Shown: positions 1 to 64,000 of the stretch, piece after piece | How positions within the stretch are numbered: the stretch's first letter is position 1 | How the letters are laid out: every line of letters begins with the position of its first letter | Assembly: GCF_048403405.1 (NCBI RefSeq) | Contig: NZ_CP183129.1 | Strand: one strand, 5' to 3' | Length of the DNA stretch: 64,000 nt | Origin: Escherichia coli | GTDB lineage: Bacteria; Pseudomonadota; Gammaproteobacteria; Enterobacterales; Enterobacteriaceae | Program-made: the position numbers and the translations under genes | The notes under the pieces: generated by a model | The model's input: the letters and a program-made list of their open reading frames with translations, nothing else | Database searches by the model: none | What the model was told of the DNA's origin: nothing

Positions 1-464
1 GCGTACATCAGACCACGCTTGCTATTGATTTGCAGATGATTCAAAGCATGGGTGGTACGCCAGTGTGGCCGCTGATTGCGCTGTCGAATATCGCTCAGGG
101 CTCCGCCGTGATAGGTATTATCATTTCCAGCCGCAAGCACAATGAACGCGAGATCTCCGTGCCTGCCGCTATCTCCGCCTGGCTTGGAGTCACTGAGCCT
201 GCTATGTACGGCATCAACCTGAAATATCGCTTCCCGATGCTGTGCGCGATGATTGGTTCTGGTCTGGCAGGATTGCTATGCGGCCTGAACGGCGTTATGG
301 CGAATGGCATCGGCGTAGGCGGCCTGCCGGGAATTCTCTCGATTCAACCGAGCTACTGGCAGGTGTTTGCGCTGGCAATGGCTATCGCCATCATCATCCC
401 GATTGTACTCACCTCGTTTATCTATCAGCGGAAATACCGCCTGGGCACGCTGGACATTGTTTAA
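1..464 (+). CDS. treB: PTS trehalose-specific EIIBC component, C-terminal part (partial, starts upstream of window)
   Basis: Hydrophobic PTS EIIC-like C-terminus ending at stop 462-464, immediately upstream of treC as in the treBC operon. Confidence 0.85.
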   Translation, partial: VHQTTLAIDLQMIQSMGGTPVWPLIALSNIAQGSAVIGIIISSRKHNEREISVPAAISAWLGVTEPAMYGINLKYRFPMLCAMIGSGLAGLLCGLNGVMANGIGVGGLPGILSIQPSYWQVFALAMAIAIIIPIVLTSFIYQRKYRLGTLDIV

Positions 465-513
465 TTTTCTTCGGGGCGCAATTGCGCCCCCTCGCATTTG
501 CAGGAATAACGTA

Positions 514-2169
514 ATGACTCATCTTCCCCACTGGTGGCAAAACGGCGTTATCTACCAGATTTATCCAAAGAGTTTTCAGGACACCACGGGTAGCGGCACC
601 GGCGATTTACGTGGCGTTATCCAACGCCTGGACTATCTGCATAAACTGGGCGTTGATGCCATCTGGCTAACCCCCTTTTATGTCTCTCCCCAGGTCGATA
701 ACGGTTACGACGTAGCGAATTATACGGCGATTGATCCCACCTATGGCACGCTGGACGATTTTGACGAACTGGTGACGCAGGCAAAATCTCGCGGGATTCG
801 TATCATTCTCGATATGGTGTTTAACCATACCTCTACCCAACATGCCTGGTTTCGCGAGGCGCTGAACAAAGCAAGCCCTTACCGCCAGTTTTATATCTGG
901 CGCGATGGAGAACCAGAAACGCCACCGAACAACTGGCGTTCAAAATTCGGTGGTAGTGCGTGGCACTGGCATGCAGAAAGCGAACAGTACTATTTGCATC
1001 TCTTTGCACCAGAACAGGCGGATCTCAACTGGGAGAATCCAGCGGTACGCGCAGAGCTGAAAAAAGTCTGTGAGTTCTGGGCCGATCGTGGGGTCGACGG
1101 GTTGCGCCTGGATGTGGTGAATCTGATCTCCAAAGATCCGCGTTACCCTGAAGACCAGGATGGCGACGGGCGTCGCTTCTACACCGACGGGCCACGAGCA
1201 CACGAGTTTTTGCACGAGATGAACCGCGATGTGTTTACGCCACGCGGGTTAATGACCGTAGGTGAAATGTCCTCCACCAGCCTTGAGCATTGCCAGCGAT
1301 ACGCGGCTCTGACAGGCAGTGAATTGTCGATGACCTTTAATTTTCATCACCTGAAAGTCGATTATCCCGGTGGTGAAAAATGGACGCTGGCTAAACCTGA
1401 CTTTGTGGCGTTGAAAACATTGTTCCGCCACTGGCAACAAGGAATGCACAACGTGGCATGGAATGCCTTGTTCTGGTGTAACCACGATCAGCCGCGCATT
1501 GTTTCTCGCTTTGGTGATGAAGGTGAATACCGCGTGCCTGCGGCAAAAATGCTGGCGATGGTGCTGCATGGCATGCAGGGAACGCCGTATATCTACCAGG
1601 GCGAAGAGATTGGCATGACCAACCCGCATTTCACGCGCATTACTGACTATCGCGACGTGGAGAGCCTCAATATGTTTGCCGAACAGCGCAACAATGGGCG
1701 TGATGCCGACGAGTTATTGGCAATCCTCGCCAGTAAATCCCGTGACAACAGTCGCACACCCATGCAATGGAGCAACGGCGATAATGCCGGGTTTACGGCT
1801 GGCGAACCGTGGATTGGTCTGGGCGATAACTATCAGGAAATCAACGTAGAAGCCGCGCTGACCGATGAGTCCTCGGTGTTTTACACCTACCAAAAGTTAA
1901 TCGCACTGCGTAAGCAAGAAGCCGTTCTGACATGGGGCGATTACCAGGATCTGCTGCCAAACAGCCCTGTATTGTGGTGCTATCGCCGTGAATGGAAGGG
2001 GCAAACCTTGTTGGTCATTGCCAACCTTAGCCGTGAGATCCAACCCTGGCAACCAGGGCAAATGCGCGGCAACTGGCAGCTTGTGATGCATAACTACGAA
2101 GAAGCCTCACCACAACCCTGCGCCATGACTTTACGGCCTTTTGAGGCTGTCTGGTGGTTACAAAAGTAA
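514..2169 (+). CDS. treC: trehalose-6-phosphate hydrolase
   Basis: 551 aa from ATG 514; GH13 alpha-amylase family sequence (MTHLPHWWQNGVIYQIYPKSF...); the longer ORF from 367 overlaps treB and is rejected. Confidence 0.95.
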   Translation: MTHLPHWWQNGVIYQIYPKSFQDTTGSGTGDLRGVIQRLDYLHKLGVDAIWLTPFYVSPQVDNGYDVANYTAIDPTYGTLDDFDELVTQAKSRGIRIILDMVFNHTSTQHAWFREALNKASPYRQFYIWRDGEPETPPNNWRSKFGGSAWHWHAESEQYYLHLFAPEQADLNWENPAVRAELKKVCEFWADRGVDGLRLDVVNLISKDPRYPEDQDGDGRRFYTDGPRAHEFLHEMNRDVFTPRGLMTVGEMSSTSLEHCQRYAALTGSELSMTFNFHHLKVDYPGGEKWTLAKPDFVALKTLFRHWQQGMHNVAWNALFWCNHDQPRIVSRFGDEGEYRVPAAKMLAMVLHGMQGTPYIYQGEEIGMTNPHFTRITDYRDVESLNMFAEQRNNGRDADELLAILASKSRDNSRTPMQWSNGDNAGFTAGEPWIGLGDNYQEINVEAALTDESSVFYTYQKLIALRKQEAVLTWGDYQDLLPNSPVLWCYRREWKGQTLLVIANLSREIQPWQPGQMRGNWQLVMHNYEEASPQPCAMTLRPFEAVWWLQK

Positions 2170-2181
2170 ATCTTCGCTAAG

Positions 2182-2212
2182 CCCCGGTAATGCCGGTCAT
2201 TCCGGGGTTTTG
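2182..2212 (+). terminator. rho-independent terminator candidate downstream of treC
   Basis: ccccgg (2182-2187) pairs with ccgggg (2202-2207), followed by tttt 2208-2211. Confidence 0.6.
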
Positions 2213-2233
2213 CCTGTCAGCATGTTGTTTTTG

Positions 2234-2249
2234 TTGATTTTATAATCAA
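2234..2249. promoter_or_regulatory. FNR-like inverted repeat in nrdD upstream region (TTGAT-N6-ATCAA)
   Basis: ttgat 2234-2238 and atcaa 2245-2249; spacing is 6 not the canonical 4, so assignment is tentative; nrdDG is known to be FNR-activated. Confidence 0.3.
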
Positions 2250-2354
2250 AAAATTCATTAAAAAATTTACATATCGCTGTAGCGCCCGTCATCCGTACGC
2301 TCTGCTTTTTACTTTGAGCTACATCAAAAAAAGTTCAAACATCCTTGATGCAAA

Positions 2355-2401
2355 GCACTATATATAGACTTTAAAATGCGTCCCAACCCAATATGTTGTA
2401 T
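2355..2401. promoter_or_regulatory. pair of NrdR-box-like sequences upstream of nrdD
   Basis: gcactatatatagact (2355-2370) and accaatatgttgtat (2386-2401), each about 13/16 match to my recollection of the NrdR box consensus, centres 31 bp apart; tataat-like -10 at 2410-2415. Confidence 0.45.
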
Positions 2402-2562
2402 TAATCGACTATAATTGCTACTACAGCTCCCCACGAAAAAGGTGCGGCGTTGTGGATAAGCGGATGGTGATTGCGGAAAGCACCGGAAAACGAAACAAAA
2501 AAACCGGAAAACGCCTTTCCCAATTTCTGTGGATAACCTGTTCTTAAAAATATGGAGCGATC

Positions 2563-4701
2563 ATGACACCGCATGTGATGAAACGAGACGGCTGCAAAGT
2601 GCCGTTTAAATCAGAGCGCATCAAAGAAGCGATTCTGCGTGCAGCTAAAGCAGCGGAAGTCGATGATGCCGATTATTGCGCCACTGTTGCCGCGGTTGTC
2701 AGCGAGCAGATGCAGGGCCGCAACCAGGTGGATATCAATGAGATCCAGACCGCAGTTGAAAACCAGCTGATGTCGGGTCCATACAAACAACTGGCTCGTG
2801 CTTACATCGAGTACCGTCACGATCGCGACATTGAACGTGAAAAACGCGGTCGCCTGAACCAGGAGATCCGTGGTCTGGTCGAGCAGACCAACTCCTCGTT
2901 ACTCAACGAAAACGCCAACAAAGACAGCAAGGTGATTCCAACCCAGCGCGATCTGCTGGCCGGGATCGTGGCTAAACACTATGCACGCCAGCACCTGCTG
3001 CCGCGTGACGTGGTGCAGGCACATGAACGTGGTGATATTCACTATCACGATCTCGATTACTCGCCGTTCTTCCCGATGTTCAACTGCATGTTGATCGACC
3101 TGAAAGGCATGCTGACCCAGGGCTTTAAAATGGGGAACGCCGAGATTGAACCGCCGAAGTCGATCTCTACGGCAACCGCGGTAACTGCGCAGATTATTGC
3201 CCAGGTCGCCAGCCATATTTATGGCGGCACCACCATTAACCGTATCGATGAAGTGCTGGCACCGTTTGTCACCGCCAGCTACAACAAACATCGCAAGACC
3301 GCAGAAGAGTGGAACATCCCGGACGCCGAAGGCTACGCTAACTCTCGTACCATCAAAGAGTGCTACGATGCCTTCCAGTCGCTGGAGTACGAAGTAAACA
3401 CCCTGCACACCGCCAACGGTCAAACGCCGTTTGTGACCTTTGGTTTTGGTCTGGGCACCAGCTGGGAATCGCGCCTGATTCAGGAATCTATCCTGCGTAA
3501 TCGTATCGCAGGCCTCGGTAAAAACCGTAAAACTGCGGTGTTCCCGAAACTGGTGTTTGCGATTCGCGATGGCCTGAACCATAAAAAAGGCGATCCGAAC
3601 TACGACATCAAACAGCTGGCGCTGGAGTGCGCAAGCAAGCGCATGTATCCGGATATCCTGAACTACGATCAGGTAGTGAAAGTCACCGGTTCGTTTAAAA
3701 CCCCGATGGGCTGCCGCAGCTTCCTCGGCGTGTGGGAAAATGAAAACGGCGAGCAGATCCACGATGGTCGTAACAACCTCGGCGTGATCAGCCTGAACCT
3801 GCCGCGTATTGCTCTGGAGGCAAAAGGCGATGAAGCCACCTTCTGGAAGCTGCTGGATGAACGTCTGGTGCTGGCACGTAAGGCGCTGATGACCCGTATC
3901 GCTCGTCTCGAAGGCGTGAAAGCGCGCGTAGCCCCGATCCTCTATATGGAAGGCGCTTGTGGCGTGCGTCTGAATGCTGACGACGACGTTTCTGAAATCT
4001 TCAAAAACGGTCGTGCGTCTATTTCGCTGGGTTACATCGGCATCCACGAAACCATTAACGCGCTGTTCGGCGGCGAGCATGTTTACGACAACGAGCAGCT
4101 GCGCGCGAAAGGTATTGCGATTGTTGAACGTCTGCGTCAGGCAGTGGATCAGTGGAAAGAAGAAACGGGTTATGGCTTCAGTCTCTACAGCACGCCGAGT
4201 GAAAACCTGTGCGACCGCTTCTGCCGTCTCGATACCGCTGAGTTTGGCGTGGTGCCGGGCGTGACCGATAAAGGTTACTACACCAACAGTTTCCACCTTG
4301 ATGTGGAGAAAAAGGTGAACCCGTATGACAAGATCGACTTTGAAGCGCCTTACCCGCCGCTGGCGAACGGTGGTTTCATTTGCTACGGCGAGTATCCAAA
4401 CATTCAGCACAACCTGAAGGCGCTGGAAGATGTCTGGGATTACAGCTATCAGCATGTACCGTATTACGGCACCAATACGCCGATCGATGAGTGCTACGAG
4501 TGTGGCTTTACTGGCGAGTTCGAGTGCACCAGCAAAGGCTTCACTTGCCCGAAATGTGGTAACCATGACGCCTCCCGTGTGTCGGTGACTCGCCGCGTGT
4601 GCGGATATTTAGGTAGCCCGGATGCACGTCCGTTTAACGCCGGTAAGCAGGAAGAAGTTAAGCGCCGCGTTAAACATTTGGGGAATGGGCAGATAGGTTA
4701 A
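2563..4701 (+). CDS. nrdD: anaerobic ribonucleoside-triphosphate reductase
   Basis: 712 aa; ATP-cone N-terminus, C-terminal glycyl-radical and Zn-ribbon Cys motifs (CYECGF...CPKCG). Confidence 0.97.
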   Translation: MTPHVMKRDGCKVPFKSERIKEAILRAAKAAEVDDADYCATVAAVVSEQMQGRNQVDINEIQTAVENQLMSGPYKQLARAYIEYRHDRDIEREKRGRLNQEIRGLVEQTNSSLLNENANKDSKVIPTQRDLLAGIVAKHYARQHLLPRDVVQAHERGDIHYHDLDYSPFFPMFNCMLIDLKGMLTQGFKMGNAEIEPPKSISTATAVTAQIIAQVASHIYGGTTINRIDEVLAPFVTASYNKHRKTAEEWNIPDAEGYANSRTIKECYDAFQSLEYEVNTLHTANGQTPFVTFGFGLGTSWESRLIQESILRNRIAGLGKNRKTAVFPKLVFAIRDGLNHKKGDPNYDIKQLALECASKRMYPDILNYDQVVKVTGSFKTPMGCRSFLGVWENENGEQIHDGRNNLGVISLNLPRIALEAKGDEATFWKLLDERLVLARKALMTRIARLEGVKARVAPILYMEGACGVRLNADDDVSEIFKNGRASISLGYIGIHETINALFGGEHVYDNEQLRAKGIAIVERLRQAVDQWKEETGYGFSLYSTPSENLCDRFCRLDTAEFGVVPGVTDKGYYTNSFHLDVEKKVNPYDKIDFEAPYPPLANGGFICYGEYPNIQHNLKALEDVWDYSYQHVPYYGTNTPIDECYECGFTGEFECTSKGFTCPKCGNHDASRVSVTRRVCGYLGSPDARPFNAGKQEEVKRRVKHLGNGQIG

Positions 4702-4720
4702 TCCTTCCCCCTCACCCTAA

Positions 4721-4742
4721 CCCTCTCCCTCAAGGGAGAGGG
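4721..4742. other. perfect 9-bp stem hairpin in the C-rich nrdD-nrdG spacer
   Basis: ccctctccc (4721-4729), loop tcaa, gggagaggg (4734-4742); no T-run follows. Confidence 0.5.
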
Positions 4743-4885
4743 TACCGTTCCGTGCCCCTTCCTGATTCCCGACATAATGAATTGCCTCTGGCCAGTTGGT
4801 GTCGTCGCAAGGTGGCAAATGCGTAGCATCGGGGGACTTCGCCCGTACGCACCAGAGCAGTCATGGCGTCAATTGAGAATCGAAA

Positions 4886-5350
4886 ATGAACTTTCATCAG
4901 TACTATCCTGTCGACATCGTCAACGGCCCCGGCACTCGCTGCACCCTGTTTGTCTCCGGGTGTGTTCATGAATGCCCCGGTTGCTATAACAAAAGCACAT
5001 GGCGGGTAAATTCCGGTCAGCCATTTACCAAAGCAATGGAAGACCAGATCATTAACGATCTAAATGACACTCGCATCAAACGCCAGGGGATTTCCCTCTC
5101 CGGCGGCGATCCGCTGCATCCGCAAAACGTGCCGGATATTCTGAAACTGGTACAACGAATCCGCGCCGAATGTCCGGGTAAAGACATTTGGGTGTGGACA
5201 GGCTATAAACTCGACGAACTCAACGCTGCGCAAATGCAGGTTGTTGATTTGATTAACGTACTGGTCGACGGCAAATTTGTGCAGGATTTAAAAGACCCTT
5301 CCCTGATCTGGCGCGGCAGCAGCAATCAGGTGGTGCATCATTTGCGATGA
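4886..5350 (+). CDS. nrdG: anaerobic ribonucleotide reductase activating protein (radical SAM)
   Basis: 154 aa; Cys cluster CVHECPGC typical of glycyl-radical activases. Confidence 0.95.
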   Translation: MNFHQYYPVDIVNGPGTRCTLFVSGCVHECPGCYNKSTWRVNSGQPFTKAMEDQIINDLNDTRIKRQGISLSGGDPLHPQNVPDILKLVQRIRAECPGKDIWVWTGYKLDELNAAQMQVVDLINVLVDGKFVQDLKDPSLIWRGSSNQVVHHLR

Positions 5351-5354
5351 TAAG

Positions 5355-5386
5355 TTCCCTGTTACCTGAGTGCAGGCAACAGGGAA
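5355..5386. terminator. hairpin between the convergent nrdG and cybC stop codons
   Basis: ttccctgtt (5355-5363) pairs with aacagggaa (5378-5386); lies exactly between stops at 5348-5350 and 5395-5397; no clear U-tract. Confidence 0.45.
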
Positions 5387-5394
5387 ATAAGGAA

Positions 5395-5784
<390 letters not shown>

Positions 5785-5963
5785 TCACTTCCTTTTTTAT
5801 TTACACTTCATCCTTCACACTGCCTCATCGACGGCTACGCTCATTCGCCCGAGTCACGTACTGCGAGTACGCTCCCCGGCCCTCATTCACTTTCCGTCTC
5901 GATGCAGTGCGAATGATTTTGTGTAATTTTTTAGTTTATAGCGCGGCAGGTCGCGCCAGTTTT

Positions 5964-7316
5964 TTACTGCCCGGCGATTTTCATCTCCGGCAACAGCACA
6001 GAACCACACTGTATATTACTGCGTGTTTCAATATCGTTACCGACGGTGACAATATTGCGCCACATATCTTTTAAATTACCTGCGATGGTGATTTCGCTCA
6101 CCGGATACTGAATTTCGCCATTCTCTACCCAGAAGCCCGCCGCACCACGGGAATAATCACCGGTAATGGCACTCACGCCCTGACCCATCAGCTCCGTCAC
6201 CACCAGCCCGGTGCCCATCTCTTTAAGCATTTGTTCGAAGCTTAGCCCTTGTCCGGCAATCCGCCAGTTGTGAATACCGCCCGCATGTCCGGTGCTTTTC
6301 AGCCCCAGTTTCCGCGCCGAGTAGCTGGTCAGCAGCCACTGAGTCAGGATGCCATCTTTGACGATATCGCGGCGCTCGGTGCGCACACCTTCGCTGTCGA
6401 ATGGCGTAGAGGCCAGCCCTTTCAGCAGATGCGGATGCTCTTCAATGGTCAGCCAGTCCGGCAGAATTTGTTTACCCAGCGAATCCAGCAGGAAGGTAGA
6501 TTTACGGTAAACCGATCCACCCGCTATCGCCCCCACCAGATGCCCAAAAAGCCCGGTTGCCACTTCATTGGCAAAAATCACCGGCGCTTTCATGGTAGAA
6601 AGTTTACGCGGTGACAGGCGCGATAAGGTACGGCGAGCACAGTCGGCCCCAACCCACTCTGGCGTTTGCAGATCGCTCATCGCACGACCAATGGTGTAGG
6701 CGTAATCACGCTCCATATCGCCATTTTCTTCGGCAATTACACAGCTGGAGAGCGAATGACGCGTTGAGCAGTAACCCTGCAACATGCCGTGGCTGTTGCC
6801 AAAAACTTTGACACCGTAGTGGCTGTTAAAGCTGCCACCTTCGGTATTGGTGATGCGTTTATCCGCCTGCAATGCCGCCTGTTCAGCGCGGGCCGCCAGT
6901 TCAATGGCTTCATCCGGGGAAACTTCCGCAGGGTGGAACAAGTCGAGATCCGGTGCGTCAAAAGCCAGCAGCTCTTTGTCTGCCACGCCTGCATACGGAT
7001 CTGGCGAGGTATAACGGGCAATATCTAGCGCCGCCTGTACGGTGCGAGCAATGGCCTGCGGGCTTAAATCGGTAGACGATGCGCTACCTTTGCGGTTCTG
7101 GTGATAAACAGTGATCCCCAGCGCGCCATCGCTATTGAATTCAACATTCTCCACTTCACCATAACGCGTGCTAACGCTAATGCCGGTGGTCTTGCTGACG
7201 GCAACTTCCGCACCGTCCGATTTGCCTGAGGCCAACTCCAGCGCAGTCGAAACTGCTTCTTCCAGAATCTTGCGCTGCGCTTCAACTTGAGAGATTACTT
7301 TCATTGCAAGTGCCAT
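5964..7316 (-). CDS. pmbA: metalloprotease PmbA (TldE)
   Basis: 450 aa; PmbA/TldD family sequence; ATG at 7314-7316. Confidence 0.95.
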
Positions 7317-7409
7317 AATGTAGAGAGTTTCTCTGAAGTCTAACAGAGAACCGTTTTTCAGTGCGCATCTTAACTGGTAACATTAGCCTCTTTTTTTAAG
7401 GAGCCTGAG

Positions 7410-7961
7410 ATGACTAAGCAGCCCGAAGACTGGCTCGACGACGTTCCCGGTGATGACATCGAAGACGAAGACGATGAAATTATCTGGGTCAGTAAAAGTG
7501 AAATTAAACGCGATGCCGAGGAGCTAAAACGCCTTGGCGCGGAAATTGTTGATCTGGGGAAAAACGCGCTGGATAAGATCCCGTTAGATGCGGATCTGCG
7601 CGCGGCTATTGAGCTCGCCCAGCGTATTAAGATGGAAGGTCGCCGCCGCCAGTTGCAGCTCATCGGTAAGATGCTGCGCCAGCGCGACGTAGAGCCTATT
7701 CGTCAGGCGCTGGATAAGCTGAAAAACCGCCACAACCAGCAGGTGGTGTTGTTCCATAAACTGGAAAACCTGCGCGATCGTCTGATCGACCAGGGTGATG
7801 ACGCCATCGCTGAAGTATTGAATCTGTGGCCCGATGCCGATCGTCAGCAACTGCGTACTCTGATCCGTAACGCGAAGAAAGAGAAAGAAGGGAATAAGCC
7901 GCCGAAATCCGCACGCCAGATTTTCCAGTATCTGCGCGAGTTAGCGGAGAATGAAGGGTAA
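7410..7961 (+). CDS. yjgA: ribosome-associated protein YjgA (DUF615)
   Basis: 183 aa; acidic N-terminus; taaggag RBS 7397-7403. Confidence 0.92.
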
Positions 7962-7988
7962 TTTTCGTTGTTGATGTGAGTATGGTTT

Positions 7989-8018
7989 GCCGGATGCGGC
8001 GTAAACGCCTTATCCGGC
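7989..8018. repeat. REP (repetitive extragenic palindromic) element
   Basis: gccggatgcggcgtaaacgccttatccggc between the convergent yjgA and mpl. Confidence 0.85.
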
Positions 8019-8043
8019 AATGCTATATCATGCTGAAGCCGAA

Positions 8044-9417
8044 TTACTGCGCAGCTTCCGCTTTCTTCGCCAGACCATCCAGCAGTTTCTGATGGATCCC
8101 ACCAAAACCGCCGTTGCTCATCACCAGAATATGGTCGCCAGGCTGAGCGGTTTTCACCACCATATCTGCCAGCGTATCCACATCGCCACTCCAGTGAGCA
8201 GGCTGAACGCAGGCTTCTGCCACTTCTGCCACCTGCCACGGAATATGCGCCGGTTGCAGCAGGAAGACTTCATCGGCACGACCTAATGAAGGTGCCAGAT
8301 CGTCTTTGCAGATCCCCATTTTCATGGTATTCGAACGCGGCTCCAGCACGGCAATAATGCGCGCCGTACCGCCAACTTTGCCACGCAGCGCCGCCAGCGT
8401 TGCCAGAATCGCAGTCGGGTGATGGGCGAAATCGTCATATACCGTCACGCCATTGGCTTCACCACGCAACTCCAGACGGCGACGAGCATTAATAAACGAA
8501 CCCAGCGCGTTAGCGGCATCTGCCGGCGCTACGCCAACATGGCGGGCCGCCGCAATCGCCATCAGGCCATTATGCATATTATGTTCGCCTACCAGCGACC
8601 ATTTCACTTCGCCCACTTTTTCGCCATCCAGCAAGACTTCCCATTCGGAAGCATCGGTGGTCAGCTTTTTCGCCTGCCAGTGACCCTGCTCGCCCACCAG
8701 CTCCTGCTCGCTCCAGCAGCCCATCGCCATGGTCTGTTTCAGGTTGATGTCGTTTTCCGGCCAGATAATACGGCCCTGCCCCGGAACGATACGCACCAGA
8801 TGGTGGAACTGTTTCTGGATCGCTTTCAGGTCGTCAAAGATATCGGCGTGATCGAACTCAAGGTTGTTGAGGATCAGCGTACGCGGGCAGTAATGGACAA
8901 ATTTAGAGCGTTTGTCGAAGAAGGCGCAGTCATACTCATCCGCTTCGATAACAAAGAAGTCGCTTTCGCCCAGACGCGCCGAAACCTCAAAGTTCCCCGG
9001 CACACCGCCGATCACAAATCCCGGTTTGTAACCGCACTGTTCCAGAATCCAGGTCGCCATTCCCGCGGTGGTAGTTTTGCCGTGTGTACCGGCAACGGCC
9101 AGCACCCAGCGGTCGCGCAGCACAAAATCGTGCAGCCACTGTGGACCTGACATATAAGGGATGTTTTTTTCCAGTACCGCTTCCACACACGGATTTCCAC
9201 GGGTCATGGCGTTGCCAATAATCACCAGATCCGGCTGCGGTTCGAGCTGGCTGGCATCGTAACCCTGAATCAGTTCAATGCCTTGCTTCTCAAGTAAGGT
9301 GCTCATCGGCGGATACACATTGGCGTCCGACCCCGTTACTTCATGGCCTAACTGGCGCGCCAGCATCGCCAGACCGCCCATAAACGTGCCACAAATTCCT
9401 AAAATATGAATGCGCAT
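8044..9417 (-). CDS. mpl: UDP-N-acetylmuramate:L-alanyl-gamma-D-glutamyl-meso-diaminopimelate ligase
   Basis: 457 aa; Mur ligase family (GTHGKTTT P-loop). Confidence 0.95.
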   Translation of the reverse strand: MRIHILGICGTFMGGLAMLARQLGHEVTGSDANVYPPMSTLLEKQGIELIQGYDASQLEPQPDLVIIGNAMTRGNPCVEAVLEKNIPYMSGPQWLHDFVLRDRWVLAVAGTHGKTTTAGMATWILEQCGYKPGFVIGGVPGNFEVSARLGESDFFVIEADEYDCAFFDKRSKFVHYCPRTLILNNLEFDHADIFDDLKAIQKQFHHLVRIVPGQGRIIWPENDINLKQTMAMGCWSEQELVGEQGHWQAKKLTTDASEWEVLLDGEKVGEVKWSLVGEHNMHNGLMAIAAARHVGVAPADAANALGSFINARRRLELRGEANGVTVYDDFAHHPTAILATLAALRGKVGGTARIIAVLEPRSNTMKMGICKDDLAPSLGRADEVFLLQPAHIPWQVAEVAEACVQPAHWSGDVDTLADMVVKTAQPGDHILVMSNGGFGGIHQKLLDGLAKKAEAAQ

Positions 9418-9592
9418 ACGTCACTATCCTTTTTTAATCTGCCGCTCATTTTACGCATATGTCGGGCAAGTGAGAAACGCATTTCAGGATAATCCGTAAT
9501 TTGCTGGCGCGATTCACCTGAGCGCAACATTGAGATTATTTGTTAAGATTGTTGCGGTCGCTTTACTCCATAAACATTGCAGGGAAAGTTTT

Positions 9593-10591
9593 ATGAAAAC
9601 GTTAGGTGAATTTATTGTCGAAAAGCAGCACGAGTTTTCTCATGCTACCGGTGAGCTCACTGCTTTGCTGTCGGCAATAAAACTGGGCGCCAAGATTATC
9701 CATCGCGATATCAACAAAGCAGGACTGGTTGATATCCTGGGTGCCAGCGGTGCTGAGAATGTGCAGGGCGAGGTTCAGCAGAAACTCGACTTGTTCGCTA
9801 ATGAAAAACTGAAAGCCGCACTGAAAGCACGCGATATCGTTGCAGGCATTGCCTCTGAAGAAGAAGATGAGATTGTCGTCTTTGAAGGCTGTGAACACGC
9901 AAAATACGTGGTGCTGATGGACCCCCTGGATGGCTCGTCCAACATCGATGTTAACGTCTCTGTCGGTACCATTTTCTCCATCTACCGCCGCGTTACGCCT
10001 GTTGGCACGCCGGTAACGGAAGAAGATTTCCTCCAGCCTGGTAACAAACAGGTTGCGGCAGGTTACGTGGTATACGGCTCCTCTACCATGCTGGTTTACA
10101 CCACCGGATGCGGTGTTCACGCCTTTACTTACGATCCTTCGCTCGGCGTTTTCTGCCTGTGCCAGGAACGGATGCGCTTCCCGGAGAAAGGCAAAACCTA
10201 CTCCATCAACGAAGGAAACTACATTAAGTTTCCGAACGGGGTGAAGAAGTACATTAAATTCTGCCAGGAAGAAGATAAGTCCACCAATCGCCCGTATACC
10301 TCACGTTATATCGGTTCACTGGTCGCGGATTTCCACCGTAACCTGCTGAAAGGTGGGATTTATCTCTACCCAAGCACCGCCAGCCACCCGGACGGTAAAC
10401 TGCGTTTGCTGTATGAGTGCAACCCGATGGCATTCCTGGCGGAACAAGCGGGCGGTAAAGCGAGCGATGGCAAAGAGCGTATTCTGGATATCATCCCGGA
10501 AACCCTGCACCAGCGCCGTTCGTTCTTTGTCGGCAACGACCATATGGTTGAAGATGTCGAACGCTTTATCCGTGAATTCCCGGACGCGTAA
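9593..10591 (+). CDS. fbp: fructose-1,6-bisphosphatase class 1
   Basis: 332 aa from ATG 9593 ([12 protein letters not shown]...); the ORF-track call from 9530 is an upstream extension. Confidence 0.95.
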
Positions 10592-10598
10592 TCTCCTG

Positions 10599-10625
10599 CG
10601 CCTCTCCACACGGAGAGGCGTTTTT
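10599..10625 (+). terminator. rho-independent terminator of fbp
   Basis: cgcctctcc / ggagaggcg stem with loop acac, followed by ttttt 10621-10625; overlaps the yjfF stop. Confidence 0.75.
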
Positions 10626-11619
10626 ATCGCTGCGCAATATTGACTCTTGTCACAGGCGAACTCTGACGATTCTCCCACAGCACCGTTAATCCACGCTGTA
10701 ATGCTATAAAAATAAACAACAAAATACCGATGGCGATTTTCGTCCACCATGAGCTCAGCGTGCCATCAAAGTTTATGTAAGTCTGAATCAGTCCCTGAAT
10801 CGCCACGCCAAAAAGCGTCCCTAATACCGTTCCAACGCCACCGCTCAAAAGCGTACCGCCAATCACCACTGAGGCGATAGCGTCCAGTTCCACACCTACG
10901 CCCGCCAGCGCATATCCGGCCTGGGTATAAATCGAGAAGACAATACCCGCCAGCGTTGCCAGTCCGGTGGAGAGCATATAAATGCGAATAGTGGTGCTGC
11001 GCGTGGAAATCCCCATCAGGTTCGCCGACGTTGTGTTGCCGCCAATGGCGTACACCTGATTACCAAAACGGGTACGATGCGCGAGGAATATGCCGATAAC
11101 CACCACCGCCAGCATCAGCAGCCCCATCGCACTTAAGCGACCGCCGCCAGGGATTTTCCATGCAAGGCTTGAGAGCGTGTCATAAACAGGATGATTTATC
11201 GGGATCGACTCTTCCGAAACGAGATAGCTGACGCCACGCAAAAAGAACATTCCTGCCAGAGTAATGATAAACGCCGGGATCTTCAGGGCGTCGATCAAAA
11301 GCCCCATAAATGCGCCAAAGGCACAGCCCATCACCAGCACCAGTGGAAACGCCAGCAGCGGCGAGAGGCCGAAATCGCCAATCACTTTTGCCAGAAACAC
11401 GCCGGTAAAGGCGATCACCGAACCGACGGAGAGATCGATCCCACCGGAGAGGATCACAAAGGTCATGCCAACAGCGATGATCCCCAGAAAAGCGTTATCG
11501 GTCAGGATATTGCAGATCACTCTTGTGGAAGCAAAACCGGGAAACTGGGTCAGGCAGTAGAAATAACCCAGCACAAAGACGCCGATGGTGATCATCAGTG
11601 GCAAATTACGTTTTATCAC
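10624..11619 (-). CDS. yjfF: ABC transporter permease (galactofuranose system)
   Basis: 331 aa polytopic membrane protein; GTG start; overlaps the ytfT 3' end by 14 nt. Confidence 0.9.
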   Translation of the reverse strand: MIKRNLPLMITIGVFVLGYFYCLTQFPGFASTRVICNILTDNAFLGIIAVGMTFVILSGGIDLSVGSVIAFTGVFLAKVIGDFGLSPLLAFPLVLVMGCAFGAFMGLLIDALKIPAFIITLAGMFFLRGVSYLVSEESIPINHPVYDTLSSLAWKIPGGGRLSAMGLLMLAVVVIGIFLAHRTRFGNQVYAIGGNTTSANLMGISTRSTTIRIYMLSTGLATLAGIVFSIYTQAGYALAGVGVELDAIASVVIGGTLLSGGVGTVLGTLFGVAIQGLIQTYINFDGTLSSWWTKIAIGILLFIFIALQRGLTVLWENRQSSPVTRVNIAQR

Positions 11620-12628
11620 GGCTACGCACTCCTTTAATCAGACTGATAAAGCGTTGCGACTGGACAATCAGCACGCAAAGCACCACCACCGCTTTCACCA
11701 CCTGGTTCATCTCCGGCGGAAAGCCCGAAAGCAAAATTCCGGTGTTCATCCCCTGAATAATCAGCGCCCCTACCACTGAGAGCAGCAGGTTAAAACGCCC
11801 GCCCATCAGCGATCCGCCGCCAATCACCACCGCGAGAATGGCGTCCAGCTCCAGCCATAATCCGGCGTTGTTGGCATCGGCACCGCGAATATCCGCCGCC
11901 ACGATAATGCCCGCAATCGCCGCACACAGCCCGCTCAACACGTAGGTGAGCATGACGATGAATCGCGTGTTGACTCCGGCATTTTTTGCCGCCCGAATGT
12001 TGATACCAACGGCTTCGATAAACATCCCCAGCGCCGTTTTGCGGGTCAACAGCCAGAACAGGAGAAGCGTCAGCAACGCGATAATGACCGGCGTTGGCAG
12101 GAACAATAGCGATCCGCTGCCAAACCATGAGAGATCCGGCGAGTTAAACGTGACGATCTGTCCGGAGGTGATCAGTTGCGCCACGCCGCGCCCGGCGACC
12201 ATCAGGATCAGGGTGGCAACAAACGGCTGAATTTTGAGGATCGCTACCAGTATGCCGTTCCACAATCCTGCCAGGATGCCAGTGCCCAGGGCGCTTAACA
12301 AAACAATCGGCAGGCTGAATCCCGCGACCGTCATCGCAGCCGTTGTGGCTCCGGCGATAGCCATCACCGCCCCTACGGAGAGATCAATCCCACCAGTGGC
12401 GATAACCAGCGTCATGCCAATCGCCAGTAGCGCAACGGGGGCCGCACGGTTAAGAATGTCGATAGGGCTACCGAACAAACGCCCATCCTGAAGCACCACC
12501 TGCCAGAAATGCGGGGCCACCAGGCTATCGACCAGCAGCACCAGCAACAGTGCCGCCAGCTGCGGCATTCCTGTTGGCCAGCGAAAACGCCTTTTCGGCG
12601 GCGTAGTGTCCGGGAGAGATTGAGGCAT
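11606..12628 (-). CDS. ytfT: ABC transporter permease (galactofuranose system)
   Basis: Membrane permease; ATG at 12626-12628 preceded by aaggag; alternative GTG (12631) or TTG (12652) starts possible. Confidence 0.88.
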   Translation of the reverse strand: MPQSLPDTTPPKRRFRWPTGMPQLAALLLVLLVDSLVAPHFWQVVLQDGRLFGSPIDILNRAAPVALLAIGMTLVIATGGIDLSVGAVMAIAGATTAAMTVAGFSLPIVLLSALGTGILAGLWNGILVAILKIQPFVATLILMVAGRGVAQLITSGQIVTFNSPDLSWFGSGSLLFLPTPVIIALLTLLLFWLLTRKTALGMFIEAVGINIRAAKNAGVNTRFIVMLTYVLSGLCAAIAGIIVAADIRGADANNAGLWLELDAILAVVIGGGSLMGGRFNLLLSVVGALIIQGMNTGILLSGFPPEMNQVVKAVVVLCVLIVQSQRFISLIKGVRSRDKT

Positions 12629-12641
12629 CACACTGTTCTCC

Positions 12642-14144
12642 TTACGCCGCAATGGCGTTCATGATCGCCGGAACGGAAAGCTCTGCCAGCGGGATCTCCG
12701 CCACCTGTTTGCGATCGCGCATGATAATCACCCGATCGGCATAGCCCACCAGCTCTTCCAGTTCGGAGGAGATCACCAGCAGCGCCAGACCATCAGCGCA
12801 CAGCGTTTCAATCAGGCGGATGATCTCGGCATGCGCACCAACATCAATGCCGCGGGTTGGCTCGTCGAGGATCAGAAATTGCGGTCGGGTCAGTAGCCAA
12901 CGTGAAAGCAACACTTTTTGCTGATTGCCGCCGGAGAGAAATTCAATCGGTTGTTCAGTTGAAGGTGTGCGAATGCCAAGCTGGCGGATAAAGCGTTGGG
13001 CAATCTCTTGCTGTTCTTTGCGGGAAATCGGTCGTAGCCAGCCGCGCTGGGCCTGGAGAGCGAGGATGATATTTTCCCGCACCGAGGCGGCGGCGATGAT
13101 GCCATCGGTTTTCCTGTCTTCCGGGCAGAAGCCGATACCCAGTACCGAAGCCTGATGTGGCGATCGCAGGGTTTGCTGTTTGCCTTTGATCAACGCCGTG
13201 CCGCTGTCAGCAGGTTTGATCCCGAAGATCACTTCGGCGGTTTCGGTACGTCCTGATCCCAGCAAGCCTGCCAGGCCAACGATCTCGCCGGGGCGTACTT
13301 CGAGATCAAACGGTGCGATCGTTCCTTTTTTGCCGTAATTTTTGAACGCGGCAACGGGTTTGTCGCTCAGCAATGTTCGTCCGGCACGCTGTAGCGCGTG
13401 GGTGTCCAGCTCACGCCCCAGCATCATTTTTACCAGTTCGATCTGCGGTAGCTCGCGGGTTTCCCGACAGCCTACGAAACTGCCGTTGCGTAAGACGGTG
13501 ATCCGATCGCTGACCTGATAGACCTGATCGAGAAAGTGAGTGACAAAGATCAGGCTGACGCCGCGATCGCGCAACTGACGCATCAGGCCAAACAGTAACT
13601 CTACTTCCTGAGTGTCGAGACTGGCAGTGGGTTCATCGAGGATCAGCACTTTGGCGGAGAGATCGATAGCCCGGCAAATGGCGACGATTTGCTGCATCGC
13701 GACTGAAAAGCGGTTGAGCGGTTCGCGCACGTCGAGGGAGAAACCGTAAGATGCCATCAGTTCGGTGGCGCGCTTTTCCATCTCTTTACGGCGTAGAAGG
13801 CCGAAACGTTTGGGTTCGCGACCTATGAATAGATTATCAGCGACCGACATATTGGGTAGCAGGTTGACTTCCTGATAGACGGTGCCGATGCCGAGTTGTT
13901 GTGCGTGGGCGGTATTTTTCGGTGAGATAGTCTGGCCTTCCAGCCAGATGGTGCCACGATCGGCGTGGTAGACACCGGTTAAGGCTTTGATTAGCGTTGA
14001 TTTTCCCGCCCCGTTTTCACCGAGCAGCGCCATGATTTCACCACGGCGCAGGCTGAAATTAACGTTATCTAACGCTTTGACGCCGGGGAAAAATTTACTT
14101 AATCCTTCGGTGCGGAGGATTTCCTGGTGTTGGTTAGTATTCAT
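12642..14144 (-). CDS. ytfR: ABC transporter ATP-binding protein with duplicated ATPase domains (galactofuranose system)
   Basis: 500 aa from MNTNQHQEIL; two Walker A motifs (GENGAGKST, GLLGSGRTE). Confidence 0.92.
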   Translation of the reverse strand: MNTNQHQEILRTEGLSKFFPGVKALDNVNFSLRRGEIMALLGENGAGKSTLIKALTGVYHADRGTIWLEGQTISPKNTAHAQQLGIGTVYQEVNLLPNMSVADNLFIGREPKRFGLLRRKEMEKRATELMASYGFSLDVREPLNRFSVAMQQIVAICRAIDLSAKVLILDEPTASLDTQEVELLFGLMRQLRDRGVSLIFVTHFLDQVYQVSDRITVLRNGSFVGCRETRELPQIELVKMMLGRELDTHALQRAGRTLLSDKPVAAFKNYGKKGTIAPFDLEVRPGEIVGLAGLLGSGRTETAEVIFGIKPADSGTALIKGKQQTLRSPHQASVLGIGFCPEDRKTDGIIAAASVRENIILALQAQRGWLRPISRKEQQEIAQRFIRQLGIRTPSTEQPIEFLSGGNQQKVLLSRWLLTRPQFLILDEPTRGIDVGAHAEIIRLIETLCADGLALLVISSELEELVGYADRVIIMRDRKQVAEIPLAELSVPAIMNAIAA

Positions 14145-14200
14145 AGTTTCCCCCGGTGAAAAGCGTGCGCCCGGTAAGCCAGATAAGACACAACAGCGTC

Positions 14201-14285
14201 GCATCAGGCATCTCGCACAATCGCCGGATGCGGCATAAACACCTTATCCGGCGGCGTACAAGTCGGCATCAGGCATTGATGCCCC
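14201..14285. repeat. REP-containing repeat cluster
   Basis: cgccggatgcggcataaacaccttatccggcg flanked by duplicated gcatcaggca motifs, between ytfR and ytfQ. Confidence 0.75.
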
Positions 14286-15242
14286 TCAATACCCCATATT
14301 TTTCTTTTTCTCTAACTCTTCTTTTGCGGTATCAGGCAGATAAAGGGTGGATTTGGTCAGTGTTAGCTTTTCAGGCATGGTGCCGTCTTTTTTGTATTTC
14401 TCCAGCGCGTCGAAAGCAGGACCTGCCATGTTCGGCGTCAGTTCAACACTGGCGTTCGCTTCGCCATCAATCATCGCTTTGTAGATATCCGGTACGCCAT
14501 CAATGGAACCCGTGAGGATATCTTTACCCGGCTTCAGGCCCGCTTCTTTAATTGCCTGAATTGCGCCAATCACCATGTCATCGTTATGGGCGTAAACCAT
14601 GCAGATGTTTTTGCCGTTGTTTTCTGCTTTGATAAAGCTCTCCATCACTTCTTTGCCTTTGCTGCGGGTGAAGTCACCTGACTGCGAGCGGATAATTTTG
14701 ATATTTGGCGCATTCTTAATGGCTTCGGCAAAGCCTTTCTTACGGTCAATGGCGACGCTGGCCCCAACGGTGCCCTGCAGCTCCACCACGTTGCATGGTT
14801 TGCCATTCACTTCTTTTACCAGCCAGTCACCAATCAACTTGCCTTCGAGGATGTTGTCGGCGGTGACAGTGGTCATATAGAGAGATTTGTCTTTCACATC
14901 GATGGAACGGTCAAGCAAGAAGACCGGGATTTCGGCATCTTTCGCCTCTTTTAATACCGGCTCCCAACCGGTCGCTACCACTGGAGCGATAAAGATCGCA
15001 TCCACCCCTTGCGCGACGAAGGAACGTACCGCTTTAATCTGGTTTTCCTGCTTTTGCTGACCATCGGCAATTTTCAACGTAATTCCGCGCTTTTCGGCTT
15101 CACTTTTCGCCACATTGGTTTCTGCGGCGCGCCAGCCGGATTCCGATCCGACCTGCGAAAATCCAACGGTTAATGGAGCGGCCAACGCCATAGACGACAT
15201 GGCTGCCGAGACTGCAGAGACTACAAGTAAGCGTTTCCACAT
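14286..15242 (-). CDS. ytfQ: periplasmic galactofuranose-binding protein
   Basis: 318 aa with signal peptide; periplasmic sugar-binding family. Confidence 0.93.
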   Translation of the reverse strand: MWKRLLVVSAVSAAMSSMALAAPLTVGFSQVGSESGWRAAETNVAKSEAEKRGITLKIADGQQKQENQIKAVRSFVAQGVDAIFIAPVVATGWEPVLKEAKDAEIPVFLLDRSIDVKDKSLYMTTVTADNILEGKLIGDWLVKEVNGKPCNVVELQGTVGASVAIDRKKGFAEAIKNAPNIKIIRSQSGDFTRSKGKEVMESFIKAENNGKNICMVYAHNDDMVIGAIQAIKEAGLKPGKDILTGSIDGVPDIYKAMIDGEANASVELTPNMAGPAFDALEKYKKDGTMPEKLTLTKSTLYLPDTAKEELEKKKNMGY

Positions 15243-15551
15243 AGGGTTGTCCTCGTCGGGGTAATTATTATTGGTGAAAAGATGTTCGCGAAAAAACTAT
15301 AGACAATTCGTTATGTAACGGATTGCGTTACATCACACTTCAAAAAAGTAAATAAAACGTTAATCACAAGTTTGTAATCGCTTTCATCTCACTATGAAAA
15401 ATGCGGCTACGGTTATGGATTTTCCTGCTCTTTAAACCATCTTAAAACTGGCTAAAAAGGAAAATGAAGAAGAAAACAAGCGAAGACATTCGGCGCGAGT
15501 TGGCTATAATACTCGGCACTTGTTTGCCACATATTTTTAAAGGAAACAGAC

Positions 15552-16082
15552 ATGAGCTTACTCAACGTCCCTGCGGGTAAAGATCTGCCGGAAGACATCT
15601 ACGTTGTTATTGAGATCCCGGCTAACGCAGATCCGATCAAATACGAAATCGACAAAGAGAGCGGCGCACTGTTCGTTGACCGCTTCATGTCCACCGCGAT
15701 GTTCTATCCGTGCAACTACGGTTACATCAACCACACCCTGTCTCTGGACGGTGACCCGGTTGACGTACTGGTCCCGACTCCGTACCCGCTGCAGCCGGGT
15801 TCTGTGATCCGTTGCCGTCCTGTTGGCGTTCTGAAAATGACCGACGAAGCCGGTGAAGATGCGAAACTGGTTGCGGTTCCGCACAGCAAGCTGAGCAAAG
15901 AATACGATCACATTAAAGACGTTAACGATCTGCCTGAACTGCTGAAAGCACAGATCGCTCACTTCTTCGAGCACTACAAAGACCTCGAAAAAGGCAAGTG
16001 GGTGAAAGTTGAAGGCTGGGAAAACGCAGAAGCCGCTAAAGCTGAAATCGTTGCCTCCTTCGAGCGCGCAAAGAATAAATAA
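15552..16082 (+). CDS. ppa: inorganic pyrophosphatase
   Basis: 176 aa; unmistakable Ppa sequence. Confidence 0.97.
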
Positions 16083-16160
16083 GTTCTTCTAGCGTAATAA
16101 CCCTGAACGCCGGGCTTCGGTTAGTAGGGGTTTTTTATGCCCGCGATAAATAAACACACC

Positions 16161-16511
16161 TTATTCCACCACCGCCTGCAAACGTAATAACGCCTCTTCC
16201 ACCACCTCACCCGCAGCCAGACCAATACGCTTTGCCAGCCGGGCGCGTAGATCCATCATCCGCACCTGATTCACCAGCACCACGCCGTGTACATCGCCTT
16301 CTTCGCAATGTAAAGGAACGCTAAATCCGGCATAACGGGCAAAATTTCCGCCCTGCGTAATGGGGGCCACCAGCGTCATTCCCAGTTGATTAAAGGCTTG
16401 AACGGAGAGCACAAGCGCAGGTCGACCAGCACCTTGCTGTTCATGGCCGCTTGCTGGATCAAAGCCAACCAGCACAATGTCTCCCCGTTCAAATTCACTT
16501 TTCTTTACCAT
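16161..16511 (-). CDS. chpB: toxin ChpB (MazF-family endoribonuclease)
   Basis: 116 aa PemK/MazF-like; overlaps the chpS stop by 7 nt. Confidence 0.93.
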   Translation of the reverse strand: MVKKSEFERGDIVLVGFDPASGHEQQGAGRPALVLSVQAFNQLGMTLVAPITQGGNFARYAGFSVPLHCEEGDVHGVVLVNQVRMMDLRARLAKRIGLAAGEVVEEALLRLQAVVE

Positions 16512-16756
16512 ATTTCGTCACCCGCAGGGGTGGATTTACCCCAGACATCCTGCTCGCTAAGTTCCGTGGCGTTCATGTCACACTGTGCCAGCAGTTCATC
16601 AAGCGAGTAGCGCCTGGAGATGGGTGTCAGAATCAGTTGATTGTTGCTCACTTGCGCCTCCACGCTCTGCCCCGGCCGTAAGTTAAGTTCTTTCATCACA
16701 ACATTAGGAATGACCATACCTGAACTGTTCCCCCATTTTTTTATGGTAATACGCAT
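16505..16756 (-). CDS. chpS: antitoxin ChpS (MazE/AbrB-fold)
   Basis: 83 aa from ATG 16754-16756 (MRITIKKWGNSSG...); SD-like cacctcctt 16763-16771. Confidence 0.92.
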   Translation of the reverse strand: MRITIKKWGNSSGMVIPNVVMKELNLRPGQSVEAQVSNNQLILTPISRRYSLDELLAQCDMNATELSEQDVWGKSTPAGDEIW

Positions 16757-16770
16757 CTGCACCTCCTTAA

Positions 16771-16787
16771 GTTATACAAAGTATAAC
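16771..16787. promoter_or_regulatory. perfect inverted repeat just upstream of chpS, candidate ChpS-ChpB operator
   Basis: gttatac-aaa-gtataac, 15-31 nt upstream of the chpS ATG. Confidence 0.55.
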
Positions 16788-16927
16788 TCACGGTGCTACA
16801 GGAAACGTTTTACCCCTGCGCATTTGTGAACGCCAGCAGAGTTTTTTATGCGTTAACAGATATGGAAAGCGGCTCGGAGAGAAAAGCAAAAGGTGAGGGA
16901 ATTACAAAACAGAATGCGAGTCGTCTC

Positions 16928-16957
16928 GCAAAAAACAACGCCACCCGAAGGTGGCGT
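16928..16957 (-). terminator. rho-independent terminator downstream of ytfP
   Basis: acgccacc-cgaa-ggtggcgt stem-loop (16938-16957) preceded on + by an A-run 16930-16935, which is a U-tract on the minus strand. Confidence 0.75.
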
Positions 16958-16967
16958 ATGCGTATGG

Positions 16968-17309
16968 TTACTTATCCCTGTCTAACCAGTCGCCGCTTTC
17001 AATTAGCTTTAATCCATCGACGGGTCGTTGATAAACGTACATCCATGCACTCCCGTACGGCGTCTGAATCAACTGGCGCGCGTATTCACCGCCCCTGGTG
17101 CGCAAGGCATCAAGTTCGGCCAGCGTGGCGTTGTCAATACGATAAACTTCACCGTGTACTGTTCCGTTCCCCGGAACTGCGCCTGGATAGTGGCCCAGGC
17201 TATACAACTGGTAGTTATCGATACTGAAATCGCCCAGTAACTGGGCATTGGTCATCCAGTGACTGTTGCCTTGTTTGTGGCGTAAACTGCCGTAGACAAA
17301 TATTCGCAT
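16968..17309 (-). CDS. ytfP: gamma-glutamylcyclotransferase-family protein
   Basis: 113 aa AIG2/GGCT-like; start 2 nt downstream of the tamB stop. Confidence 0.9.
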   Translation of the reverse strand: MRIFVYGSLRHKQGNSHWMTNAQLLGDFSIDNYQLYSLGHYPGAVPGNGTVHGEVYRIDNATLAELDALRTRGGEYARQLIQTPYGSAWMYVYQRPVDGLKLIESGDWLDRDK

Positions 17310-17311
17310 TG

Positions 17312-22863
<5,552 letters not shown>

Positions 22864-23026
22864 TTAAACGGCTTAACAAAAATCCAGTAATATGGATTAA
22901 AAAGCAGACTAAACCCCAAATATTTCTTATGTTTTACTTTAGACCTATTCACAGCGGTTATTGTGTGCAAATACGCCTCTTGTTACAACCTTAACCCCAA
23001 TGACCGATTTTCGGGAGAGCGACACC

Positions 23027-23665
23027 ATGAGTTTATTTGATAAAAAGCATCTGGTTTCCCCCGCCGATGCCCTGCCTGGACGTAACACCCCGATGCCCGT
23101 AGCCACACTGCATGCGGTCAACGGTCACTCAATGACCAATGTACCTGACGGAATGGAGATTGCCATTTTTGCGATGGGTTGTTTCTGGGGTGTGGAGCGA
23201 CTGTTCTGGCAGTTACCCGGCGTTTACAGCACCGCCGCAGGCTATACCGGCGGCTATACGCCAAATCCGACTTATCGGGAAGTGTGTTCCGGTGATACTG
23301 GTCATGCCGAAGCGGTACGCATTGTTTACGATCCTTCCGTCATCAGCTATGAGCAGTTGCTACAGGTATTTTGGGAGAATCACGATCCCGCCCAGGGAAT
23401 GCGTCAGGGCAATGACCACGGCACGCAGTATCGTTCAGCGATTTATCCGCTGACCCCAGAACAGGATGCCGCAGCTCGCGCCAGTCTGGAACGTTTTCAG
23501 GCGGCGATGCTTGCCACCGATGACGATCGTCGCATCACCACGGAAATCGCGAACGCCACACCGTTTTATTATGCCGAAGATGACCACCAGCAATATCTGC
23601 ATAAAAACCCGTATGGTTACTGTGGAATTGGCGGAATTGGCGTCTGTCTGCCGCCGGAAGCATAG
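23027..23665 (+). CDS. msrA: peptide methionine sulfoxide reductase A
   Basis: 212 aa from MSLFDKK; GCFWG active-site motif; the ORF call from 22961 is an extension. Confidence 0.95.
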
Positions 23666-23712
23666 CGTTACGGGTACAAATGTAGATTGTTGATAAAGTG
23701 CTATTTGTCTAT

Positions 23713-23810
23713 GCCGGATGCGGCGTAAACGCCTTGCCAGGCCTACAAAATCGTCCAAAATCAATATATTGTGGGGACTGCGTAGGCCTGATCGGCATAG
23801 CGCATCAGCC
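23713..23810. repeat. pair of inverted REP elements (BIME-like)
   Basis: gccggatgcggcgtaaacgccttgccaggcctac (23713-23746) and gtaggcctgatcggcatagcgcatcagcc (23782-23810). Confidence 0.8.
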
Positions 23811-23987
23811 AGTTTTTCATTTATCAGCAGTCTGAATTTTAACCCTCTGGCGGCTTTACAGTACCTTACGCTATACTAGCCACTGAAAATGCCGGTTCAC
23901 TTTCTTCGAATCGGCTTTCAATGTGTATTTCACACAAATTAATCAACTTCCCCTTCCGAGGATCTGGCCTGAAAGGTCGGATAAGAT

Positions 23988-25331
23988 ATGTTAAACAGTA
24001 TTTTAGTCATACTCTGCTTGATCGCTGTAAGTGCGTTCTTCTCGATGTCTGAGATCTCACTTGCCGCCTCACGCAAAATCAAACTTAAACTGCTGGCTGA
24101 TGAAGGCAATATAAATGCCCAACGCGTTCTGAATATGCAGGAAAATCCCGGCATGTTCTTTACCGTGGTCCAAATCGGTCTGAACGCAGTGGCGATTCTC
24201 GGCGGTATCGTCGGTGATGCGGCATTTTCTCCAGCTTTTCACAGCCTGTTCTCCCGCTATATGTCGGCAGAACTCTCTGAGCAACTGAGCTTTATTCTCT
24301 CTTTCTCGTTAGTGACTGGCATGTTTATCCTGTTTGCGGATTTAACCCCGAAACGCATCGGTATGATTGCGCCAGAAGCAGTGGCTTTGCGTATCATCAA
24401 CCCGATGCGCTTCTGCCTGTACGTTTGCACCCCGCTGGTGTGGTTCTTCAACGGCCTGGCGAACATGATCTTCCGTATTTTCAAACTGCCAATGGTACGT
24501 AAAGATGACATCACTTCTGATGACATCTACGCGGTAGTGGAAGCCGGTGCGCTGGCGGGCGTGTTACGTAAACAGGAACACGAGCTGATTGAAAACGTCT
24601 TTGAGCTGGAATCCCGTACCGTTCCGTCGTCAATGACACCGCGTGAAAACGTGATTTGGTTTGATCTCCACGAAGATGAGCAAAGTCTGAAGAATAAGGT
24701 GGCGGAACATCCGCACTCTAAGTTCCTCGTCTGTAATGAAGATATTGACCACATCATCGGCTATGTCGATTCTAAAGACCTGCTGAACCGCGTGCTGGCT
24801 AACCAAAGCCTGGCACTGAACAGCGGCGTACAAATTCGCAACACGCTGATTGTGCCGGATACGTTAACCCTTTCAGAGGCGTTGGAAAGTTTTAAAACCG
24901 CAGGTGAAGACTTCGCGGTGATCATGAACGAGTACGCGCTGGTGGTGGGGATCATCACCCTCAACGACGTGATGACCACGCTGATGGGCGATCTGGTCGG
25001 TCAGGGGCTGGAAGAGCAGATTGTCGCCCGTGATGAGAACTCATGGCTGATTGACGGCGGCACTCCGATTGACGACGTCATGCGCGTGCTGGATATTGAC
25101 GAGTTCCCGCAGTCGGGCAACTACGAAACCATCGGCGGCTTTATGATGTTTATGCTGCGTAAGATCCCGAAACGCACCGATTCGGTGAAATTCGCCGGCT
25201 ACAAATTTGAAGTGGTGGATATCGATAACTACCGCATCGACCAGCTGCTGGTGACCCGGATCGACAGCAAGGCCACCGCCCTTTCGCCAAAACTGCCTGA
25301 CGCTAAAGATAAAGAAGAAAGCGTCGCGTAA
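23988..25331 (+). CDS. ytfL: inner membrane protein YtfL (CNNM/UPF0053 family, DUF21-CBS-CorC domains)
   Basis: 447 aa; N-terminal TM domain followed by CBS pair and CorC-like C-terminus. Confidence 0.92.
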   Translation: MLNSILVILCLIAVSAFFSMSEISLAASRKIKLKLLADEGNINAQRVLNMQENPGMFFTVVQIGLNAVAILGGIVGDAAFSPAFHSLFSRYMSAELSEQLSFILSFSLVTGMFILFADLTPKRIGMIAPEAVALRIINPMRFCLYVCTPLVWFFNGLANMIFRIFKLPMVRKDDITSDDIYAVVEAGALAGVLRKQEHELIENVFELESRTVPSSMTPRENVIWFDLHEDEQSLKNKVAEHPHSKFLVCNEDIDHIIGYVDSKDLLNRVLANQSLALNSGVQIRNTLIVPDTLTLSEALESFKTAGEDFAVIMNEYALVVGIITLNDVMTTLMGDLVGQGLEEQIVARDENSWLIDGGTPIDDVMRVLDIDEFPQSGNYETIGGFMMFMLRKIPKRTDSVKFAGYKFEVVDIDNYRIDQLLVTRIDSKATALSPKLPDAKDKEESVA

Positions 25332-25346
25332 CCCCCAGAAACATCA

Positions 25347-25369
25347 ACGGCTCCTGAATCAGGAGCCGT
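25347..25369. terminator. hairpin between the convergent ytfL and ytfK
   Basis: acggctcctg-aat-caggagccgt perfect 10-bp stem, followed by cttatta. Confidence 0.6.
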
Positions 25370-25392
25370 CTTATTACTGCATAGCACTTTGG

Positions 25393-25599
25393 TTAAGCCA
25401 TCTCTGTTTGCAGACGCATAACCTGACGGTTAACTTCGGACATCACTGACAAATGCAGCTTATCCTTCACTTTTGGGATAAGAATCTTACCCTTATCAAA
25501 TTCAAAAGCGCCAACGTCCTTGATGTATAACCGTCCACGGAACAGGATCTTTACGTACTTCGCCACCTGAAGTGGGTTGTACCGTTGGAAAATTTTCAT
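25393..25599 (-). CDS. ytfK: small protein YtfK (DUF1107)
   Basis: 68 aa from ATG 25597-25599 with aggag SD at 25606-25610; the ORF-track call is an upstream extension. Confidence 0.88.
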
Positions 25600-25923
25600 T
25601 GTTATCTCCTGCTGAGTATTACGCCTGTGCGGTGCCACAATCGGCCCAACTATTATGAGGCGCAAATTTTAATGCTTAGTGACTATAGACTATCCGGGCA
25701 ATGTTTCCACCGCGTATAACTTTTTTTACCTAAAGGTTACAATTATTCAGAATTATCTTTTTACCGAAGCGCGGTCTTCAGTATAAGCATTCATTTTTCA
25801 TATGATTTGTGCGCTTGACCGCAAACTGGCATCACACTTGCGGGAAATTCGATAAATAGCACATATGATTAAAACTCAGACCCAAGTGGTCGGATCACCT
25901 GCATATCATAAGAAGGAAACACC

Positions 25924-26478
25924 ATGACCCTACGCAAGATTCTGGCACTCACCTGCCTGCTGTTGCCGATGATGGCTTCCGCACATCAGTTCGAAACCGG
26001 TCAGCGAGTGCCGCCGATTGGCATTACCGATCGTGGCGAGTTGGTGCTTGATAAAGATCAGTTTAGCTACAAAACCTGGAACAGCGCGCAGTTAGTGGGA
26101 AAAGTGCGAGTACTGCAACATATTGCTGGTCGCACCTCTGCAAAAGAGAAAAACGCGACGCTGATTGAAGCGATTAAATCAGCAAAGTTACCGCACGATC
26201 GTTACCAGACCACCACCATTGTTAACACCGACGACGCAATTCCGGGTTCCGGCATGTTTGTGCGCAGCAGTCTGGAAAGTAATAAAAAGCTTTATCCCTG
26301 GTCGCAGTTTATTGTCGATAGCAATGGCGTCGCGCGCGGTGCCTGGCAGCTGGATGAAGAAAGTTCCGCTGTAGTGGTGCTGGATAAAGACGGTCGCGTG
26401 CAATGGGCCAAAGACGGGGCGCTCACACAGGAAGAGGTGCAGCAAGTGATGGACCTGCTGCAAAAGTTGCTCAAATAA
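25924..26478 (+). CDS. ytfJ: periplasmic protein YtfJ
   Basis: 184 aa with signal peptide. Confidence 0.9.
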   Translation: MTLRKILALTCLLLPMMASAHQFETGQRVPPIGITDRGELVLDKDQFSYKTWNSAQLVGKVRVLQHIAGRTSAKEKNATLIEAIKSAKLPHDRYQTTTIVNTDDAIPGSGMFVRSSLESNKKLYPWSQFIVDSNGVARGAWQLDEESSAVVVLDKDGRVQWAKDGALTQEEVQQVMDLLQKLLK

Positions 26479-26510
26479 TGGCAATAACATAAATTCTGCA
26501 AAATAATTTT

Positions 26511-26537
26511 CCCCTATCGTTATCTATGGGATAGGGG
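26511..26537. terminator. hairpin between the convergent ytfJ and ytfI
   Basis: cccctatc (26511-26518) pairs with gatagggg (26530-26537), flanked by A/T-rich sequence. Confidence 0.55.
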
Positions 26538-26566
26538 AATTAAGCCTCTGAGTTCTTACGCCGAAC

Positions 26567-27478
26567 TCATACTGGTAACGCTAGTTGCTTTTTTTTAAAC
26601 GCCTCAATGGTCGATTTATATTTCTCGCAAATCTTTTCTTCGGTAATATCACTATCTGCGGCCAGATTCGCACTTACTATCGCATCCACTTGTTCGGCTA
26701 ATTCGACTTGTTGGCAACCTGCATTAACCAGAAAATTATAAATAAGAGAGTAATCTTCATCCTTCAAAAAAACAGAGGAACCATTACGAAAACGTTCATC
26801 CCCTCCATAGATTTTAAGCGCAAAGCCCAAAGATTCTATGACTATGGCAAAATTATCATCAATTATTTTTTCGTAAATATACCATCCATCGCATTCTTTA
26901 ATTCCACCTCCTGGAATTTGGAGGTCAAATTTACCCCGTTTTAATTTGCTTACTATATCCTCCAATAAGGCATAACCTAAAGACACGTCACCAATCGCCT
27001 GGCGAATATAACCTTTAATCCTTTCCGGTATGTCAGACTGTTTTTTCTGCAGAATATCCCGGGCATACAATCTTCTGTTTTGTTCTAACGGAAACTCGCG
27101 GTTTTTGAAATCCATGAATGAGTTATACTCATTTATTGTTATGGGAATTTCTTCGTATTCAAACCCACTGCCTCGCAATGTCATTATATATTTGGCACCG
27201 TTATCTTTAATGCTGAAACTGATAAGAAACTTATCCATGGCGTGAACATTTTCATTTTTTGATGAAAGCACCTGATAACTACTTTTATCAATCTGAGTTG
27301 CGCAACGAAAGAACTCCCGCAAAGTTAACAGGCTATCATAATTCGAAATCCAATCTTTTTTCTTAAATGCATGCTGGATATTGTTAAAAAAATTGTTTGA
27401 ATGTGTTTTTGTATGCGATGATTTTACGAATAACTCCACCGCACCAATAAAATTATTGTGTCTGATCCTGGGTAACAT
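26567..27478 (-). CDS. ytfI: uncharacterised protein YtfI (AT-rich orphan gene)
   Basis: 303 aa ORF with ATG at 27476-27478; markedly AT-rich; no domain recognisable by eye. Confidence 0.8.
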   Translation of the reverse strand: MLPRIRHNNFIGAVELFVKSSHTKTHSNNFFNNIQHAFKKKDWISNYDSLLTLREFFRCATQIDKSSYQVLSSKNENVHAMDKFLISFSIKDNGAKYIMTLRGSGFEYEEIPITINEYNSFMDFKNREFPLEQNRRLYARDILQKKQSDIPERIKGYIRQAIGDVSLGYALLEDIVSKLKRGKFDLQIPGGGIKECDGWYIYEKIIDDNFAIVIESLGFALKIYGGDERFRNGSSVFLKDEDYSLIYNFLVNAGCQQVELAEQVDAIVSANLAADSDITEEKICEKYKSTIEAFKKKQLALPV

Positions 27479-27690
27479 ATGGCTACCTTATTTTATTTGG
27501 TTATTTTATGTCGCCATTAAATATCTCATTATAGAAGTATAACTATCAAAAAACGCTCATTATTAAAATGTAACTTATTAGCAATTGAATTTTTGCACTT
27601 TAAATACAATCTCTTTTTATTTATAACTTTTTAGGTTGAGAGAAATCAGGATGGCAGAATCAGGAAATACACTGTTTCTGCCATCTGAAT

Positions 27691-28431
27691 TTAGTAAATA
27701 GACACTCTGAATCCCGGATTCAGGAACGACTCGCGCGGAGTGTAATCCAGCGGTTTACCCTGCCAGTCGTGAACGTGCGCTCCGGCAGCTGCGGCCACAG
27801 CATGTCCAGCGGCGGTGTCCCAAATATTCGTTGGTCCGAAGCGCGGGTACAGCTGCGCCTGCCCTTCCGCCACCAGGCAGAATTTCAGCGAAGAGCCGAT
27901 GGACGTGGTCTGATGTTCGCCAAGCTGTTGCAGATACTCTTTCAGCTCCGCATCTGCATGGGAACGGCTGATAACCACCAGCGGCGGGCGCGCATCACGG
28001 ACCTGAATCTGCTTGCGCACGCCGCACTCTTCTTTCCACGCTTTGCCTTCTGCCGCGCTGTACATTACGTTCATTACCGGCGCATACACCACACCTAAAA
28101 TCGGTTTGCCGTGGTCGATGAGCGCAATGTTAACGGTGAATTCGCCATTGCGTTTAATAAACTCTTTAGTACCATCCAGCGGGTCTACCAGCCAGTAACG
28201 CTGCCAGTGCTGACGGACTTCCCAACCGGGAGGATCTTCTTCAGAAAGCACCGGAATATCCGGTGTCAGCGTACGTAAACCGTCCATGATAACGGTGTGA
28301 GCGGCAATATCCGCTGCCGTTACCGGAGAATTGTCCGCTTTGCTGACGACGTCCATCGGTTTCGTCCCGTCGTAGACCTGCATAATGGCATCGCCTGCAT
28401 TCCGTGCAAGCTGGCATACTTGATCTAACAT
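27691..28431 (-). CDS. cysQ: 3'(2'),5'-bisphosphate nucleotidase
   Basis: 246 aa inositol monophosphatase family (DPLDGT motif). Confidence 0.95.
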
Positions 28432-28620
28432 TTCTCCACCTCGTCTCTGTGAGCGGTGTTAACTTATTGTTTTACTTATACCCTATCGTTAATGAATGCG
28501 CCAACTGTGATAGTGTCATCATTTTCAAAGCGTAAAATTGTGGCATTCTTCACTGTTCTATAAGTAAGACGTTTATTCTCCCTTTTCTTTCGTATTCCCG
28601 ATGATAAAAGGATGTCCCTG

Positions 28621-30564
28621 ATGATTAAGTTTAGCGCAACGCTCCTGGCCACGCTGATTGCCGCCAGTGTGAATGCAGCGACGGTCGATCTGCGTATCAT
28701 GGAAACCACTGATCTGCATAGCAACATGATGGATTTCGATTATTACAAAGACACCGCCACGGAAAAATTCGGACTGGTACGTACGGCAAGCCTGATTAAC
28801 GATGCCCGCAATGAAGTGAAAAACAGCGTACTGGTCGATAACGGCGATTTGATTCAGGGGAGTCCGCTTGCAGATTACATGTCGGCGAAAGGTTTAAAAG
28901 CAGGTGATATTCACCCAGTGTATAAGGCATTAAATACGCTGGACTATACCGTCGGCACGCTTGGCAACCACGAGTTTAACTACGGTCTGGATTACCTGAA
29001 AAATGCGCTGGCGGGAGCGAAATTCCCTTATGTAAATGCCAACGTCATTGACGCCAGAACCAAACAGCCAATGTTTACACCGTATTTAATTAAAGACACC
29101 GAAGTGGTCGATAAAGACGGAAAAAAACAGACGCTGAAGATTGGCTATATTGGCGTCGTGCCGCCGCAAATCATGGGCTGGGATAAAGCTAATTTATCCG
29201 GGAAAGTGACGGTGAATGATATTACCGAAACCGTGCGCAAATACGTGCCTGAAATGCGCGAGAAAGGTGCCGATGTCGTTGTCGTTCTGGCGCATTCCGG
29301 GCTGTCTGCCGATCCGTATAAAGTGATGGCGGAAAACTCAGTTTATTACCTCAGTGAAATTCCGGGCGTTAACGCCATTATGTTTGGCCATGCTCACGCC
29401 GTTTTCCCAGGTAAAGATTTTGCTGATATCGAAGGGGCTGATATCGCGAAAGGCACGCTGAATGGTGTTCCGGCGGTAATGCCAGGCATGTGGGGCGATC
29501 ATCTTGGTGTGGTCGACTTACAACTCAGTAATGACAGCGGTAAATGGCAGGTGACGCAGGCGAAAGCGGAAGCACGGCCGATTTACGACATCGCGAATAA
29601 AAAATCCCTCGCGGCGGAAGACAGCAAGCTGGTAGAAACACTCAAAGCCGATCACGATGCCACACGCCAGTTCGTCAGCAAGCCAATCGGTAAATCCGCC
29701 GACAATATGTATAGCTATCTGGCGCTAGTGCAAGACGATCCGACCGTGCAGGTAGTGAACAACGCGCAAAAAGCGTATGTCGAGCATTACATTCAGGGCG
29801 ATCCGGATCTGGCAAAACTGCCGGTGCTTTCAGCTGCCGCACCGTTTAAAGTTGGTGGTCGCAAAAATGACCCGGCAAGCTATGTGGAGGTGGAAAAAGG
29901 CCAGTTGACCTTCCGTAATGCCGCCGATCTTTATCTCTACCCCAATACGCTGATTGTGGTGAAAGCCAGCGGTAAAGAGGTGAAAGAGTGGCTGGAGTGC
30001 TCCGCCGGACAGTTTAACCAGATTGATCCTAACAGCACGAAACCACAGTCACTCATCAACTGGGATGGTTTCCGCACCTATAACTTTGATGTTATTGATG
30101 GTGTGAATTATCAGATTGATGTTACCCAACCCGCCCGTTATGACGGCGAGTGCCAGATGATTAATGCCAATGCGGAAAGGATTAAGAACCTGACCTTTAA
30201 TGGCAAACCGATTGATCCGAACGCCATGTTCCTCGTTGCCACCAATAACTATCGCGCTTACGGCGGCAAATTTGCCGGTACGGGCGACAGCCATATCGCT
30301 TTTGCTTCACCGGATGAGAACCGCTCGGTGCTGGCAGCGTGGATTGCTGATGAGTCGAAACGTGCGGGGGAAATTCACCCGGCGGCAGATAACAACTGGC
30401 GTTTAGCACCAATAGCTGGCGATAAGAAACTGGATATCCGTTTCGAAACCTCTCCATCAGATAAAGCCGCGGCGTTTATTAAAGAGAAAGGGCAATATCC
30501 GATGAATAAAGTCGCGACCGATGATATCGGGTTTGCGATTTATCAGGTGGATTTGAGTAAGTAA
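28621..30564 (+). CDS. cpdB: 2',3'-cyclic-nucleotide 2'-phosphodiesterase / 3'-nucleotidase
   Basis: 647 aa from ATG 28621 ([10 protein letters not shown]...); signal peptide; metallophosphatase plus 5'-nucleotidase C domain. Confidence 0.95.
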
Positions 30565-30578
30565 TACACTTCTTTTTC

Positions 30579-30677
30579 GGCCTACAAATCATCAACCGCA
30601 TCCGACACTTTTGTCGGATGCGATGCTGGCGCATCTTATCCGTCCTACAAGTCATACACCGTAGGCCGCGCATCCTG
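30579..30677. repeat. cluster of REP-type palindromic units
   Basis: cggcctac..., gcatccgacacttttgtcggatgc hairpin, ...gtaggccgcgcatcc; fills the whole cpdB-ytfH convergent spacer. Confidence 0.8.
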
Positions 30678-30680
30678 CAG

Positions 30681-31061
30681 TTACGCCGCACGTTCATCCC
30701 GCACCGCCAACACCTCGGGCAAATTCAACTCAATCCAGTCCGCCAGTGCAGCAACCTTTTCGCTCACCTGCTCGCCCAGCGGCGTGAGGCTATATTCCAC
30801 ATGCGGCGGCACCACCGGATACGCGATACGGTTAAGAAAACCATCCTGCTCTAGCGCCTGTAACGACTGCGCAAGCATCTTTTCACTCACCCCGCCCATT
30901 TTGCGCCGCAGGTCGCTAAAGCGATGAGTACCTTCGCGTAGCGCCACCAGAATCAACACCCCCCAACGGCTGGTGACGTGTTTCAAAACCTCGCGCGACG
31001 GACACTGTTCAGCGAAGAGATTTCCCTCTTTCAGTTGTTGCGACAGGCTAACCTGACTCAT
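30681..31061 (-). CDS. ytfH: HxlR-family transcriptional regulator
   Basis: 126 aa from MSQVSLSQQ (ATG 31059-31061); the ORF-track call is extended. Confidence 0.9.
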   Translation of the reverse strand: MSQVSLSQQLKEGNLFAEQCPSREVLKHVTSRWGVLILVALREGTHRFSDLRRKMGGVSEKMLAQSLQALEQDGFLNRIAYPVVPPHVEYSLTPLGEQVSEKVAALADWIELNLPEVLAVRDERAA

Positions 31062-31149
31062 CTCATACTTACCTTTTTGTACGTACTTACTAAAAGTAAG
31101 TTTAGGTGTTAGCGTATTTAAACACAAGACAAAACGATGGAGACTTCCT

Positions 31150-32010
31150 ATGATCGCAATTACTGGTGCCACTGGCCAACTTGGTCACTATGTTATTGAA
31201 TCCTTGATGAAAACGGTTCCTGCCAGCCAAATAGTGGCTATCGTTCGTAATCCGGCAAAAGCCCAGGCACTGACAGCACAAGGCATTACCGTGCGTCAGG
31301 CTGACTACGGCGATGAAGCCGCACTGACATCTGCACTTCAGGGAGTGGAAAAACTACTGCTGATCTCTTCCAGCGAAGTGGGTCAACGTGCCCCGCAGCA
31401 TCGTAATGTTATTAATGCCGCAAAGGCGGCTGGTGTGAAATTTATCGCTTATACCAGTCTGCTTCACGCGGATAAATCTCCGCTCGGCCTCGCCGATGAG
31501 CACATTGAGACGGAGAAAATGTTGGCTGATTCTGGCATCGTTTACACCCTGCTGCGCAACGGCTGGTACAGCGAAAACTACCTCGCCAGCGCCCCGGCAG
31601 CACTGGAACACGGCGTATTTATCGGTGCGGCGGGCGATGGCAAAATCGCCTCAGCAACGCGGGCAGATTATGCGGCAGCTGCGGCACGCGTGATTAGCGA
31701 AGCCGGTCACGAAGGCAAGGTTTACGAACTGGCGGGCGATAGTGCCTGGACGTTGACACAGTTAGCGGCAGAGCTGACCAAACAGAGCGGAAAATCCGTT
31801 ACCTATCAAAATCTGAGCGAAGCCGATTTCGCCGCGGCACTGAAAAGCGTCGGACTGCCCGACGGACTGGCGGATATGCTGGCGGATTCTGACGTTGGCG
31901 CATCGAAAGGTGGTCTGTTTGATAACAGCAAAACGCTTAGCAAATTGATTGGCCGCCCAACGACAACGTTAGCCGAAAGCGTAAGCCATCTTTTTAATGT
32001 TAATAACTAG
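31150..32010 (+). CDS. ytfG: NAD(P)H:quinone oxidoreductase (NmrA-like)
   Basis: 286 aa; Rossmann motif ITGATGQLG. Confidence 0.93.
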   Translation: MIAITGATGQLGHYVIESLMKTVPASQIVAIVRNPAKAQALTAQGITVRQADYGDEAALTSALQGVEKLLLISSSEVGQRAPQHRNVINAAKAAGVKFIAYTSLLHADKSPLGLADEHIETEKMLADSGIVYTLLRNGWYSENYLASAPAALEHGVFIGAAGDGKIASATRADYAAAAARVISEAGHEGKVYELAGDSAWTLTQLAAELTKQSGKSVTYQNLSEADFAAALKSVGLPDGLADMLADSDVGASKGGLFDNSKTLSKLIGRPTTTLAESVSHLFNVNN

Positions 32011-32108
32011 TTAATTAAAGTGGCATCCTCCCGCATCCTCTCTGATAATGACGGGATGCCGGGAGCAATCATGTCTGCTTCCTGAACTTTCTTCTGACAG
32101 ATCAATGG

Positions 32109-33083
32109 ATGCCAGTAATGATTAGCGGCGTGCTGTACGCCCTGTTAGCAGGGTTGATGTGGGGGCTTATTTTTGTCGGGCCGTTGATCGTGCCGGAATA
32201 CCCGGCGATGTTGCAGTCTATGGGGCGTTATCTGGCGTTAGGGTTAATTGCGCTGCCCATTGCCTGGCTGGGGCGCGTGCGTCTGCGTCAGTTGGCGCGT
32301 CGCGACTGGCTTACCGCCTTGATGCTCACTATGATGGGCAACCTCATTTATTACTTCTGCCTTGCCAGTGCCATTCAACGTACTGGCGCGCCTGTTTCCA
32401 CGATGATTATCGGCACCCTGCCGGTGGTCATTCCTGTCTTTGCCAATCTGCTTTATAGCCAGCGCGACGGCAAACTCGCGTGGGGAAAACTCGCCCCGGC
32501 ACTGATTTGTATTGGCATCGGCCTGGCGAGTGTGAATATTGCTGAGTTAAACCACGGACTCCCCGATTTTGACTGGGCACGTTATACCTCTGGCATCGTG
32601 CTGGCGTTAGTTTCCGTGGTCTGCTGGGCATGGTATGCCCTGCGCAACGCCCGCTGGCTGCGGGAAAATCCCGACAAACATCCGATGATGTGGGCGACGG
32701 CGCAGGCGCTGGTCACGCTGCCGGTTTCGCTTATCGGCTATCTCGTCGCTTGTTACTGGCTGAATACGCAAACGCCGGACTTCTCCCTACCTTTTGGCCC
32801 CCGTCCGCTGGTGTTTATTAGTCTGATGATTGCAATAGCCGTGCTTTGCTCATGGGTTGGCGCACTCTGCTGGAACGTCGCCAGCCAGCGATTACCGACA
32901 GTGATTCTCGGGCCGCTGATTGTTTTCGAAACGCTGGCAGGTTTGCTGTACACCTTTTTGTTACGCCAGCAAATGCCGCCACTAATGACGCTGAGCGGTA
33001 TCGCACTGTTAGTGGTTGGCGTGGTCATTGCGGTCAGAGCAAAACCAGAAAAACCTTTAACTGAATCTGTCTCAGAAAGTTGA
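32109..33083 (+). CDS. ytfF: EamA/DMT-family inner membrane transporter
   Basis: Polytopic membrane protein; first ATG at 32109, alternative ATG at 32118 (MISGVLYALL). Confidence 0.88.
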   Translation: MPVMISGVLYALLAGLMWGLIFVGPLIVPEYPAMLQSMGRYLALGLIALPIAWLGRVRLRQLARRDWLTALMLTMMGNLIYYFCLASAIQRTGAPVSTMIIGTLPVVIPVFANLLYSQRDGKLAWGKLAPALICIGIGLASVNIAELNHGLPDFDWARYTSGIVLALVSVVCWAWYALRNARWLRENPDKHPMMWATAQALVTLPVSLIGYLVACYWLNTQTPDFSLPFGPRPLVFISLMIAIAVLCSWVGALCWNVASQRLPTVILGPLIVFETLAGLLYTFLLRQQMPPLMTLSGIALLVVGVVIAVRAKPEKPLTESVSES

Positions 33084-33141
33084 CACGCTGGCAGTGAGTT
33101 AAATAAGCCTCTGCTACGTAAGGGTTATAGCTTTTGCCTTA

Positions 33142-33164
33142 AAGATGCATTTAAAATGCATCTT
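33142..33164. promoter_or_regulatory. NsrR operator upstream of ytfE
   Basis: Perfect 23-bp palindrome aagatgcattt-a-aaatgcatctt, 27 nt upstream of the ytfE ATG; matches the NsrR site known for ytfE. Confidence 0.85.
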
Positions 33165-33190
33165 ATCTTATTAAGAATGAGGTATCAGCT

Positions 33191-33853
33191 ATGGCTTATC
33201 GCGACCAACCTTTAGGTGAACTGGCGCTCTCTATTCCTCGCGCTTCGGCTCTGTTTCGTAAATATGATATGGATTACTGCTGCGGCGGTAAGCAAACGCT
33301 GGCGCGTGCGGCGGCACGTAAAGAACTGGATGTTGAGGTCATTGAAGCTGAGCTGGCAAAGCTTGCTGAACAACCGATTGAGAAAGACTGGCGTAGCGCC
33401 CCGCTGGCAGAAATCATCGACCATATCATCGTGCGCTACCACGATCGTCACCGCGAGCAACTGCCGGAGCTGATCCTGCAAGCGACTAAAGTCGAACGCG
33501 TTCACGCCGACAAACCGAGCGTGCCAAAAGGGCTGACAAAATACCTGACTATGCTGCATGAAGAGCTTTCCAGCCACATGATGAAAGAAGAGCAGATCCT
33601 CTTCCCGATGATCAAACAAGGCATGGGCAGCCAGGCAATGGGGCCAATCAGCGTAATGGAAAGCGAGCACGATGAAGCGGGTGAACTGCTGGAAGTAATC
33701 AAACACACTACCAATAACGTCACACCGCCGCCGGAAGCCTGCACCACCTGGAAAGCGATGTATAACGGCATTAATGAACTGATTGATGACCTGATGGAGC
33801 ACATCAGCCTGGAAAATAATGTGCTGTTCCCGCGCGCACTGGCGGGTGAGTGA
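33191..33853 (+). CDS. ytfE: iron-sulfur cluster repair di-iron protein (RIC)
   Basis: 220 aa; ScdA N-domain plus hemerythrin-like His/Glu motifs. Confidence 0.95.
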
Positions 33854-33860
33854 TCTAAAA

Positions 33861-33885
33861 GCTGGATGGCATTGCGCCATCCAGC
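33861..33885. terminator. hairpin between the convergent ytfE and cycA
   Basis: gctggatggc-attgc-gccatccagc perfect 10-bp stem, preceded by taaaa. Confidence 0.6.
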
Positions 33886-33897
33886 ATGATAATGCGG

Positions 33898-35310
33898 TTA
33901 TTTCCGCAGTTCAGCAGCCCGCTTCTTACCAATAAACAACCAGCCCAGCCCCAGAGCGATAAACCACAGCGGGGTAACCAGCAGCGCCTGGCGGGTATCA
34001 TCTTCCAGTGTCAGCAGCACGACCACGAACACAAAGAATGCCATACATACCCAGCACATCAGCTTGCCGAGCGGCATCTTGTAGATTGATTTCTCATGCA
34101 AGTGCGGACGCTGTTTGCGATACACCAGGTACGAGCAAAGGATAATCGTCCAGACGAACATAAACAGAATCGCGGAAACGGTCGTGATCATCGTGAACGC
34201 ACCAATCACGCTGGGATTCACATACAGCATCACCACGCCGCCGAGCAGGCAGATGCAGGAGAAGGTCAGCCCTTTCGCGGGTACTGCGCGCTTAGAGAGT
34301 TTAGCGAACGCTTTCGGTGCCACACCTTCCTGCGCCAGACCAAACAGCATACGACTGGTAGAGAAGACGCCGCTGTTAGCGGAAGACGCCGCAGAGGTCA
34401 GCACCACAAAGTTGATCACGCTGGCAGCCGCAGGCAAACCTACCAACACAAACAGCTCAACGAACGGGCTTTTCTCCGGGACTACCGAACTCCACGGCGT
34501 CACGGACATAATCACAATCAGCGCGAAGACGTAGAACATAATGATACGGATCGGAATGGAGTTAATCGCGCGTGGCAGTGATTTCTCTGGATCTTTGGTT
34601 TCCGCAGCTGTTGTACCTACCAGCTCAATCCCTACGAAAGCGAAAACCGCTATCTGGAATCCGGCAAAGAAGCCACTTAAACCTTTCGGGAACCAGCCGC
34701 CATCATTCCACAAATGCGCGAATGACGCTTCCACACCGGTCGGTGACTGAAAGTGCATCGCCACCATGACCAGGCCGACGACAATCAGCGACACAATGGC
34801 GACGATTTTGATCATCGCAAACCAGAACTCCATCTCACCGAACATTTTCACGGTGGCGAGGTTGAGCGTCAGCAGCAGCACTATCACCGCCAGCGAGGCG
34901 ACCCAGTCGGAGAGCTCGGGGAACCAGAACTGAGCATAAGCCGTGATCGCCACCACGTCTGCCATACCGGTTACAACCCAGCAGAACCAGTAAGTCCAGC
35001 CGGTGAAATATCCTGCCCACGGCCCGAGTAAATCGGAAGCGAAGTCACTAAAAGATTTGTATTCCAGATTCGAAAGCAGCAATTCCCCCATTGCCCGCAT
35101 CACGAAAAAGAGCATAAAACCGATGATCATATAAACGAAAATGATCGACGGCCCGGCAAGGCTAATCGTTTTGCCGGACCCCATAAACAACCCCGTACCA
35201 ATGGCACCGCCAATGGCAATAAGCTGAATATGTCGGTTTGTGAGATTGCGCCGTAGCGACTGTTCAGCCGGAGCCTGATCATCGGCAACGACTTTTACCT
35301 GATCTACCAT
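33898..35310 (-). CDS. cycA: D-serine/D-alanine/glycine transporter (APC family)
   Basis: 470 aa amino-acid permease. Confidence 0.95.
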   Translation of the reverse strand: MVDQVKVVADDQAPAEQSLRRNLTNRHIQLIAIGGAIGTGLFMGSGKTISLAGPSIIFVYMIIGFMLFFVMRAMGELLLSNLEYKSFSDFASDLLGPWAGYFTGWTYWFCWVVTGMADVVAITAYAQFWFPELSDWVASLAVIVLLLTLNLATVKMFGEMEFWFAMIKIVAIVSLIVVGLVMVAMHFQSPTGVEASFAHLWNDGGWFPKGLSGFFAGFQIAVFAFVGIELVGTTAAETKDPEKSLPRAINSIPIRIIMFYVFALIVIMSVTPWSSVVPEKSPFVELFVLVGLPAAASVINFVVLTSAASSANSGVFSTSRMLFGLAQEGVAPKAFAKLSKRAVPAKGLTFSCICLLGGVVMLYVNPSVIGAFTMITTVSAILFMFVWTIILCSYLVYRKQRPHLHEKSIYKMPLGKLMCWVCMAFFVFVVVLLTLEDDTRQALLVTPLWFIALGLGWLFIGKKRAAELRK

Positions 35311-35618
35311 GTTTTTTTCTTCCTGTACCTGTCTGTGTTGTTCAGGCTCTACGGCCTTTAGTCAGTCTATGATACGACGAATCTGTATCGGGACTCATCG
35401 ATATTAGGTAACAATACGCGGGATGAATACTAAGATTTAGATCTAATGTTAATTTTATGTTTAAAGTGAGTGTCATATCACGGTGATAACGCGAAACAGC
35501 TCACAAAAATACACGCTTACGCGGTCTTTGCAACACAAAATAGCGCCGTTTGGCAAACTGAAGGGTTTATTGCTGAATGCCTGCTCCCCTCTGGCTCGAG
35601 GGGAACAGAATGCGCTGC

Positions 35619-36239
35619 TTAGAGGATTTCCAGCAGTTCGACTTCAAACACCAGGGTGCTGAACGGAGGGATGGATGCGCCTGCGCCGCGCTCGCCATAT
35701 GCCAGTTCCTGCGGGATAGTCAGTTCCCATTTAGAACCTACCGGCATCAGAGTCAGTGCTTCAATCCAGCCAGGGATCACGCCATTAACCGGGAATTCAG
35801 CGGGTTCACCACGAGCAACGGAGCTGTCAAACACGGTGCCGTCGATCAGTTTACCGGTGTAATGAACACGAACGCGGTCGGTACGTGCCGGAATTGCGCC
35901 TTCACCCTGGTTGATCACGCGGAATTGCAGGCCAGATTCGGTGCTATTCACACCTTCTTTTTTGGCGTTTTCTTCCAGGTATTTCACACCTTCAGCAGCC
36001 ATCGCCTGGAAACGCTGACGACGAACGGCATCGGCGCGTTCGTGGATTTCACGCAGCGCGCGGTGCACCACATCAACCGGAACAGCCGGATGTTTGCCTT
36101 CCAGCGCATCGGCAATGCCTGCAACCAGTGCTTCTGGCAGCAGCCCTTCCAGGCCAGATTCACTCAGTTGTTGCCCTACCTGCAAACCAATGCCGTAGCT
36201 TGCTTGCGCTTCGATGGTGTCAAAAGTTGGGGTGGTCAT
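35619..36239 (-). CDS. fklB: FKBP-type peptidyl-prolyl cis-trans isomerase
   Basis: 206 aa from MTTPTFDT (ATG 36237-36239); the ORF-track call is extended. Confidence 0.95.
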
Positions 36240-36456
36240 CGTATTTCCTTTCTTAGGGTATAAAGTAGCGGGCAGCATATCAGCCACACTTCTTTGGGTA
36301 AAACTTTGTCGCGGGAATGATGACAAATCCCGGGGAAAAAGAAACAATAGCAATATCCCGTATGAATATAATAAAGGCGGGTTTACCACGGACATCATAG
36401 CGTTAGCTTATTCATAGGCTATGATTGAGGAACAAGACGCGGAGCAGGAGGAAACC

Positions 36457-37095
36457 ATGCCCGGGCGCTTTGAACTAAAACCAACCCTGGAGAAAGTCTG
36501 GCACGCGCCAGACAATTTTCGCTTCATGGACCCGCTGCCGCCGATGCATCGTCGGGGGATCATTATTGCCGCCATTGTATTGGTGGTCGGATTTCTGCTT
36601 CCATCTGATGATACGCCCAACGCGCCGGTGGTGACGCGTGAAGCGCAGTTAGATATTCAGTCGCAATCACAACCACCGACAGAAGAACAGCTGCGGGCGC
36701 AATTAGTCACGCCACAAAATGATCCTGATCAGGTGGCTCCGGTCGCTCCAGAACCAATACAGGAAGGCCAGCCAGAAGAGCAGCCGCAACCCCCCCAAAC
36801 GCAACCATTCCAGCCAGATAGCGGAATTGATAATCAATGGCGCTCTTACCGTGTCGAACCCGGTAAAACGATGGCACAGCTGTTCCGCGACCACGGGCTG
36901 CCCGCTACCGATGTCTATGCAATGGCGCAGGTAGAAGGCGCGGGTAAGCCGCTGAGTAATTTGCAAAACGGGCAGATGGTGAAAATCCGCCAGAACGCCA
37001 GCGGCGTGGTGACGGGCTTAACCATTGATACGGGGAATAATCAACAGGTCTTGTTTACCCGCCAGCCGGATGGCAGTTTTATTCGTGCGCGGTAG
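36457..37095 (+). CDS. ytfB: cell division protein YtfB (OapA-like)
   Basis: 212 aa from MPGRFELK (ATG 36457 with aggagg SD); TM segment and Pro/Gln-rich linker. Confidence 0.9.
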
Positions 37096-37404
37096 ATGAA
37101 GGGTCAACCAAAAGCCAGCTAAGGATTGTCTCTTTGATGACCTTACGTCTGGCTTCCAGTGCCTGGGGGAAACCATACTGATATGATAAACCAGGCCAAG
37201 CGTATGCTGGTTGATCAAATAATATCCCCCAAGCGCAGCAATATTAATATACACCTGCAATGGGTCGATATCTGGCTTAAAAATATTGTGTTTCTTCCCT
37301 TCATCCAATAAGGATTCCATTAACTGCAAGTGCGCATGATTAATTTCTAAGAGACGCTGTGATTTTGCATAATGCACACCTTTACTTTGGTTTTCACTAT
37401 GCAC
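37018..37404 (-). pseudogene. ytfA: remnant of a TetR-family regulator (C-terminal ligand-binding part only)
   Basis: ORF with GTG start; sequence (…[22 protein letters not shown]…) resembles a TetR C-terminal domain; no HTH domain; overlaps the ytfB 3' end antisense by 78 nt. Confidence 0.45.
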
Positions 37405-37751
37405 AATTTTTAAAAACCTGGGATTAGCAATATAATAATTCCATGTAAAATCAATAATTTCTCAATGGCACTTGTGTCTGGTTAACCTGCTGATTAACGA
37501 ACTTACCGATACCGACAGCGTAGAATAATTACATACCGCACAACAAGAATGTATGGTGTAAGGCGTTGTCAGTCATCTCCCTCCCTGGGTGCATCGTTAT
37601 ATCCGTGATGAGCGATTTTTGATATTAATATCTTTTACTATCCGCTATTTTCACCACTTCAGAAAACAAACTTATTTTTATTAATATCAACTCTTTTTCT
37701 TTGAACATTCAACTGCGATATTTGTAAAAATATTAAACAGGCAACAATAAA

Positions 37752-38546
37752 ATGACATTACCAACCACTATTTATTCATTTCCTGCATATTCACCCCGTT
37801 TTTCGTCCACCGACAAACCAGTAAAATTAAAATTTCATCAATACGCACGCGCTACATTACTTTCAAATCGTGGAAGAGACCATAATTGCGATGGCAGACA
37901 TACTGTTGAGATCCACAAACTAGATCTCTCAGACTGGCAAGCATTCAATAAGTTAGCGACGAGGTGTAATACTTACGATGGAATAACAATGAATGGTGAT
38001 AATTCTTTTGGATGGAACCATGAAGCTACATTAGATAATATTCACGCCCAGAAATACAATAAAGCTTACGCGGGTGCGAGGTTAACCGCAGAACTGAAAT
38101 ATTTATTGCAAGATGTTGAATCCTTCGAACCCAACAGTAAATACACAATACACGAGGTTGTTTTGGGACCTGGTTATAGTACTCCAGACTATACCGGCCA
38201 AACGATAGGATACGTTGTAACCCTTCCTGCCCAAATGCCTAATTGCTGGTCATCTGAACTACCAACAATCGATCTTTATATCGACCAACTTCGCACTGTT
38301 ACAGGCGTTTCTAATGCCCTCGGATTCATCATTGCTGCATTGCTAAACGCGTATTCTGATTTACCCCATGATTTGAAAATTGGTCTGCGTTCCTTATCAA
38401 GTTCAGCAGCAATCTACTCGGGTTTGGGTTTCGAGCGAGTGCCGCAGGAGCGAGACATAAGGAGTGATCGTATGCATCTAACGCCAGCAAACCATCCTGA
38501 ATTATGGACACAAGAGAATGGTGAATGGATCTACTTGCGAAACTAA
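37752..38546 (+). CDS. yjfZ: uncharacterised protein YjfZ (AT-rich orphan gene)
   Basis: 264 aa; AT-rich; preceded by a 347-bp AT-rich non-coding region. Confidence 0.8.
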   Translation: MTLPTTIYSFPAYSPRFSSTDKPVKLKFHQYARATLLSNRGRDHNCDGRHTVEIHKLDLSDWQAFNKLATRCNTYDGITMNGDNSFGWNHEATLDNIHAQKYNKAYAGARLTAELKYLLQDVESFEPNSKYTIHEVVLGPGYSTPDYTGQTIGYVVTLPAQMPNCWSSELPTIDLYIDQLRTVTGVSNALGFIIAALLNAYSDLPHDLKIGLRSLSSSAAIYSGLGFERVPQERDIRSDRMHLTPANHPELWTQENGEWIYLRN

Positions 38547-38566
38547 TACCTAACGAAAAATAGAAA

Positions 38567-38597
38567 GCAAAACGCCGACCAGTGGTCGGCGTTTTTA
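38567..38597. terminator. bidirectional rho-independent terminator between yjfZ and rplI
   Basis: aacgccgacc-agt-ggtcggcgtt perfect 10-bp stem with A-run upstream and ttttt downstream. Confidence 0.8.
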
Positions 38598-38616
38598 CGT
38601 CTCGTTGAATAACGAA

Positions 38617-39078
<462 letters not shown>

Positions 39079-39107
39079 TCAAAGTCGTATTAATGGACCG
39101 TGACCGA

Positions 39108-39654
<547 letters not shown>

Positions 39655-39660
39655 CAGAAA

Positions 39661-40074
<414 letters not shown>

Positions 40075-40382
40075 TTATTCAGCCTCCTGTCTGGGTCAGC
40101 CGAATCCCGGGGAGGCAAGGAACGTGTTAAAGGTCGGCTGAAAAATGACGCGTTATAGTACTGACATACCCCGCTAAACTCAAGGCCAGCCGACAAATAA
40201 ATCTCATCTTTCACCAAATCGTACTAACACGCTGATTTGAAGTTCATCACACTTCATCATGGTGTTTTTTTGAACAACTGCATCAGAAATGGTCACCATC
40301 AACTTCTTTATCATTGATTAAAATTAAATCAGAAGATCATCACAGAGGAGAGCACACAAAGTCAGCCGTTGAGGAGGTATCT

Positions 40383-40658
40383 ATGTTCAGTCGTGTTTTA
40401 GCCCTTCTGGCTGTGCTTTTGCTAAGTGCAAATACATGGGCAGCCATTGAAATTAATAACCACCAGGCCAGAAATATGGACGATGTGCAAAGCTTAGGCG
40501 TGATTTATATCAACCATAACTTCGCCACTGAAAGTGAAGCACGTCAGGCATTAAATGAAGAGACAGATGCGCAGGGCGCAACGTACTACCATCCGATCCT
40601 GATACGGGAACCGGGAAGTAACGGCAATATGCACGCCAGCGCGGATATTTATCGCTAG
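40383..40658 (+). CDS. yjfY: DUF1471 (YdgH/BhsA/McbA-family) small secreted protein
   Basis: 91 aa from ATG 40383 with gaggagg SD; signal peptide; C-terminal ATYYHPI...ADIYR motif. Confidence 0.88.
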   Translation: MFSRVLALLAVLLLSANTWAAIEINNHQARNMDDVQSLGVIYINHNFATESEARQALNEETDAQGATYYHPILIREPGSNGNMHASADIYR

Positions 40659-40697
40659 CACCAGGTATAACCAACGAAACATTGCCATAGTTTGCTT

Positions 40698-40722
40698 TGC
40701 CCCCTTCGCAGGGGGCTTTTTT
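40698..40722 (+). terminator. rho-independent terminator of yjfY
   Basis: gccccc-ttcgca-gggggc followed by ttttttt. Confidence 0.8.
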
Positions 40723-40786
40723 TGAAAAACGGCTGCGGAATTAGACCAGTTATCTCCCGAAGAAGGAAATTTCCGCAGCGCGTGTT

Positions 40787-41473
40787 TTACTTCTGCCCGT
40801 AATAAGCGTTGGGACCGTGCTTACGCATGAAGTGTTTATTCATGAGGTAGCTGTCGATGTGATTCAATTGTGGGTTAATGCCGCGGGCAATCCACGCCAT
40901 TTTTGCCACTTCTTCCATCACCACCGCGTTATGCACCGCATCGTGAGCATCTTTCCCCCAGGCGAACGGCCCGTGCTGGTACACCACAATCCCCGGTGTA
41001 TGCAGAGGCTCGGCGTTGCCCAGCGTTTCGATAATCACTTTGCCGGTGTTCAGTTCGTACTCACCCTGCACCTCTTCTTCGCTTAATCCGCGCGTACACG
41101 GGATATCACCAAAGAAGTAGTCGGCGTGCGTAGTGCCTAACGCCGGGATCGCCAGCCCCGCCTGCGCCCATGCGGTAGCATGAGTGGAGTGGGTATGGAC
41201 AATGCCGCCAAGCGACGGATAACGACGGTAGAGTTCGAGATGCGTCGCGGTGTCGGAAGACGGGCGATATTCCCCTTCCACCACCTTGCCGCTCATATCA
41301 ACCACCACCATATCGGCCGCTTTCATGGTTTCGTAGGCAACGCCGCTGGGCTTGATCACCACCAGCCCGCGTTCGCGGTCAATGGCGCTGACGTTGCCCC
41401 AGGTAAAGGTCACCAGCCCGTAGCGCGGCAGATCCATGTTGGCTTCAAATACCTGCTGTTTTAGCTTTTGCAT
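40787..41473 (-). CDS. ulaF: L-ribulose-5-phosphate 4-epimerase
   Basis: 228 aa from [10 protein letters not shown]; class II aldolase/adducin family; start codon shares 1 nt with the ulaE stop. Confidence 0.95.
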
Positions 41474-42327
41474 TATGCCGCCTCCACCATGCCCGCTTTC
41501 GCCATGCGCGCTTTCACCCAATCACGCGCTTTCGCCACTTCTGCCGCCGGGTCTTCCGCCGTTTCGCTCCACATCTCAATCAGGTACGGCCCGCAATAGC
41601 CACTCTGTTTGAGCGTTTCGAAGCAACGTTCGAAATCCACCACACCTTCGCCAAACGGCACGTTTTTGAAGACGCCTGGTTTGGTGTCTTTCACATGCAC
41701 CGCGACGATATGCCCAATTCCGGCCTGCAATTCCATCTGCACGTCGTTGTCCCACGCCGACAGGTTGCCGATATCCGGGTAGAGCTGGAACCACGGGTTG
41801 TTGAGATAGTGCGCGTAACCCAACGCCTTACTGATGGAGTTCATCAACGGGTAATCCATGATCTCCATCGCCAGCGTCACCTGCGCGCGGCTTGCCATCT
41901 CAACGCTCTCTTTCAGGCCGTCACGGAAACGACGACGCGTTTCGTTATTGGCTTCCTGATAGTAAACGTCATAGCCCGCCAGTTGGATTACGCGAATGCC
42001 AACGTCCTGGGCGAACTGGATAGCTTTACGCATAATCTCCAGCCCCTGCGCCCGTACCGCGTCATCTTCGCTGCCCAGCGGGAAACGACGATGAGCAGAA
42101 AGGCACATGGACGGTACGCGCACGCCGGTTTCAACAATCGCATTCACCAGCGCCAGACGCTGCTCGCGGCTCCAGTCGAGGCGCGACAGGCGATCGTCTG
42201 TTTCATCTACCGACATCTCGACAAAATCGAAGCCTAACGTTTTTGCCAGTTGCAGCCGTTCCAGCCAGCACTCCCCGGCGGGAAGCGCTTTTTCATAGAT
42301 GCCAAGCGGGATTTGTTTGGACAACAT
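41473..42327 (-). CDS. ulaE: L-ribulose-5-phosphate 3-epimerase
   Basis: 284 aa; xylose isomerase-like TIM barrel. Confidence 0.95.
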
Positions 42328-42336
42328 ATCCGCTCC

Positions 42337-42987
42337 TTAGCCCCACAGTTCGGCAATGGAACGTTTGAACTGACGCGCAGCTTCAACCGGAGAAGCGGCA
42401 TCACGGATACTGCGACCAGCGATAAACACATGAATCGGAATGCCTTTGAACAGCGGCAGATCTTCCAGCGCCAGGCCACCGGTGACGGTCACTTTAAAGC
42501 CCATATCGGACAGACGTTTGATCGCGGTAATGTCAGCTTCGCCCCACGCCACGCCTGCGGCCTGCGCGTCACGGCTGCGGTGATAAACCACCTGCTGAAT
42601 ACCTGCGTCGCGCCACTGTTGCGCCTGTTCCCAGGTCCAGTAACCGGTCAGTTCGATCTGCACGTCGCCGTTAAACTCTTTTGCCACGTCCAGCGCACCT
42701 TTGGCGGTGTTGATATCCGCACAGCAAATCACGGTCACCCAGTCAGCGTTGGCTTCAAAGCACATACGAGAAAGGATTTTGCCCGCATCGGCAATTTTGG
42801 CGTCTGCCAGCACGATTTTGTGCGGGTAAAGCGCTTTCAGATCGCGAACCGCACGCACGCCTTCGCCCACGCACAGAATGGTACCCACTTCGATAATGTC
42901 GACTTCTTCGGCAATCAGGCGAGTGGTTTCATAGGCGCTATCCATAGTCTGGTTGTCCAGCGCGACCTGCAACATCGGTAATGACAT
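42337..42987 (-). CDS. ulaD: 3-keto-L-gulonate-6-phosphate decarboxylase
   Basis: 216 aa from [11 protein letters not shown]; OMP decarboxylase-like. Confidence 0.95.
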
Positions 42988-43000
42988 GTTCAATTCCTTC

Positions 43001-43465
43001 TTAAGCTGCCGCGTTGGTGCGGTCAATTAAATCCAGTACTTCCTGCTCGGTACGGCAGGCACGTAAACGGTCGAAATTCTCTTCATCTTCAAACAGATTG
43101 ACGATCTGCATGATGCCCACTTCCTGGTGAGTGTTGGCATCGACCGCCGCCATGGTGATGAGGATATCCACCGGATCGTTATCTTCGTGGTTGAACTCCA
43201 GCGGCTTTTTCAGCGTCACTAGCGCAAAACCGGTTTTCTTAACGCCCTCTTCCGGGCGACCGTGCGGCATTGCCAGGCCTGGTGCGAGCACAAAGTACGG
43301 ACCGTGCTGTTCAACCGCATCCAGAATCGCCTGGTAGTAACGCGGCTCGACAACATCCGCCGCTACCAGCAGGTCAACGCCGATTTTTACTGCGTCCTGC
43401 CATGTCTCAGCTTCAGCCTGCAGGCGGATGGATTTATTTTCCGCCAGCGAATCACGTAATTTCAT
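43001..43465 (-). CDS. ulaC: ascorbate-specific PTS EIIA component
   Basis: 154 aa. Confidence 0.95.
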
Positions 43466-43474
43466 GGCGCGTCC

Positions 43475-43780
43475 TTACTTCACATCCTGCGGGAAATGCG
43501 CTTTGATCACTTCCAGCAGTTTCGGGCCAAAGTCAGCAGGAGAGAGCATGTTGCGCACGCCAACCACGTATTTGTTGCCGGTCACGGTGATTTCGCCCGC
43601 AATGTGCGTAGAAGCGATGATGATATCCGCGCCGCTCAACTCGCTTTTGTATTCGCCAACCGCGCAGCTGTTTACCGTGTGGTCAATGTTTGATTGGGTT
43701 AAAAACTGGTCCACTTTCATCTTCATGATCATGGAACTGCCTTGTCCGTTGCCACACACAGCCAGAATACGTACGGTCAT
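43475..43780 (-). CDS. ulaB: ascorbate-specific PTS EIIB component
   Basis: 101 aa from [12 protein letters not shown]. Confidence 0.95.
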
Positions 43781-43795
43781 AATCAAAACTCCTTA

Positions 43796-45547
<1,752 letters not shown>

Positions 45548-46612
45548 ATGAGTAAAGTGAAAAGTATCACCCGTGAATCCTGGATCCTGAGCACTTTCCC
45601 GGAGTGGGGTAGCTGGCTGAATGAAGAAATTGAACAAGAGCAGGTCGCCCCTGGCACATTTGCGATGTGGTGGCTAGGCTGCACCGGGATCTGGCTGAAA
45701 TCAGAAGGTGGCACCAACGTTTGCGTTGATTTCTGGTGCGGCACTGGCAAACAAAGTCACGGTAACCCGTTAATGAAACAGGGTCACCAGATGCAGCGCA
45801 TGGCTGGCGTGAAAAAACTGCAGCCAAACCTGCGCACCACCCCGTTTGTTCTTGATCCGTTTGCGATTCGCCAGATCGACGCGGTACTGGCGACTCACGA
45901 TCACAACGATCATATCGACGTTAACGTCGCTGCTGCCGTGATGCAGAACTGTGCTGATGACGTACCGTTCATTGGACCGAAAACCTGCGTTGATTTGTGG
46001 ATTGGCTGGGGCGTACCGAAAGAGCGTTGCATCGTGGTCAAACCGGGCGATGTTGTAAAAGTGAAAGACATTGAAATTCATGCGCTTGACGCTTTCGACC
46101 GTACTGCACTGATCACCCTGCCTGCCGATCAAAAAGCGGCTGGCGTACTGCCAGATGGCATGGACGATCGCGCAGTAAACTACCTGTTCAAAACCCCTGG
46201 CGGTTCCCTGTATCACAGTGGCGATTCCCACTACTCTAACTATTATGCGAAGCACGGTAACGAACATCAGATCGATGTGGCGTTAGGATCGTACGGTGAG
46301 AACCCGCGCGGTATTACCGACAAAATGACCAGCGCCGATATGCTGCGTATGGGTGAAGCCCTGAATGCGAAAGTGGTTATCCCGTTCCACCACGACATCT
46401 GGTCAAACTTTCAGGCCGATCCGCAAGAAATCCGCGTGCTGTGGGAGATGAAAAAAGATCGTCTGAAGTATGGCTTCAAGCCGTTTATCTGGCAGGTGGG
46501 CGGCAAATTTACCTGGCCGTTGGATAAAGACAACTTCGAGTACCACTATCCGCGTGGTTTCGATGATTGCTTCACTATTGAACCGGATCTGCCGTTCAAG
46601 TCATTCCTGTAA
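45548..46612 (+). CDS. ulaG: L-ascorbate-6-phosphate lactonase (metallo-beta-lactamase fold)
   Basis: 354 aa from MSKVKSIT (ATG 45548). Confidence 0.95.
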
Positions 46613-46625
46613 TCTGTCGTTTATA

Positions 46626-46657
46626 CCGGATAGCGTGGAGTAGTTCGCGCTATCCGG
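46626..46657 (+). terminator. hairpin downstream of ulaG
   Basis: ccggatagcg (46626-46635) pairs with cgctatccgg (46648-46657), 12-nt loop, followed by cgtagtatttcc. Confidence 0.5.
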
Positions 46658-46719
46658 CGTAGTATTTCCTGGCTATTTCAAATATCATCTAAAAAAATCA
46701 AATTTTATCGGAATAGCTC

Positions 46720-47475
46720 ATGACTGAAGCACAAAGACATCAAATCCTCCTGGAAATGCTCGCACAATTGGGCTTTGTGACCGTTGAGAAAGTCGTTGAG
46801 CGTCTGGGAATTTCGCCTGCCACTGCGCGACGCGATATCAATAAACTTGACGAAAGCGGCAAACTGAAAAAAGTGCGCAATGGCGCAGAAGCTATTACCC
46901 AGCAGCGCCCACGCTGGACGCCGATGAATCTGCATCAGGCGCAGAATCACGATGAAAAAGTACGTATTGCTAAAGCGGCCTCGCAGCTGGTTAATCCGGG
47001 CGAAAGCGTAGTCATCAACTGCGGCTCCACCGCGTTTCTGCTTGGGCGGGAAATGTGTGGCAAGCCTGTGCAAATCATCACTAATTATCTACCGCTGGCA
47101 AATTACCTGATCGATCAGGAGCATGACAGCGTGATCATTATGGGCGGACAATACAACAAAAGTCAGTCCATCACTTTAAGCCCGCAAGGCAGCGAAAACA
47201 GTCTCTATGCCGGGCACTGGATGTTTACCAGCGGCAAAGGGCTGACAGCAGAAGGGTTGTATAAAACCGATATGCTGACGGCAATGGCAGAGCAGAAGAT
47301 GCTAAGCGTGGTAGGGAAACTGGTGGTACTGGTTGATAGCAGTAAGATTGGCGAACGCGCGGGAATGCTTTTTAGCCGTGCCGATCAAATCGATATGCTG
47401 ATCACCGGCAAAAATGCTAACCCGGAAATCCTGCAACAACTGGAAGCGCAAGGGGTCAGCATTCTGCGTGTTTAA
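46720..47475 (+). CDS. ulaR: DeoR-family repressor of the ula regulon
   Basis: 251 aa; N-terminal HTH, DeoR C-terminal sugar-phosphate domain. Confidence 0.95.
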
Positions 47476-48221
47476 AGATGCTGCCGGAAAAATGTCACGG
47501 CAGCATCTAACGCCTCAGGCGTAATGCGGTGACGCACGCCTGGCTGCCATGAACAGGTTAGCAGTTTATCCCGTCCCGTCTCGCTTAAGGCCTGCTGCAA
47601 ACGTAGTGATTCGTCGGCAGGCACGACGTCATCGTCAAGGCCATGCCACAGCAGTAGAGGTCTGTCACCAAGTTGTTCCAGGTGGTTTGTCGCTTCCCAC
47701 TCTGCCAGCGGCGCGACAATGTTATTGAATTCATTCTGCTGTGCTGCCGTTTCAGGTATCAGCGGTGGAAACAGTGAACGGGCGAGCGATGTAAAATAGC
47801 CCGATCCCATCATGCTGGCGGTACATTTCACCGTGGGGTGGCGAGCGGTAATTCCCAGTGCCGTCATCGCGCCCATCGACGCGCCACCGACTGCCAGACG
47901 GTCAGCAAGCAGCCAGTTTTCTTCGGCTATTGCCGCACGTAACGTAGTGAATTCCTGCATGCTTTGTAGCAAAATTTGCCAAAATTGATTTAACCGCCGC
48001 GCTGCGTCGCCCCTAAAACGGCTACCGTGATCGGGCGCATCCGGCATGATCACTCGCAAACCAGCCTGCGCCAGCGCAACGGCAAAATAGCTATACACCA
48101 GACTGGACGAAGTAAAGCCGTGATAAAAAATCGCGCACGGTAACGGGGTATCTTTTTGCCCGGCAGGATAAGCATGAAGAACGGGAATATCTGCCAGCTC
48201 GCGTGATTCTATTTCAATCAT
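47472..48221 (-). CDS. yjfP: esterase YjfP (alpha/beta hydrolase)
   Basis: 249 aa; GxSxG motif GGASMGA; stop codon overlaps the ulaR stop. Confidence 0.93.
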
Positions 48222-48402
48222 CTGTCTCTCCTTTTTGTCTGGTATGACATGAAGAAATCCTTAGCACAAGTTTCTGCTGGCGGTATTAGTTCATAATGTT
48301 GAGATGTGGGTTACGCTTTCGTCACGTTTTCATTCGAAAATCGCGTACCAGGTAACAATTCGGGAACATTCCCCCAAAGTTAAATTAATAAGGCACTACA
48401 CT

Positions 48403-48732
48403 ATGGTTAGCAGGAAACGTAATAGCGTTATTTACCGGTTTGCCAGTTTATTATTGGTGTTGATGTTAAGTGCCTGTAGCGCACTGCAAGGTACGCCACA
48501 GCCAGCACCGCCAGTAACGGACCATCCGCAAGAGATTCGCCGCGACCAGACGCAAGGGTTACAGCGAATAGGTAGCGTAAGCACGATGGTTCGGGGTTCT
48601 CCGGATGACGCATTAGCAGAAATCAGAGCGAAAGCTGTCGCTGCAAAAGTTGATTATTACGTTGTCGTCATGGTGGACGAAACCATCGTGACAGGACAGT
48701 GGTATTCACAAGCCATTTTGTACCGTAAATAA
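48403..48732 (+). CDS. bsmA: biofilm/stress lipoprotein BsmA (YjfO), DUF1471-like
   Basis: 109 aa from ATG 48403; lipobox LSAC; the ORF-track call is extended. Confidence 0.9.
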   Translation: MVSRKRNSVIYRFASLLLVLMLSACSALQGTPQPAPPVTDHPQEIRRDQTQGLQRIGSVSTMVRGSPDDALAEIRAKAVAAKVDYYVVVMVDETIVTGQWYSQAILYRK

Positions 48733-48880
48733 ATCAGACAACTTACATAGTCAGCTTTACATTGCTTTGCGTCCCTATGCGTTTACCTGTGCACAATAAA
48801 TTACCGGCTGGAAGCTCGGGCGTTTATTACCGCGATGGAATGCCCTGCAACATGTGGGGAAACGAAAAATGGAGCTGACG

Positions 48881-49156
48881 ATGAAACAATTACTTGCCTC
48901 ACCCTCGCTGCAATTAGTGACTTATCCTGCGAGCGCCACGGCACAGTCTGCAGAATTCGCCAGTGCTGACTGCGTGACAGGCCTGAATGAAATAGGTCAG
49001 ATCTCAGTTAGCAATATTTCAGGGGATCCGCAGGACGTGGAACGTATCGTGGCGTTAAAGGCCGATGAACAAGGTGCGTCATGGTACCGCATTATTACCA
49101 TGTACGAAGACCAGCAGCCTGATAACTGGCGCGTACAGGCGATACTGTATGCATGA
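48881..49156 (+). CDS. yjfN: DUF1471 small secreted protein YjfN
   Basis: 91 aa from ATG 48881 with ggag SD; signal peptide. Confidence 0.88.
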   Translation: MKQLLASPSLQLVTYPASATAQSAEFASADCVTGLNEIGQISVSNISGDPQDVERIVALKADEQGASWYRIITMYEDQQPDNWRVQAILYA

Positions 49157-49181
49157 GTATCATCTACAGCAAATGAACAAT

Positions 49182-49215
49182 GCCGGATGCGGCGCGAGCG
49201 CCTTGTCCGGCCTAT
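49182..49215. repeat. REP element
   Basis: gccggatgcggcgcgagcgccttgtccggcctat between the convergent yjfN and aidB. Confidence 0.85.
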
Positions 49216-49272
49216 AATTTTCACATATTTCATTGAGTTAATTGAAACCAGCGTTGCATCAGTCGTATACGC

Positions 49273-50898
49273 TTACACACACACTCCCCCCGTCGCCCGC
49301 AGCAATAAATCATTCTGGATCTGCTCTGACAACCGTACGCCGCCGCGCGTATCTAACATCACCTGACACCACGCCTGCGCCATTGGCGGAGAGGCATATT
49401 TCAACATTTGCGCACCGCAGCCCAGCAGGAATAGCTGATGAGTAATCTCTCGCCCCAGTTCTTCAGCAGGCTTACGCAGCTGCTGCTGTAAACGACGTAC
49501 CGCGCGATCAAAATAGCGATCCTGCCCTTTCACTTCCACAAATGCTTCCGACAATAAGTCGTATACACCCGCTTGCTTATTGAGCACGCGCAGTACATCC
49601 AGGCACATAATATTACCGGAACCTTCCCAAATACTGTTTACCGGTATCTCCCGGTAAAGCCGCGGCAGCTCGCTCTCCTCGCAATAACCAATGCCGCCCA
49701 GCACCTCCATCGCTTCGGCCACAAACGGCATACCTCGTTTGCAGATCACAAATTTCGCCGCAGGCGTAAATAAACGCGCCCACAGAGCTTCTTTGGCATC
49801 GGCACGCCGGTCCCACGCTCGCGCAAGACGAAACAGCAACGCCGTTTGCCCTTCAAGCTGAAGTGCCATGCGACTTAAGACATGACGCATAAGGGGCTGT
49901 TGGATCAATGGATTACCAAAAACATGGCGTTGATGTGCATGATAAATCGCTAGCGAAAATGCACGGCGCATCATGGCATGGCTACCCAGGGCGCAATCAA
50001 AACGCGTCATCCCACCCATTTTCAGGATCAGACGAATTCCTTCCCCTTCCTGCCCCAACAACCAGCCAATGGCATCCTGAAACTCCACTTCGCAGCTGGC
50101 GTTAGAGCGATTACCCAGCTTATCTTTCAGCCGCTCGAGGCGAATCGCGTTGCGTTGCCCGTCAGGCAAAAAGCGCGGCACAAAAAAGCAGGACAAACCG
50201 CCCGTAGTCTGCGCCAGCACCAGATGCGCATCGCTTTGCGGCACCGAGAAAAACCATTTATGCCCCACCAGCCGATAAGAGCCATCTTCCAGGCGCTCTG
50301 CGCGGGTGGTGTTGCTCATGACATCGGAACCGCCCTGCTTTTCCGTCATTCCCATGCCAATCAACAAACCGCGTTTTTGCCCACCTGGCAATAAGTGAGA
50401 ATCGTAGCGATCGCTCAACAGCGGCGTGGTCCAGTCCTGAAACGGCGCGGGTAACATCTGTAACAGCAATGGCATGGCGGCAAAGGTCATCGTTATCGGA
50501 CATAACGACCCTGCCTCAACCTGTGCGTGCAACATAAAACGCGCCGCGCGCGCCACAAATGCGCCGGAGCGAGCGTCTTCTTCCCAGGCAAGATTGTGCA
50601 CCCGATTGGTACATAGCGCCTGCATCAGCAGGTGCCAGGCGGGGTGAAAACGCACATCGTCCAGACGCCGCCCCTGGGCATCGTAGCGCAATAATTCAGG
50701 CGGATTCACATTCGCCAGCCGCCCCAGTTCAAGGGATTCAGCCGTCCCTAACTGCTGACCAATACTGGCTAGAAAATCGCTATCCCAGCCAGCACCTTCA
50801 CGCGTTACCGCTTCGCAGAGCGCGCCATCAGACAGGTATAAGTTGCTGTTATTTAATGGCATAGGTTGATTAAAAACGGTGTGAGTTTGCCAGTGCAC
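49273..50898 (-). CDS. aidB: adaptive-response protein AidB (acyl-CoA dehydrogenase family)
   Basis: 541 aa if the GTG at 50896-50898 is used (MVHWQT...); an in-frame ATG at 50913 would give 546 aa. Confidence 0.92.
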   Translation of the reverse strand: MHWQTHTVFNQPMPLNNSNLYLSDGALCEAVTREGAGWDSDFLASIGQQLGTAESLELGRLANVNPPELLRYDAQGRRLDDVRFHPAWHLLMQALCTNRVHNLAWEEDARSGAFVARAARFMLHAQVEAGSLCPITMTFAAMPLLLQMLPAPFQDWTTPLLSDRYDSHLLPGGQKRGLLIGMGMTEKQGGSDVMSNTTRAERLEDGSYRLVGHKWFFSVPQSDAHLVLAQTTGGLSCFFVPRFLPDGQRNAIRLERLKDKLGNRSNASCEVEFQDAIGWLLGQEGEGIRLILKMGGMTRFDCALGSHAMMRRAFSLAIYHAHQRHVFGNPLIQQPLMRHVLSRMALQLEGQTALLFRLARAWDRRADAKEALWARLFTPAAKFVICKRGMPFVAEAMEVLGGIGYCEESELPRLYREIPVNSIWEGSGNIMCLDVLRVLNKQAGVYDLLSEAFVEVKGQDRYFDRAVRRLQQQLRKPAEELGREITHQLFLLGCGAQMLKYASPPMAQAWCQVMLDTRGGVRLSEQIQNDLLLRATGGVCV

Positions 50899-50981
50899 TG
50901 TGTCTCCCTCCATCAATGGCAGTCACCATTAGTATGGTCACTGCCATGGATTCATGACAGAAAGAGATTGCTAAAACATTC

Positions 50982-52145
50982 TTATCCAGCAATGTAATGC
51001 GGAACGAAACGTGAGGTGTCTTTGGTGATCAGCGTGTTATCTTCACGGATCCCCATTCCGCACGCTTCATCATCGACAATCCAGCTACCGATGAGTGTGT
51101 AGCTATCGCCAAATCGCGGCAGAGGTTGAAACGCCTGGTAGATCATCGGTTCATCGGCGTAATCACCATCAGCGTGGTCAACGACGTTATTCTGACCGTC
51201 GAAAATGGTGACGTTTCCGCCTTCGCGTGAGTAGATCGGTTTACGCACATAGCTTTCGCCAGCGGCAATCTGCGGTTTTTCGCCCTCAAACCAGGATGCA
51301 AGAAGGTTAGGATGACCAGGAAAGAAGCGCCAAAGCAGCGGCATTAACCCTTTGTTGCTCAAGATACTTTTCCATAACGGCTCCACCCATTGCTCGCGGC
51401 GCTTGCGCAGCAGCGGACCGTTATCGTCACGCATCATCCACTCCAGCGGATACAGCTTAAATGCACGCTGGATGACATTATCATCAAGATCGGTCAGTAC
51501 GCCGCCGACGCCCAAACCGAGATCTTCAATGTAGATAAACCGCGACTCCTGCCCTGCCTGCTGGGCGCAGTCCTGCAAGTACAGCACGGTACTCCTGTCT
51601 TCATCGGTGTCCTGACAGCAGCAAAAATAAAACGGTTCCCGACTGTAAAGCTCGCTAAAGCGCGAAATCAGGCGTTCCTGAATGGCATTGTACTGATCGG
51701 CATCACGCGGAATAATGCCGCTGCGCCGGGCATCCTCCAGCCACAGCCACTGGAAATAAGCCGATTCATACAACGAGGTTGGCGTATCGGCGTTGTACTC
51801 CAGCAGCTTCACCGGCGCATTGCCACACCAGGCAAAATCCATCCGGCCATAGAGCGAAGGATCGCGTGCGCGCCAGCTTTCGGCGATCACATCCCAGTAC
51901 AACGGCGGGATCGCCAGTTGCGTCAGGATCTCTTCGTCTTTAACCGCGCAATCCACCACCTCAAGGCACATCTGATGCAGTTCCGCAGTTGGTTTTTCGA
52001 TCTGCTCTTCAATCTGACGCAGGGTAAAGCGGTAAGCCCGACTCTCATCCCAATAGATTTCATTGTCGATGATATGAAAGTCGAAACCGTTGTCAGCGGC
52101 GATCTGGTCCAGATCCCGCCGCACAGGAACGTTGTGTCTCAGCAT
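50982..52145 (-). CDS. yjfC: ATP-grasp protein, glutathionylspermidine-synthetase-like (YjfC)
   Basis: 387 aa from MLRHNVPV (ATG 52143-52145); last gene of the yjfIJKLMC cluster. Confidence 0.88.
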   Translation of the reverse strand: MLRHNVPVRRDLDQIAADNGFDFHIIDNEIYWDESRAYRFTLRQIEEQIEKPTAELHQMCLEVVDCAVKDEEILTQLAIPPLYWDVIAESWRARDPSLYGRMDFAWCGNAPVKLLEYNADTPTSLYESAYFQWLWLEDARRSGIIPRDADQYNAIQERLISRFSELYSREPFYFCCCQDTDEDRSTVLYLQDCAQQAGQESRFIYIEDLGLGVGGVLTDLDDNVIQRAFKLYPLEWMMRDDNGPLLRKRREQWVEPLWKSILSNKGLMPLLWRFFPGHPNLLASWFEGEKPQIAAGESYVRKPIYSREGGNVTIFDGQNNVVDHADGDYADEPMIYQAFQPLPRFGDSYTLIGSWIVDDEACGMGIREDNTLITKDTSRFVPHYIAG

Positions 52146-52147
52146 GA

Positions 52148-52786
52148 TTAGCCTCCCCAATGCCCACGGGCGCTGGAAGAACGACCATAGCCGCCGCGAG
52201 AAACGGTTGACGCTTTTTTGGTGGTAAAGCCGCCCGAAGAGTAAGACTCTTTTTTGCCAGAACCGGAGCGCCAGGAGTAATCACCAGAAGTGTTGCGCCA
52301 GACGGGGCGCGAAGCAAAAGAGGAACCGCCGCTGTTATACACAAACTGCTCGTCGCGATCTTTACGAATAACCCGGCTTAACAAAAATCCAGAAACAACC
52401 GGGATCCAACTCTGTTCAACGTTGTCGTAGTAACAATTTTCATACTTAGACTGACAATTCTGCTGAGTCATATTCTTCGGAACATCGGCATAAAACGCCG
52501 CTTTGGCGTTGTTCCAGCCATGAGCACAGATATCTGAATTATTACCGTCATCAATACAATCCTGCACAGTCGAGTAAAACGTTCCGTCGCCGTCGTTATC
52601 GACATCGCCATTATCGCCACAACCTTTCAATACGAAAAAAGCGGCACCGCCCATTAGCACCAACGTTAAGTATTTTTGTGCGTAGCGATTGCGGCGCGGC
52701 TCAAAAGGATTATGCGGTCTTCCAATGCGACTGATCGCTCCGTGACCAATTTTACTGTTATTTCTTGATTTGCGTTTTCTGGCCAT
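52148..52786 (-). CDS. yjfM: DUF1190 protein YjfM
   Basis: 212 aa; basic N-terminus, one hydrophobic segment, Gly/Ser-rich C-terminus. Confidence 0.85.
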   Translation of the reverse strand: MARKRKSRNNSKIGHGAISRIGRPHNPFEPRRNRYAQKYLTLVLMGGAAFFVLKGCGDNGDVDNDGDGTFYSTVQDCIDDGNNSDICAHGWNNAKAAFYADVPKNMTQQNCQSKYENCYYDNVEQSWIPVVSGFLLSRVIRKDRDEQFVYNSGGSSFASRPVWRNTSGDYSWRSGSGKKESYSSGGFTTKKASTVSRGGYGRSSSARGHWGG

Positions 52787-52795
52787 GATCGTCCA

Positions 52796-53194
52796 TTACC
52801 ATGTCATACAAGCTGCGTTAAAAATACCGCCAGCCAGTGCGGCGGTTCCCATAAACATTCCTGCTGCGGTATTGTGATTAATAATTTTTTCGCTTAATGC
52901 GGGCATATAAAGTCTGACGCCAGCAAAAACGAGTAACTGAATCACCAGTGCGATCCCGCCCCAGGCGAAATAGTCTGGAATACTCACCGCATTGATTGCC
53001 GCACTGGATAACGGGATCACGTAACCCAACAATGTACCGCTGAACGCCAGTGACGCCGCGGTATTATTGTTTTTGATTAACTGCCATTCGTTGTGCGGTG
53101 TAATTTTAGAATAGATAAACAGAAAAATAATCACCATAGCCACGCCAATAAAAAAATAGGCACTAAAGGCAAGAAGTGAATCCAGTATATGCAT
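52796..53194 (-). CDS. yjfL: DUF350 small inner membrane protein YjfL
   Basis: 132 aa from MHILDSLLAF (ATG 53192-53194); about four hydrophobic segments. Confidence 0.85.
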   Translation of the reverse strand: MHILDSLLAFSAYFFIGVAMVIIFLFIYSKITPHNEWQLIKNNNTAASLAFSGTLLGYVIPLSSAAINAVSIPDYFAWGGIALVIQLLVFAGVRLYMPALSEKIINHNTAAGMFMGTAALAGGIFNAACMTW

Positions 53195-53211
53195 TGTAAA
53201 CGTCCTTGTAA

Positions 53212-53871
53212 TTAACCAATAATATGAAGTGATGTCAGCGGGATATCGACACCCAACGCGCGCGAAAATAACCACTCTGGCTCGCCGAGATCGTTAAAAG
53301 ATTCCTCACCATTTAGCAGCAAATATTCGTAAGTATCTTCGGTTACTTGCCGTTGGTAGCCCATGGTAAAATTATGGACCTCCCATTTGGCATGGTTTTG
53401 ATTTTCTACTTTTTCCAGCATGTAGACGGGTTCGATATTTCCCGGTTCTTCGCTGTTAAAAAATCGCTGCCAGCGTTTTTCCTGCCAGTTTAAGGTCATT
53501 GCCCCTATCGCTTTGGCATTGATCGTCTCGCGCCAGTGACTCTCTTTACTAATACCGTAGCTCTCTTCATAGACAAAGAGCTTGATATCATCAATGTCAT
53601 CAATATTTTCGCCGCCGGTGGTATTGATTTGCAGAAATTCATCGCCCGAAGTGTAGTAGCGGAAAATCTGGCTACCGCCGCCCAGATCGATGCGGCTGAC
53701 GGCGGCTACCGTAAATTCCTCACCCGGCAGCGCAATCAGCAATTCATCTTCCAGCAAACGAAACGCTAACGTGTCGAGCGTAAAACCACTATTGAGATGC
53801 AGACCCAGCGGACCGCGAGCGATAGCAGGCTTATTATCCTTGCCAAACAGACGCTGGAAAAAACCAGACAT
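53212..53871 (-). CDS. yjfK: DUF2491 protein YjfK
   Basis: 219 aa. Confidence 0.85.
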   Translation of the reverse strand: MSGFFQRLFGKDNKPAIARGPLGLHLNSGFTLDTLAFRLLEDELLIALPGEEFTVAAVSRIDLGGGSQIFRYYTSGDEFLQINTTGGENIDDIDDIKLFVYEESYGISKESHWRETINAKAIGAMTLNWQEKRWQRFFNSEEPGNIEPVYMLEKVENQNHAKWEVHNFTMGYQRQVTEDTYEYLLLNGEESFNDLGEPEWLFSRALGVDIPLTSLHIIG

Positions 53872-53921
53872 ATTTTATCCTTAAAATAGTTGCCAGCCTT
53901 GCAGTGAGGCTGGCAAAAAAA

Positions 53922-54620
53922 TTACTCGCCCTGTTGGCGTTGCAGTCTTGCTAATACATCCTGGGCGCTACTTTTATTGCTACCGCCTATTCCGGCTTCC
54001 GCCAGCTTTTCATCAAGATCGCGACCGTCTGCGACTTTTTCCAACTGTGCAGCAGCATCCAGACGAGCCTGACGTTCGGCCTGACGCGTTTGCAGGCGTT
54101 TTAAGGATTCTGCCGCTGTCGAAACGCTGGAAGATGCGCCAACGGTAGAGGTCGTTACAGCCTGTTGTGCACGCTGCATGGCTTCAGTGGCTTTAACGAC
54201 TTCCATTTGCTGCTCAAACTGAGCGATACGCTGCGCTGTCGCTGTAACTGCTTTTTCCACGCCATCACGAGAGACTTCCAGATTCGACAACACTTGCTCT
54301 TCAGCGGTAATGAGATTCTCAAGGCGCGCGATTTCTTCAGCAACTTCGTTAATCAACGACGGATTAACGTTCTTGCTTAACGCTTCCAGCGCACGGGCTT
54401 CCAGACTGGCTTTGCGCTCACGTAAATCTTTCAGCTTATCGTGACTTAATTTCACCCGCGCCAGCAGATCAACGCGAGATTTTCCGGCTTTATCGAGTTC
54501 AGCTTTAGCGTCACGGATATGCTGTTCCAGCATGCGCACGCCCTGGGTTTCTTCAATGGATTCTTCCGCCTGGGAGATAAACGATTTCCCCAGCGTAAAT
54601 AAACTTTTTAAAATTCCCAT
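53922..54620 (-). CDS. yjfJ: PspA/IM30-family protein YjfJ
   Basis: 232 aa; long coiled-coil sequence typical of PspA/Vipp1-like proteins. Confidence 0.88.
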   Translation of the reverse strand: MGILKSLFTLGKSFISQAEESIEETQGVRMLEQHIRDAKAELDKAGKSRVDLLARVKLSHDKLKDLRERKASLEARALEALSKNVNPSLINEVAEEIARLENLITAEEQVLSNLEVSRDGVEKAVTATAQRIAQFEQQMEVVKATEAMQRAQQAVTTSTVGASSSVSTAAESLKRLQTRQAERQARLDAAAQLEKVADGRDLDEKLAEAGIGGSNKSSAQDVLARLQRQQGE

Positions 54621-54638
54621 AAATACCCGTCCTTGTAA

Positions 54639-55040
54639 TTAGAGTGAATATTCTTCTGTAATTTCAGCCAGATCCAATGCGTTATCTACCAGCGAGGTTA
54701 TCTCAAGCAGGATATCTTCAAGAGAAGATTTAAGCGATAACGCCCCGAAAACAATGTAATACTCTTCATGTTGCACGCTGGAGATCCCTACCGATGACAA
54801 CGGCATCATCTTCTGATTTCTTAATAAGAAGGTATTAAATTCATCTGGATTGCTGATACTACTTACCGGACAAATAAAGGTTTCGATAATCATTTGGCGG
54901 GAAGTAAATAGAATATTGATTTGCAAATCGCCATAATCATTCATTTTAATAATTAATGCGTTCTCGCCATTTGTTACATCAATATTTTGTTCAGGTACAG
55001 TTTGCAGCGCCGTCGCCAGCGCCAACGGATTCCATGTCAT
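54639..55040 (-). CDS. yjfI: DUF2170 protein YjfI
   Basis: 133 aa; first gene of the cluster. Confidence 0.85.
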   Translation of the reverse strand: MTWNPLALATALQTVPEQNIDVTNGENALIIKMNDYGDLQINILFTSRQMIIETFICPVSSISNPDEFNTFLLRNQKMMPLSSVGISSVQHEEYYIVFGALSLKSSLEDILLEITSLVDNALDLAEITEEYSL

Positions 55041-55119
55041 ATATTATTCCATATAAATTAAGTTTAAATATTAATAAAATGAATATTTGCAGTACGTAAT
55101 TATCTTACCAGCTATAGAC

Positions 55120-55151
55120 AAAAAAAAACCATCCAAATCTGGATGGTTTTT
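55120..55151. terminator. bidirectional rho-independent terminator downstream of rlmB
   Basis: A-run 55120-55128, ccatcca-aatc-tggatgg stem-loop, ttttt 55147-55151. Confidence 0.8.
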
Positions 55152-55166
55152 CATAATTCAGAGGAA

Positions 55167-55898
55167 CTAGCTGCGCTGTCGCACCGCTTCAAATAAGCAA
55201 ATCCCTGTCGCCACAGAAACGTTCAGCGAAGAAACACTTCCTGCCATTGGGATGCTGATCAACTCGTCGCAATGTTCACGGGTCAGGCGACGCATACCTT
55301 CACCTTCCGCGCCCATCACCAGCGCCAGGCGTCCGGTCATTTTGCTCTGATAGAGTGTATGATCTGCCTCGCCTGCCGTACCGACGATCCAGATATTCTC
55401 TTCCTGCAACATACGCATGGTGCGCGCCAGATTAGTCACCCGAATCAGCGGAACGCTTTCTGCCGCACCACAGGCCACTTTTTTCGCCGTGGCGTTGAGC
55501 TGTGCGGAGCGATCTTTCGGCACAATCACCGCATGAACACCAGCGGCGTCCGCGCTACGCAGGCACGCGCCGAGGTTGTGCGGATCGGTTACGCCGTCGA
55601 GGATCAGCAGGAACGGTTGATCGAGCGAAGCGATCAGATCCGGCAGATCGTTTTCCTGATACTGCCGTCCTGGCTTCACACGGGCGATAATGCCCTGATG
55701 CACGGCACCGTCGCTTTTCTCGTCGAGATACTGACGGTTCGCCAACTGGATAACCACGCCCTGGGACTCAAGGGCGTGAATCAGCGGTAACAGACGTTTA
55801 TCTTCACGGCCTTTTAAAATAAAGACTTCCTGAAAACGTTCAGGGGCGCGCTCCAGCAGGGCCTGCACTGCGTGGATGCCGTAAATCATTTCGCTCAT
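55167..55898 (-). CDS. rlmB: 23S rRNA (guanosine2251-2'-O)-methyltransferase
   Basis: 243 aa SpoU/TrmH family. Confidence 0.95.
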
Positions 55899-55922
55899 TA
55901 ATGTACTCGTTGTTTACGTTTT

Positions 55923-55951
55923 GCCGGGAGCGCCACGCTTGCCCGGCCTAC
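55923..55951. repeat. REP-like palindromic element
   Basis: gccgggagcgccacgcttgcccggcctac between rlmB and rnr; followed by the ccctcttc-tgtt-gaagaggg hairpin at 55963-55982. Confidence 0.7.
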
Positions 55952-55988
55952 GGATAATTCACCCTCTTCTGTTTGAAGAGGGTTATGA

Positions 55989-58430
55989 TCACTCTGCCAC
56001 TTTTTTCTTCGCCGCACGCTTCGCTTTGGTCGCTGCAGCTATTTTCTGCGTTTTCGCCGATGGCTTTTTCGCTTTTCTCGCGTCTTTCTTCGCCGCTTTC
56101 GGCTTCGTTTTTTTCTCGCCGCGGAAGGCGCTGTCTGGCTCAAAGTTTACCTTTTTACCGACCTGACGACGCTTGCCGCCTTTTTTACCTGCATCGCCTT
56201 TTTTCGCTTTCTCGCGCGCCGTTTTACCGACGTTGCGCGGTGCGCGTTCGCTGGAGATCAGGCTAAAGTCGATTTTGCGCTCGTCCATATTAACCGCTTC
56301 GACGCGAACTTCTACGCGATCGCCCAGGCGATAAGTCTGGCCACTGGATTCACCCATCAGGCGTTGCCCTACCTGGTCAAAGCGATAGTAGTCATTGTCC
56401 AGCGAAGAGACATGGACCAGACCATCAATGAACAAGTCGTCCAGACGGACAAAGAATCCAAAGCCAGCGACGCTGGAAATTACGCCTTTAAAGACGTTAC
56501 CTACCTGGTCGAGCATGAAGTCACACTTCAGCCAGTCAGCTACATCGCGTGTTGCTTCGTCGGCACGACGTTCCGCCATCGAACAGTGCTGACCCAGTTG
56601 CAGCATCTCTTCCATCGAATAATGGTAACCACCGGTTTCAGTGGTGTTGCCCTGATGCCCCTGCTCTTTCGCCAGCAGATACTTAATGGCGCGGTGCAGC
56701 GTCAGGTCAGGATAACGACGAATCGGCGAAGTAAAGTGCGCATAGGACTGCAATGCCAGGCCGAAGTGACCACGGTTTTCCGGATCGTAAATCGCCTGTT
56801 TCATCGAGCGCAGCAGCATGGTTTGCAGCATTTCTGCATCAGGACGATCGGCAACCGACTCCAGCAGCTCCGCGTAGTCACGCGGTTCCGGCTTGTTACC
56901 GCCCGGCAGTTCCAGCCCCAGCTCCGCCAGCACTGAACGGAAAGAGGTAATCGCTTCGGTGCTCGGCTTATCGTGAATACGGAACAGTGCCGGTTCTTTG
57001 GCTTTCTCAACGAAACGCGCCGCCGAGATATTCGCCAGAATCATGCACTCTTCAATTAATTTGTGTGCGTCGTTACGCTGGGTCTGTTCGATACGTTCAA
57101 TACGGCGTTCAGCGTTGAAAATGAACTTCGCTTCTTCGCTCTCAAATGAGATCCCACCGCGTTCTTCACGGGCTTTATCCAGCACTTTATAGAGGTTATG
57201 TAACTCTTCGAGATGCTTAACCAGCGGGGCGTACTGCTCGCGCAGATCCTGATCGCCCTGCAGAATATGCCAGACTTTGGTGTAGGTCAGACGTGCGTGA
57301 GAGCTCATTACCGCTTCATAGAATTTGTAGCCAGTCAGGCGGCCTTTCGACGAAACCGTCATCTCGCACACCATACACAGGCGGTCTACCTGCGGGTTGA
57401 GCGAACACAGACCGTTAGAGAGTACTTCCGGCAGCATCGGGATAACCTGCGAAGGGAAGTACACCGACGTACCACGGTTACGCGCTTCTCTGTCCAGCGG
57501 TGTTGGCGGACGCACATAGTAGCTGACGTCGGCAATCGCGACCCATAAACGCCAGCCGCCGCCGCGTTTTTTCTCGCAGTAAACTGCATCGTCAAAGTCA
57601 CGGGCGTCTTCGCCATCAATGGTGACCAGCGGTAAATCGCGCAGATCGACACGGCCCGCTTTTGCTTCTTCCGGCACTTCTTCTTTCAGCCCGGCAACCT
57701 GTTGCTCAACGGCCTGCGGCCAGATATACGGAATTTCATGGGTACGCAGAGCGATATCAACTGCCATGCCGGTGCCCATATTGTCGCCAAGTACTTCGAC
57801 GATTTTACCCACCGCTTTGGTACGGCGAGTCGGGCGTTGGGTCAGTTCAACCACCACCACAAAGCCCATCCGCGCGCCCATGATCTGATCGGGCGGGATT
57901 AAGATATCGAAGCTCAAACGACTGTCGTCAGGAACCACAAAGCCGACGCCCGCTTCGGTAAAGTAGCGACCAACAATCTGGCTGGTTTTTGGCACCAGTA
58001 CGCGGACAATACGCGCTTCACGACGACCTTTACGGTCAGCGCCCAGCGGCTGCGCCAGCACCTGATCGCCATGAATGCAGGTTTTCATCTGCTCGCTGGA
58101 GAGATACAAATCATCTTTACGCCCTTCAACCCGCAGAAAGCCGTAGCCATCACGGTGGCCAATAACGGTACCTTTCACCAGGTCGAGGCGTTCCGGCAGC
58201 GCATAGCACTGACGACGAGTGAAGACCAGTTGACCATCGCGCTCCATCGCGCGCAGGCGGCGACGCAGGCCTTCAAGCTGCTCTTCGCCTTCAATGTGCA
58301 GTTCTACCGCCAGCTCATCACGGCTGGCCGGTTTTTCACGTTTGGTTAAATGTTCGAGGATAAATTCCCGACTAGGGATGGGATTCGCGTATTTTTCAGC
58401 TTCGCGTTCCTGGAAAGGATCTTGTGACAT
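55989..58430 (-). CDS. rnr: ribonuclease R
   Basis: 813 aa from [10 protein letters not shown] (ATG 58428-58430); RNB and S1 domains, Lys-rich C-terminal tail. Confidence 0.95.
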
Positions 58431-58468
58431 CTCGGTTCCTCCGTTGTCATCTCTGATGAAGATTTTCG

Positions 58469-58894
58469 TCACTCCACCAGCAATAATTTATAAAGCGGTT
58501 GATTCTCTTCAACCAAATCGGCAAGCGTGTAGTTATCCAGTTCCGTAAGAAAACTTTGCACGGCCTTAGAAAGCGCCTGTTTCAACCGACAGGCAGGTGT
58601 AATGTGGCAAAACTCACTGCTGCAATTCACCAGCGATAAGGGCTCCAGCTCGCGCACCACATCACCAATACGTATCGCACTCGCCGGTTTACCCAGACGA
58701 ATGCCGCCATTTTTTCCACGAACAGCAGTCACGTAGCCGGCACGACTAAGTTGATTGATTATTTTGACCATATGATTACGGGAGACGCCGTAGACGTCAG
58801 TCACTTCAGAAATACTGGTCATCCGCCCTTCTGGCAATGACGCCATGTAGATCAGCGCACGTAATCCGTAATCAGTGAAACTCGTTAACTGCAC
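58469..58894 (-). CDS. nsrR: NO-sensing transcriptional repressor NsrR (Rrf2 family)
   Basis: 141 aa with GTG start; three-Cys cluster [12 protein letters not shown]. Confidence 0.93.
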
Positions 58895-59098
58895 ATCAAC
58901 CTCAAAAGGGAAATCGGGAAAAAATACATTTATATTGATGATAAACCAGCCACAAGCTGTGTCGCTAATTTATTTCAGTTCGGGGAAGGAAAAAAGCGAG
59001 GATTTAACACTGTGTCGGATAGCGTAATGGCTTACCCGACACAGCAATGTATCACACTGTTAGCCCGGCAGGCAAAATATCTGCCAGGCGTACCAGAA

Positions 59099-60400
<1,302 letters not shown>

Positions 60401-60500
60401 TCAAAATCACCGTTTGCTTAAAAATGGATTCTACCATCGCTTTTTCAGAGTTACAGCACTTTTTGCACTCAAAAATGACCTCGATCAGTCTGTTTTTTGT

Positions 60501-60698
60501 TCAGCCAATCGTTTTCCTCAACATGTAGTAGACCACAACGCCCGCAACCACAAGTCCACCGCCAAAACGACGTAAAATATTATCGGGCAAATTGGTCATC
60601 GCAGAGATCATCTTCTTCCATGCCTTCGGGTAAAGCATCGGCCCTAAACCTTCCAGCACCAAAACCAGGGCAAGCGCCAGCCAGATTGTCGAATTCAT
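60501..60698 (-). CDS. yjeT: small membrane protein YjeT (DUF2065)
   Basis: 65 aa with two hydrophobic segments. Confidence 0.85.
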   Translation of the reverse strand: MNSTIWLALALVLVLEGLGPMLYPKAWKKMISAMTNLPDNILRRFGGGLVVAGVVVYYMLRKTIG

Positions 60699-60721
60699 TC
60701 ATTATCCTTATAGAAAAAGAA

Positions 60722-60760
60722 AACCACCGACATCCCTGAGGATGCGGTGGCTTTATTGAC
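60722..60760 (-). terminator. terminator downstream of hflC
   Basis: ccaccgacatcc / ggatgcggtgg imperfect stem (60734-60760); the A-rich 60722-60733 gives a U-tract on the minus strand. Confidence 0.6.
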
Positions 60761-60779
60761 CTGTACCGCGGTCGTTATA

Positions 60780-61784
60780 TTAACGCGTTGCGGAAGTCGG
60801 CGTCTTCATGTAGCGGAAGAAATCGCTATCCGGGCTCATGACCATCACGTCCTGATTGCCAGAGAAGCTGTTCTCATAAGCACGCAGGCTACGGATGAAT
60901 GCGTAGAAGTCCGGATCTTTACTGAATGCATCAGCAAACAGTTTGGCTGCTTCTGCATCGCCTTCACCACGCATGATGCGGCCCTGACGCTCAGCTTCAG
61001 CCAACGTTCTGGTCACTTCATAGTCGGCAGTCGCGCGCAGTTTTTCCGCTTCTTCCTGACCTTGTGAACGGTGACGACGCGCTACCGCTTCACGCTCGGC
61101 GCGCATACGGTTGTAGATCGCTTCAGACACTTCGGTCGGCAGGTTGATCTGCTTAATTCGCACATCGACAACTTCAATACCCAGCGCCGCCATACTGTTC
61201 GGGTTGATGACCGGAACTTTGCCCTTCGTCTCAGCCGTTACGCGCTCTGCCGCTTCGGCAATGGCGTTATCTGCCGCCGGGGTAGTAACTTCATCTTCTG
61301 TACCCGCAGAACCGGAGTTCAGCGCGTCACGTACCTCGAGGGTCAAACGACCACGGGAATCGGTGACGATGTCTTTCACGTCCAGACGACCAATTTCAGA
61401 ACGCAGACGGTCAGAGAACTTACGTTTCAACAGCACTTCCGCTTGCGAAATGTCGCCACCGCCCGTTGCCAGATAGTAACGGCTGAAATCGCTGATGCGC
61501 CATTTGATGTAAGAGTCGACGATCAGGTCTTTCTTCTCTTTGGTCACAAAGCGGTCGGCCTGGTTGTCCATGGTCTGAATACGTGCGTCGAGCATTTTCA
61601 CCGTTTCAATGAACGGTATCTTGAAATGCAGACCCGGCTCATAAACCAGAGGTTTGTTGTCATCGTCACGCAGTACCTTACCAAAACGCAGCGTAATACC
61701 GCGCTCACCTTCTTTGACGACAAAGACAGACATGTAAAGCACTACCAGCACGATGATGATAATCGCGATAACTGACTTACGCAT
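60780..61784 (-). CDS. hflC: FtsH modulator HflC (SPFH/band-7 family)
   Basis: 334 aa. Confidence 0.96.
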   Translation of the reverse strand: MRKSVIAIIIIVLVVLYMSVFVVKEGERGITLRFGKVLRDDDNKPLVYEPGLHFKIPFIETVKMLDARIQTMDNQADRFVTKEKKDLIVDSYIKWRISDFSRYYLATGGGDISQAEVLLKRKFSDRLRSEIGRLDVKDIVTDSRGRLTLEVRDALNSGSAGTEDEVTTPAADNAIAEAAERVTAETKGKVPVINPNSMAALGIEVVDVRIKQINLPTEVSEAIYNRMRAEREAVARRHRSQGQEEAEKLRATADYEVTRTLAEAERQGRIMRGEGDAEAAKLFADAFSKDPDFYAFIRSLRAYENSFSGNQDVMVMSPDSDFFRYMKTPTSATR

Positions 61785-61786
61785 CG

Positions 61787-63046
61787 TTATTCCCCCTGAC
61801 GCTGGTAGTCGTTACGCTGCGCGTTGGCGCGGCGTTGGTCCATAATATCGCCCTGACTGGTGGACGACGTGTTGCTTGCTCCACTGGTTGTGGAGGAAGA
61901 GGCTGGCGGCAGACGCAGCAGATTGCTGGCACCGTTATCGCTCTTCGCCGCAGGGGCGTTACCACCTTTCAGCATCTGGTCTAACGGCAGAACCATCAGG
62001 TTGCCACCTTTATCGTTAACCAGCACTTTGCGGGTGTTGCCCAACACTTTTTCCATCGTCTCGATATACAGACGCTCGCGAGTAATTTCCGGCGCGGCTT
62101 TATATTCCGGCAGAAGTTTAGCAAAGCGCGCCACTTCACCCTGAGCTTCCAGGATGGTCTGGGCCTTGTACGCACGCGCCTCTTCGAGGATACGTTGCGC
62201 CTGACCGTTCGCACGCGGCTGAACTTCGTTGGTATACGCTTCTGCTTCACGAATATATTGCTGTTCGTTTTCACGCGCGGCAATCGCATCGTCAAACGCC
62301 GCTTTTACTTCTTCCGGCGGACGAGCTGCCTGGAAGTTGACGTCCAGCAGAGTGATACCCATATCATACGGACGAATCGTCTCTTCCAGTTCGCGCTGAG
62401 TATCGCTACGAATCACGGTACGACCTTCCGTCAGAATGCGGTCCATGGTGTATTTACCGATAACCCCACGCAGGGCGCTGTCGGTAGCCTGACGCAGACT
62501 GTCATCCGGGCTGGTTACGCTATACAGATATTTTTCCGGATTGGTGACGCGGTACTGCACGTTCATCTCAACGCGCACTACGTTCTCGTCCGACGTCAGC
62601 ATCACACCAGAAGCGGCCAGTTCACGCACGGCTTCCACGTTCACCGGTTTGACTTCGTCGATAAACGTCGGTTTCCAGTTCAGACCCGGCTCAACCAGAT
62701 GGCTGAATTTACCAAAGCGTGTTACCACGCCACGTTCGGCTTCTTTAATGGTATAGAAACCACTGGCCGCCCAGATAATGACAATCGCTGCCGCTGCGAT
62801 GGTAACGACACGACCGCCAAGCTGCGGGCGCGGGCCTTGCGATGAACTGCCACCGCCAGATCCGGTGCCTTTACCGCCGCCCAGACCACCGAGCTTTTTG
62901 CTCAGTTTGCGGAAGATATCATCTAAATCAGGTGGCCCTTGATCGCGACCGCCTTTGTTTCCATTTCCCTCAGAGTTGCCGCCAGGTTTGCTGCTTCCCC
63001 ACGGGTCGCGGTCTTGTCCGTTATTACCGGGCTGATTCCACGCCAT
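61787..63046 (-). CDS. hflK: FtsH modulator HflK (SPFH/band-7 family)
   Basis: 419 aa; Gly-rich N-terminal region. Confidence 0.96.
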   Translation of the reverse strand: MAWNQPGNNGQDRDPWGSSKPGGNSEGNGNKGGRDQGPPDLDDIFRKLSKKLGGLGGGKGTGSGGGSSSQGPRPQLGGRVVTIAAAAIVIIWAASGFYTIKEAERGVVTRFGKFSHLVEPGLNWKPTFIDEVKPVNVEAVRELAASGVMLTSDENVVRVEMNVQYRVTNPEKYLYSVTSPDDSLRQATDSALRGVIGKYTMDRILTEGRTVIRSDTQRELEETIRPYDMGITLLDVNFQAARPPEEVKAAFDDAIAARENEQQYIREAEAYTNEVQPRANGQAQRILEEARAYKAQTILEAQGEVARFAKLLPEYKAAPEITRERLYIETMEKVLGNTRKVLVNDKGGNLMVLPLDQMLKGGNAPAAKSDNGASNLLRLPPASSSTTSGASNTSSTSQGDIMDQRRANAQRNDYQRQGE

Positions 63047-63131
63047 GTTTGTGCTCCATATTTGTTATGCGGTGATCCCTGTTGTCTTTCGACGCCAGAG
63101 GATATGACTCCACGCTTCAGACGCTACGCCG

Positions 63132-64000
63132 TTAGATCAGGTAATCGATCAACGCCGGTTCTTGTTTACAGAGGCGACGCCAGTCAACGATCGGCATACG
63201 AACTTGCAGACTTACGCTGCCGTCCTCCTCCATCCACTCTTTTTCTATTGCCTGAAGCTGATAAAAACGACTTCTCAGACGCCCTTCCTGCGGTGGCAGA
63301 CGCAATGTATGCTGCGCCACCTCGCCGGAAAGCCGCTCCGTCAAAGCCTGAAAAAGCTGTGGTATCCCCGCTCCGGTCTGTGCGGAAAGCCAGACACGGA
63401 TCGGTTTGTTCTCTTCGTCCCGATCAATACGCGGTTCGAAATCTTCCAGCATATCGATCTTGTTCATCACCAGCAGGGTTGGGATCTCGTGAGCGTCGAT
63501 CTCTTCAAGAACCGTATTCACCGCTTCGATGTTTTCTTGTACACGCACATCCGCCGCATCAATGACGTGCAGCAGCAATGTGGCTTGCCGCGTCTCTTGT
63601 AACGTGGCTTTAAATGCCGCCACCAGATCGTGCGGCAGGTGGCGAATAAACCCTACGGTATCAGCCAACACGGTTTCACCGACATCTGCGACGTCAATAC
63701 GCCGCAACGTCGGGTCGAGGGTGGCAAACAACTGGTCTGCCGCGTAGACCCGCGCTTCGGTGATGCGATTGAAAAGGGTAGATTTACCGGCGTTGGTATA
63801 TCCCACCAGCGAAACAGTAGGAACGTCGGCTTTGATACGCGATTGCCGCCCCTGCTCACGCTGCTTTTCAACTCTTTCCAGGCGCGACTGTATCTGCACG
63901 ATGCGATTACGCAACAAACGACGGTCGGTTTCGAGCTGGGTTTCACCCGGACCACGCAAACCTATCCCGCCTTTCTGTCTTTCAAGGTGGGTCCAGCCAC
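63132..64000 (-). CDS. hflX: GTPase HflX, C-terminal part (partial, start lies beyond the window end)
   Basis: G-domain motifs GYTNAGKST and DTVGF; reading frame runs to the window edge. Confidence 0.93.
   Translation of the reverse strand, partial: GWTHLERQKGGIGLRGPGETQLETDRRLLRNRIVQIQSRLERVEKQREQGRQSRIKADVPTVSLVGYTNAGKSTLFNRITEARVYAADQLFATLDPTLRRIDVADVGETVLADTVGFIRHLPHDLVAAFKATLQETRQATLLLHVIDAADVRVQENIEAVNTVLEEIDAHEIPTLLVMNKIDMLEDFEPRIDRDEENKPIRVWLSAQTGAGIPQLFQALTERLSGEVAQHTLRLPPQEGRLRSRFYQLQAIEKEWMEEDGSVSLQVRMPIVDWRRLCKQEPALIDYLI

Follow-up and report, generated by a model that had tools for sequence, protein, structure and literature searches.

The NsrR operator upstream of ytfE in Escherichia coli: motif match, conservation and a minority perfectly palindromic allele

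In the window, i.e. the whole stretch of 64,000 nucleotides of an Escherichia coli chromosome that has been analysed here, a perfect palindrome of 23 bp is located shortly before ytfE, and the gene of the nitric oxide (NO) sensor NsrR is located some 25 kb away from it. The question raised by this locus is whether the palindrome is the site through which NsrR controls ytfE, or whether it is better read as a hairpin, as the site of another regulator or as a product of chance; a second question is whether the presence of the repressor gene in the same window carries any meaning. Our answer to the first question is that the palindrome is, almost certainly, the operator through which NsrR acts on the ytfE promoter; the ytfE NsrR operator at this position is already known. 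The features that are needed for the first part of the analysis are the following:

33142–33164, no strand assigned: NsrR operator (very probable), with the left half-site at 33142–33152, the centre base at 33153 and the right half-site at 33154–33164
33191–33853, plus strand: ytfE (RIC), the operator-controlled gene, encoding a di-iron protein of 220 aa (NF008221)
33179–33182, plus strand: Shine-Dalgarno sequence GAGG of ytfE, read from the sequence and invariant in a 10-species alignment
58469–58894, minus strand: nsrR, encoding the [4Fe-4S] Rrf2-family NO-sensing repressor, with a GTG start and 141 aa, upstream of rnr

The inverted repeat, its match to the NsrR motif and the two genes

The sequence read at positions 33142–33164 of the window is AAGATGCATTTAAAATGCATCTT, i.e. 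AAGATGCATTT-A-AAATGCATCTT, a perfect inverted repeat of the 11-1-11 type. The direct reading and the repeat finder agree on the perfect 23-bp palindrome that had been described in the initial annotation: the two arms (33142–33152 and 33154–33164) are 11 nt long each and 100% complementary, they are separated by a spacer of 1 nt, and the symmetry stops at positions 33142 and 33164, with both outer bases, 33141 and 33165, being A. The distance of 27 nt to the start of ytfE, as it had been given there, is acceptable, since 26 nt intervene between the palindrome and the ATG at 33191, with the count from the last base of the palindrome to the A of the ATG being 27 nt. The surroundings are those of the E. 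coli chromosome: of 5426 complete genomes, 5416 contain the ytfF-ytfE junction, with the annotation ytfF/ytfE, and the 501 bp around the operator match strain TUM14771 and seven others with 100% identity.

The repeat fits the definition of the operators of NsrR (Rrf2 family) in the Enterobacteriaceae, AAGATGCATTT-N-AAATGCATCTT, in which two 11-bp half-sites are separated by a 1-bp spacer. For the scoring of this fit, a weight matrix has been constructed from 25 published NsrR 11-1-11 sites of strain CFT073 (PMC5320621 Table 4), with the ytfE site and one duplicate left out. By this leave-one-out matrix, the score of the ytfE operator is near-maximal (31.5 of a maximum of 31.6 bits, p ~5e-14), and ~7e-9 hits are expected per window at this score; the runner-up full-site match in the window reaches 12.3 bits, a score with ~1.5 hits expected per window, i.e. 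at chance level. The scan of the whole window, the outcome of which could have been a non-significant score, has found the site to be decisively significant, and it parts the operator cleanly from the background. The AT-rich local background leaves this result in place, as the number of matrix hits expected in the ytfF-ytfE spacer is still 1.7e-10. When the NsrR pattern is searched with up to three mismatches, it occurs once in the window and in none of 100 shuffles.

The palindromy of the site has to be viewed separately from its match to the motif. By chance, 0.015 perfect 11-1-11 repeats are expected in 64 kb; the window has seven inverted repeats that are perfect and whose arms are 11 nt or longer, and palindromy alone is therefore weak evidence and is not unique to this position. 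The segment 33142–33164 is unique in that it matches the NsrR motif, not in being palindromic.

Both genes can be identified by their products. The ytfE product scores 417 bits against the NCBIfam YtfE equivalog NF008221 (cutoff 254), and the nsrR product scores 292.8 bits against the NsrR equivalog NF008240 (cutoff 182); the open reading frame together with this family match confirms that nsrR lies at 58469–58894 in the same window, on the minus strand, 25.3 kb from the operator. The NsrR of the window possesses the cluster cysteines Cys91, Cys96 and Cys102 as well as Asp8, carries the Rrf2 wing motif Lx3Gx6Gx2GGx2L at residues 49–67, and matches the structures of the Streptomyces coelicolor protein, ScNsrR (5N07/7B0C), with E = 1.5e-19; a cognate NsrR with its cluster ligands and its DNA-binding wing is thus encoded in the genome of the window.

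With regard to the second question, the sites on which NsrR acts in trans number in the dozens, and the chance that at least one strong site occurs in the 64 kb around nsrR is ~28% (27 predicted sites in 5.23 Mb). Given this expectation, the linkage over 25 kb is without demonstrated functional meaning: the co-occurrence of the regulator and an operator in one window is unremarkable, indistinguishable from chance, and evidence of nothing.

Downstream of ytfE, a separate G+C-rich hairpin, GCTGGATGGCGCAATGCCATCCAGC, is located at 33861–33885, where ytfE and cycA converge, and its scan score is that of a minus-strand terminator; this hairpin probably terminates both genes.

Published binding, conservation across species and alternative readings

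The same 23-mer stands in the first row, with the top score, among the 27 NsrR 11-1-11 sites that have been published for CFT073, where it has a PatSer ln P of -25.13 and is positive by ChIP-seq (PMC5320621). In the CFT073 record NC_004431.1, we have located the identical 23-mer at 5049128–5049150, 26 nt before ytfE, and the published ChIP-seq summit, 5049151, maps 1 nt from it; the peak at ytfE has an enrichment of 9.65x and a -log10 P of 247 (PMC5320621). The CFT073 site (Mehta et al. 2015, PMC5320621) is the same as that of the window in its 23-mer, its position and its flanking genes ytfF and ytfE, without any difference within the site, the window belonging to another strain. The ytfE promoter is also listed as bound in an earlier ChIP-chip study of K-12 (according to PMC5320621), and the comparison with published NsrR ChIP data that had been proposed as a check is thus in agreement with the assignment. 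Binding in vivo (in CFT073 and K-12), NsrR-dependent repression and the cluster chemistry are taken from the literature; the identity of the window's sequence to the ChIP-bound site is observed here.

The regulatory literature points in the same direction. The site had been predicted by comparative genomics (Rodionov et al. 2005), and NsrR is described as a direct repressor of ytfE in a review of 2022 (PMC9268430); repression by NsrR has been reported in both E. coli and Salmonella, and the description of ytfE as a known NsrR target is therefore correct. In CFT073, nitrate raised ytfE expression 69.6-fold (PMC5320621); in a Salmonella nsrR mutant, the ytfE mRNA was up 544-fold, which was the biggest effect measured, and ytfE belongs to the NsrR targets with the strongest derepression. 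The further statement that the site is one of the strongest operators of NsrR can be kept with respect to the motif score and the derepression ratio, but not with respect to ChIP enrichment: the value at ytfE (9.65x) is below those at grxD, hycB, hcp, folB and c0118, which places it about sixth among the promoter-associated peaks (PMC5320621). The operators of hmp, hcp, ygbA, yeaR and tehA in E. coli share with the ytfE operator the 11-1-11 layout, the consensus AAGATGCATTT and the response to NO via NsrR, while the other E. coli NsrR operators of this layout deviate from the consensus at several positions, e.g. TTGATGTATCTCAAATGCATCTT for hmp. The ytfE site is, in this sense, a textbook element: it is the best-matching NsrR operator of E. 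coli, situated before one of the most strongly NO-induced genes, and its value here is that of a positive control, as a reading of the bare sequence has caught a real operator together with its regulator.

The conservation of the site has been followed in the ytfE loci of 80 Enterobacteriaceae species, fetched with a span of +/-1.5 kb, from genera that include Escherichia, Enterobacter, Citrobacter, Klebsiella, Raoultella, Kosakonia, Kluyvera, Lelliottia and Cedecea. An NsrR site of 23.8–31 bits precedes ytfE in 80 of the 80 species, at a distance to the ATG of 26 nt in 66 species, 25 nt in 11, 24 nt in two and 27 nt in one. When the sequences are aligned on the site, conservation is 90% or more in the operator columns, compared with 30–70% in most of the upstream spacer.

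The sequence conservation does not extend to perfect symmetry, as only 14 of 81 species' sites are perfect palindromes, and this bears on the first alternative, by which the inverted repeat would be a hairpin of RNA or DNA, i.e. an intrinsic terminator of ytfF or a structure in the 5' leader of ytfE. A pattern scanner does describe 33142–33164 as terminator-like, with 10 pairs, a loop of 3 nt and a T-containing tail, no other terminator is predicted in the ytfF-ytfE interval, and the segment folds as RNA with -11.4 kcal/mol (z = -2.85 against shuffles); this z-score is uninformative, because any perfect DNA palindrome folds as RNA. The stem has G-C pairs at only three of its 10 positions and its tail, ATCTTATTAA, is not a U-tract, so that the G+C-rich stem and the U-tract by which a terminator is recognised are both missing. 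Across the 81 species, the stem pairs show no compensatory changes: at pair 7-17, 35 of the 81 species have C.A and three have T.A; at pair 10-14, a T.T combination occurs in 22 species; and 23 species have a broken pair 4-20. The variable positions of the stem coincide with the degenerate positions of the NsrR motif, and the base A of the loop, which would be unpaired, is invariant, for which a hairpin gives no reason. One-sided changes of this kind are what independent drift of two half-sites would produce in a degenerate motif recognised by a protein; the non-compensatory substitutions thus favour a protein operator and disfavour a hairpin, and on this ground we have rejected the hairpin or terminator, which we regard as highly improbable.

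The second alternative is that another regulator, e.g. Fur, FNR or IscR, is the main binder of the site. The observation that speaks for it is the derepression of ytfE in strains without FNR or Fur (PMC9268430), but the same source reports no recognised Fur or FNR site and considers the effect to be indirect; the best matches in 33101–33190 are 9/19 to the Fur box and 6/10 to the FNR consensus, and the ChIP-seq data put NsrR itself on the site. The weak consensus matches, together with the view of the effect as indirect, have led us to reject a Fur or FNR site, and we give another main binder a very slim chance. Lastly, a functionless chance palindrome is a negligible prospect: the ytfF-ytfE spacer is AT-rich (GC 0.37) and the seven perfect inverted repeats of the window show that such symmetry occurs elsewhere in it, but the very low expectation under local composition, the retention of both sequence and position in 80 species, and the published binding and regulation speak against it, with the conservation and the ChIP data having already refuted it.

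Proposed promoter geometry and mode of repression

With the palindrome taken as the NsrR operator of ytfE, the question that follows is how it is arranged relative to the promoter. Two elements are concerned:

33152–33157, plus strand: candidate -10 hexamer TAAAAT at the centre of the operator, inferred, with an implied transcription start at about 33164–33165
33112–33127, no strand assigned: tentative, degenerate NarL/NarP-like 7-2-7 element TGCTACG-TA-AGGGTTA, with 10/14 matches

The centre base of the operator (33153, position 2 of the candidate hexamer) is A without exception in 81 of 81 species, whereas no such constancy is seen in other NsrR sites, where the centre base varies freely. 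The central hexamer of all the species is TAAAAT, TAATAT or TATAAT, in which the second base is always A and the sixth always T. To judge from this pattern, the invariant A would fit a -10 hexamer situated within the stretch of the operator left unread by NsrR. In a consensus sigma-70 scan of 32950–33950, a canonical promoter was absent from the ytfF-ytfE spacer, and a text search of the literature for a ytfE transcription start or for an overlap with the -10 element returned nothing usable; in the face of these two results, we infer the -10 overlap. Bodenmiller and Spiro (2006) reportedly describe the repeat, in their abstract, as overlapping the -10 element. A second candidate -10, TATCTT at 33164–33169, is possible at the 3' edge of the operator; it reads TATATT in most of the species.

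The closest structural guide to the bound state is the complex of S. coelicolor NsrR with hmpA1 DNA (PDB 7B0C; PMC9338935), in which a homologous Rrf2 [4Fe-4S] repressor occupies, as a dimer, a 23-bp operator with one H-wHTH per half-site; the wings are located at the ends of the operator, the central 7 bp are without base contacts, and NO destroys the cluster, upon which the DNA is released (PMC9338935). The S. coelicolor operator differs in sequence (AACACGAATATCATCTACCAATT), and the S. coelicolor regulon consists of three promoters only, including that of nsrR itself, in contrast to the nsrR of E. coli, for which we have found no conserved site. By analogy with this complex, a ScNsrR-like binding geometry may be assumed for the ytfE operator.

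In the resulting model, one NsrR homodimer with a [4Fe-4S] cluster in each subunit would bind the 23-bp site, with one winged helix-turn-helix per 11-bp half-site and with the central base pairs left unread by the protein. As the operator would lie over the core promoter, bound NsrR would exclude RNA polymerase and ytfE would be silent; steric occlusion is thus the mechanism suggested by the putative overlap with the -10 element and the transcription start. NO nitrosylates and degrades the cluster, upon which NsrR is released from the DNA and ytfE is strongly induced; NsrR is supplied in trans from the gene 25 kb away.

Upstream of the operator by 13–14 nt, we have found a second conserved block, AAGGGTTATAG in E. 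coli, at 33112–33130. In most other genera this block has a form like TGCCCCT-AA-AGGGGTA, which follows the 7-2-7 pattern of NarL/NarP sites. Scored against the NarL/NarP consensus TACYYMT-NN-AKRRGTA, the element keeps a fixed offset in 79 of 81 species, and 43 of the 81 have 12 or more of the 14 matches; among random 70-nt stretches, 18% reach 10/14, i.e. the score of the window, and 0.6% reach at least 12/14. If the transcription start is near 33164, the centre of the element would be at about -44.5. Control of dnrN/ytfE by NarP in enterobacteria had been predicted by Rodionov (2005), and we tentatively read 33112–33127, by its sequence pattern, as a NarL/NarP-like element that is degenerate in E. 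coli.

The operator is the closing point of a known loop, in which YtfE reduces nitrite to NO, NsrR is inactivated by this NO, and its release leads to the induction of ytfE, hcp and hmp (PMC9052748). Our results leave this known picture unchanged; the minor additions to it are the invariant centre base in 81 species, the conserved NarL/NarP-like element with its degenerate form in E. coli, and the allele frequencies that are given below.

The perfect palindrome as a minority allele, and other candidate NsrR sites

The perfect symmetry of the site in the window depends on a single base of the right half-site:

33158, plus strand: polymorphic base, with G giving the perfect palindrome, and A in K-12 and most E. 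coli

By exact-word search, the G allele occurs in 959 of the 5426 complete E. coli genomes, including that of the uropathogen CFT073. The A allele, which ends in AAAATACATCTT and has one mismatch between its arms, occurs in 4168 of the 5426 (~77%), including K-12 MG1655 and BL21; the representatives of E. coli and Escherichia albertii in our species set also have A at the position equivalent to 33158. The operator of K-12 MG1655, AAGATGCATTTAAAATACATCTT (Bodenmiller & Spiro 2006; Partridge et al. 2009 ChIP-chip), shares with that of the window the locus, the position, the left half-site and 22 of 23 bases, and differs from it by the A in place of the G that corresponds to 33158 (AAAATACATCTT), by which the palindrome becomes imperfect. 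As this change falls on a degenerate Y position of the motif and its predicted cost in score is less than 1 bit, a large functional effect is unlikely. It is conceivable, although we consider it doubtful, that the G/A difference divides E. coli into a symmetric minority and a one-mismatch majority that differ in NsrR affinity, in the basal leakiness of ytfE or in the threshold for NO. Since YtfE makes NO from nitrite and in this way feeds back on NsrR (PMC9052748), such an effect could move the set-point of the whole loop: if it were real, the nitrosative-stress loop could be set differently between lineages, with the predicted effect being small.

The initial annotation had also allowed for further, weaker NsrR half-sites in the window; candidates do exist, and by the matrix scan all of them are at chance level. 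The remaining full-site hits of the whole-window scan score 12.3 bits or less, with at least 1.5 expected, and none is convincing. The best additional half-site is AAGTTACATTT, at 27566–27576 on the minus strand, with 14.3 bits and 0.29 expected per window; it is adjoined by a weak match to the full site at 27590–27612, itself at chance level. This region is a spacer of 27% GC, located between ytfJ and cysQ, upstream of a hypothetical gene of 303 aa (26567–27478, minus strand), and the extra matches at 27566–27612 are probably an effect of composition.

Another half-site is located at 58921–58932, 27–38 nt upstream of the GTG of nsrR, where it reads AAAATACATTT on the plus strand (58921–58931) and TAAATGTATTT on the minus strand. 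A single half-site suffices at some NsrR targets; the score of this one is at chance level, with about one expected per window. The regions upstream of nsrR have been compared in seven genera, i.e. Citrobacter, Salmonella, Cronobacter, Kosakonia, Shimwellia, Dickeya and Yersinia: only E. coli and, in part, Citrobacter have the half-site, and conservation is lacking in Cronobacter, Kosakonia, Shimwellia, Dickeya and Yersinia. Near nsrR, no peak appears in the CFT073 list (PMC5320621), which covers the promoter-associated ChIP-seq peaks of a study with 45 further, non-promoter peaks. On these two results we have rejected autoregulation of nsrR through the half-site at 58921–58931 as unsupported.

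The comparison of the nsrR upstream regions has also revealed a block, GTGGCTGGTTTATCATCA, at 58936–58953 on the minus strand, that is shared by E. coli and genera up to Dickeya and Yersinia and lies in DNA that is not conserved; the hexamer TATCAT within this block is a possible -10 element of the nsrR promoter. At the other end of nsrR, the open reading frame of rnr, as listed, runs to a GTG at 58472 and overlaps the nsrR stop (region 58430–58472); the 14 residues at its N-terminus seem to result artificially from choosing the first possible start, and in other genera the start of rnr is located 37–44 nt after nsrR, or 244 nt after it in Yersinia. The GTG start of nsrR itself and the leader GAGGTTGAT are largely conserved across the genera compared.

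What the first reader, a model, noticed from the sequence alone, without database searches (positions are those of the whole stretch)
37018..38546. AT-rich islet carrying orphan yjfZ next to a truncated TetR-like regulator remnant (ytfA) that overlaps the ytfB 3' end
The yjfZ ORF (264 aa) and the 347-bp region upstream of it (37405-37751) are strongly AT-rich. Directly adjacent on the opposite strand is an ORF whose product resembles only the C-terminal ligand-binding half of a TetR-family repressor; it lacks the N-terminal HTH and overlaps the ytfB 3' end antisense by 78 nt. This looks like an old insertion that disrupted a regulator gene. The YjfZ C-terminal stretch AAIYSGLGFERV loosely resembles the Y...GF acyl-CoA-binding motif of GNAT acetyltransferases, but that is a weak impression.
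Basis: inference. Interest (0 to 1): 0.5.

Follow-up and report, generated by a model that had tools for sequence, protein, structure and literature searches.

The report
Deletion scar beside orphan gene yjfZ
This stretch of an E. coli chromosome is the scar of old deletions that removed a regulator's DNA-binding half and its whole 7-kb catabolic operon. It sits next to a small AT-rich accessory gene (yjfZ) that did not cause the damage and probably encodes a very divergent acetyltransferase-like protein, so this is ordinary genome decay and not a new system.

Summary
The described features are real. yjfZ (37752-38546) and its upstream spacer are AT-rich: the spacer is 33% GC and the region 40%, against 51.5% for the window. 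The opposite-strand ORF is the C-terminal domain of a TetR regulator.

The "insertion disrupted a regulator" reading is wrong. About 58% of 5,426 complete E. coli genomes, plus E. albertii, E. whittamii, Klebsiella spallanzanii and Entomohabitans, carry ytfB, an intact 215-aa TetR, a divergent five-enzyme operon, an MFS or TRAP transporter, then rplI.

The window carries a scar shared by 2,228 genomes:
- A 541-bp deletion between 8-bp repeats removed the HTH, the promoter region and the start of the first operon gene, an SDR (short-chain dehydrogenase/reductase).
- A 7.3-kb deletion removed the rest, leaving an 84-nt SDR fragment.

The 78-nt overlap with ytfB comes from a private 1-nt frameshift; the native overlap is 17 nt.

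yjfZ is a separate 1-kb module in a swap slot beside the rplI terminator. Other strains hold a hipBA-like cassette there, or nothing, and yjfZ coexists with the intact regulator in about 310 genomes. YjfZ (DUF2686, paralogue of YjiC) is restricted to Escherichia and under moderate purifying selection. Low-confidence models match only GNAT folds, but no sequence-level GNAT signal is significant. Interest is low to moderate.

The parts
36457..37095 (+). ytfB (cell division protein YtfB), the conserved left flank of the variable locus
   Evidence: PGAP annotation of the near-identical L001. dN/dS is 0.02-0.07.
37079..37481 (-). ytfA pseudogene: residues ~82-215 (TetR_C_29 domain) of a 215-aa TetR/AcrR regulator. 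The native stop is at 37079-37081, overlapping ytfB by 17 nt.
   Evidence: tblastn against the intact allele, Pfam domains of the intact protein, and PGAP 'missing N-terminus' in L001 and L015.
37018..37404 (-). Residues ~1-82 are true TetR frame from an internal GTG. The rest is out-of-frame read-through to 37018.
37165..37169 (.). G5 run (G6 in intact alleles and in the closest relative): a private -1 frameshift that creates the 78-nt overlap. A second private 1-nt loss lies in the T-run 37458-37460.
   Evidence: MAFFT alignment of the window with L001, L007 and L004; scar alignment.
37472..37481 (.). Junction 1: the decayed single copy of the 8-bp direct repeat GTGGCGGA. It marks a 541-bp deletion that removed TetR residues 1-~81, the divergent promoter region and SDR nt 1-79.
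   Evidence: The repeat copies lie at L007 1827 and 2368, and likewise in L004.
37482..37565 (+). Fragment (nt 89-172) of the first operon gene, the SDR annotated '3-ketoacyl-ACP reductase'. It is 82-89% identical to intact Escherichia alleles.
   Evidence: blastn against L007 and L004; annotated SDR genes lie under the match in about 3,100 genomes; comparison with outgroups.
37560..37566 (.). Junction 2 (window type): SDR '..AAGGCG' joined to the MFS-yjfZ intergenic 'TTGTCAG..', a ~7.33-kb deletion. K-12, O157 and E1V33 use a different junction 27 bp further on, at TCCCTG.
   Evidence: 497 genomes have the window type and 1,540-1,705 the K-12 type.
37566..38563 (+). The yjfZ module: an AT-rich 5' region (to 37751) plus the yjfZ CDS 37752-38546. 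It occupies the cargo slot between the transporter terminator and the rplI terminator.
   Evidence: Boundaries come from comparing haplotypes L007, L012, L006 and L018. GC 39.8% for 37560-38563. An RpoD promoter and H-NS site are reported in this spacer (PMC3946193).
37752..38546 (+). yjfZ, 264 aa, Pfam DUF2686, a paralogue of yjiC. Predicted GNAT-like fold at low confidence.
38569..38595 (.). Hairpin terminator downstream of rplI, facing yjfZ. All haplotypes reconverge at 38564.
   Evidence: Terminator scan; haplotype alignments.

Best explanation
The region is two unrelated things lying side by side.

(1) ytfA is a dead relic. In the ancestral arrangement, still the commoner one, a 215-aa TetR/AcrR repressor sits tail-to-tail with ytfB. 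It is transcribed divergently from an operon encoding an SDR, a xylose-isomerase-like TIM-barrel protein, an enoyl-CoA hydratase, a family-I CoA-transferase, a fumarate-reductase-like flavoprotein, and an MFS or TRAP carboxylate transporter. This operon presumably catabolises an unidentified organic acid through a CoA thioester (inferred). In the window's lineage two microhomology-mediated deletions destroyed it. A 541-bp deletion between GTGGCGGA repeats took the HTH, the shared promoter region and the start of the SDR gene. A ~7.33-kb deletion took the rest. What remains is the TetR ligand-binding domain, 84 nt of SDR, and then the DNA that used to lie downstream of the transporter. The remnant decayed further, by two private frameshifts in this strain and by an IS200/IS605 insertion at the site equivalent to window 37185 in most other scar genomes.

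(2) yjfZ is an independent 1-kb AT-rich accessory module. It occupies a swap slot just before the rplI terminator, where other strains hold a hipBA-like toxin-antitoxin cassette or nothing. It predates the large deletion and did not cause the truncation. It has its own AT-rich 5' region, for which the literature reports an RpoD-holoenzyme promoter and an H-NS site. It is kept intact under moderate purifying selection. Its product, one of the Escherichia-restricted YjfZ/YjiC (DUF2686) pair, most likely folds as a divergent GNAT-like domain (residues ~50-264) behind a disordered N-terminus. Whether it still binds acyl-CoA and transfers an acyl group is inferred, not shown.
For: **Haplotypes**
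- Intact TetR plus operon plus TRAP.
- Intact TetR plus operon plus MFS plus yjfZ.
- MFS plus hipBA-like cassette.

**Census of 5,426 complete genomes**
- Scar: 2,228.
- yjfZ: 2,538.
- MFS: 1,693.
- TRAP: 1,446.
- hipBA cassette: 1,041.

**Ancestral state.** E. whittamii, E. albertii, a further Escherichia species, K. spallanzanii and Entomohabitans all have fklB-ytfB-TetR-operon-transporter-rplI.

**Junctions.** The SDR fragment and both junctions are shown.

**Domain content.** The HTH is at ~18-60, TetR_C_29 at ~82-200, and the breakpoint at ~82.

**Decay of the remnant**
- Private frameshift.
- IS insertion in 5 of 8 sampled scar loci.
- IS break in 9 of 12 evenly spaced scar rows.

**Module boundaries and shared right end at 38564.**

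**YjfZ**
- DUF2686, E 1.9e-151.
- Homologues are found only in E. coli/Shigella and E. albertii, plus one metagenomic singleton.
- dN/dS is 0.19-0.38 with dS like that of ytfB.
- The order of secondary-structure elements in the AF2 model matches the GNAT topology (b1-a1-a2-b2-b3-b4-a3-b5-a4-b6-b7).
- Foldseek top 50 hits are all GNAT, E about 1e-4.
- The distant homologue P0038 gives the same result. It has a clearer motif A/B and a faint Acetyltransf_10 hit.

**Literature**
- ytfA is a K-12 pseudogene.
- An RpoD promoter and H-NS site lie in the yjfZ/ytfA spacer.
Against: - Both AF2 models are low confidence (mean pLDDT 39.5 and 41.0). Their alignments overlap, so the two GNAT results are not independent.
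- No sequence method links DUF2686 to GNAT. Pfam, NCBIfam and PDB hmmsearch gave nothing. hhalign against the E. coli GNAT YiaC aligned only 11 columns at motif B, with probability 0.25%.
- The canonical Q/R-x-x-G-x-G/A motif is degenerate in YjfZ (T-V-T-G-V-S).
- Escherichia sp. E1V33 has the same scar and the yjfZ 5' region but lacks the yjfZ ORF. So the order 'yjfZ first, deletion second' rests on parsimony.
- Two different junction-2 sequences exist, so the 7.3-kb loss may not be a single event.
- The TetR remnant is nearly identical to intact alleles: K-12 differs from L004 by 1 nt in 267. This needs recombination with intact haplotypes to be reconciled with an old scar.
- The operon's substrate and the repressor's ligand are unknown.
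Confidence: 0.8

Rival explanations
1. One reading: an AT-rich islet carrying yjfZ inserted into a TetR regulator gene and truncated it.
For: yjfZ is AT-rich, accessory (47% of genomes) and directly adjacent to the remnant in this window.
Against: - An SDR-gene fragment lies between the remnant and yjfZ, and the TetR breakpoint is a repeat-mediated deletion joined to that SDR gene, not to yjfZ DNA.
- yjfZ coexists with the intact regulator about 7.9 kb away in L007-type genomes.
- There are no integrase, att-like or target-site duplication features.
- Outgroups show that the operon is ancestral.
Confidence: 0.03
2. The HTH-less TetR_C remnant (YtfA) is still functional. It could act as a ligand-binding or dominant-negative partner of other TetR proteins, or its transcript could act as an antisense regulator of ytfB.
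For: - The frame 84-215 is open in K-12 and in the diverged E1V33.
- Few non-synonymous differences separate the window and K-12 in the core (Sd 6, Nd 3).
- A promoter towards ytfA is reported.
- CRISPRi of ytfA changed dapE and bssS expression.
Against: - The remnant is interrupted by an IS200/IS605 element in most scar genomes.
- It is frameshifted twice in this window.
- The low pN/pS is explained by near-identity to intact alleles, that is, recombination with haplotypes where the gene is under selection.
- CRISPRi effects could be polar on the overlapping ytfB.
Confidence: 0.07
3. YjfZ is not GNAT-like, or the DUF2686 fold is unrelated or novel, and the GNAT matches are artefacts of low-confidence models.
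For: - pLDDT is 39.5 and 41.0.
- TM-scores normalised to the targets are only 0.23-0.55 and Foldseek rmsd 5-11 A.
- No sequence-profile support.
- A competing weak hit of the C-terminal motif goes to cupin oxalate decarboxylases, E 0.009-0.05.
Against: - The order of secondary-structure elements equals the GNAT topology in both proteins.
- The conserved G-rich loop after b4 and the 'A-x-x-Y-x-x-x-G-F' helix sit where GNAT motifs A and B sit.
Confidence: 0.35
4. yjfZ arrived after the scar formed. In this view E1V33 preserves the pre-insertion state, and the operon-plus-MFS-plus-yjfZ haplotype arose later by recombination.
For: E1V33 has the scar and 155 bp of the yjfZ 5' region, then jumps from window 37714 to 38559, lacking exactly the ORF.
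Against: - The 5' region retained in E1V33 is absent from the two empty-slot haplotypes examined, E. whittamii (MFS) and the TRAP type L006. The simpler reading is that it belongs to the yjfZ module and that E1V33 lost the ORF secondarily.
- Junction 2 joins SDR to module DNA, which must therefore have been present when the deletion occurred.
Confidence: 0.15

Closest known systems
ytfA (b4205) pseudogene of E. coli K-12; TetR/AcrR family regulators with a TetR_C_29 domain
   Same: Same locus and same remnant. PGAP calls it 'TetR/AcrR family transcriptional regulator, missing N-terminus'. The literature treats ytfA as a pseudogene and as a TetR-family regulator present in only some E. coli strains.
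   Different: This strain adds two private frameshifts, which creates the longer 128-aa ORF. I found nothing in the searched library describing the lost operon, the SDR fragment, the repeat-mediated junctions or the haplotype census.
YjiC (DUF2686, 'YjfZ/YjiC family'), between iraD and uxuR
   Same: The only paralogue. It shares 40-45% identity, has a similar length (276 aa) and similar AT-richness (40% GC), and is restricted to Escherichia.
   Different: yjiC is in about 90% of complete E. coli genomes and in E. albertii. yjfZ is in 47% and sits in a swappable slot.
GNAT (Gcn5-related N-acetyltransferase) superfamily, e.g. SpeG, NatD, PaiA, RimI/L, TacT/AtaT toxins
   Same: The predicted topology and the fold-search hits match. 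A glycine-rich loop follows b4, and a Y-x-x-x-G-F helix sits at the motif B position.
   Different: No significant sequence-profile match. Motif A is degenerate. There is a ~50-residue N-terminal extension and a conserved C-terminal R-M-x-L-x-P...G-E-W motif not typical of GNATs. No activity data exist.
Variable 'cargo slots' between conserved core genes (homologous-recombination replacement hotspots) holding toxin-antitoxin modules
   Same: The same flanks (MFS terminator and rplI terminator) hold yjfZ, a hipBA-like cassette, or nothing. In other genera the slot holds an EamA transporter.
   Different: yjfZ has no partner gene and no hit in PADLOC or PHROGs, so nothing shows it is a toxin or a defence gene.

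Membership tests
TetR/AcrR transcriptional regulator (functional member) | N-terminal HTH DNA-binding domain (Pfam TetR_N) | tested here: not met
   The intact allele has TetR_N at ~18-60. The window retains only residues ~82-215, and no HTH is found in any frame of 36900-37800.
TetR/AcrR transcriptional regulator (functional member) | C-terminal ligand-binding/dimerisation domain in one open frame | tested here: not met
   The TetR_C_29 homology is present at 94% identity, but it is split by a -1 frameshift at 37165-37169 and another at 37458-37460.
TetR/AcrR transcriptional regulator (functional member) | Adjacent divergently transcribed target operon | tested here: not met
   The operon is present in L003, L004, L006, L007 and the outgroups, but is deleted here except for 84 nt of the SDR gene.
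Pfam DUF2686 (YjfZ/YjiC family) | Full-length match to PF10887 above threshold | tested here: met
   E 1.9e-151, residues 5-264 matched to model positions 17-285 of 285.
GNAT superfamily | Fold: mixed sheet with b1-a1-a2-b2-b3-b4-a3-b5-a4-b6-b7 topology | tested here: inconclusive
GNAT superfamily | Significant sequence-profile match to a GNAT family model | tested here: not met
   - Pfam finds only DUF2686 in YjfZ.
- Acetyltransf_10 scores E 0.35 in the distant homologue P0038.
- NCBIfam gives nothing.
- PDB hmmsearch gives no GNAT.
- hhalign against YiaC gives probability 0.25%.
GNAT superfamily | Motif A pyrophosphate-binding loop Q/R-x-x-G-x-G/A at the b4-a3 junction | tested here: inconclusive
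   The family consensus is T-x-x-G-x-S/A-x-x-x-G at the predicted b4-a3 junction. The glycines are conserved, but the Q/R is replaced and the last position is S.
GNAT superfamily | Acyl-CoA binding and acyl transfer | not testable with these tools
   Needs purified protein.
Genomic island / mobile insertion | Integrase or transposase, att sites or target-site duplication at the borders | tested here: not met
   The module is 1.0 kb with a single gene. Its borders are the MFS terminator and the rplI terminator, with no repeats and no mobility gene. IS elements seen in other strains are secondary.
Type II toxin-antitoxin module (occupant of the same slot in other strains) | Two-gene operon of toxin and cognate antitoxin | tested here: not met
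   yjfZ is monocistronic between the scar and the rplI terminator. It has no PADLOC hit.

The most novel reading that the evidence does not exclude
DUF2686 (YjfZ/YjiC) may be an Escherichia-born, extremely divergent GNAT-fold acyltransferase with a new substrate, held in an H-NS-bound slot that alternates with a HipBA toxin-antitoxin cassette. That placement would fit a stand-alone toxin, immunity or modification function. Separately, the ytfB-rplI locus may be an ancient, trans-species presence/absence polymorphism of a catabolic operon. Under that reading, once the promoter and regulator were lost, the dead operon was removed at least twice independently, which would explain the two different 7.3-kb junctions behind one shared 541-bp junction.
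Probability: 0.15. Interest if true: 0.5.

Novelty: new member of a known kind. Interest (0 to 1): 0.27.

Why it matters
- It corrects a plausible but wrong reading. The HTH-less regulator is the product of operon loss, not of an insertion.
- It explains why K-12, O157 and about 41% of complete E. coli genomes lack a catabolic operon that the rest of the species and its relatives keep. That makes the operon's unknown substrate and TetR ligand testable through natural plus/minus strains.
- It gives two uncharacterised E. coli proteins (YjfZ and YjiC) a first testable fold hypothesis.
- It shows that yjfZ is present in only 47% of complete genomes, and that a published 'YjfZ' E. coli marker assay actually targets yjiC.

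None of this is a new kind of system.

Tried and rejected
**Sequence-level GNAT detection.** All of these gave nothing significant:
- Pfam on YjfZ.
- NCBIfam.
- PDB hmmsearch with two alignments. The only weak hits were cupin oxalate decarboxylases to the C-terminal motif, judged chance.
- hhalign against the GNAT YiaC.

**Defence and phage libraries.** PADLOC and PHROGs gave nothing.

**Wider homologue searches.**
- A full HMMER scan of 1.84 billion representatives gave only fragments of YjfZ/YjiC plus one 329-aa singleton, P0038.
- A search seeded with P0038 found only itself.
- A profile of the C-terminal domain found only DUF2686 proteins.

**Structure prediction.** Two AF2 runs stayed at pLDDT about 40 because the family is too shallow.

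**RNA families.** Rfam on 36400-39200 gave only sub-threshold noise.

**Is the yjfZ 5' region derived from the SDR gene?** I tested this because it would have reversed the order of events. A shuffle test showed no similarity above chance (score 19 against 18.4 +/- 2.2), so I rejected it.

**The '12-bp filler' at junction 1.** I first read it this way. It is the decayed copy of the 8-bp repeat.

**Finding yjiC in strain J53.** Two guesses at its coordinates missed because that genome is rearranged. I found it by DNA search instead.

**Low pN/pS of the remnant as evidence of function.** I considered this and rejected it, because remnant alleles are interleaved with, and nearly identical to, intact alleles, and most scar genomes carry an IS in the remnant.
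Full report
**Where we are.** The window is an E. coli chromosome segment. The local gene order is cycA, fklB, ytfB, ytfA remnant, yjfZ, rplI-rpsR-priB-rpsF, yjfY, ula. The closest complete genome, TUM14771, is 99.9% identical over 36900-38700.

**Checking the observation.** The coordinates are correct:
- yjfZ is 37752-38546 (+), 264 aa.
- The opposite-strand ORF is 37018-37404 (-), 128 aa, with a GTG start.
- The spacer between them is 37405-37751, 347 bp.
- ytfB ends at 37095, so the ORF overlap is 78 nt.

The AT-richness is real. The window averages 51.5% GC. The spacer is 33.1%, yjfZ 41.9% and the whole finding 40.2%. Only 0.5% of 347-bp windows and 1% of 1,529-bp windows in the 64 kb are as low.

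The ORF is a TetR C-terminal domain. An intact 215-aa allele from other strains aligns at 94% identity over residues 89-188. Pfam places TetR_N at about 18-60 and TetR_C_29 at about 82-200 of the intact protein.

**The 78-nt overlap is an artefact.** Residues 188-215 of the regulator are encoded in a different frame and end at a stop at 37079-37081. The frame change is the loss of one G from a G6 run (window 37165-37169). This loss is absent from the nearest relative L001 and from intact alleles. Read-through from that frameshift carries the ORF on to 37018. In intact genes the overlap with ytfB is 17 nt. A second private 1-nt loss lies in the T-run at 37458-37460.

**What the locus looks like elsewhere.** The ytfB-rplI interval is polymorphic in E. 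coli.
- In many genomes ytfB is followed by the intact TetR gene and a divergent operon. The operon encodes an SDR annotated '3-ketoacyl-ACP reductase', a sugar-phosphate isomerase/epimerase-family TIM barrel, an enoyl-CoA hydratase, an acyl-CoA:acetate/3-ketoacid CoA-transferase and a ~690-aa FAD oxidoreductase of the fumarate-reductase/aspartate-oxidase type.
- The operon ends with either a TRAP transporter (QMP subunits) or an MFS transporter of the D-galactonate family.
- TRAP haplotypes run straight into the rplI terminator.
- MFS haplotypes carry yjfZ (L007), a 2.2-kb hipBA-like cassette, or something else or nothing.

**Census of 5,426 complete genomes.**

| Feature | Genomes |
|---|---|
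| Scar junction as in the window | 2,228 |
| yjfZ | 2,538 |
| MFS gene | 1,693 |
| TRAP genes | 1,446 |
| hipBA-like cassette | 1,041 |

By subtraction, about 310 genomes have the intact operon plus MFS plus yjfZ, and about 340 MFS genomes have neither cassette. This arithmetic assumes that scar genomes all carry yjfZ and that the hipBA cassette is confined to MFS haplotypes.

**Ancestral state.** I scanned one genome per species with the intact TetR protein. The scan found fklB-ytfB-TetR-SDR-TIM barrel-hydratase-CoA transferase-flavoprotein-(MFS or TRAP)-rplI in four species: E. whittamii, a further Escherichia species representative, Klebsiella spallanzanii and Entomohabitans teleogrylli. 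The same order appears in E. albertii as far as its contig reaches. The operon is therefore ancestral at this site and the window's arrangement is derived. [quoted passage not shown] It also treats K-12 ytfA as a pseudogene (bioRxiv 10.64898/2025.12.20.695731).

**Anatomy of the scar.** Alignment of the window with the intact haplotype L007 shows three pieces:
- Homology runs up to window 37469-37481, inside the TetR gene.
- Window 37482-37565 matches nt 89-172 of the SDR gene at 82-89% identity.
- From 37560-37566 onward the window matches the intergenic DNA downstream of the MFS gene, 5' of yjfZ.

Junction 1 is a clean deletion of 541 bp between two copies of GTGGCGGA. One copy lies in the antisense strand of the TetR gene at L007 1827 and the other in the SDR gene at L007 2368. 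Both copies are also present in L004. This deletion removed TetR residues 1 to about 81, the divergent promoter region and the first 79 nt of the SDR gene.

Junction 2 removed about 7.33 kb. In the window, L001 and L002 the SDR sequence '..AAGGCG' is joined to 'TTGTCAG..' of the intergenic region. In K-12, O157 and Escherichia sp. E1V33 the SDR sequence continues 27 nt further and joins at a shared TCCCTG. The window type is in 497 genomes and the K-12 type in 1,540-1,705.

All scar alleles share junction 1 and derived substitutions in the SDR fragment. Neither junction-2 type can be derived from the other by deletion. Two independent removals of an already dead operon is therefore the simplest reading, but I could not exclude a conversion event. 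I tested whether the yjfZ 5' region is itself SDR-derived, which would change the order of events. It is not (local score 19 against shuffles of 18.4 +/- 2.2).

**Age and decay.** Escherichia sp. E1V33 is about 9% diverged from E. coli in ytfB. It carries the same scar, with the TetR remnant 9% diverged and the SDR fragment plus spacer 16% diverged. So the scar either predates the diversification of E. coli or crossed species boundaries long ago.

Within E. coli the TetR remnant does not form its own clade. K-12's remnant differs from an intact allele by 1 nt in 267. That implies recombination with intact haplotypes through the shared ytfB-TetR homology. It also explains the deceptively low pN/pS of the remnant.

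The remnant is not maintained as a gene:
- An IS200/IS605 element with TnpB sits at the position of window 37185 in 5 of 8 sampled scar loci.
- The same break appears in 9 of 12 evenly spaced scar rows of the first search.
- The window itself has two frameshifts.

**The yjfZ module.** All haplotypes reconverge at window 38564, just before the rplI terminator hairpin at 38569-38595. On the left, yjfZ-type and hipBA-type MFS haplotypes share the MFS terminator and then diverge. The yjfZ module is 1,037 bp in L007 and the hipBA-like cassette 2,207 bp in L012. E. whittamii has nothing in the slot. Klebsiella spallanzanii and Entomohabitans hold an EamA-type transporter there. No mobility gene, repeat or att-like feature bounds the module. 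E1V33 keeps 155 bp of the yjfZ 5' region but lacks window 37715-38558, that is, exactly the ORF. I read this as secondary loss, because that 5' region is absent from the two empty-slot haplotypes examined, E. whittamii (MFS) and the TRAP-type L006. The alternative, late arrival of the ORF, is kept as a rival.

**What YjfZ is.**
- Family: it is a full-length Pfam DUF2686 protein (E 1.9e-151).
- Distribution: relatives appear only in E. coli/Shigella and E. albertii, plus one 329-aa metagenomic singleton, P0038. The searches were a word-indexed search of 5.8 billion proteins, an exhaustive HMMER scan of 1.84 billion representatives, and a profile search with the C-terminal domain.
- Paralogue: the E. 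albertii protein lies beside uxuR and an IraD-like gene and is the orthologue of E. coli yjiC. yjiC lies between iraD and uxuR and is present in about 4,880 of 5,426 genomes.
- Selection: all six yjfZ alleles examined are intact. dN/dS is 0.19-0.38 and dS is 0.02-0.08, like that of ytfB, whose dN/dS is 0.02-0.07. So yjfZ is a real gene under moderate constraint, inherited with its flanks.

P0038 has a more canonical motif A (H-P-G-A-S-G-A-G-G) and motif B (A-Y-L-A-M-G-F-E-F), and a faint Acetyltransf_10 match at E 0.35.

No sequence method links the family to GNATs. PADLOC and PHROGs are silent. I therefore put the GNAT-like fold at roughly 0.55-0.65 and retained acyltransferase activity lower.

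**Expression context from the literature.** The yjfZ/ytfA spacer is listed as holding RpoD-holoenzyme promoters in both directions and an H-NS site (PMC3946193). A low FlhDC SELEX peak is listed between yjfZ and ytfB (PMC9962212). My own promoter scan found no more sites than in shuffled sequence.

**Verdict.**
The remnant and the accessory AT-rich gene are right, and the GNAT hint is plausible. The insertion mechanism is wrong.
- The region is a deletion scar of a regulator-plus-operon unit, next to an independent orphan-gene module in a swappable slot. The pseudogene is already known.
- New here, as far as the searched literature shows, are the reconstruction of what was lost and how, the haplotype census and the fold hypothesis for DUF2686. 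All are ordinary in kind.

Noticed in passing
yjiC locus L098 3001-3831; no match in the window or in the K-12 yjfZ locus L015: The qPCR and Sanger primers and the probe published as a 'YjfZ' E. coli-specific marker (PMC11057252) map with 0-1 mismatches to yjiC. They do not map to yjfZ at up to 2 mismatches. yjfZ itself is in only 47% of complete genomes, against about 90% for yjiC, so the assay's good coverage is explained by its real target.
   Followed up: yes
window ~26000-27500 (ytfI, between cysQ and ytfJ): This is the lowest-GC kilobase of the window (34.7% GC). It carries ytfI and is also a presence/absence polymorphism: only 1,609 of 5,426 genomes cover at least 80% of 25800-27800.
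   Followed up: partly
window 37185 (equivalent site in L002, L016, L099, L100, L101): An IS200/IS605 (IS609-like) element with a TnpB gene and a tnpA that is often degraded is inserted at the same point of the TetR remnant in most scar genomes, including O157:H7. It is absent from the window and from K-12.
   Followed up: partly
window 37540-37600 versus K-12 (L015) and E1V33 (L022): There are two different junction sequences for the 7.3-kb deletion, 27 bp apart. Each lies at a short microhomology (GCG(T) versus TCCCTG), behind a single shared 541-bp junction. The counts are 497 versus 1,540-1,705 genomes. An intermediate haplotype carrying only the first deletion was not found.
   Followed up: partly
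L012 / L013 3824-6030 (the slot equivalent to window 37566-38563): A hipBA-like cassette, made of an HTH antitoxin-like gene plus a HipA-family toxin, occupies the yjfZ slot in 1,041 genomes. The hipA gene is annotated as frameshifted in both loci inspected.
   Followed up: partly
L004 9595-14274 (strain Res13-Lact-PER02-33): Two IS1 copies split the TRAP dctP gene and yjfY, and the rpsF-priB-rpsR-rplI block between them is inverted. This is an IS1-mediated inversion of a ribosomal-protein operon.
   Followed up: no
L022 (Escherichia sp. E1V33), equivalent to window 37715-38558: The locus has the same scar and the same yjfZ 5' region, but the yjfZ ORF (844 bp) is missing with no obvious repeat at the borders. 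Secondary loss and pre-insertion state are not fully resolved.
   Followed up: partly
L014 (Logan SRR22388111 contig, 1.5 kb): The only distant DUF2686 relative, P0038 (329 aa), has a long helical N-terminal extension and lies directly downstream of an HU/IHF-type gene. Its organism is unknown.
   Followed up: no
YjfZ residues ~231-263 (window ~38442-38540): The conserved C-terminal motif R-M-x-L-x-P-A-x-x-P-E...G-E-W-x-Y gives weak hits (E 0.009-0.05) to the first cupin motif region of oxalate decarboxylases. I judged this to be chance, but it recurred in two searches.
   Followed up: no
window ~54250-55250: Another low-GC kilobase (41-43% GC) in the window. I did not examine it.
   Followed up: no

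Follow-up and report, generated by a model that had tools for sequence, protein, structure and literature searches.

Three anciently diverged DUF1471 paralogues in a conserved Escherichia coli gene cluster around the ula regulon

Three small genes, yjfY, bsmA and yjfN, lie within 9 kb of each other on either side of the ula (L-ascorbate) regulon of Escherichia coli, and a sequence-only reading of the locus had proposed that they are paralogues brought together by local duplication or as a stress-protein neighbourhood. We asked which of these proposals the locus supports. The window, meaning the whole stretch of DNA that was analysed (64,000 nucleotides), matches E. coli NZ_CP103479.1 with 100% identity, and gene calls were taken from RefSeq. 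We consider it likely that the three genes are anciently diverged PF07338 paralogues in an old conserved cluster, with bsmA and yjfN as tandem duplicates, and that they have since specialised and are separately transcribed.

Family membership and export signals

The RefSeq annotation placed yjfY, bsmA and yjfN exactly where they had been read from the sequence, in the order yjfY, ulaFEDCBA, ulaG, ulaR, yjfP, bsmA and yjfN (Table 1), with the stop of yjfP overlapping that of ulaR by 4 bp. Their assignment to the YdgH/BhsA/McbA-like family was upheld, as all three products scored above the gathering threshold of Pfam PF07338 (DUF1471; 27 bits): YjfY with 67.1 bits (E = 1.4e-18), BsmA with 50.7 bits (E = 1.8e-13), and YjfN with 63.4 bits (E = 2e-17). 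A six-frame HMM scan found these three as the only DUF1471 ORFs in the 64 kb window, and we located ten DUF1471 paralogues in E. coli K-12. The motifs first seen by eye correspond to the conserved DUF1471 core (x-I/L-G-x-I/V-S, GA-x-Y/W-Y, and A-x-L/I-Y), except that BsmA lacks the "GA", having KV. BsmA passed the BsmA equivalog model (NCBIfam NF011433, cut-off 100 bits) with 150.9 bits, whereas YjfN (51) and YjfY (26.9) failed. None of the three passed the YhcN equivalog (NF033776, cut-off 125 bits; YjfN 51.8, YjfY 46.8, BsmA 24); although it is the nearest model for YjfY and YjfN, neither is YhcN.

Table 1. Features of the yjfY-yjfN region, in window coordinates
Feature	Position	Strand	Description
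yjfY	40383-40658	+	91 aa; RefSeq
YjfY DUF1471 domain	40485-40655	+	residues 35-91; Pfam PF07338
Intrinsic-terminator-like hairpin	40699-40724	+	GCCCCCTTCGCAGGGGGC then TTTTTTT, directly 3' of yjfY; terminator scan
ula (L-ascorbate) regulon	40787-47475	mixed	RefSeq; unrelated to DUF1471
ulaFEDCBA	40787-45193	-	RefSeq
ulaG	45548-46612	+	RefSeq
ulaR	46720-47475	+	RefSeq
yjfP esterase	47472-48221	-	RefSeq; non-DUF1471
bsmA (yjfO)	48403-48732	+	109 aa; RefSeq
BsmA lipobox L22-S-A-C25	48466-48477	+	end of lipoprotein signal peptide
BsmA Pro-rich tether		+	residues 26-45, between lipobox and domain
BsmA DUF1471 domain	48559-48726	+	residues 53-108; Pfam PF07338
CpxR-box-like tandem pentamer	48756-48770	-	GCAAAGCAATGTAAA, one mismatch to GTAAA-N5-GTAAA; bsmA-yjfN spacer
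yjfN	48881-49156	+	91 aa; RefSeq "DUF1471 family protease activator YjfN"
YjfN DUF1471 domain	48983-49150	+	residues 35-90; Pfam PF07338

A signal peptide had been claimed for each protein, and the claim is clear for YjfY and BsmA and shaky for E. coli YjfN. The YjfY N-terminus is a classical Sec signal peptide (MFSRVLALLAVLLLSANTWA before cleavage, then A), so that YjfY would be exported through Sec as a soluble periplasmic protein. Its mature domain is 60-98% identical across 80 Enterobacteriaceae loci, suggesting strong constraint, and its nearest solved structure by sequence is SrfN (2jna, E 6.9e-6). All 80 yjfY loci belonged to genera of the Enterobacteriaceae, except for two records that were mislabelled or unclassified. 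We classed as a lipoprotein any protein whose signal peptide ends in [LVI][ASTVI][GAS]C and that has a residue other than Asp at +2 (outer-membrane sorting). BsmA fits this pattern and YjfY and YjfN gave no lipobox match. The LSAC lipobox of BsmA is real, as had been proposed, and it is kept in 67 of 70 orthologues; the residue after Cys is S in E. coli and S, T or Q among orthologues, never D. Because residue +2 is Ser, BsmA is probably anchored in the outer membrane, with predicted lipidation at Cys25 and the proline-rich linker as a putative tether. In its AF2 model (pLDDT 87), a helix spans residues 2-28, the linker is unstructured and the domain is beta-alpha-beta-beta; the best PDB matches are YdgH-I (2m2j), SrfN, and YdgH-III, then RcsF.

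Of the ten E. coli paralogues, YjfN has the least hydrophobic N-terminal core (MKQLLASPSLQLVTYPASATA): its best 9-residue Kyte-Doolittle mean is 1.19, versus 2.0-3.4 in the others; the same measure is 2.13 in Salmonella and Citrobacter YjfN. The export signal thus appears weak in Escherichia; the literature calls YjfN periplasmic. A conserved AQSAEFASADCVTGLNEIG segment lies between the export signal and the DUF1471 domain. In the AF2 model the domain reaches a pLDDT of ~88, and the N-terminus, below 50, has no predicted helix; 2m2j, 2jna and 4evu were the best PDB matches. Two accounts of this N-terminus were considered and rejected. The first, a decayed BsmA lipoprotein signal, was prompted by a BLASTP alignment that reached the region; the profile-profile alignment covers the domain only (46-107 versus 28-90), and orthologue N-termini are out of register with the lipobox. 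The second, compensating frameshifts in the E. coli signal peptide, was rejected because the DNA, aligned with that of Salmonella, Citrobacter and Enterobacter, showed densely packed substitutions and no indels.

Relatedness within the trio and the case for local duplication

BsmA and YjfN were similar in pairwise BLASTP (E 2e-7), whereas YjfY gave E 0.5 against BsmA and no match against YjfN. Because nothing significant was obtained for YjfY, profiles were needed, and these linked all three proteins (BsmA-YjfN, E 1.8e-13; YjfY-YjfN, 2.4e-8; YjfY-BsmA, 5.8e-6). Similarity beyond the signal peptide, on which the proposed paralogy had been staked, is therefore direct for BsmA and YjfN, but YjfY is tied to the other two only by comparing profiles and by a 3-residue hairpin length that all of them have. 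The best paralogue of BsmA is YjfN. The best E. coli match of YjfN is YhcN, with BsmA second (BLASTP 42 versus 25-32 bits; hhalign 90 versus 79), and YhcN is also the best match of YjfY, which among its E. coli relatives stands closest to YhcN and YdgH domain I. AF2 models of BsmA and YjfN have the E-H-E-E topology of the solved SrfN, YahO and YdgH domains, and their best PDB hits gave TM-scores on the target of 0.73-0.78 (2m2j, 4evu) and 0.50-0.67 (2jna, 2ma8).

The mean distance between BsmA and YjfN (1.50) is the smallest for both. In a neighbour-joining tree each subfamily was monophyletic (100% bootstrap), and BsmA and YjfN were sisters with 58% bootstrap over ~67 saturated columns. By the criteria used for tandem duplicates, the two genes are neighbours in the same orientation, 148 bp apart, and the best match runs from BsmA to YjfN and from YjfN to YhcN. 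A tandem duplication is the most likely origin of the two genes. Local duplication is plausible for this adjacent pair, but the proposal does not carry over to YjfY, which lacks a significant pairwise match and groups in the tree with YhcN and YdgH, away from BsmA/YjfN. yjfY might stem from a still older local duplication.

The trio shares one length character. The spacing from the Ala of GA to the terminal Tyr is 23 residues in every YjfY, BsmA and YjfN examined, versus 20 in every BhsA, McbA, YbiJ, YhcN and RclB and in 6 of 7 YahO (21 in the other). The long hairpin also occurs in the distant ydgH, elsewhere on the chromosome, and the family appears to split into one class with a hairpin of 20 residues and another, which includes the trio and YdgH, with one of 22-24 residues. 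Absent from the six short-type paralogues, the 23-residue spacing favours an old local origin, with the reservation that ydgH has it too; if the long hairpin is ancestral, it is uninformative on whether the trio is a clade. In the tree the long-hairpin group did not come out as a bipartition (1% bootstrap), so the indel and distance signals disagree.

The identical spacing is one reason to consider that all three genes descend by serial in-place duplication from one local ancestor, in which case the trio would be a clade and YjfY its fastest-diverged or oldest copy. Three of ten family members within 8.5 kb would be rare under random placement on a 4.64 Mb chromosome (P = 1.2e-3), in ula-less loci they span only ~2 kb, and the profiles of YjfY and YjfN, both 91 aa long, align without a gap over residues 28-90 of each. 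The family also has other local copies, such as the pair formed by ybiJ and mcbA at 4 kb from each other and the triple repeat within YdgH. A YjfY+BsmA+YjfN bipartition, however, received 1% bootstrap, and the distances from YjfY to YhcN (2.02) and YdgH-I (2.16) are smaller than those to BsmA (2.38) and YjfN (2.55). Moreover, the unrelated yjfP, on the other strand, always parts yjfY from bsmA. Taken together, we regard serial duplication of the whole trio as possible but rather unlikely, and prefer ancient paralogy with tandem duplication of bsmA and yjfN.

Conservation and regulation of the cluster

The order rpsF-yjfY-[ula]-yjfP-bsmA-yjfN was found in 72 Enterobacteriaceae species/loci from at least 15 genera; yjfP lies between yjfY and bsmA in all 72 loci spanning the region. 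The ula genes are present in 55 of the 72 informative loci and absent from 17, always at the same place between yjfY and yjfP, and in ula-less loci the three DUF1471 genes all fall within ~2 kb. Ula-less Enterobacter vonholyi retains a residual piece of the 3' end of ulaR, which shows a deletion at the ula site there. An MFS-like ORF was also seen inserted inside the cluster. An Rfam search of positions 39000-50000 returned the RpsF leader only. Conservation across the Enterobacteriaceae, together with compactness where ula is missing, favours an old local origin. The cluster of rpsF, yjfY, yjfP, bsmA, yjfN and aidB would predate the divergence of the sampled Enterobacteriaceae genera, with the ula regulon as a ~6.7 kb block inside it whose presence varies among species.

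The hairpin behind yjfY is kept in ula-less genomes, between yjfY and yjfP, and because a strong terminator directly follows the gene, yjfY looks monocistronic. The CpxR-like box lies ~111-125 bp upstream of the yjfN ATG. The search pattern had 9 matches in the window versus 3.1 expected, and the box occurs at the same place in 69 of the 72 loci, in many genera; among the trio, a conserved box of this kind stands before yjfN only. Published work reports yjfN as CpxAR-regulated (PMC5428311), and the CpxR iModulon includes yjfN alone of the trio (PMC7657598); ChIP-exo under ethanol stress did not list it as a direct CpxR target (PMC7657598). These data suggest a promoter region of its own for yjfN, carrying the conserved CpxR-like box. 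Neither the terminator, the gene orientations nor the CpxR-like box points to an operon or a regulator site shared by the three genes, and a sigma-70 promoter scan, which was uninformative, had no match near any of them. We conclude that the three genes probably do not form one transcription unit and are separately transcribed.

These observations bear on the suggestion of a stress-protein neighbourhood, in which the genes would be kept together as a co-regulated stress and biofilm module rather than by historical accident. The invariant order yjfY-yjfP-bsmA-yjfN in 72 loci would fit such a module, as would the envelope location of all three products and the rise of yjfN and yjfY under multiple stresses in one meta-analysis (PMC9501238). 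Yet yjfY ends at a strong terminator, convergent and opposite-strand genes intervene before bsmA, and both the CpxR-like box and iModulon membership single out yjfN. The cluster also tolerates insertion of the 6.7 kb of ula genes or the MFS-like ORF, and synteny of the whole chromosomal region is conserved regardless. Co-regulation is thus not borne out, and we consider a functional module improbable.

A wider reading, which we offer as speculation of low credence, is that the trio and the three YdgH repeats form one "long-hairpin" lineage, that yjfY-yjfP-bsmA-yjfN is an envelope quality-control module of the Enterobacteriaceae in which YjfY and BsmA, like YjfN, are adaptors for periplasmic proteases or outer-membrane proteins, and that the lowered hydrophobicity of the signal peptide, specific to Escherichia YjfN, alters the amount exported. 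Multicopy yjfN is reported to suppress a strain without cytoplasmic prolyl isomerases (PMC7461557); if the reading were true, changed YjfN export could relate to this suppression. Finally, that the resemblance is superficial, a matter of short motifs and signal peptides in non-homologous proteins, can be dismissed in spite of the non-significant BLASTP results for YjfY, as Pfam E-values are 1e-13 to 1e-18 for all three, profile-profile probabilities within the trio are 85-98%, the predicted folds of BsmA and YjfN match solved DUF1471 structures best, and YjfY matches SrfN by sequence.

Specialisation and comparison with known systems

Ancient paralogy with a bsmA/yjfN tandem duplication therefore remains our preferred account. 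The trio comprises small, Enterobacteriaceae-specific DUF1471 (YhcN/BhsA/McbA, PF07338) envelope proteins whose copies, judging from sequence and published work, have probably specialised in targeting signal, C-terminal residue and promoter; as such it illustrates how duplicated small envelope proteins diverge. The observation is correct but ordinary, because yjfY, bsmA and yjfN were already annotated and the family was already known, and it carries little weight as a discovery. What is added is modest evolutionary bookkeeping: the yjfY-yjfP-bsmA-yjfN cluster is old and conserved with ula variable inside it, and a length character common to the trio divides the family in two. YjfY, with its very strongly conserved mature domain, is a reasonable experimental target.

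YjfN has been described as a "suicide activator" of DegP (Kim et al. 2018, J Bacteriol 200:e00519-17, as related in PMC12096828 and bioRxiv 10.1101/2024.12.25.630354). In the literature YjfN is said to enhance proteolysis by DegP and to undergo degradation itself; a hydrophobic C-terminal Ala, described as required, reportedly lets it bind and activate this periplasmic protease. The yjfN of the window is this gene and encodes the Ala: YjfN ends Y-A (Ala91), and the C-terminal residue is A or V in 57 of 58 orthologues versus K or R in other subfamilies. YjfY (R), BsmA (RK) and nearly all other family members (K/R) end otherwise, and by that criterion YjfY and BsmA should not activate DegP in the manner of YjfN.

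BsmA/YjfO is known as a lipoprotein linked to biofilms and peroxide resistance (Weber et al. 2010, through PMC4092069); effects on biofilm formation and on tolerance of peroxide and acid have been reported for it, and the equivalog score identifies the bsmA of the window with that protein. It alone of the ten E. coli paralogues carries a lipobox and a proline-rich tether. RcsF, a stress-sensing lipoprotein of the outer membrane, has a similar fold, its structures 2l8y and 2y1b providing matches 5-7 for the BsmA and YjfN models, and BsmA is likewise a lipoprotein with a flexible N-terminal linker. No relationship exists at the sequence level (RcsF model E 0.095), and the disulfides of RcsF are absent.

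A second DUF1471 pair a few kb apart is found in E. coli K-12, where ybiJ (837665-837925) and mcbA (841796-842056) are separated by the unrelated ybiI, ybiX and fiu. YbiJ, McbA and BhsA are mutually far closer (hhalign 105-138) than the members of the yjf trio (29-84). Earlier publications already covered the three genes, their family and fold, the set of ten E. coli paralogues and the neighbouring position of yjfN and yjfO, and Eletsky et al. 2014 (PMC4092069), who described the DUF1471/YhcN/BhsA-McbA family, took the adjacency as a sign of duplication. Like the family described there, the trio consists of probably exported proteins of ~90-110 aa with one alpha+beta domain, found in Enterobacteriaceae, and it is no different in kind.

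Family membership and position of the three genes

The small envelope-protein genes yjfY, bsmA (also called yjfO) and yjfN had been assigned from sequence to the YdgH/BhsA/McbA family, and this assignment was borne out. All three proteins match PF07338 (YdgH/BhsA/McbA-like, formerly DUF1471) far above its threshold of 27 bits, with E-values of 1.4e-18 for YjfY, 2e-17 for YjfN and 1.8e-13 for BsmA. BsmA passes its NCBIfam equivalog model; for YjfY and YjfN the nearest model is that of YhcN, and both fall under its cut-off. AlphaFold models of BsmA (pLDDT 87) and YjfN (about 88 over the domain) have a strand-helix-strand-strand topology, and among PDB structures they match solved DUF1471 domains best, those of YdgH and SrfN, with RcsF next; by sequence, YjfY matches SrfN. 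Scanning every stop-to-stop ORF of the 64 kb window with the HMM turned up no DUF1471 copy beyond these three.

The RefSeq annotation of the three genes agrees with the sequence-only reading, and therefore its coordinates and gene names are exact. This is unremarkable E. coli chromosomal DNA. Positions 40000-49500 are 100% identical to strain 4621, and 5425 of the 5426 complete genomes of the species carry the region. Rfam places an RpsF leader (RF02893, 110 bits) at 40054-40138 (minus strand), upstream of rpsF and within the divergent spacer common to rpsF and yjfY. Among terminator-like structures here, the strongest is a long hairpin with a 14 bp stem, directly 3' of ulaG (46626-46657, plus strand).

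Genes of the region, in order along the window
Gene(s)	Position	Strand	Source
yjfY	40383-40658	+	RefSeq
ulaFEDCBA	40787-45193	-	RefSeq
ulaG, ulaR	between ulaFEDCBA and yjfP	+	RefSeq
yjfP	47472-48221	-	RefSeq
bsmA	48403-48732	+	RefSeq
yjfN	48881-49156	+	RefSeq
aidB	next after yjfN	-	RefSeq

Relationships among YjfY, BsmA and YjfN

Local duplication was one of two readings proposed for the three genes, and it is reasonable for two of them. By pairwise BLASTP, BsmA and YjfN are significantly similar (E 2e-7, 29% identity across 87 residues), but YjfY against BsmA gave an E of 0.5, which is not significant, and YjfY against YjfN gave no alignment. Comparison of orthologue profiles made every pair significant (BsmA-YjfN, E 1.8e-13; YjfY-YjfN, 2.4e-8; YjfY-BsmA, 5.8e-6), and we infer that the homology is real but deep. 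When the seven further paralogues of E. coli K-12 (rclB, yahO, ybiJ, mcbA, bhsA, ydgH and yhcN) were included, the closest paralogue of YjfY was YhcN, followed by YdgH domain I; that of BsmA was YjfN; and that of YjfN was YhcN, with BsmA near behind.

We built a neighbor-joining tree of 103 domains. Besides the copies of E. coli it included orthologues of ten genera, together with representatives drawn from the 150 top hits of a family-wide search, which yielded 573 clusters. The YjfY, BsmA and YjfN subfamilies were each monophyletic with 100% bootstrap. BsmA and YjfN were sisters at 58%, but a grouping of all three received 1%; at 1.5-2.8 substitutions per site, distances in this tree have reached saturation. 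An alignment-independent character, the number of residues from the conserved Ala of the GA motif to the terminal Tyr, points the other way. This length is 23 in all YjfY, BsmA and YjfN sequences and 22-24 in nearly every YdgH repeat, with 27 in one, versus 20 in all BhsA, McbA, YbiJ, YhcN and RclB sequences and in six of seven YahO sequences, the seventh having 21. The three proteins and YdgH therefore fall on the same side of a clean family split, which does not prove a clade of the three. Duplication is a reasonable explanation for bsmA and yjfN and may or may not extend to yjfY.

Signal peptides, sorting and regulation

The sequence-only reading gave each protein a signal peptide, which held for YjfY and BsmA and was too generous for E. 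coli YjfN. In YjfY, a classical Sec signal peptide precedes a mature domain that is very conserved; the protein is listed as uncharacterised, and functions have been published for BsmA and YjfN. The BsmA lipobox, LSAC, is kept in 67 of 70 orthologues and is followed by a proline-rich tether that is unstructured in the model. The residue after the lipobox Cys sets lipoprotein sorting (the +2 rule); in BsmA this residue is S, T or Q, which implies a predicted sorting to the outer membrane. Some Escherichia genomes carry an insertion of about 270 bp at the extreme 3' end of bsmA (18319-18600 in one fetched locus, L011; also in L008 and L009), which turns the C-terminus from YRK into YSK (window equivalent about 48711-48725). 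The insert includes ATCCCCGGGAGCTTACATAATAAACGACTGGGTGAGCGA, which we take to resemble an ERIC/IRU repeat.

None of the other nine paralogues has an N-terminal hydrophobic core as weak as that of E. coli YjfN (MKQLLASPSLQLVTYPASATA). The corresponding N-terminus in Salmonella and Citrobacter reads LALSSLLLSAGLVSTTA, and the difference consists of dense, Escherichia-specific point substitutions, with no indels in this region relative to Salmonella, Citrobacter or Enterobacter. The substitution run covers codons 4-19 (48890-48937) in E. coli, E. albertii and other Escherichia species, and changes several Leu to Ser, Gln or Pro. E. coli YjfN keeps an A-x-A-like site and the literature treats the protein as periplasmic; its N-terminus could yet be a functional signal peptide. 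At the other end, 57 of 58 YjfN orthologues terminate in Ala or Val, as opposed to Lys or Arg in nearly all other family members. This C-terminal residue is what is reported to let YjfN activate DegP (PMC12096828; bioRxiv 10.1101/2024.12.25.630354).

In the spacer between bsmA and yjfN, a pentamer occurs twice in tandem and departs from the CpxR consensus at one position (48756-48770); 69 of 72 loci keep it. This putative box fits the reported Cpx regulation of yjfN (PMC5428311; PMC7657598), although yjfN was not scored as a direct CpxR target in one ChIP-exo study (PMC7657598). No CpxR-like box lies ahead of yjfY or bsmA, which argues that the three genes would not be co-transcribed, and yjfY ends in a strong terminator of its own. 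The idea of a co-regulated neighborhood is not supported.

Age of the cluster and the variable ula block

If ten genes were placed at random, the probability of three lying within 8.5 kb would be 1.2e-3. When one genome per species was scanned, 80 yjfY loci were recovered; apart from two mislabelled or unclassified records, they all belong to Enterobacteriaceae genera. One of these loci (L033), on a contig titled Chryseobacterium sp. 18061, has the Enterobacteriaceae gene order rpsF-yjfY-ula-yjfP-bsmA-yjfN; its ribosomal proteins share 91-97% identity with those of E. coli, and it is near-identical to a Citrobacter from the same project (L036); the record is probably mislabelled or contaminated.

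The order rplI-rpsR-priB-rpsF / yjfY / yjfP / bsmA / yjfN was kept in 72 of 72 loci spanning the region, with aidB next wherever the fetched sequence extended that far. The ula block (L-ascorbate regulon) between yjfY and yjfP was present in 55 of these loci and absent from 17; Citrobacter, Enterobacter, Kluyvera, Buttiauxella, Cedecea and Kosakonia each include loci with and without it. Without ula, the yjfY-yjfP gap is 85-170 bp at four measured junctions, three further loci having 1.1-1.4 kb, and yjfY, bsmA and yjfN together span about 2 kb. What was read as genes placed "on either side of the ula regulon" is therefore a compact cluster of long standing, to which ula belongs in some species but not in others.

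The right-hand boundary of the variable block is marked by a 4-bp overlap of the stop codons of convergent ulaR and yjfP (47472-47475). Enterobacter vonholyi, which lacks ula, still carries about 54 bp from the 3' end of ulaR beside yjfP (L046, 10351-10402), a deletion scar; ula-less Kluyvera and Buttiauxella have no ulaR remnant. In Pseudocitrobacter faecalis (L044, 11018-16900), the products of ulaFEDCBA and ulaG share 97-100% identity with those of E. coli, as against diverged flanks (yjfY 76%, yjfP 59%, bsmA 62%, yjfN 68%), which looks like recent lateral acquisition or replacement from Escherichia. In Citrobacter amalonaticus AUH_CA_2023_1 (L012, 10277-11631), about 1.35 kb with an ORF that looks like a putative membrane transporter replaces ula, so the yjfY-yjfP site takes different cargo. 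In Klebsiella pneumoniae ATCC 13883 (L076, about 14367-14769), a deletion removes ulaA, ulaG, ulaR, yjfP and bsmA and leaves the ulaB region fused to a yjfN that is truncated at its 5' end.

Eletsky et al. 2014 (PMC4092069) described the family, with about twelve subfamilies and ten E. coli paralogues, and explicitly cited the adjacency of yjfN and yjfO as evidence of expansion via duplication. We therefore conclude that the finding is a correct reading of genes already known and annotated. An arrangement of the same kind occurs elsewhere in E. coli K-12, where a second DUF1471 pair, ybiJ and mcbA, lies on one strand about 4 kb apart (837665-842056; 7665-7925 and 11796-12056 in the fetched locus L003), with ybiI, ybiX and fiu in between.

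Follow-up and report, generated by a model that had tools for sequence, protein, structure and literature searches.

The window analyzed here is a 64-kb stretch of Escherichia coli DNA (64,000 nt; RefSeq assembly GCF_048403405.1, contig NZ_CP183129.1) in which ulaR, encoding a transcriptional repressor, and yjfP, encoding an esterase, face each other tail to tail. The features of this junction are listed below by position, strand and identity, with the source of each assignment in brackets.

46720-47475, plus strand: ulaR coding sequence, DeoR-family repressor of the ascorbate ula regulon (ORF list, NCBIfam NF010034, RefSeq)
47472-48221, minus strand: yjfP coding sequence, alpha/beta-hydrolase esterase (ORF list, NCBIfam NF007857, RefSeq)
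47472-47475, both strands: TTAA tetramer holding both stop codons (sequence and 71-sequence alignment)
47476-47486: left arm of an inverted repeat, AGATGCTGCCG, complement of the yjfP codons Arg-Gln-His-Leu (repeat search, fold)
47498-47508: right arm of the inverted repeat, CGGCAGCATCT, complement of the yjfP codons Leu-Asp-Ala-Ala (repeat search, fold)
47484: polymorphic stem base, C here (yjfP Arg CGG) and G in K-12 (CGC), synonymous (window compared with K-12)
47232-47371, minus strand, in yjfP read-through RNA: C-rich, G-poor stretch, candidate Rho-utilisation region (judged from composition)

The two coding sequences overlap by 4 nt (TTAA, 47472-47475), leaving zero intergenic bases. On the plus strand ulaR ends CGT GTT TAA, with its stop at 47473-47475, and on the minus strand yjfP ends CAT CTT TAA, with a stop that is the complement of tta at 47472-47474. 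Both stops fit within one TTAA because TAA and TTA are reverse complements, and they have 2 nt in common (47473-47474). A preliminary description of this DNA had already noted two shared stop-codon nucleotides and the lack of intergenic space, and the sequence and the ORF list bear this out. The predicted UlaR protein matches the NCBIfam equivalog NF010034 over residues 1-251 of 251 (485.8 bits), and YjfP matches the equivalog NF007857 (esterase PRK10566) over residues 1-249 of 249 (445.9 bits), both far over the cut-off. Because both proteins match their equivalogs over the full length, the two stops are not annotation artefacts; a mis-annotated stop was rejected on these end-to-end matches and on the retention of the geometry in the 71 sequences described below. 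RefSeq annotates the 4-nt overlap also in TUM14771, a near-identical strain from which the window differs by five substitutions and one G-run indel, and likewise in K-12 MG1655 (yjfP at 4416952-4417701 on the plus strand and ulaR at 4417698-4418453 on the minus strand). The 1.6-kb ulaR-yjfP region is present in 5424 of 5426 complete E. coli genomes.

A scan for UlaR that took one genome per species yielded 80 loci, spanning Escherichia, Salmonella, Citrobacter, Enterobacter, Klebsiella, Leclercia, Kluyvera, Trabulsiella and other genera. The exact register of the yjfP end is kept in 70 of these 80 species representatives, which together with the window give 71 aligned sequences. The junction tetramer is TTAA in 47 of the aligned sequences, TTAG in 18, CTAA in 4 and CTAG in 2. 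These are precisely the four tetramers that stop both strands, and the substitutions that separate them are silent in the partner (ulaR Val, GTT or GTC; yjfP Leu, CTT or CTC). Over the same 71 sequences UlaR holds 85-100% identity and YjfP drops to ~57%. Seven species, belonging to Kosakonia, Phytobacter, Cedecea and relatives, have an ulaR that ends in GTG or GTT and is followed by a separate yjfP stop, with a spacing of 0 nt in three of them and 9-12 nt in another three, the seventh being locus L073. In two species (Edwardsiella, loci L071 and L077) yjfP is absent beside ulaR. No terminator-sized spacer between ulaR and yjfP was seen among the species loci compared. As judged from these alignments, the zero-spacer arrangement is old and has been kept across the Enterobacteriaceae through substitutions that preserve both stops.

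Junctions of this type form a described class. Lillo and Krakauer (2007, PMC2174442) reported a jump at 4 nt in the lengths of convergent overlaps, with TTAA, TTAG, CTAA and CTAG as the tetramers. For E. coli the same study counted 58 convergent overlaps and predicted a terminator within the partner for 19 of them, pointing out that any terminator of such a pair has to be placed in the coding sequence of the other gene. The yjfP-ulaR pair consists of two genuine, full-length, opposite-strand genes joined at the allowed tetramer TTAA, and it shares with the class its geometry, its tetramer and its both-stop-preserving substitutions. Nothing essential differs, although the pair is unusually well conserved within its family (71 of 80 compared). 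The ulaR-yjfP junction is an ordinary, ancient 4-nt tail-to-tail overlap, already known both as a class and as an instance.

The left arm of the inverted repeat begins 1 nt past the ulaR stop. The arms are 11 nt each, 100% complementary and 11 nt apart, and the whole repeat lies in the last 12 codons of yjfP. The hairpin that the preliminary description placed in the 3' coding region of yjfP is therefore real, but the position given for it (47477-47509, with 10-nt arms) was one base off, the actual repeat occupying 47476-47508 with 11-nt arms. The stem is a perfect 11 bp with a loop of 11 nt, or of 6 nt if two inner pairs form. Its predicted folding energy is -23.4 kcal/mol on the plus strand (z = -5.0) and -24.0 kcal/mol on the minus strand (z = -5.6), and 0 of 200 shuffled sequences fold equally well. 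Compared with 45-nt windows drawn from coding interiors, the hairpin allele carried here is among the most stable 0.1-0.2%. Perfect inverted repeats of at least 10 bp with a loop of 3-20 nt number 12 in the 64-kb window, against 1.0 +/- 1.1 in dinucleotide shuffles. The other 11 are all intergenic and directly follow a stop codon, with convergent genes flanking five of them; the repeat at the ulaR-yjfP junction is the only one of the 12 inside a coding sequence. The repeat at 47476-47508 is beyond chance in this strain. A ribosome terminating at either stop would cover or melt the adjoining hairpin arm, and the stem would therefore form only when translation trails transcription. The palindrome forms just as well in the yjfP mRNA, and the tail that follows it there (UUUAAAC) looks slightly more like that of a terminator than does the tail on the ulaR side (UAACGCC); this second form of the hairpin had been overlooked in the preliminary description.

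Like a canonical intrinsic terminator, the junction hairpin has a G+C-containing 11-bp stem right after a stop codon. It differs in its long 11-nt loop and in the absence of a U-tract after the stem on both strands (TAACGCCT on the plus strand, TTTAAACA on the minus strand), and a consensus terminator scan left the site uncalled on both strands, whereas the hairpin after ulaG at 46626-46657 was called. The junction hairpin is not a canonical intrinsic terminator. Neither ulaR nor yjfP, nor any coordinate within MG1655 4,417,000-4,417,999, appears in the curated tables of Term-seq 3' ends and Rho regions of Adams et al. (2021, PMC7815308), and the TERMITe supplements gave no match at the locus. 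Among the entries covered of a rifampicin time series, ulaR appears solely as an internal event without significance, which was left out of the assessment. Low expression may explain the missing mapped 3' end at the junction. The C-rich, G-poor stretch at 47232-47371 lies 100-240 nt past the yjfP stop and has a C content of 35-38% and a G content of 12-17%, with a C/G ratio of up to 3.0 in 80-nt windows. RNA past the ulaR stop is not C-rich, with a C/G ratio of ~1.0-1.2 for ~360 nt. Where yjfP is absent (Edwardsiella L077 and L071), no canonical terminator was found within ~450 nt of ulaR, an observation that weakly fits factor-dependent termination of ulaR.

Two groups of U-less structures offer parallels. 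Bidirectional U-less terminators between convergent E. coli genes, driven by collision of RNA polymerases, are attributed to Ju et al. (2019) as cited in Wang et al. (bioRxiv 10.1101/2022.10.23.513370). They resemble the yjfP-ulaR hairpin in being palindromic, in lying at a convergent boundary, in occurring in both transcripts and in not looking like intrinsic terminators. Their hairpins lie in the intergenic spacer, whereas that of yjfP-ulaR lies in coding sequence, is polymorphic and unconserved, and has no documented paired 3' ends. Rho-dependent transcripts can carry a U-less protective 3' stem-loop with a rut site just downstream, as described by Dar and Sorek (2018, PMC6061677). The junction is similar to these in combining a stable U-less stem-loop with a C-rich, G-poor stretch downstream on the yjfP side. 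The comparison is a better fit for yjfP than for ulaR, and no steady-state 3' end is reported at the junction.

The stem itself varies within the species. With G at 47484, the K-12 stem is reduced to 8 bp followed by a G.G mismatch and then 2 bp, and the yjfP-strand fold changes from -24.0 kcal/mol in the window to -16.8 kcal/mol. The exact 81-nt allele of the window is carried by 25 of the 5419 complete E. coli genomes (~0.5%), and the K-12 allele, with its one stem mismatch, by 3320 of them. Set against coding windows, the K-12 allele falls at 1.4% on the plus (ulaR) strand and at 12% on the minus (yjfP) strand. The perfect 11-bp stem is rare and arose recently, by a synonymous change, from a weaker stem of 8 bp.

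Between species, the ten outer pairs of the window's stem show no covariation across the 71 sequences. The fraction of paired cells is 56.9%, against 57.8% in column shuffles, and 483 of 500 shuffles are at least as high. Double changes are seen at only 2 of the 10 pairs, and 499 of 500 shuffles do as well (483-500 of 500 over all measures). RNAalifold returned 0 consensus pairs on the 71-sequence alignment, and a conserved RNA structure was rejected on these two results; a search of the hairpin site against Rfam gave no family at E<=1. The conserved bases in the arms track the conserved C-terminus of YjfP (FFRQHL and the stop). The stem is without conservation and is therefore probably not a dedicated selected element.

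Strong hairpins are found at the same site, in other registers, in Citrobacter, Klebsiella and some Enterobacter. Expressed as the sum of alignment columns i+j, the register is 60 in Escherichia, 67 in Citrobacter and 58 in Klebsiella. The Citrobacter hairpin at locus L018 (-23.7 kcal/mol) relies on G-U pairs available on the ulaR strand alone, and Klebsiella L060 provides a further clade-specific hairpin. The differing registers among genera could reflect turnover of a selected structure; folds at the junction site are weak in many genera. The 45 nt past the ulaR stop on the plus strand fold more stably than interior windows of that strand (median percentile 0.24, with 14 of 71 at <=0.05), whereas the yjfP-strand windows are not (median percentile 0.80). 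When the last 15 yjfP codons are compared with synonymous recodings, 15 of 71 species on the plus strand and 14 of 71 on the minus strand fall at <=0.05, the species being non-independent. Eight internal control positions give 3-11 of 71 at <=0.05 in the same test, and the excess at the yjfP end is just beyond this range.

Since there is no spacer, a polymerase that transcribes one gene to its end must go on into the opposing one. The expectation in the preliminary description that transcription of each gene runs into its partner agrees with this geometry and with the listing of yjfP-ulaR among the 165 convergent excludons of MG1655 (Sanmartin et al., NAR 2025, PMC12288877, Table 1). The criterion of ExcludonFinder is an overlap of transcript boundaries in >=50% of 58 MG1655 RNA-seq sets, and 146 of the 165 convergent excludons have overlapping TransTermHP predictions (PMC12288877). 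The pair is thus itself a listed member of the class, and the mutual antisense interference proposed for it in the preliminary description is what defines such excludons. RNA-seq coverage is the sole basis of the catalogue. The two coding sequences already overlap, and an excludon listing is therefore near-automatic once both genes are expressed; the listing is uninformative on the length of the transcript overlap or on any regulatory effect. The literature yielded no reciprocal-expression data for ulaR and yjfP, and no termination or interference experiment at the locus. Condition-dependent transcription of yjfP is suggested by a sigma-S ChIP-seq peak between bsmA and yjfP (PMC4447067). From the arrangement of the two genes, mutual antisense regulation of ulaR and yjfP is possible.

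The explanation that best accommodates these observations, to which we assign a probability of about 0.7, is an ancient 4-nt overlap with non-canonical transcript ends and a passive, non-conserved stem. The junction at no time has room for a shared intergenic terminator. Each transcript would continue past its own stop into the antisense of its partner, and would probably be ended there by non-canonical means, through Rho acting on the untranslated antisense RNA and/or through head-on collision of polymerases. The U-less stem-loop would act at most as a pause site or as a barrier to 3'-5' exonucleases, in either transcript. Cross-talk through antisense RNA is physically feasible for ulaR and yjfP, and is probably a weak by-product of the layout rather than a designed regulatory link.

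The palindrome could alternatively be a functional, selected element inside yjfP, U-less and bidirectional, that pauses or terminates transcription and has changed register between genera. Under such a mechanism the nascent-RNA hairpin would pause both polymerases, leading to their collision and to termination at a fixed place. The hairpin does form on both strands at about -23 to -24 kcal/mol, it lies at a convergent junction as do five of the 11 other perfect repeats in the window, and it is unlike an intrinsic terminator, as reported for the U-less class (bioRxiv 10.1101/2022.10.23.513370). The stability of plus-strand windows past the ulaR stop relative to internal windows, the slight excess of stable folds over synonymous recodings and the clade-specific hairpins of Citrobacter (L018) and Klebsiella (L060) point the same way. 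However, the recoding excess is barely outside the range of the internal controls, the site folds weakly in many genera, and neither covariation nor a consensus structure is detected. The perfect stem is moreover a 0.5% allele, the common allele does not stand out on the yjfP strand, and the tables of Adams et al. (2021) contain no 3' end at the site. We regard selection for a bidirectional element as unlikely. A different reading of the palindrome, as a DNA-level binding site such as an operator for UlaR or another dimeric regulator, would draw on the perfect symmetry of its 11-bp arms around an 11-bp spacer directly downstream of a repressor gene. Half-site matches with <=1 mismatch in the window number 8, against 4.6 expected, and none falls in the ulaG-ulaA control region; an operator-like site was rejected on this lack of repetition beyond chance and on its absence from the ula control region. 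In the common E. coli allele, moreover, the symmetry is broken, and from genus to genus the arms are conserved only where YjfP keeps its C-terminus FFRQHL. A role as a protein-binding site is extremely improbable.

Selection might instead act on the zero spacer. An adaptive excludon, in which polymerase collision and/or cleavage of the RNA duplex by RNase III would tie the level of UlaR, and with it repression of the ascorbate operon, to conditions that induce yjfP, is a quite improbable account of the junction. The catalogued status of yjfP-ulaR as a convergent excludon would agree with it, as would the higher synteny of excludon pairs as a group relative to other neighbors (PMC12288877), but the listing is almost automatic given the overlap of the coding sequences, and p19 dsRNA capture could not validate convergent excludons in general (PMC12288877). 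Retention of the junction across the family while YjfP falls to ~57% identity may likewise be taken as a sign of selection; conserved adjacency is equally expected under neutrality, because any inserted DNA would disrupt one of the stops or C-termini that meet there. The sigma-S peak upstream of yjfP (PMC4447067) would supply an inducing condition, yet the literature offered no reciprocal expression data for the pair, the esterase has no known functional link to ascorbate use, and ulaR occurs without yjfP in L071 and L077. A combined proposal would have selection hold the junction as a whole. The yjfP-embedded U-less hairpin would then serve as a shared pause or termination element that also stabilizes RNA, its 3' arm would have been re-invented in Escherichia, Citrobacter and Klebsiella, and the obligatory overlap of transcripts would couple stationary-phase (sigma-S) transcription of yjfP to the level of UlaR. 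We consider this combination very doubtful.

The ulaR-yjfP junction matters little as it stands: its annotation is standard, its class was described in 2007, and the pair is in a published list of overlapping transcripts. If either the hairpin or the overlap had a function, the locus would offer a compact natural example of a terminator or pause element encoded within a gene, and could reveal how convergent genes lacking a spacer finish transcription and whether there is interference between them. A synonymous C/G polymorphism occurs naturally at 47484 and toggles the stem between perfect and mismatched, providing a cheap and clean test bed for the relevance of the stem. Within the window there are 13 convergent gene pairs, and yjfP-ulaR is the sole intact pair among them without a spacer, the other intact pairs being separated by 32-128 nt. 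A TetR-family pseudogene and ytfB form a further convergent pair, with an overlap of 17 nt.

Strong hairpins at the 3' end of yjfP also occur in other genera. Two loci from the one-genome-per-species UlaR scan carry one in the same place as E. coli, within the last yjfP codons and directly past the ulaR stop, in other registers:

L018:3257-3296, strong hairpin, Citrobacter youngae
L060:3258-3286, strong hairpin, Klebsiella spallanzanii

Two of the 12 pairs in the Citrobacter youngae stem are G-U, which is why its stability reaches -23.7 kcal/mol on the ulaR strand but only -16.8 kcal/mol on the yjfP strand. In E. coli, the palindrome is directly followed by a second, smaller structure:

47510-47522, small hairpin ACGCC TCA GGCGT

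Its bases are mostly invariant in the 71 species, and this conservation is accounted for by protein coding, because the hairpin falls on the codons for the conserved YjfP residues TPEAL.

The window contains 12 perfect inverted repeats of at least 10 bp, where about 1 would be expected. Besides the palindrome, these are:

centres at about 4731, 25358, 26524, 27667, 30609, 33153, 33873, 38582, 46641, 53903 and 55137, eleven further perfect inverted repeats of at least 10 bp

All eleven are intergenic and lie shortly 3' of a stop codon, and five are situated between convergent pairs (paeA/ytfK, ytfJ/hypothetical, cpdB/ytfH, ytfE/cycA and yjfZ/rplI). These repeats are likely to be terminators, some of them bidirectional. 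Upstream of ulaR, the spacer that separates it from ulaG contains the following element:

46626-46657, + strand, perfect 10-bp inverted repeat CCGGATAGCG / CGCTATCCGG, 14 pairs when extended

This repeat lies 14 nt 3' of the ulaG stop and 63 nt 5' of the ulaR start, and was scored as terminator-like with a weak T tail in the terminator scan. A terminator-like repeat between the two genes suggests a separate promoter for ulaR, with transcription independent of that of ulaG.

On the other side of yjfP, the length of the divergent bsmA-yjfP spacer, in a region with a published sigma-S ChIP-seq peak, depends on the bsmA start: 182 or 81 nt. The longest ORF starts at 48304 (48304-48732, 142 aa), while the RefSeq start is at 48403 (48403-48732, 109 aa). 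In the spacer of the convergent pair yjfN/aidB, Rfam returned a sub-threshold match:

49138-49212, both strands, weak naRNA4 match

The match scores 30.6 bits, below the gathering score of 59.5, with E = 0.011. naRNA4 is a REP-derived nucleoid-associated RNA, and this segment is probably a REP element.

The window holds a second convergent overlap, of 17 nt, between a TetR/AcrR-family pseudogene and the 3' end of ytfB:

37078-37094, TetR/AcrR-family pseudogene / ytfB overlap region

The pseudogene is annotated without its N-terminus in strain TUM14771, a near-identical E. coli, and a G run inside it (37164-37169), with 5 G in the window versus 6 in TUM14771, is the sole indel between the two sequences.

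What the first reader, a model, noticed from the sequence alone, without database searches (positions are those of the whole stretch)
52148..52786. YjfM has an unusual architecture: a long basic N-terminal tail before a single hydrophobic segment, and a Gly/Ser-rich C-terminal tail
The first 40 residues are rich in Arg/Lys (MARKRKSRNNSKIGHGAISRIGRPHNPFEPRRNRYAQKY), followed by one hydrophobic stretch (LTLVLMGGAAFFVL) ending in KGC and then Asp/Gly repeats (DNGDVDNDGDG). The C-terminus is low-complexity (GGSSFASRPVWRNTSGDYSWRSGSGKK...GGYGRSSSARGHWGG). A cytoplasmic basic tail of this kind could bind nucleic acid or acidic lipid, with the rest displayed outside the membrane. It is separated from the operon-level finding because it is a protein-level peculiarity.
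Basis: seen in the sequence. Interest (0 to 1): 0.4.

Follow-up and report, generated by a model that had tools for sequence, protein, structure and literature searches.

The report
YjfM: lipoprotein relative with polybasic tail
The gene is E. coli yjfM, a member of the uncharacterised DUF1190/YgiB envelope-protein family, and its odd ends are real: one enterobacterial branch added a long positively charged N-terminal tail to a lipoprotein-type signal whose lipid-attachment motif has decayed, and the "low-complexity" C-terminus holds the family's most conserved motif.

Summary
Window 52148-52786 (- strand) encodes 212-aa E. coli YjfM (Pfam DUF1190), a 23%-identical paralog of YgiB, in the yjfIJKLMC operon.

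Most of the family has a short, classical lipoprotein signal peptide (MKRS+..LxLMG..L[ATS][GA]C, Cys near residue 22).
- In the YjfM clade, about 33 basic residues were added upstream, giving n-regions of 27-47 aa with +8 to +14 basic residues.
- All 25 long-tailed representatives have a non-canonical lipobox, with K/R/N/H at -2 or no Cys. Among short-tailed ones, 84 of 87 are canonical.
- Cys56 is replaced by Trp in divergent Escherichia lineages and is absent in Franconibacter and Siccibacter.
- The hydrophobic segment is more conserved than the folded domain.

AlphaFold2 gives a confident orphan-fold domain at residues 68-175, so the second hydrophobic stretch and part of the "Gly/Ser tail" are folded. 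A variable linker follows (176-193), then TxSRGG[FY]G...WGG-COOH.

My best reading is an N-in, uncleaved signal anchor that keeps a cytoplasmic polybasic tail (confidence about 0.45). An atypical cleaved lipoprotein is not excluded.

An untested lead: the conserved C-terminal Gly-Gly may be the substrate of the adjacent peptide-spermidine ligase YjfC.

The parts
52148..52786 (-). yjfM coding sequence (212 codons plus TAA), a DUF1190 family protein
   Evidence: ORF list and translation. 100% match to annotated yjfM. Pfam PF06693 at E=9.3e-18, residues 69-211. The NCBIfam YgiB equivalog model scores 48 bits against a cut-off of 223, so this is a paralog and not YgiB itself.
52670..52786 (-). Residues 1-39: polybasic N-terminal tail (12 K/R, 1 E), predicted disordered and cytoplasmic. 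Residues 1-33 are a clade-specific extension
   Evidence: Composition. The family consensus start MKRS[KR] aligns to YjfM residues 34-38. All 25 long-tailed representatives have n-regions of 27-47 aa with +8 to +14 basic residues. dN/dS is 0.05-0.17 within Escherichia, while dN is 0.37-1.08 across genera. pLDDT is 49-63 with no secondary structure.
52628..52669 (-). Residues 40-53: the only membrane-type hydrophobic segment (LTLVLMGGAAFFVL), either a signal-peptide h-region or a signal anchor
   Evidence: Highest hydropathy window. L40, T41, L42, M45, G46, G47 and A48 are nearly invariant in orthologs. dN is 0.055-0.14 against 0.18-0.37 for the folded domain. Conservation is 3.45 bits against 2.38 bits for the domain in the long-tailed group.
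52619..52627 (-). Residues 54-56, K-G-C: a degenerate lipobox (L53-K54-G55-C56)
   Evidence: The PROSITE PS51257-type pattern and the classic [LVI][ASTVI][GAS]C pattern are not matched. K is at -2 and the Cys is at position 56. Position -2 is K/R/N/H in every long-tailed member that keeps the Cys. The Cys is Trp in L006, L008 and L011, and is absent in Franconibacter, Siccibacter, P0122 and P0143.
52583..52618 (-). Residues 57-68: acidic Asp/Asn/Gly loop with two overlapping DxDxDG matches, a sub-clade-specific insertion
   Evidence: Regular-expression match. D63 and N64 are invariant in orthologs. These columns are occupied in only 24-54 of 112 family members. The motif is present in 10 of 25 long-tailed and 0 of 87 short-tailed members. 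The region is low-confidence in the model.
52262..52582 (-). Residues 69-175: compact alpha/beta domain with invariant C77, C87, C111, C118 and P129, G133. It includes the second hydrophobic stretch (127-140) and the first part of the Gly/Ser-rich region
52208..52261 (-). Residues 176-193: variable Gly/Ser/Lys linker that tolerates insertions and deletions. It contains two A6 runs (52250-52255 and 52214-52219)
   Evidence: Lowest conservation in the protein (1.07 bits). dN is 0.46-0.87. One allele carries a 12-aa duplication, and database frameshifts start at the A6 runs. pLDDT is about 50.
52151..52207 (-). Residues 194-212: conserved C-terminal motif T-x-S-R-G-G-[FY]-G-x5-R-[GS]-x-W-G-G-COOH
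   Evidence: T194 83%, S196 75%, R197 98%, G198 86%, G199 97%, G201 100%, W210 71%, G211 95%, G212 75% (Ser 19%) across 112 representatives. Zero non-synonymous changes against Escherichia and Citrobacter. At 2.94 bits it is the most conserved region family-wide.
50982..52145 (-). yjfC, a cytoplasmic ATP-grasp peptide-spermidine ligase. Its ATG lies 2 nt after the yjfM stop
   Evidence: Annotation. Identical to PDB entries 7UK6 and 7UK7, 'acid-amine ligase YjfC'. It lies immediately downstream of the DUF1190 gene, with a gap of 0-5 nt in nearly all of the 38 related loci examined; two overlaps (L012, L032) look like frameshifted DUF1190 ends.
52796..53194 (-). yjfL, a DUF350 multi-span inner-membrane protein. 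Its stop lies 9 nt before the yjfM ATG
   Evidence: Annotation. It lies immediately upstream of the DUF1190 gene in every locus that has enough DNA.

Best explanation
YjfM is the E. coli representative of an Enterobacteriaceae-specific branch of the DUF1190/YgiB family. That family is ancestrally made of small lipoproteins encoded between a DUF350 membrane protein and a glutathionylspermidine-synthetase-like ATP-grasp ligase.

In this branch the N-terminal targeting region has been rebuilt:
- About 33 basic, disordered residues were added upstream of the old MKRS start.
- The hydrophobic core was kept and became highly conserved.
- The lipobox lost its canonical -2 residue. It is now Lys, Arg, Asn or His, and in several lineages the Cys itself is gone.
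- In a sub-branch, an acidic DxDxDG loop was inserted just after it.

The most likely result (inferred, not shown) is a bitopic inner-membrane protein with N inside and C outside. The hydrophobic segment would stay as an uncleaved signal anchor. The polycationic tail would stay in the cytoplasm, where it fixes orientation and lies against the anionic inner leaflet or a cytoplasmic or membrane partner from the same operon (YjfL or YjfC).

The periplasmic part would consist of:
- an acidic juxtamembrane loop that may bind a divalent cation;
- a four-cysteine, presumably disulfide-bonded, orphan-fold domain;
- a flexible linker;
- the conserved TxSRGG[FY]G…WGG end, whose role is unknown.
For: Family and ancestry:
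- Pfam DUF1190.
- 84 of 87 short-n-region representatives carry a canonical lipobox, with Cys near residue 22.
- The same DUF2170-PspA-DUF2491-DUF350-DUF1190-GSP_synth operon holds canonical-lipobox members.

Remodelling:
- 25 of 25 long-n-region members are non-canonical (Fisher p=5e-22, not corrected for phylogeny).
- Cys56 is Trp in Escherichia sp. MOD1-EC7003, E. whittamii and a divergent 'E. coli'.
- There is no Cys at this position in Franconibacter and Siccibacter, or in P0122 and P0143.

Retention of the anchor:
- The h-region has dN of 0.055-0.14, against 0.18-0.37 for the folded domain.
- It scores 3.45 bits against 2.38 bits for the domain.
- The tail is under purifying selection within Escherichia and stays strongly basic across the clade.

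Orientation: charge asymmetry across the segment, with an acidic four-Cys domain downstream.

There is no second transmembrane segment, because residues 127-137 are beta strands in a pLDDT>90 domain.

The only localisation measurement in the family places the paralog YgiB in inner-membrane fractions, even though its LAGC-Glu(+2) signal predicts the outer membrane (PMC7055658 supplement).

Some annotation pipelines already name YjfM 'membrane protein'.
Against: - E. coli YjfM keeps Leu(-3), Gly(-1) and Cys(+1), and most clade members do too. This is unexplained if the box were functionless.
- The uncharged core is only 14-15 residues (K38 to K54). That is typical of a cleaved signal peptide and short for a transmembrane helix.
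- [ILV]-x-[GAS] before position 56 also fits the -3/-1 rule of signal peptidase I, even in the Cys-less variants.
- AlphaFold2 does not model the segment as a helix.
- The h-region is also somewhat more conserved than the domain in canonical-lipobox members (2.05 against 1.79 bits). Conservation alone therefore does not prove retention.
- The long-tailed group is essentially one clade, so the Fisher test counts one evolutionary event many times.
- There are no localisation, lipidation or N-terminal sequencing data for YjfM itself.
- I could not run SignalP, LipoP or a topology predictor.
Confidence: 0.45

Rival explanations
1. Atypical but functional lipoprotein. The 55-residue N-terminus is an extended signal peptide. 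Lgt and LspA still process L-K-G-C, the basic tail is cleaved off and degraded, and mature YjfM starts at lipidated Cys56. In this reading the tail only tunes targeting or export kinetics, as the extended signal peptide region of autotransporters does.
For: - The family is overwhelmingly lipoprotein-like.
- The literature calls YgiB a predicted outer-membrane lipoprotein and DUF1190 a 'metal-chelating lipoprotein'.
- Leu(-3), Gly/Ala/Ser(-1) and Cys(+1) are retained in most of the clade, including all ordinary E. coli.
- The h-region has signal-peptide length.
- The early mature region is acidic and therefore compatible with export.
Against: - Lys or Arg at -2 is excluded by every published lipobox pattern I know (PROSITE PS51257, DOLOP and G+LPP, from general knowledge), and the patterns were tested here and not matched.
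- The Cys at position 56 lies far outside the usual 15-35 range.
- The Cys has been lost in at least three lineages that keep the tail, the h-region, the domain and the operon.
- The h-region is more conserved than the mature domain.
- The paralog YgiB is not in the outer membrane.
Confidence: 0.28
2. Signal peptidase I substrate. The lipoprotein site has turned into a -3/-1 site ([ILV]-[KR]-[GAS] then cleavage). YjfM would then be released as a soluble periplasmic protein, and the tail would again be lost.
For: An aliphatic residue at -3 and a small residue at -1 are retained even in Cys-less variants: VKG|W in L006, L008 and L011, and LRG|N in Siccibacter. The h-region has signal-peptide length.
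Against: - There is essentially no polar c-region between the hydrophobic core and the putative site.
- P0122 and P0143 lack a plausible -3/-1 site.
- The strong conservation of the h-region and the cost of a 39-residue conserved-charge tail are unexplained.
- The paralog is membrane-bound.
Confidence: 0.12
3. The basic tail is a nucleic-acid-binding arm. It would tether DNA or RNA to the membrane.
For: Only composition: Arg/Lys-rich, Gly/Pro-containing and disordered.
Against: - There is no conserved sequence motif beyond charge across genera.
- No nucleic-acid-related gene is in the conserved yjfLMC triad or in the PspA-type operon.
- Most of the family has no tail at all.
Confidence: 0.03

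Closest known systems
YgiB (E. coli b3037; UPF0441/DUF1190; encoded in tolC-ygiB-ygiC)
   Same: - Same Pfam family.
- Same order of parts: basic n-region, h-region, Cys, four-Cys domain, W/F-x-P…G-[FY], T-x-[ST]-R-G-G-F-G, and a C-terminal Gly-Gly.
- Also followed directly by a paralogous peptide-spermidine ligase gene, ygiC.
- ygiBC and yjfMC deletions together aggravate the tolC growth defect (cited).
   Different: - Only 23% identical. YjfM scores far below the NCBIfam YgiB equivalog cut-off.
- YgiB has a canonical LAGC lipobox at Cys37 and a 20-residue n-region. YjfM has LKGC at Cys56 and a 39-residue n-region.
- YgiB lacks the DNDGDG loop.
- It sits in a different operon, with no PspA or DUF350 genes next to ygiB.
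Classical bacterial lipoproteins (lipobox L-[ASTVI]-[GAS]-C; Lgt/LspA/Lnt pathway)
   Same: The ancestry is the same. The layout is n-region, h-region, then a small residue followed by Cys. An acidic region follows the Cys.
   Different: Position -2 is Lys. The Cys lies at residue 56. The n-region is about five times the usual length. The Cys is dispensable in relatives.
Extended signal peptide region (ESPR) of autotransporters and two-partner secretion proteins
   Same: Both are N-terminal extensions of about 25-35 residues in front of an otherwise ordinary Sec signal. Both are confined to particular clades.
   Different: The ESPR has its own conserved sequence motif and is cleaved off with the signal peptide. 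The YjfM tail conserves only its basic charge, shows no sequence resemblance to the ESPR as I recall it, and may not be cleaved. This comparison rests on memory and was not tested here.
DxDxDG calcium-binding loops (Rigden and Galperin motif)
   Same: Two overlapping matches, D61-V-D-N-D-G and D63-N-D-G-D-G. D63, N64, G66, D67 and G68 are conserved in orthologs.
   Different: This is a pattern match only. The loop is low-confidence in the model. It is present in only 10 of 25 clade representatives and in none of the rest of the family.
Gly-carboxylate/amine ligation: glutathionylspermidine synthetase acting on glutathione, and C-terminal Gly-Gly spermidine conjugates of SUMO and ubiquitin
   Same: YjfM ends in Gly-Gly. 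The next gene encodes a glutathionylspermidine-synthetase-type ATP-grasp enzyme that ligates spermidine to peptides and whose physiological substrate is unknown. Spermidine amidation of a protein's C-terminal Gly-Gly has a precedent.
   Different: No experiment links YjfC to YjfM. YjfC is cytoplasmic, whereas the YjfM C-terminus is predicted to be periplasmic. SUMO and ubiquitin use E1/E2 enzymes, not an ATP-grasp enzyme.

Membership tests
DUF1190 / UPF0441 (Pfam PF06693) | Significant match to the Pfam profile | tested here: met
   E=9.3e-18, residues 69-211 against model positions 5-159 of 159. RefSeq annotates the gene as 'DUF1190 domain-containing protein'.
DUF1190 / UPF0441 (Pfam PF06693) | Family-invariant residues: four Cys, P129, G133 and the T-x-S-R-G-G-[FY]-G motif | tested here: met
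   All are present in YjfM. Column statistics come from 112 representatives.
DUF1190 / UPF0441 (Pfam PF06693) | Gene neighbourhood DUF350 - DUF1190 - GSP_synth-type ATP-grasp | tested here: met
   The window has this order, and so does every related locus examined. YgiB is the exception, with no DUF350 gene upstream.
YgiB equivalog (NCBIfam NF008655 / PRK11653) | Whole-protein score above the curated cut-off of 223 bits | tested here: not met
   48.3 bits. BLASTP identity to K-12 YgiB is 23%. YjfM is a paralog, not YgiB.
Bacterial lipoprotein (PROSITE PS51257-type lipobox) | {DERK}(6)-[LIVMFWSTAG](2)-[LIVMFYSTAGCQ]-[AGS]-C, with the Cys between residues 15 and 35 | tested here: not met
   The pattern is not matched. 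K54 sits at -2 and inside the six-residue uncharged stretch, and the Cys is at position 56.
Bacterial lipoprotein (PROSITE PS51257-type lipobox) | The lipidated Cys is conserved among orthologs | tested here: not met
   It is Trp in L006, L008 and L011. It is absent in L023, L024, L027, P0101, P0102, P0122 and P0143.
Bacterial lipoprotein (PROSITE PS51257-type lipobox) | Diacylglyceryl modification and LspA cleavage | not testable with these tools
   This needs lipid labelling with globomycin, or N-terminal mass spectrometry. No such data for YjfM were found in the searchable literature.
Type II (N-in) signal-anchor inner-membrane protein | A single hydrophobic segment with a positive-inside charge bias | tested here: met
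   The one qualifying segment is 40-53. The 15 residues before it carry +5/-1 and the 15 after carry +1/-5. The second hydrophobic stretch is part of a folded domain.
Type II (N-in) signal-anchor inner-membrane protein | A hydrophobic span long enough to cross the bilayer (about 18 or more residues) and left uncleaved | tested here: inconclusive
   Only 14-15 uncharged residues lie between K38 and K54. Sites compatible with signal peptidase I and II remain. Whether cleavage happens cannot be tested here.
DxDxDG calcium-binding loop | Sequence pattern D-x-[DN]-x-[DN]-G | tested here: met
   Two overlapping matches at residues 61 and 63.
DxDxDG calcium-binding loop | Loop geometry and metal coordination | not testable with these tools
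   The region has pLDDT below 50, and the tool returns no coordinates.
Protein substrate of a GSP-synthetase-type ATP-grasp ligase | A free C-terminal Gly carboxylate that is conserved and genetically linked to the ligase | tested here: met
   In A2, 101 of 112 members end in GG and 11 end in GS. In the wider set, about 87% end in GG, 10% in GS and 3% otherwise. The ligase gene lies 0-5 nt downstream in nearly every locus.
Protein substrate of a GSP-synthetase-type ATP-grasp ligase | Substrate and enzyme in the same compartment, and the modification observed | tested here: inconclusive
   The predicted topology puts the C-terminus in the periplasm and YjfC in the cytoplasm. The linker-fusion AlphaFold2 docking attempt was uninformative, because YjfC itself reached a mean pLDDT of only 52. 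No mass-spectrometry data are available.

The most novel reading that the evidence does not exclude
DUF1190 proteins (YjfM and YgiB) may be the missing physiological substrates of the peptide-spermidine ligases YjfC and YgiC. The ATP-grasp enzyme encoded 0-5 nt downstream would amidate the family-invariant C-terminal …W-G-G carboxylate with spermidine. This is the same Gly-carboxylate chemistry as glutathionylspermidine synthetase.

The modification would happen on the disordered tail before export or while export is being completed, and would yield a polyamine-tipped envelope protein. In the YjfM clade the added polybasic N-tail could hold the precursor at the membrane long enough for this to happen.

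I could not read Pederick et al. 2023, so I cannot say whether they already proposed this.
Probability: 0.15. Interest if true: 0.75.

Novelty: new variant of a known kind. Interest (0 to 1): 0.4.

Why it matters
YjfM and YgiB are among the conserved E. coli envelope proteins that still have no function. They sit in operons tied to membrane stress (a PspA homolog, and Cpx control of ygiB) and to polyamine chemistry.

This work shows three things about YjfM:
- The family is lipoprotein-derived.
- One branch has swapped a standard lipobox for a polybasic tail plus a degenerate box.
- The real conserved 'business end' is the C-terminal TxSRGGFG…WGG motif.

Each point can be tested directly, by a topology and lipidation assay and by mass spectrometry of the C-terminal peptide for a +127 Da spermidine adduct.

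The measured inner-membrane location of YgiB already contradicts the textbook prediction of an outer-membrane lipoprotein. The family's localisation rules therefore deserve a second look.

If the ligase-substrate link holds, it would give YgiC and YjfC their physiological substrate and would add a new bacterial protein modification. If it does not, the finding is still a tidy example of a lipoprotein signal turning into something else.

Tried and rejected
1. Second transmembrane helix at 127-140. This would have put the basic C-tail in the cytoplasm next to YjfC. I rejected it because the stretch is 11-14 residues long, contains R138, and is modelled as beta strands in a pLDDT>90 domain.

2. 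Natural YjfM-YjfC fusion proteins as 'Rosetta stone' evidence for a cytoplasmic C-terminus. I rejected this because the database fusions are frameshift read-throughs that start at the A6 runs at codons 178-179 and 190-191.

3. Twin-arginine (Tat) export of YjfM through R31-R32. I rejected it because the RR pair is not conserved in orthologs, which have KR, QR, GR and others.

4. Alternative downstream start codon that would remove the tail. None exists before codon 42.

6. AlphaFold2 docking of the YjfM C-terminal 25 residues to YjfC through a 30-residue linker, with 19 paired rows. YjfC itself folded poorly (mean pLDDT 52) and the tail reached only about 26, so the test says nothing either way.

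7. Direct experimental data on YjfM.
   - It is not in the main text of any relevant paper.
   - It is absent from the stored, truncated supplementary tables of Sueki et al. 2020.
   - Dhamdhere and Zgurskaya 2010, Sui et al. 2012, Pederick et al. 2023 and Papanastasiou et al. 2013 are not held.

I used the 17-ortholog alignment instead.

9. Internal promoter or terminator signals around yjfM. Counts did not exceed those in shuffles.
Full report
**What is there**

The finding's coordinates hold a 639-nt ORF on the minus strand, 52148..52786.
- It is 100% identical to annotated yjfM of several E. coli genomes and is present in 5421 of 5426 complete E. coli genomes.
- It lies in the known gene row rnr-rlmB-yjfI-yjfJ-yjfK-yjfL-yjfM-yjfC-aidB.
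- Pfam assigns residues 69-211 to DUF1190 at E=9e-18.
- The NCBIfam model for its paralog YgiB hits far below its cut-off, 48 against 223 bits. BLASTP identity to K-12 YgiB is 23%.
- So the protein is a known but uncharacterised family member, and the finding is about its architecture.

**Check of the observation**

| Residues | Content |
|---|---|
| 1-39 | 12 Lys/Arg and one Glu, net +11 |
| 40-53 | Uncharged, the most hydrophobic window in the protein |
| 54-56 | K-G-C |
| 57-126 | Net -10, four Cys, two overlapping DxDxDG matches (DVDNDG, DNDGDG) |
| 152-212 | 13 Gly and 16 Ser in 61 residues, net +8 |

- In 20,000 composition-preserving shuffles, the basic window is matched in 3% of shuffles, the acidic block in 0.05% and the Gly/Ser enrichment in 0.005%.
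- The N-terminal net charge is the highest of 59 long ORFs in the window.
- No alternative in-frame start exists before codon 42.
- The tail's dN/dS within Escherichia is 0.05-0.17. It is therefore translated and constrained.

**The family is lipoprotein-derived, and the tail is a clade-specific addition**

An exhaustive phmmer search gave 152 representatives. Parsing their ends shows three groups:
- Most begin M-K-R-S-[KR], followed by L-x-L-M-G…L-[ATS]-[GA]-C with the Cys near residue 22. This is a textbook lipoprotein signal peptide.
- A YgiB-like group has a medium extension, with the Cys at about 31-39.
- The YjfM group has n-regions of 27-47 residues carrying +8 to +14 basic residues.

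The family's start aligns to YjfM residues 34-38, so residues 1-33 are an N-terminal extension.

Every one of the 25 long-tailed representatives has a non-canonical lipobox, with K, R, N or H at -2 or with no Cys. Among short-tailed representatives 84 of 87 are canonical. Fisher p is 5e-22, but the long group is one clade, so this reflects one event that has since been maintained.

A genome scan placed the clade in Enterobacteriaceae: Escherichia, Citrobacter, Kosakonia, Phytobacter, Enterobacter, Atlantibacter, Franconibacter, Siccibacter, Buttiauxella and one Serratia; Salmonella and Klebsiella orthologs came. It also showed that Cys56 is not essential:
- It is Trp (KGW) in Escherichia sp. 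MOD1-EC7003, in E. whittamii and in a divergent 'E. coli' lineage. That allele is rare among complete E. coli genomes.
- It is absent in Franconibacter and Siccibacter.

The DNDGDG loop is a further insertion confined to a sub-clade, present in 10 of 25 long-tailed and 0 of 87 short-tailed members.

**Rates of change by region**

Across genera:

| Region | dN |
|---|---|
| Tail | 0.37-1.08 |
| Linker 176-193 | 0.46-0.87 |
| Folded domain | 0.18-0.37 |
| Hydrophobic segment plus box | 0.055-0.14 |
| C-terminal motif | 0-0.14 |

- A hydrophobic core that is more conserved than the mature domain is not what cleaved signal peptides usually show. That expectation is general knowledge, not something tested here. 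It argues that the segment is part of the working protein or is specifically recognised.
- The same tendency, though weaker, is seen in canonical-lipobox members, 2.05 against 1.79 bits. This weakens the inference.
- YjfM as a whole evolves much faster than its neighbours in the same genomes. It is 42-69% identical where YjfC is 78-90% and YjfL is 64-93%.

**Structure**

With a 112-sequence alignment, AlphaFold2 gives pLDDT above 90 for residues about 68-175. The domain has three helices and a sheet of about six strands.
- The 127-140 hydrophobic stretch forms buried strands, so it is not a second transmembrane helix.
- Residues 1-62 and 176-212 are low-confidence.
- AFDB50 returns only DUF1190 proteins.
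- C77, C87, C111 and C118 are conserved at 99-100%. In a periplasmic domain this suggests two disulfides. Ravi et al. call the family 'metal-chelating'. I could not measure distances in the model.

**The C-terminus**

The last 19 residues carry the strongest linear motif of the family, T-x-S-R-G-G-[FY]-G…R-[GS]-x-W-G-G.
- G201 is invariant, R197 is at 98% and G211 at 95%. About 87% of representatives end in Gly-Gly and about 10% in Gly-Ser.
- The 176-193 stretch before it behaves as a spacer. It has the lowest conservation, and one allele carries a 12-residue duplication.

**Context**

In all 38 related loci that I could read, the order is DUF350 (yjfL), DUF1190, then a YjfC-type ATP-grasp gene. 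The last two genes are 0-5 nt apart in nearly all; two apparent overlaps (L012, L032) look like frameshifted DUF1190 ends.
- This holds whether or not the yjfIJK (CesT/Tir-like, PspA, DUF2491) genes are present.
- It holds whether the lipobox is canonical or not.
- YjfC is cytoplasmic and has solved structures, 7UK6 and 7UK7.
- RefSeq now names YjfC 'peptide-spermidine ligase'.
- A 2025 review states, for the paralog YgiC, that the physiological substrate of this activity is unknown.

**Experimental evidence**

I found none for YjfM itself. For the paralog YgiB:
- It is repeatedly called a predicted outer-membrane lipoprotein.
- Quantitative sucrose-gradient proteomics nevertheless assigns it to the inner membrane, with a ratio of -0.78.
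- This is unexpected for LAGC followed by Glu at +2. It fits better with a family that stays at the inner membrane.

**Interpretation**

Shown:
- Family membership.
- The clade-specific remodelling of the first 68 residues or so.
- The dispensability of Cys56.
- The N-in charge bias.
- The folded core.
- The conserved C-terminal motif.
- The invariant gene triad.

Inferred:
- E. coli YjfM keeps its N-terminus as an uncleaved anchor with a cytoplasmic polycationic tail. I put this at about 0.45.
- It could instead be an atypical cleaved lipoprotein (about 0.28) or a signal peptidase I substrate (about 0.12).
- The retained L-x-G-C skeleton and the short 14-15-residue core keep those two alternatives alive.
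- What the tail binds is not addressed by any data. The anionic inner leaflet, YjfL or YjfC are the plausible candidates, because the tail persists where yjfIJK is missing. Nucleic-acid binding has no support.

**Most novel reading not excluded**

The conserved C-terminal Gly-Gly may be the carboxylate that YjfC or YgiC amidates with spermidine.
- For it: the tight linkage, the glutathionylspermidine-synthetase chemistry on a terminal Gly, the unknown substrate, and the precedent of spermidine on SUMO and ubiquitin Gly-Gly.
- Against it: the compartment mismatch.
- Members ending in Ser-Ser or Gly-Ser keep the ligase gene. This neither helps nor hurts much.
- My docking attempt failed technically.

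**Verdict**

The protein is a known family member with a previously undescribed variant architecture, as far as the searchable literature shows. Interest is moderate, and it rises if the ligase-substrate idea proves true.

Noticed in passing
window 52250-52255 and 52214-52219 (A6 runs on the coding strand, codons K178-K179 and K190-K191 of yjfM): Many database proteins shift frame exactly at these runs. P0004 (424 member sequences) and P0011 (97) are truncated or altered. Several apparent YjfM-YjfC fusion proteins, for example the 602-aa AFDB entry A0A0A7A2Y8, are read-throughs into the TTG-extended yjfC frame. Whether this is homopolymer sequencing error or real phase variation or pseudogenisation is unresolved.
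   Followed up: partly
window 52208-52261 (yjfM linker, residues 176-193): One E. coli allele (P0003, 224 aa, 35 member sequences) carries a 12-residue tandem duplication, SGGFTTKKASYS, in the linker.
   Followed up: partly
window 52148-52786: yjfM is unusually diverse inside E. coli. Of 5421 complete genomes, only 7 are at least 99% identical in nucleotides to this window's allele, 2881 are at 95-99% and 2533 are at 90-95%. Between genera, YjfM diverges two to four times faster than its neighbours YjfL and YjfC.
   Followed up: partly
family alignment A2, columns aligned to YjfM residues 34-56: The signal peptide itself is a conserved family motif, M-K-R-S-[KR]-x3-L-x-L-M-G…L-x-[GA]-C (K 82%, L42 91%, M45 75%, L53 85%). 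It is more conserved than the folded domain even in canonical-lipobox members. This hints at a role beyond generic Sec targeting, for example recognition by the always-adjacent DUF350 membrane protein.
   Followed up: partly
representatives P0172, P0186, P0201, P0210, P0238, P0252: A subgroup of DUF1190 proteins has 'RRF'-type, twin-arginine-like n-regions in front of a canonical lipobox. If they are exported by Tat after folding, a cytoplasmic modification before export would be easy to accommodate.
   Followed up: no
L037:2245-2916 (E. coli K-12 ygiB): The paralog YgiB has LAGC at Cys37 with Glu at +2, so it is predicted to be an outer-membrane lipoprotein. It was nevertheless measured in inner-membrane sucrose-gradient fractions and is classed as IM-peripheral in STEPdb. 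The prediction and the measurement disagree.
   Followed up: partly
loci L002, L016, L017, L020, L023, L024, L025, L027, L028 (upstream of the DUF350 gene): No yjfK homolog was found in the upstream sequence held for several Enterobacteriaceae loci (Franconibacter, Siccibacter, some Citrobacter, Phytobacter ursingii). In L002, rlmB directly precedes the DUF350 gene. The yjfLMC triad is the conserved core, and the PspA module can be detached from it.
   Followed up: partly
window 52787-52795 (9-nt yjfL-yjfM spacer): A mouse-gut evolution study lists a 'yjfL/yjfM' mutation among alleles transmitted between hosts (PMC10340439). The spacer is only 9 nt long and contains the yjfM ribosome-binding region. 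The supplementary details were not available.
   Followed up: partly
window 52146-52160: The mechanical ORF for yjfC starts at a TTG five codons upstream (MGRLIM…), overlapping the last codons of yjfM. RefSeq starts yjfC at the ATG 2 nt after the yjfM stop. Either way the two genes are placed for translational coupling.
   Followed up: no
L012 (Citrobacter sedlakii) and L032 (Xenorhabdus szentirmaii): In these two genomes the DUF1190 ORF loses the …WGG end and runs on into yjfC (…SWGANHAAT, and a 280-aa product). These look like frameshifts near the C-terminus.
   Followed up: no
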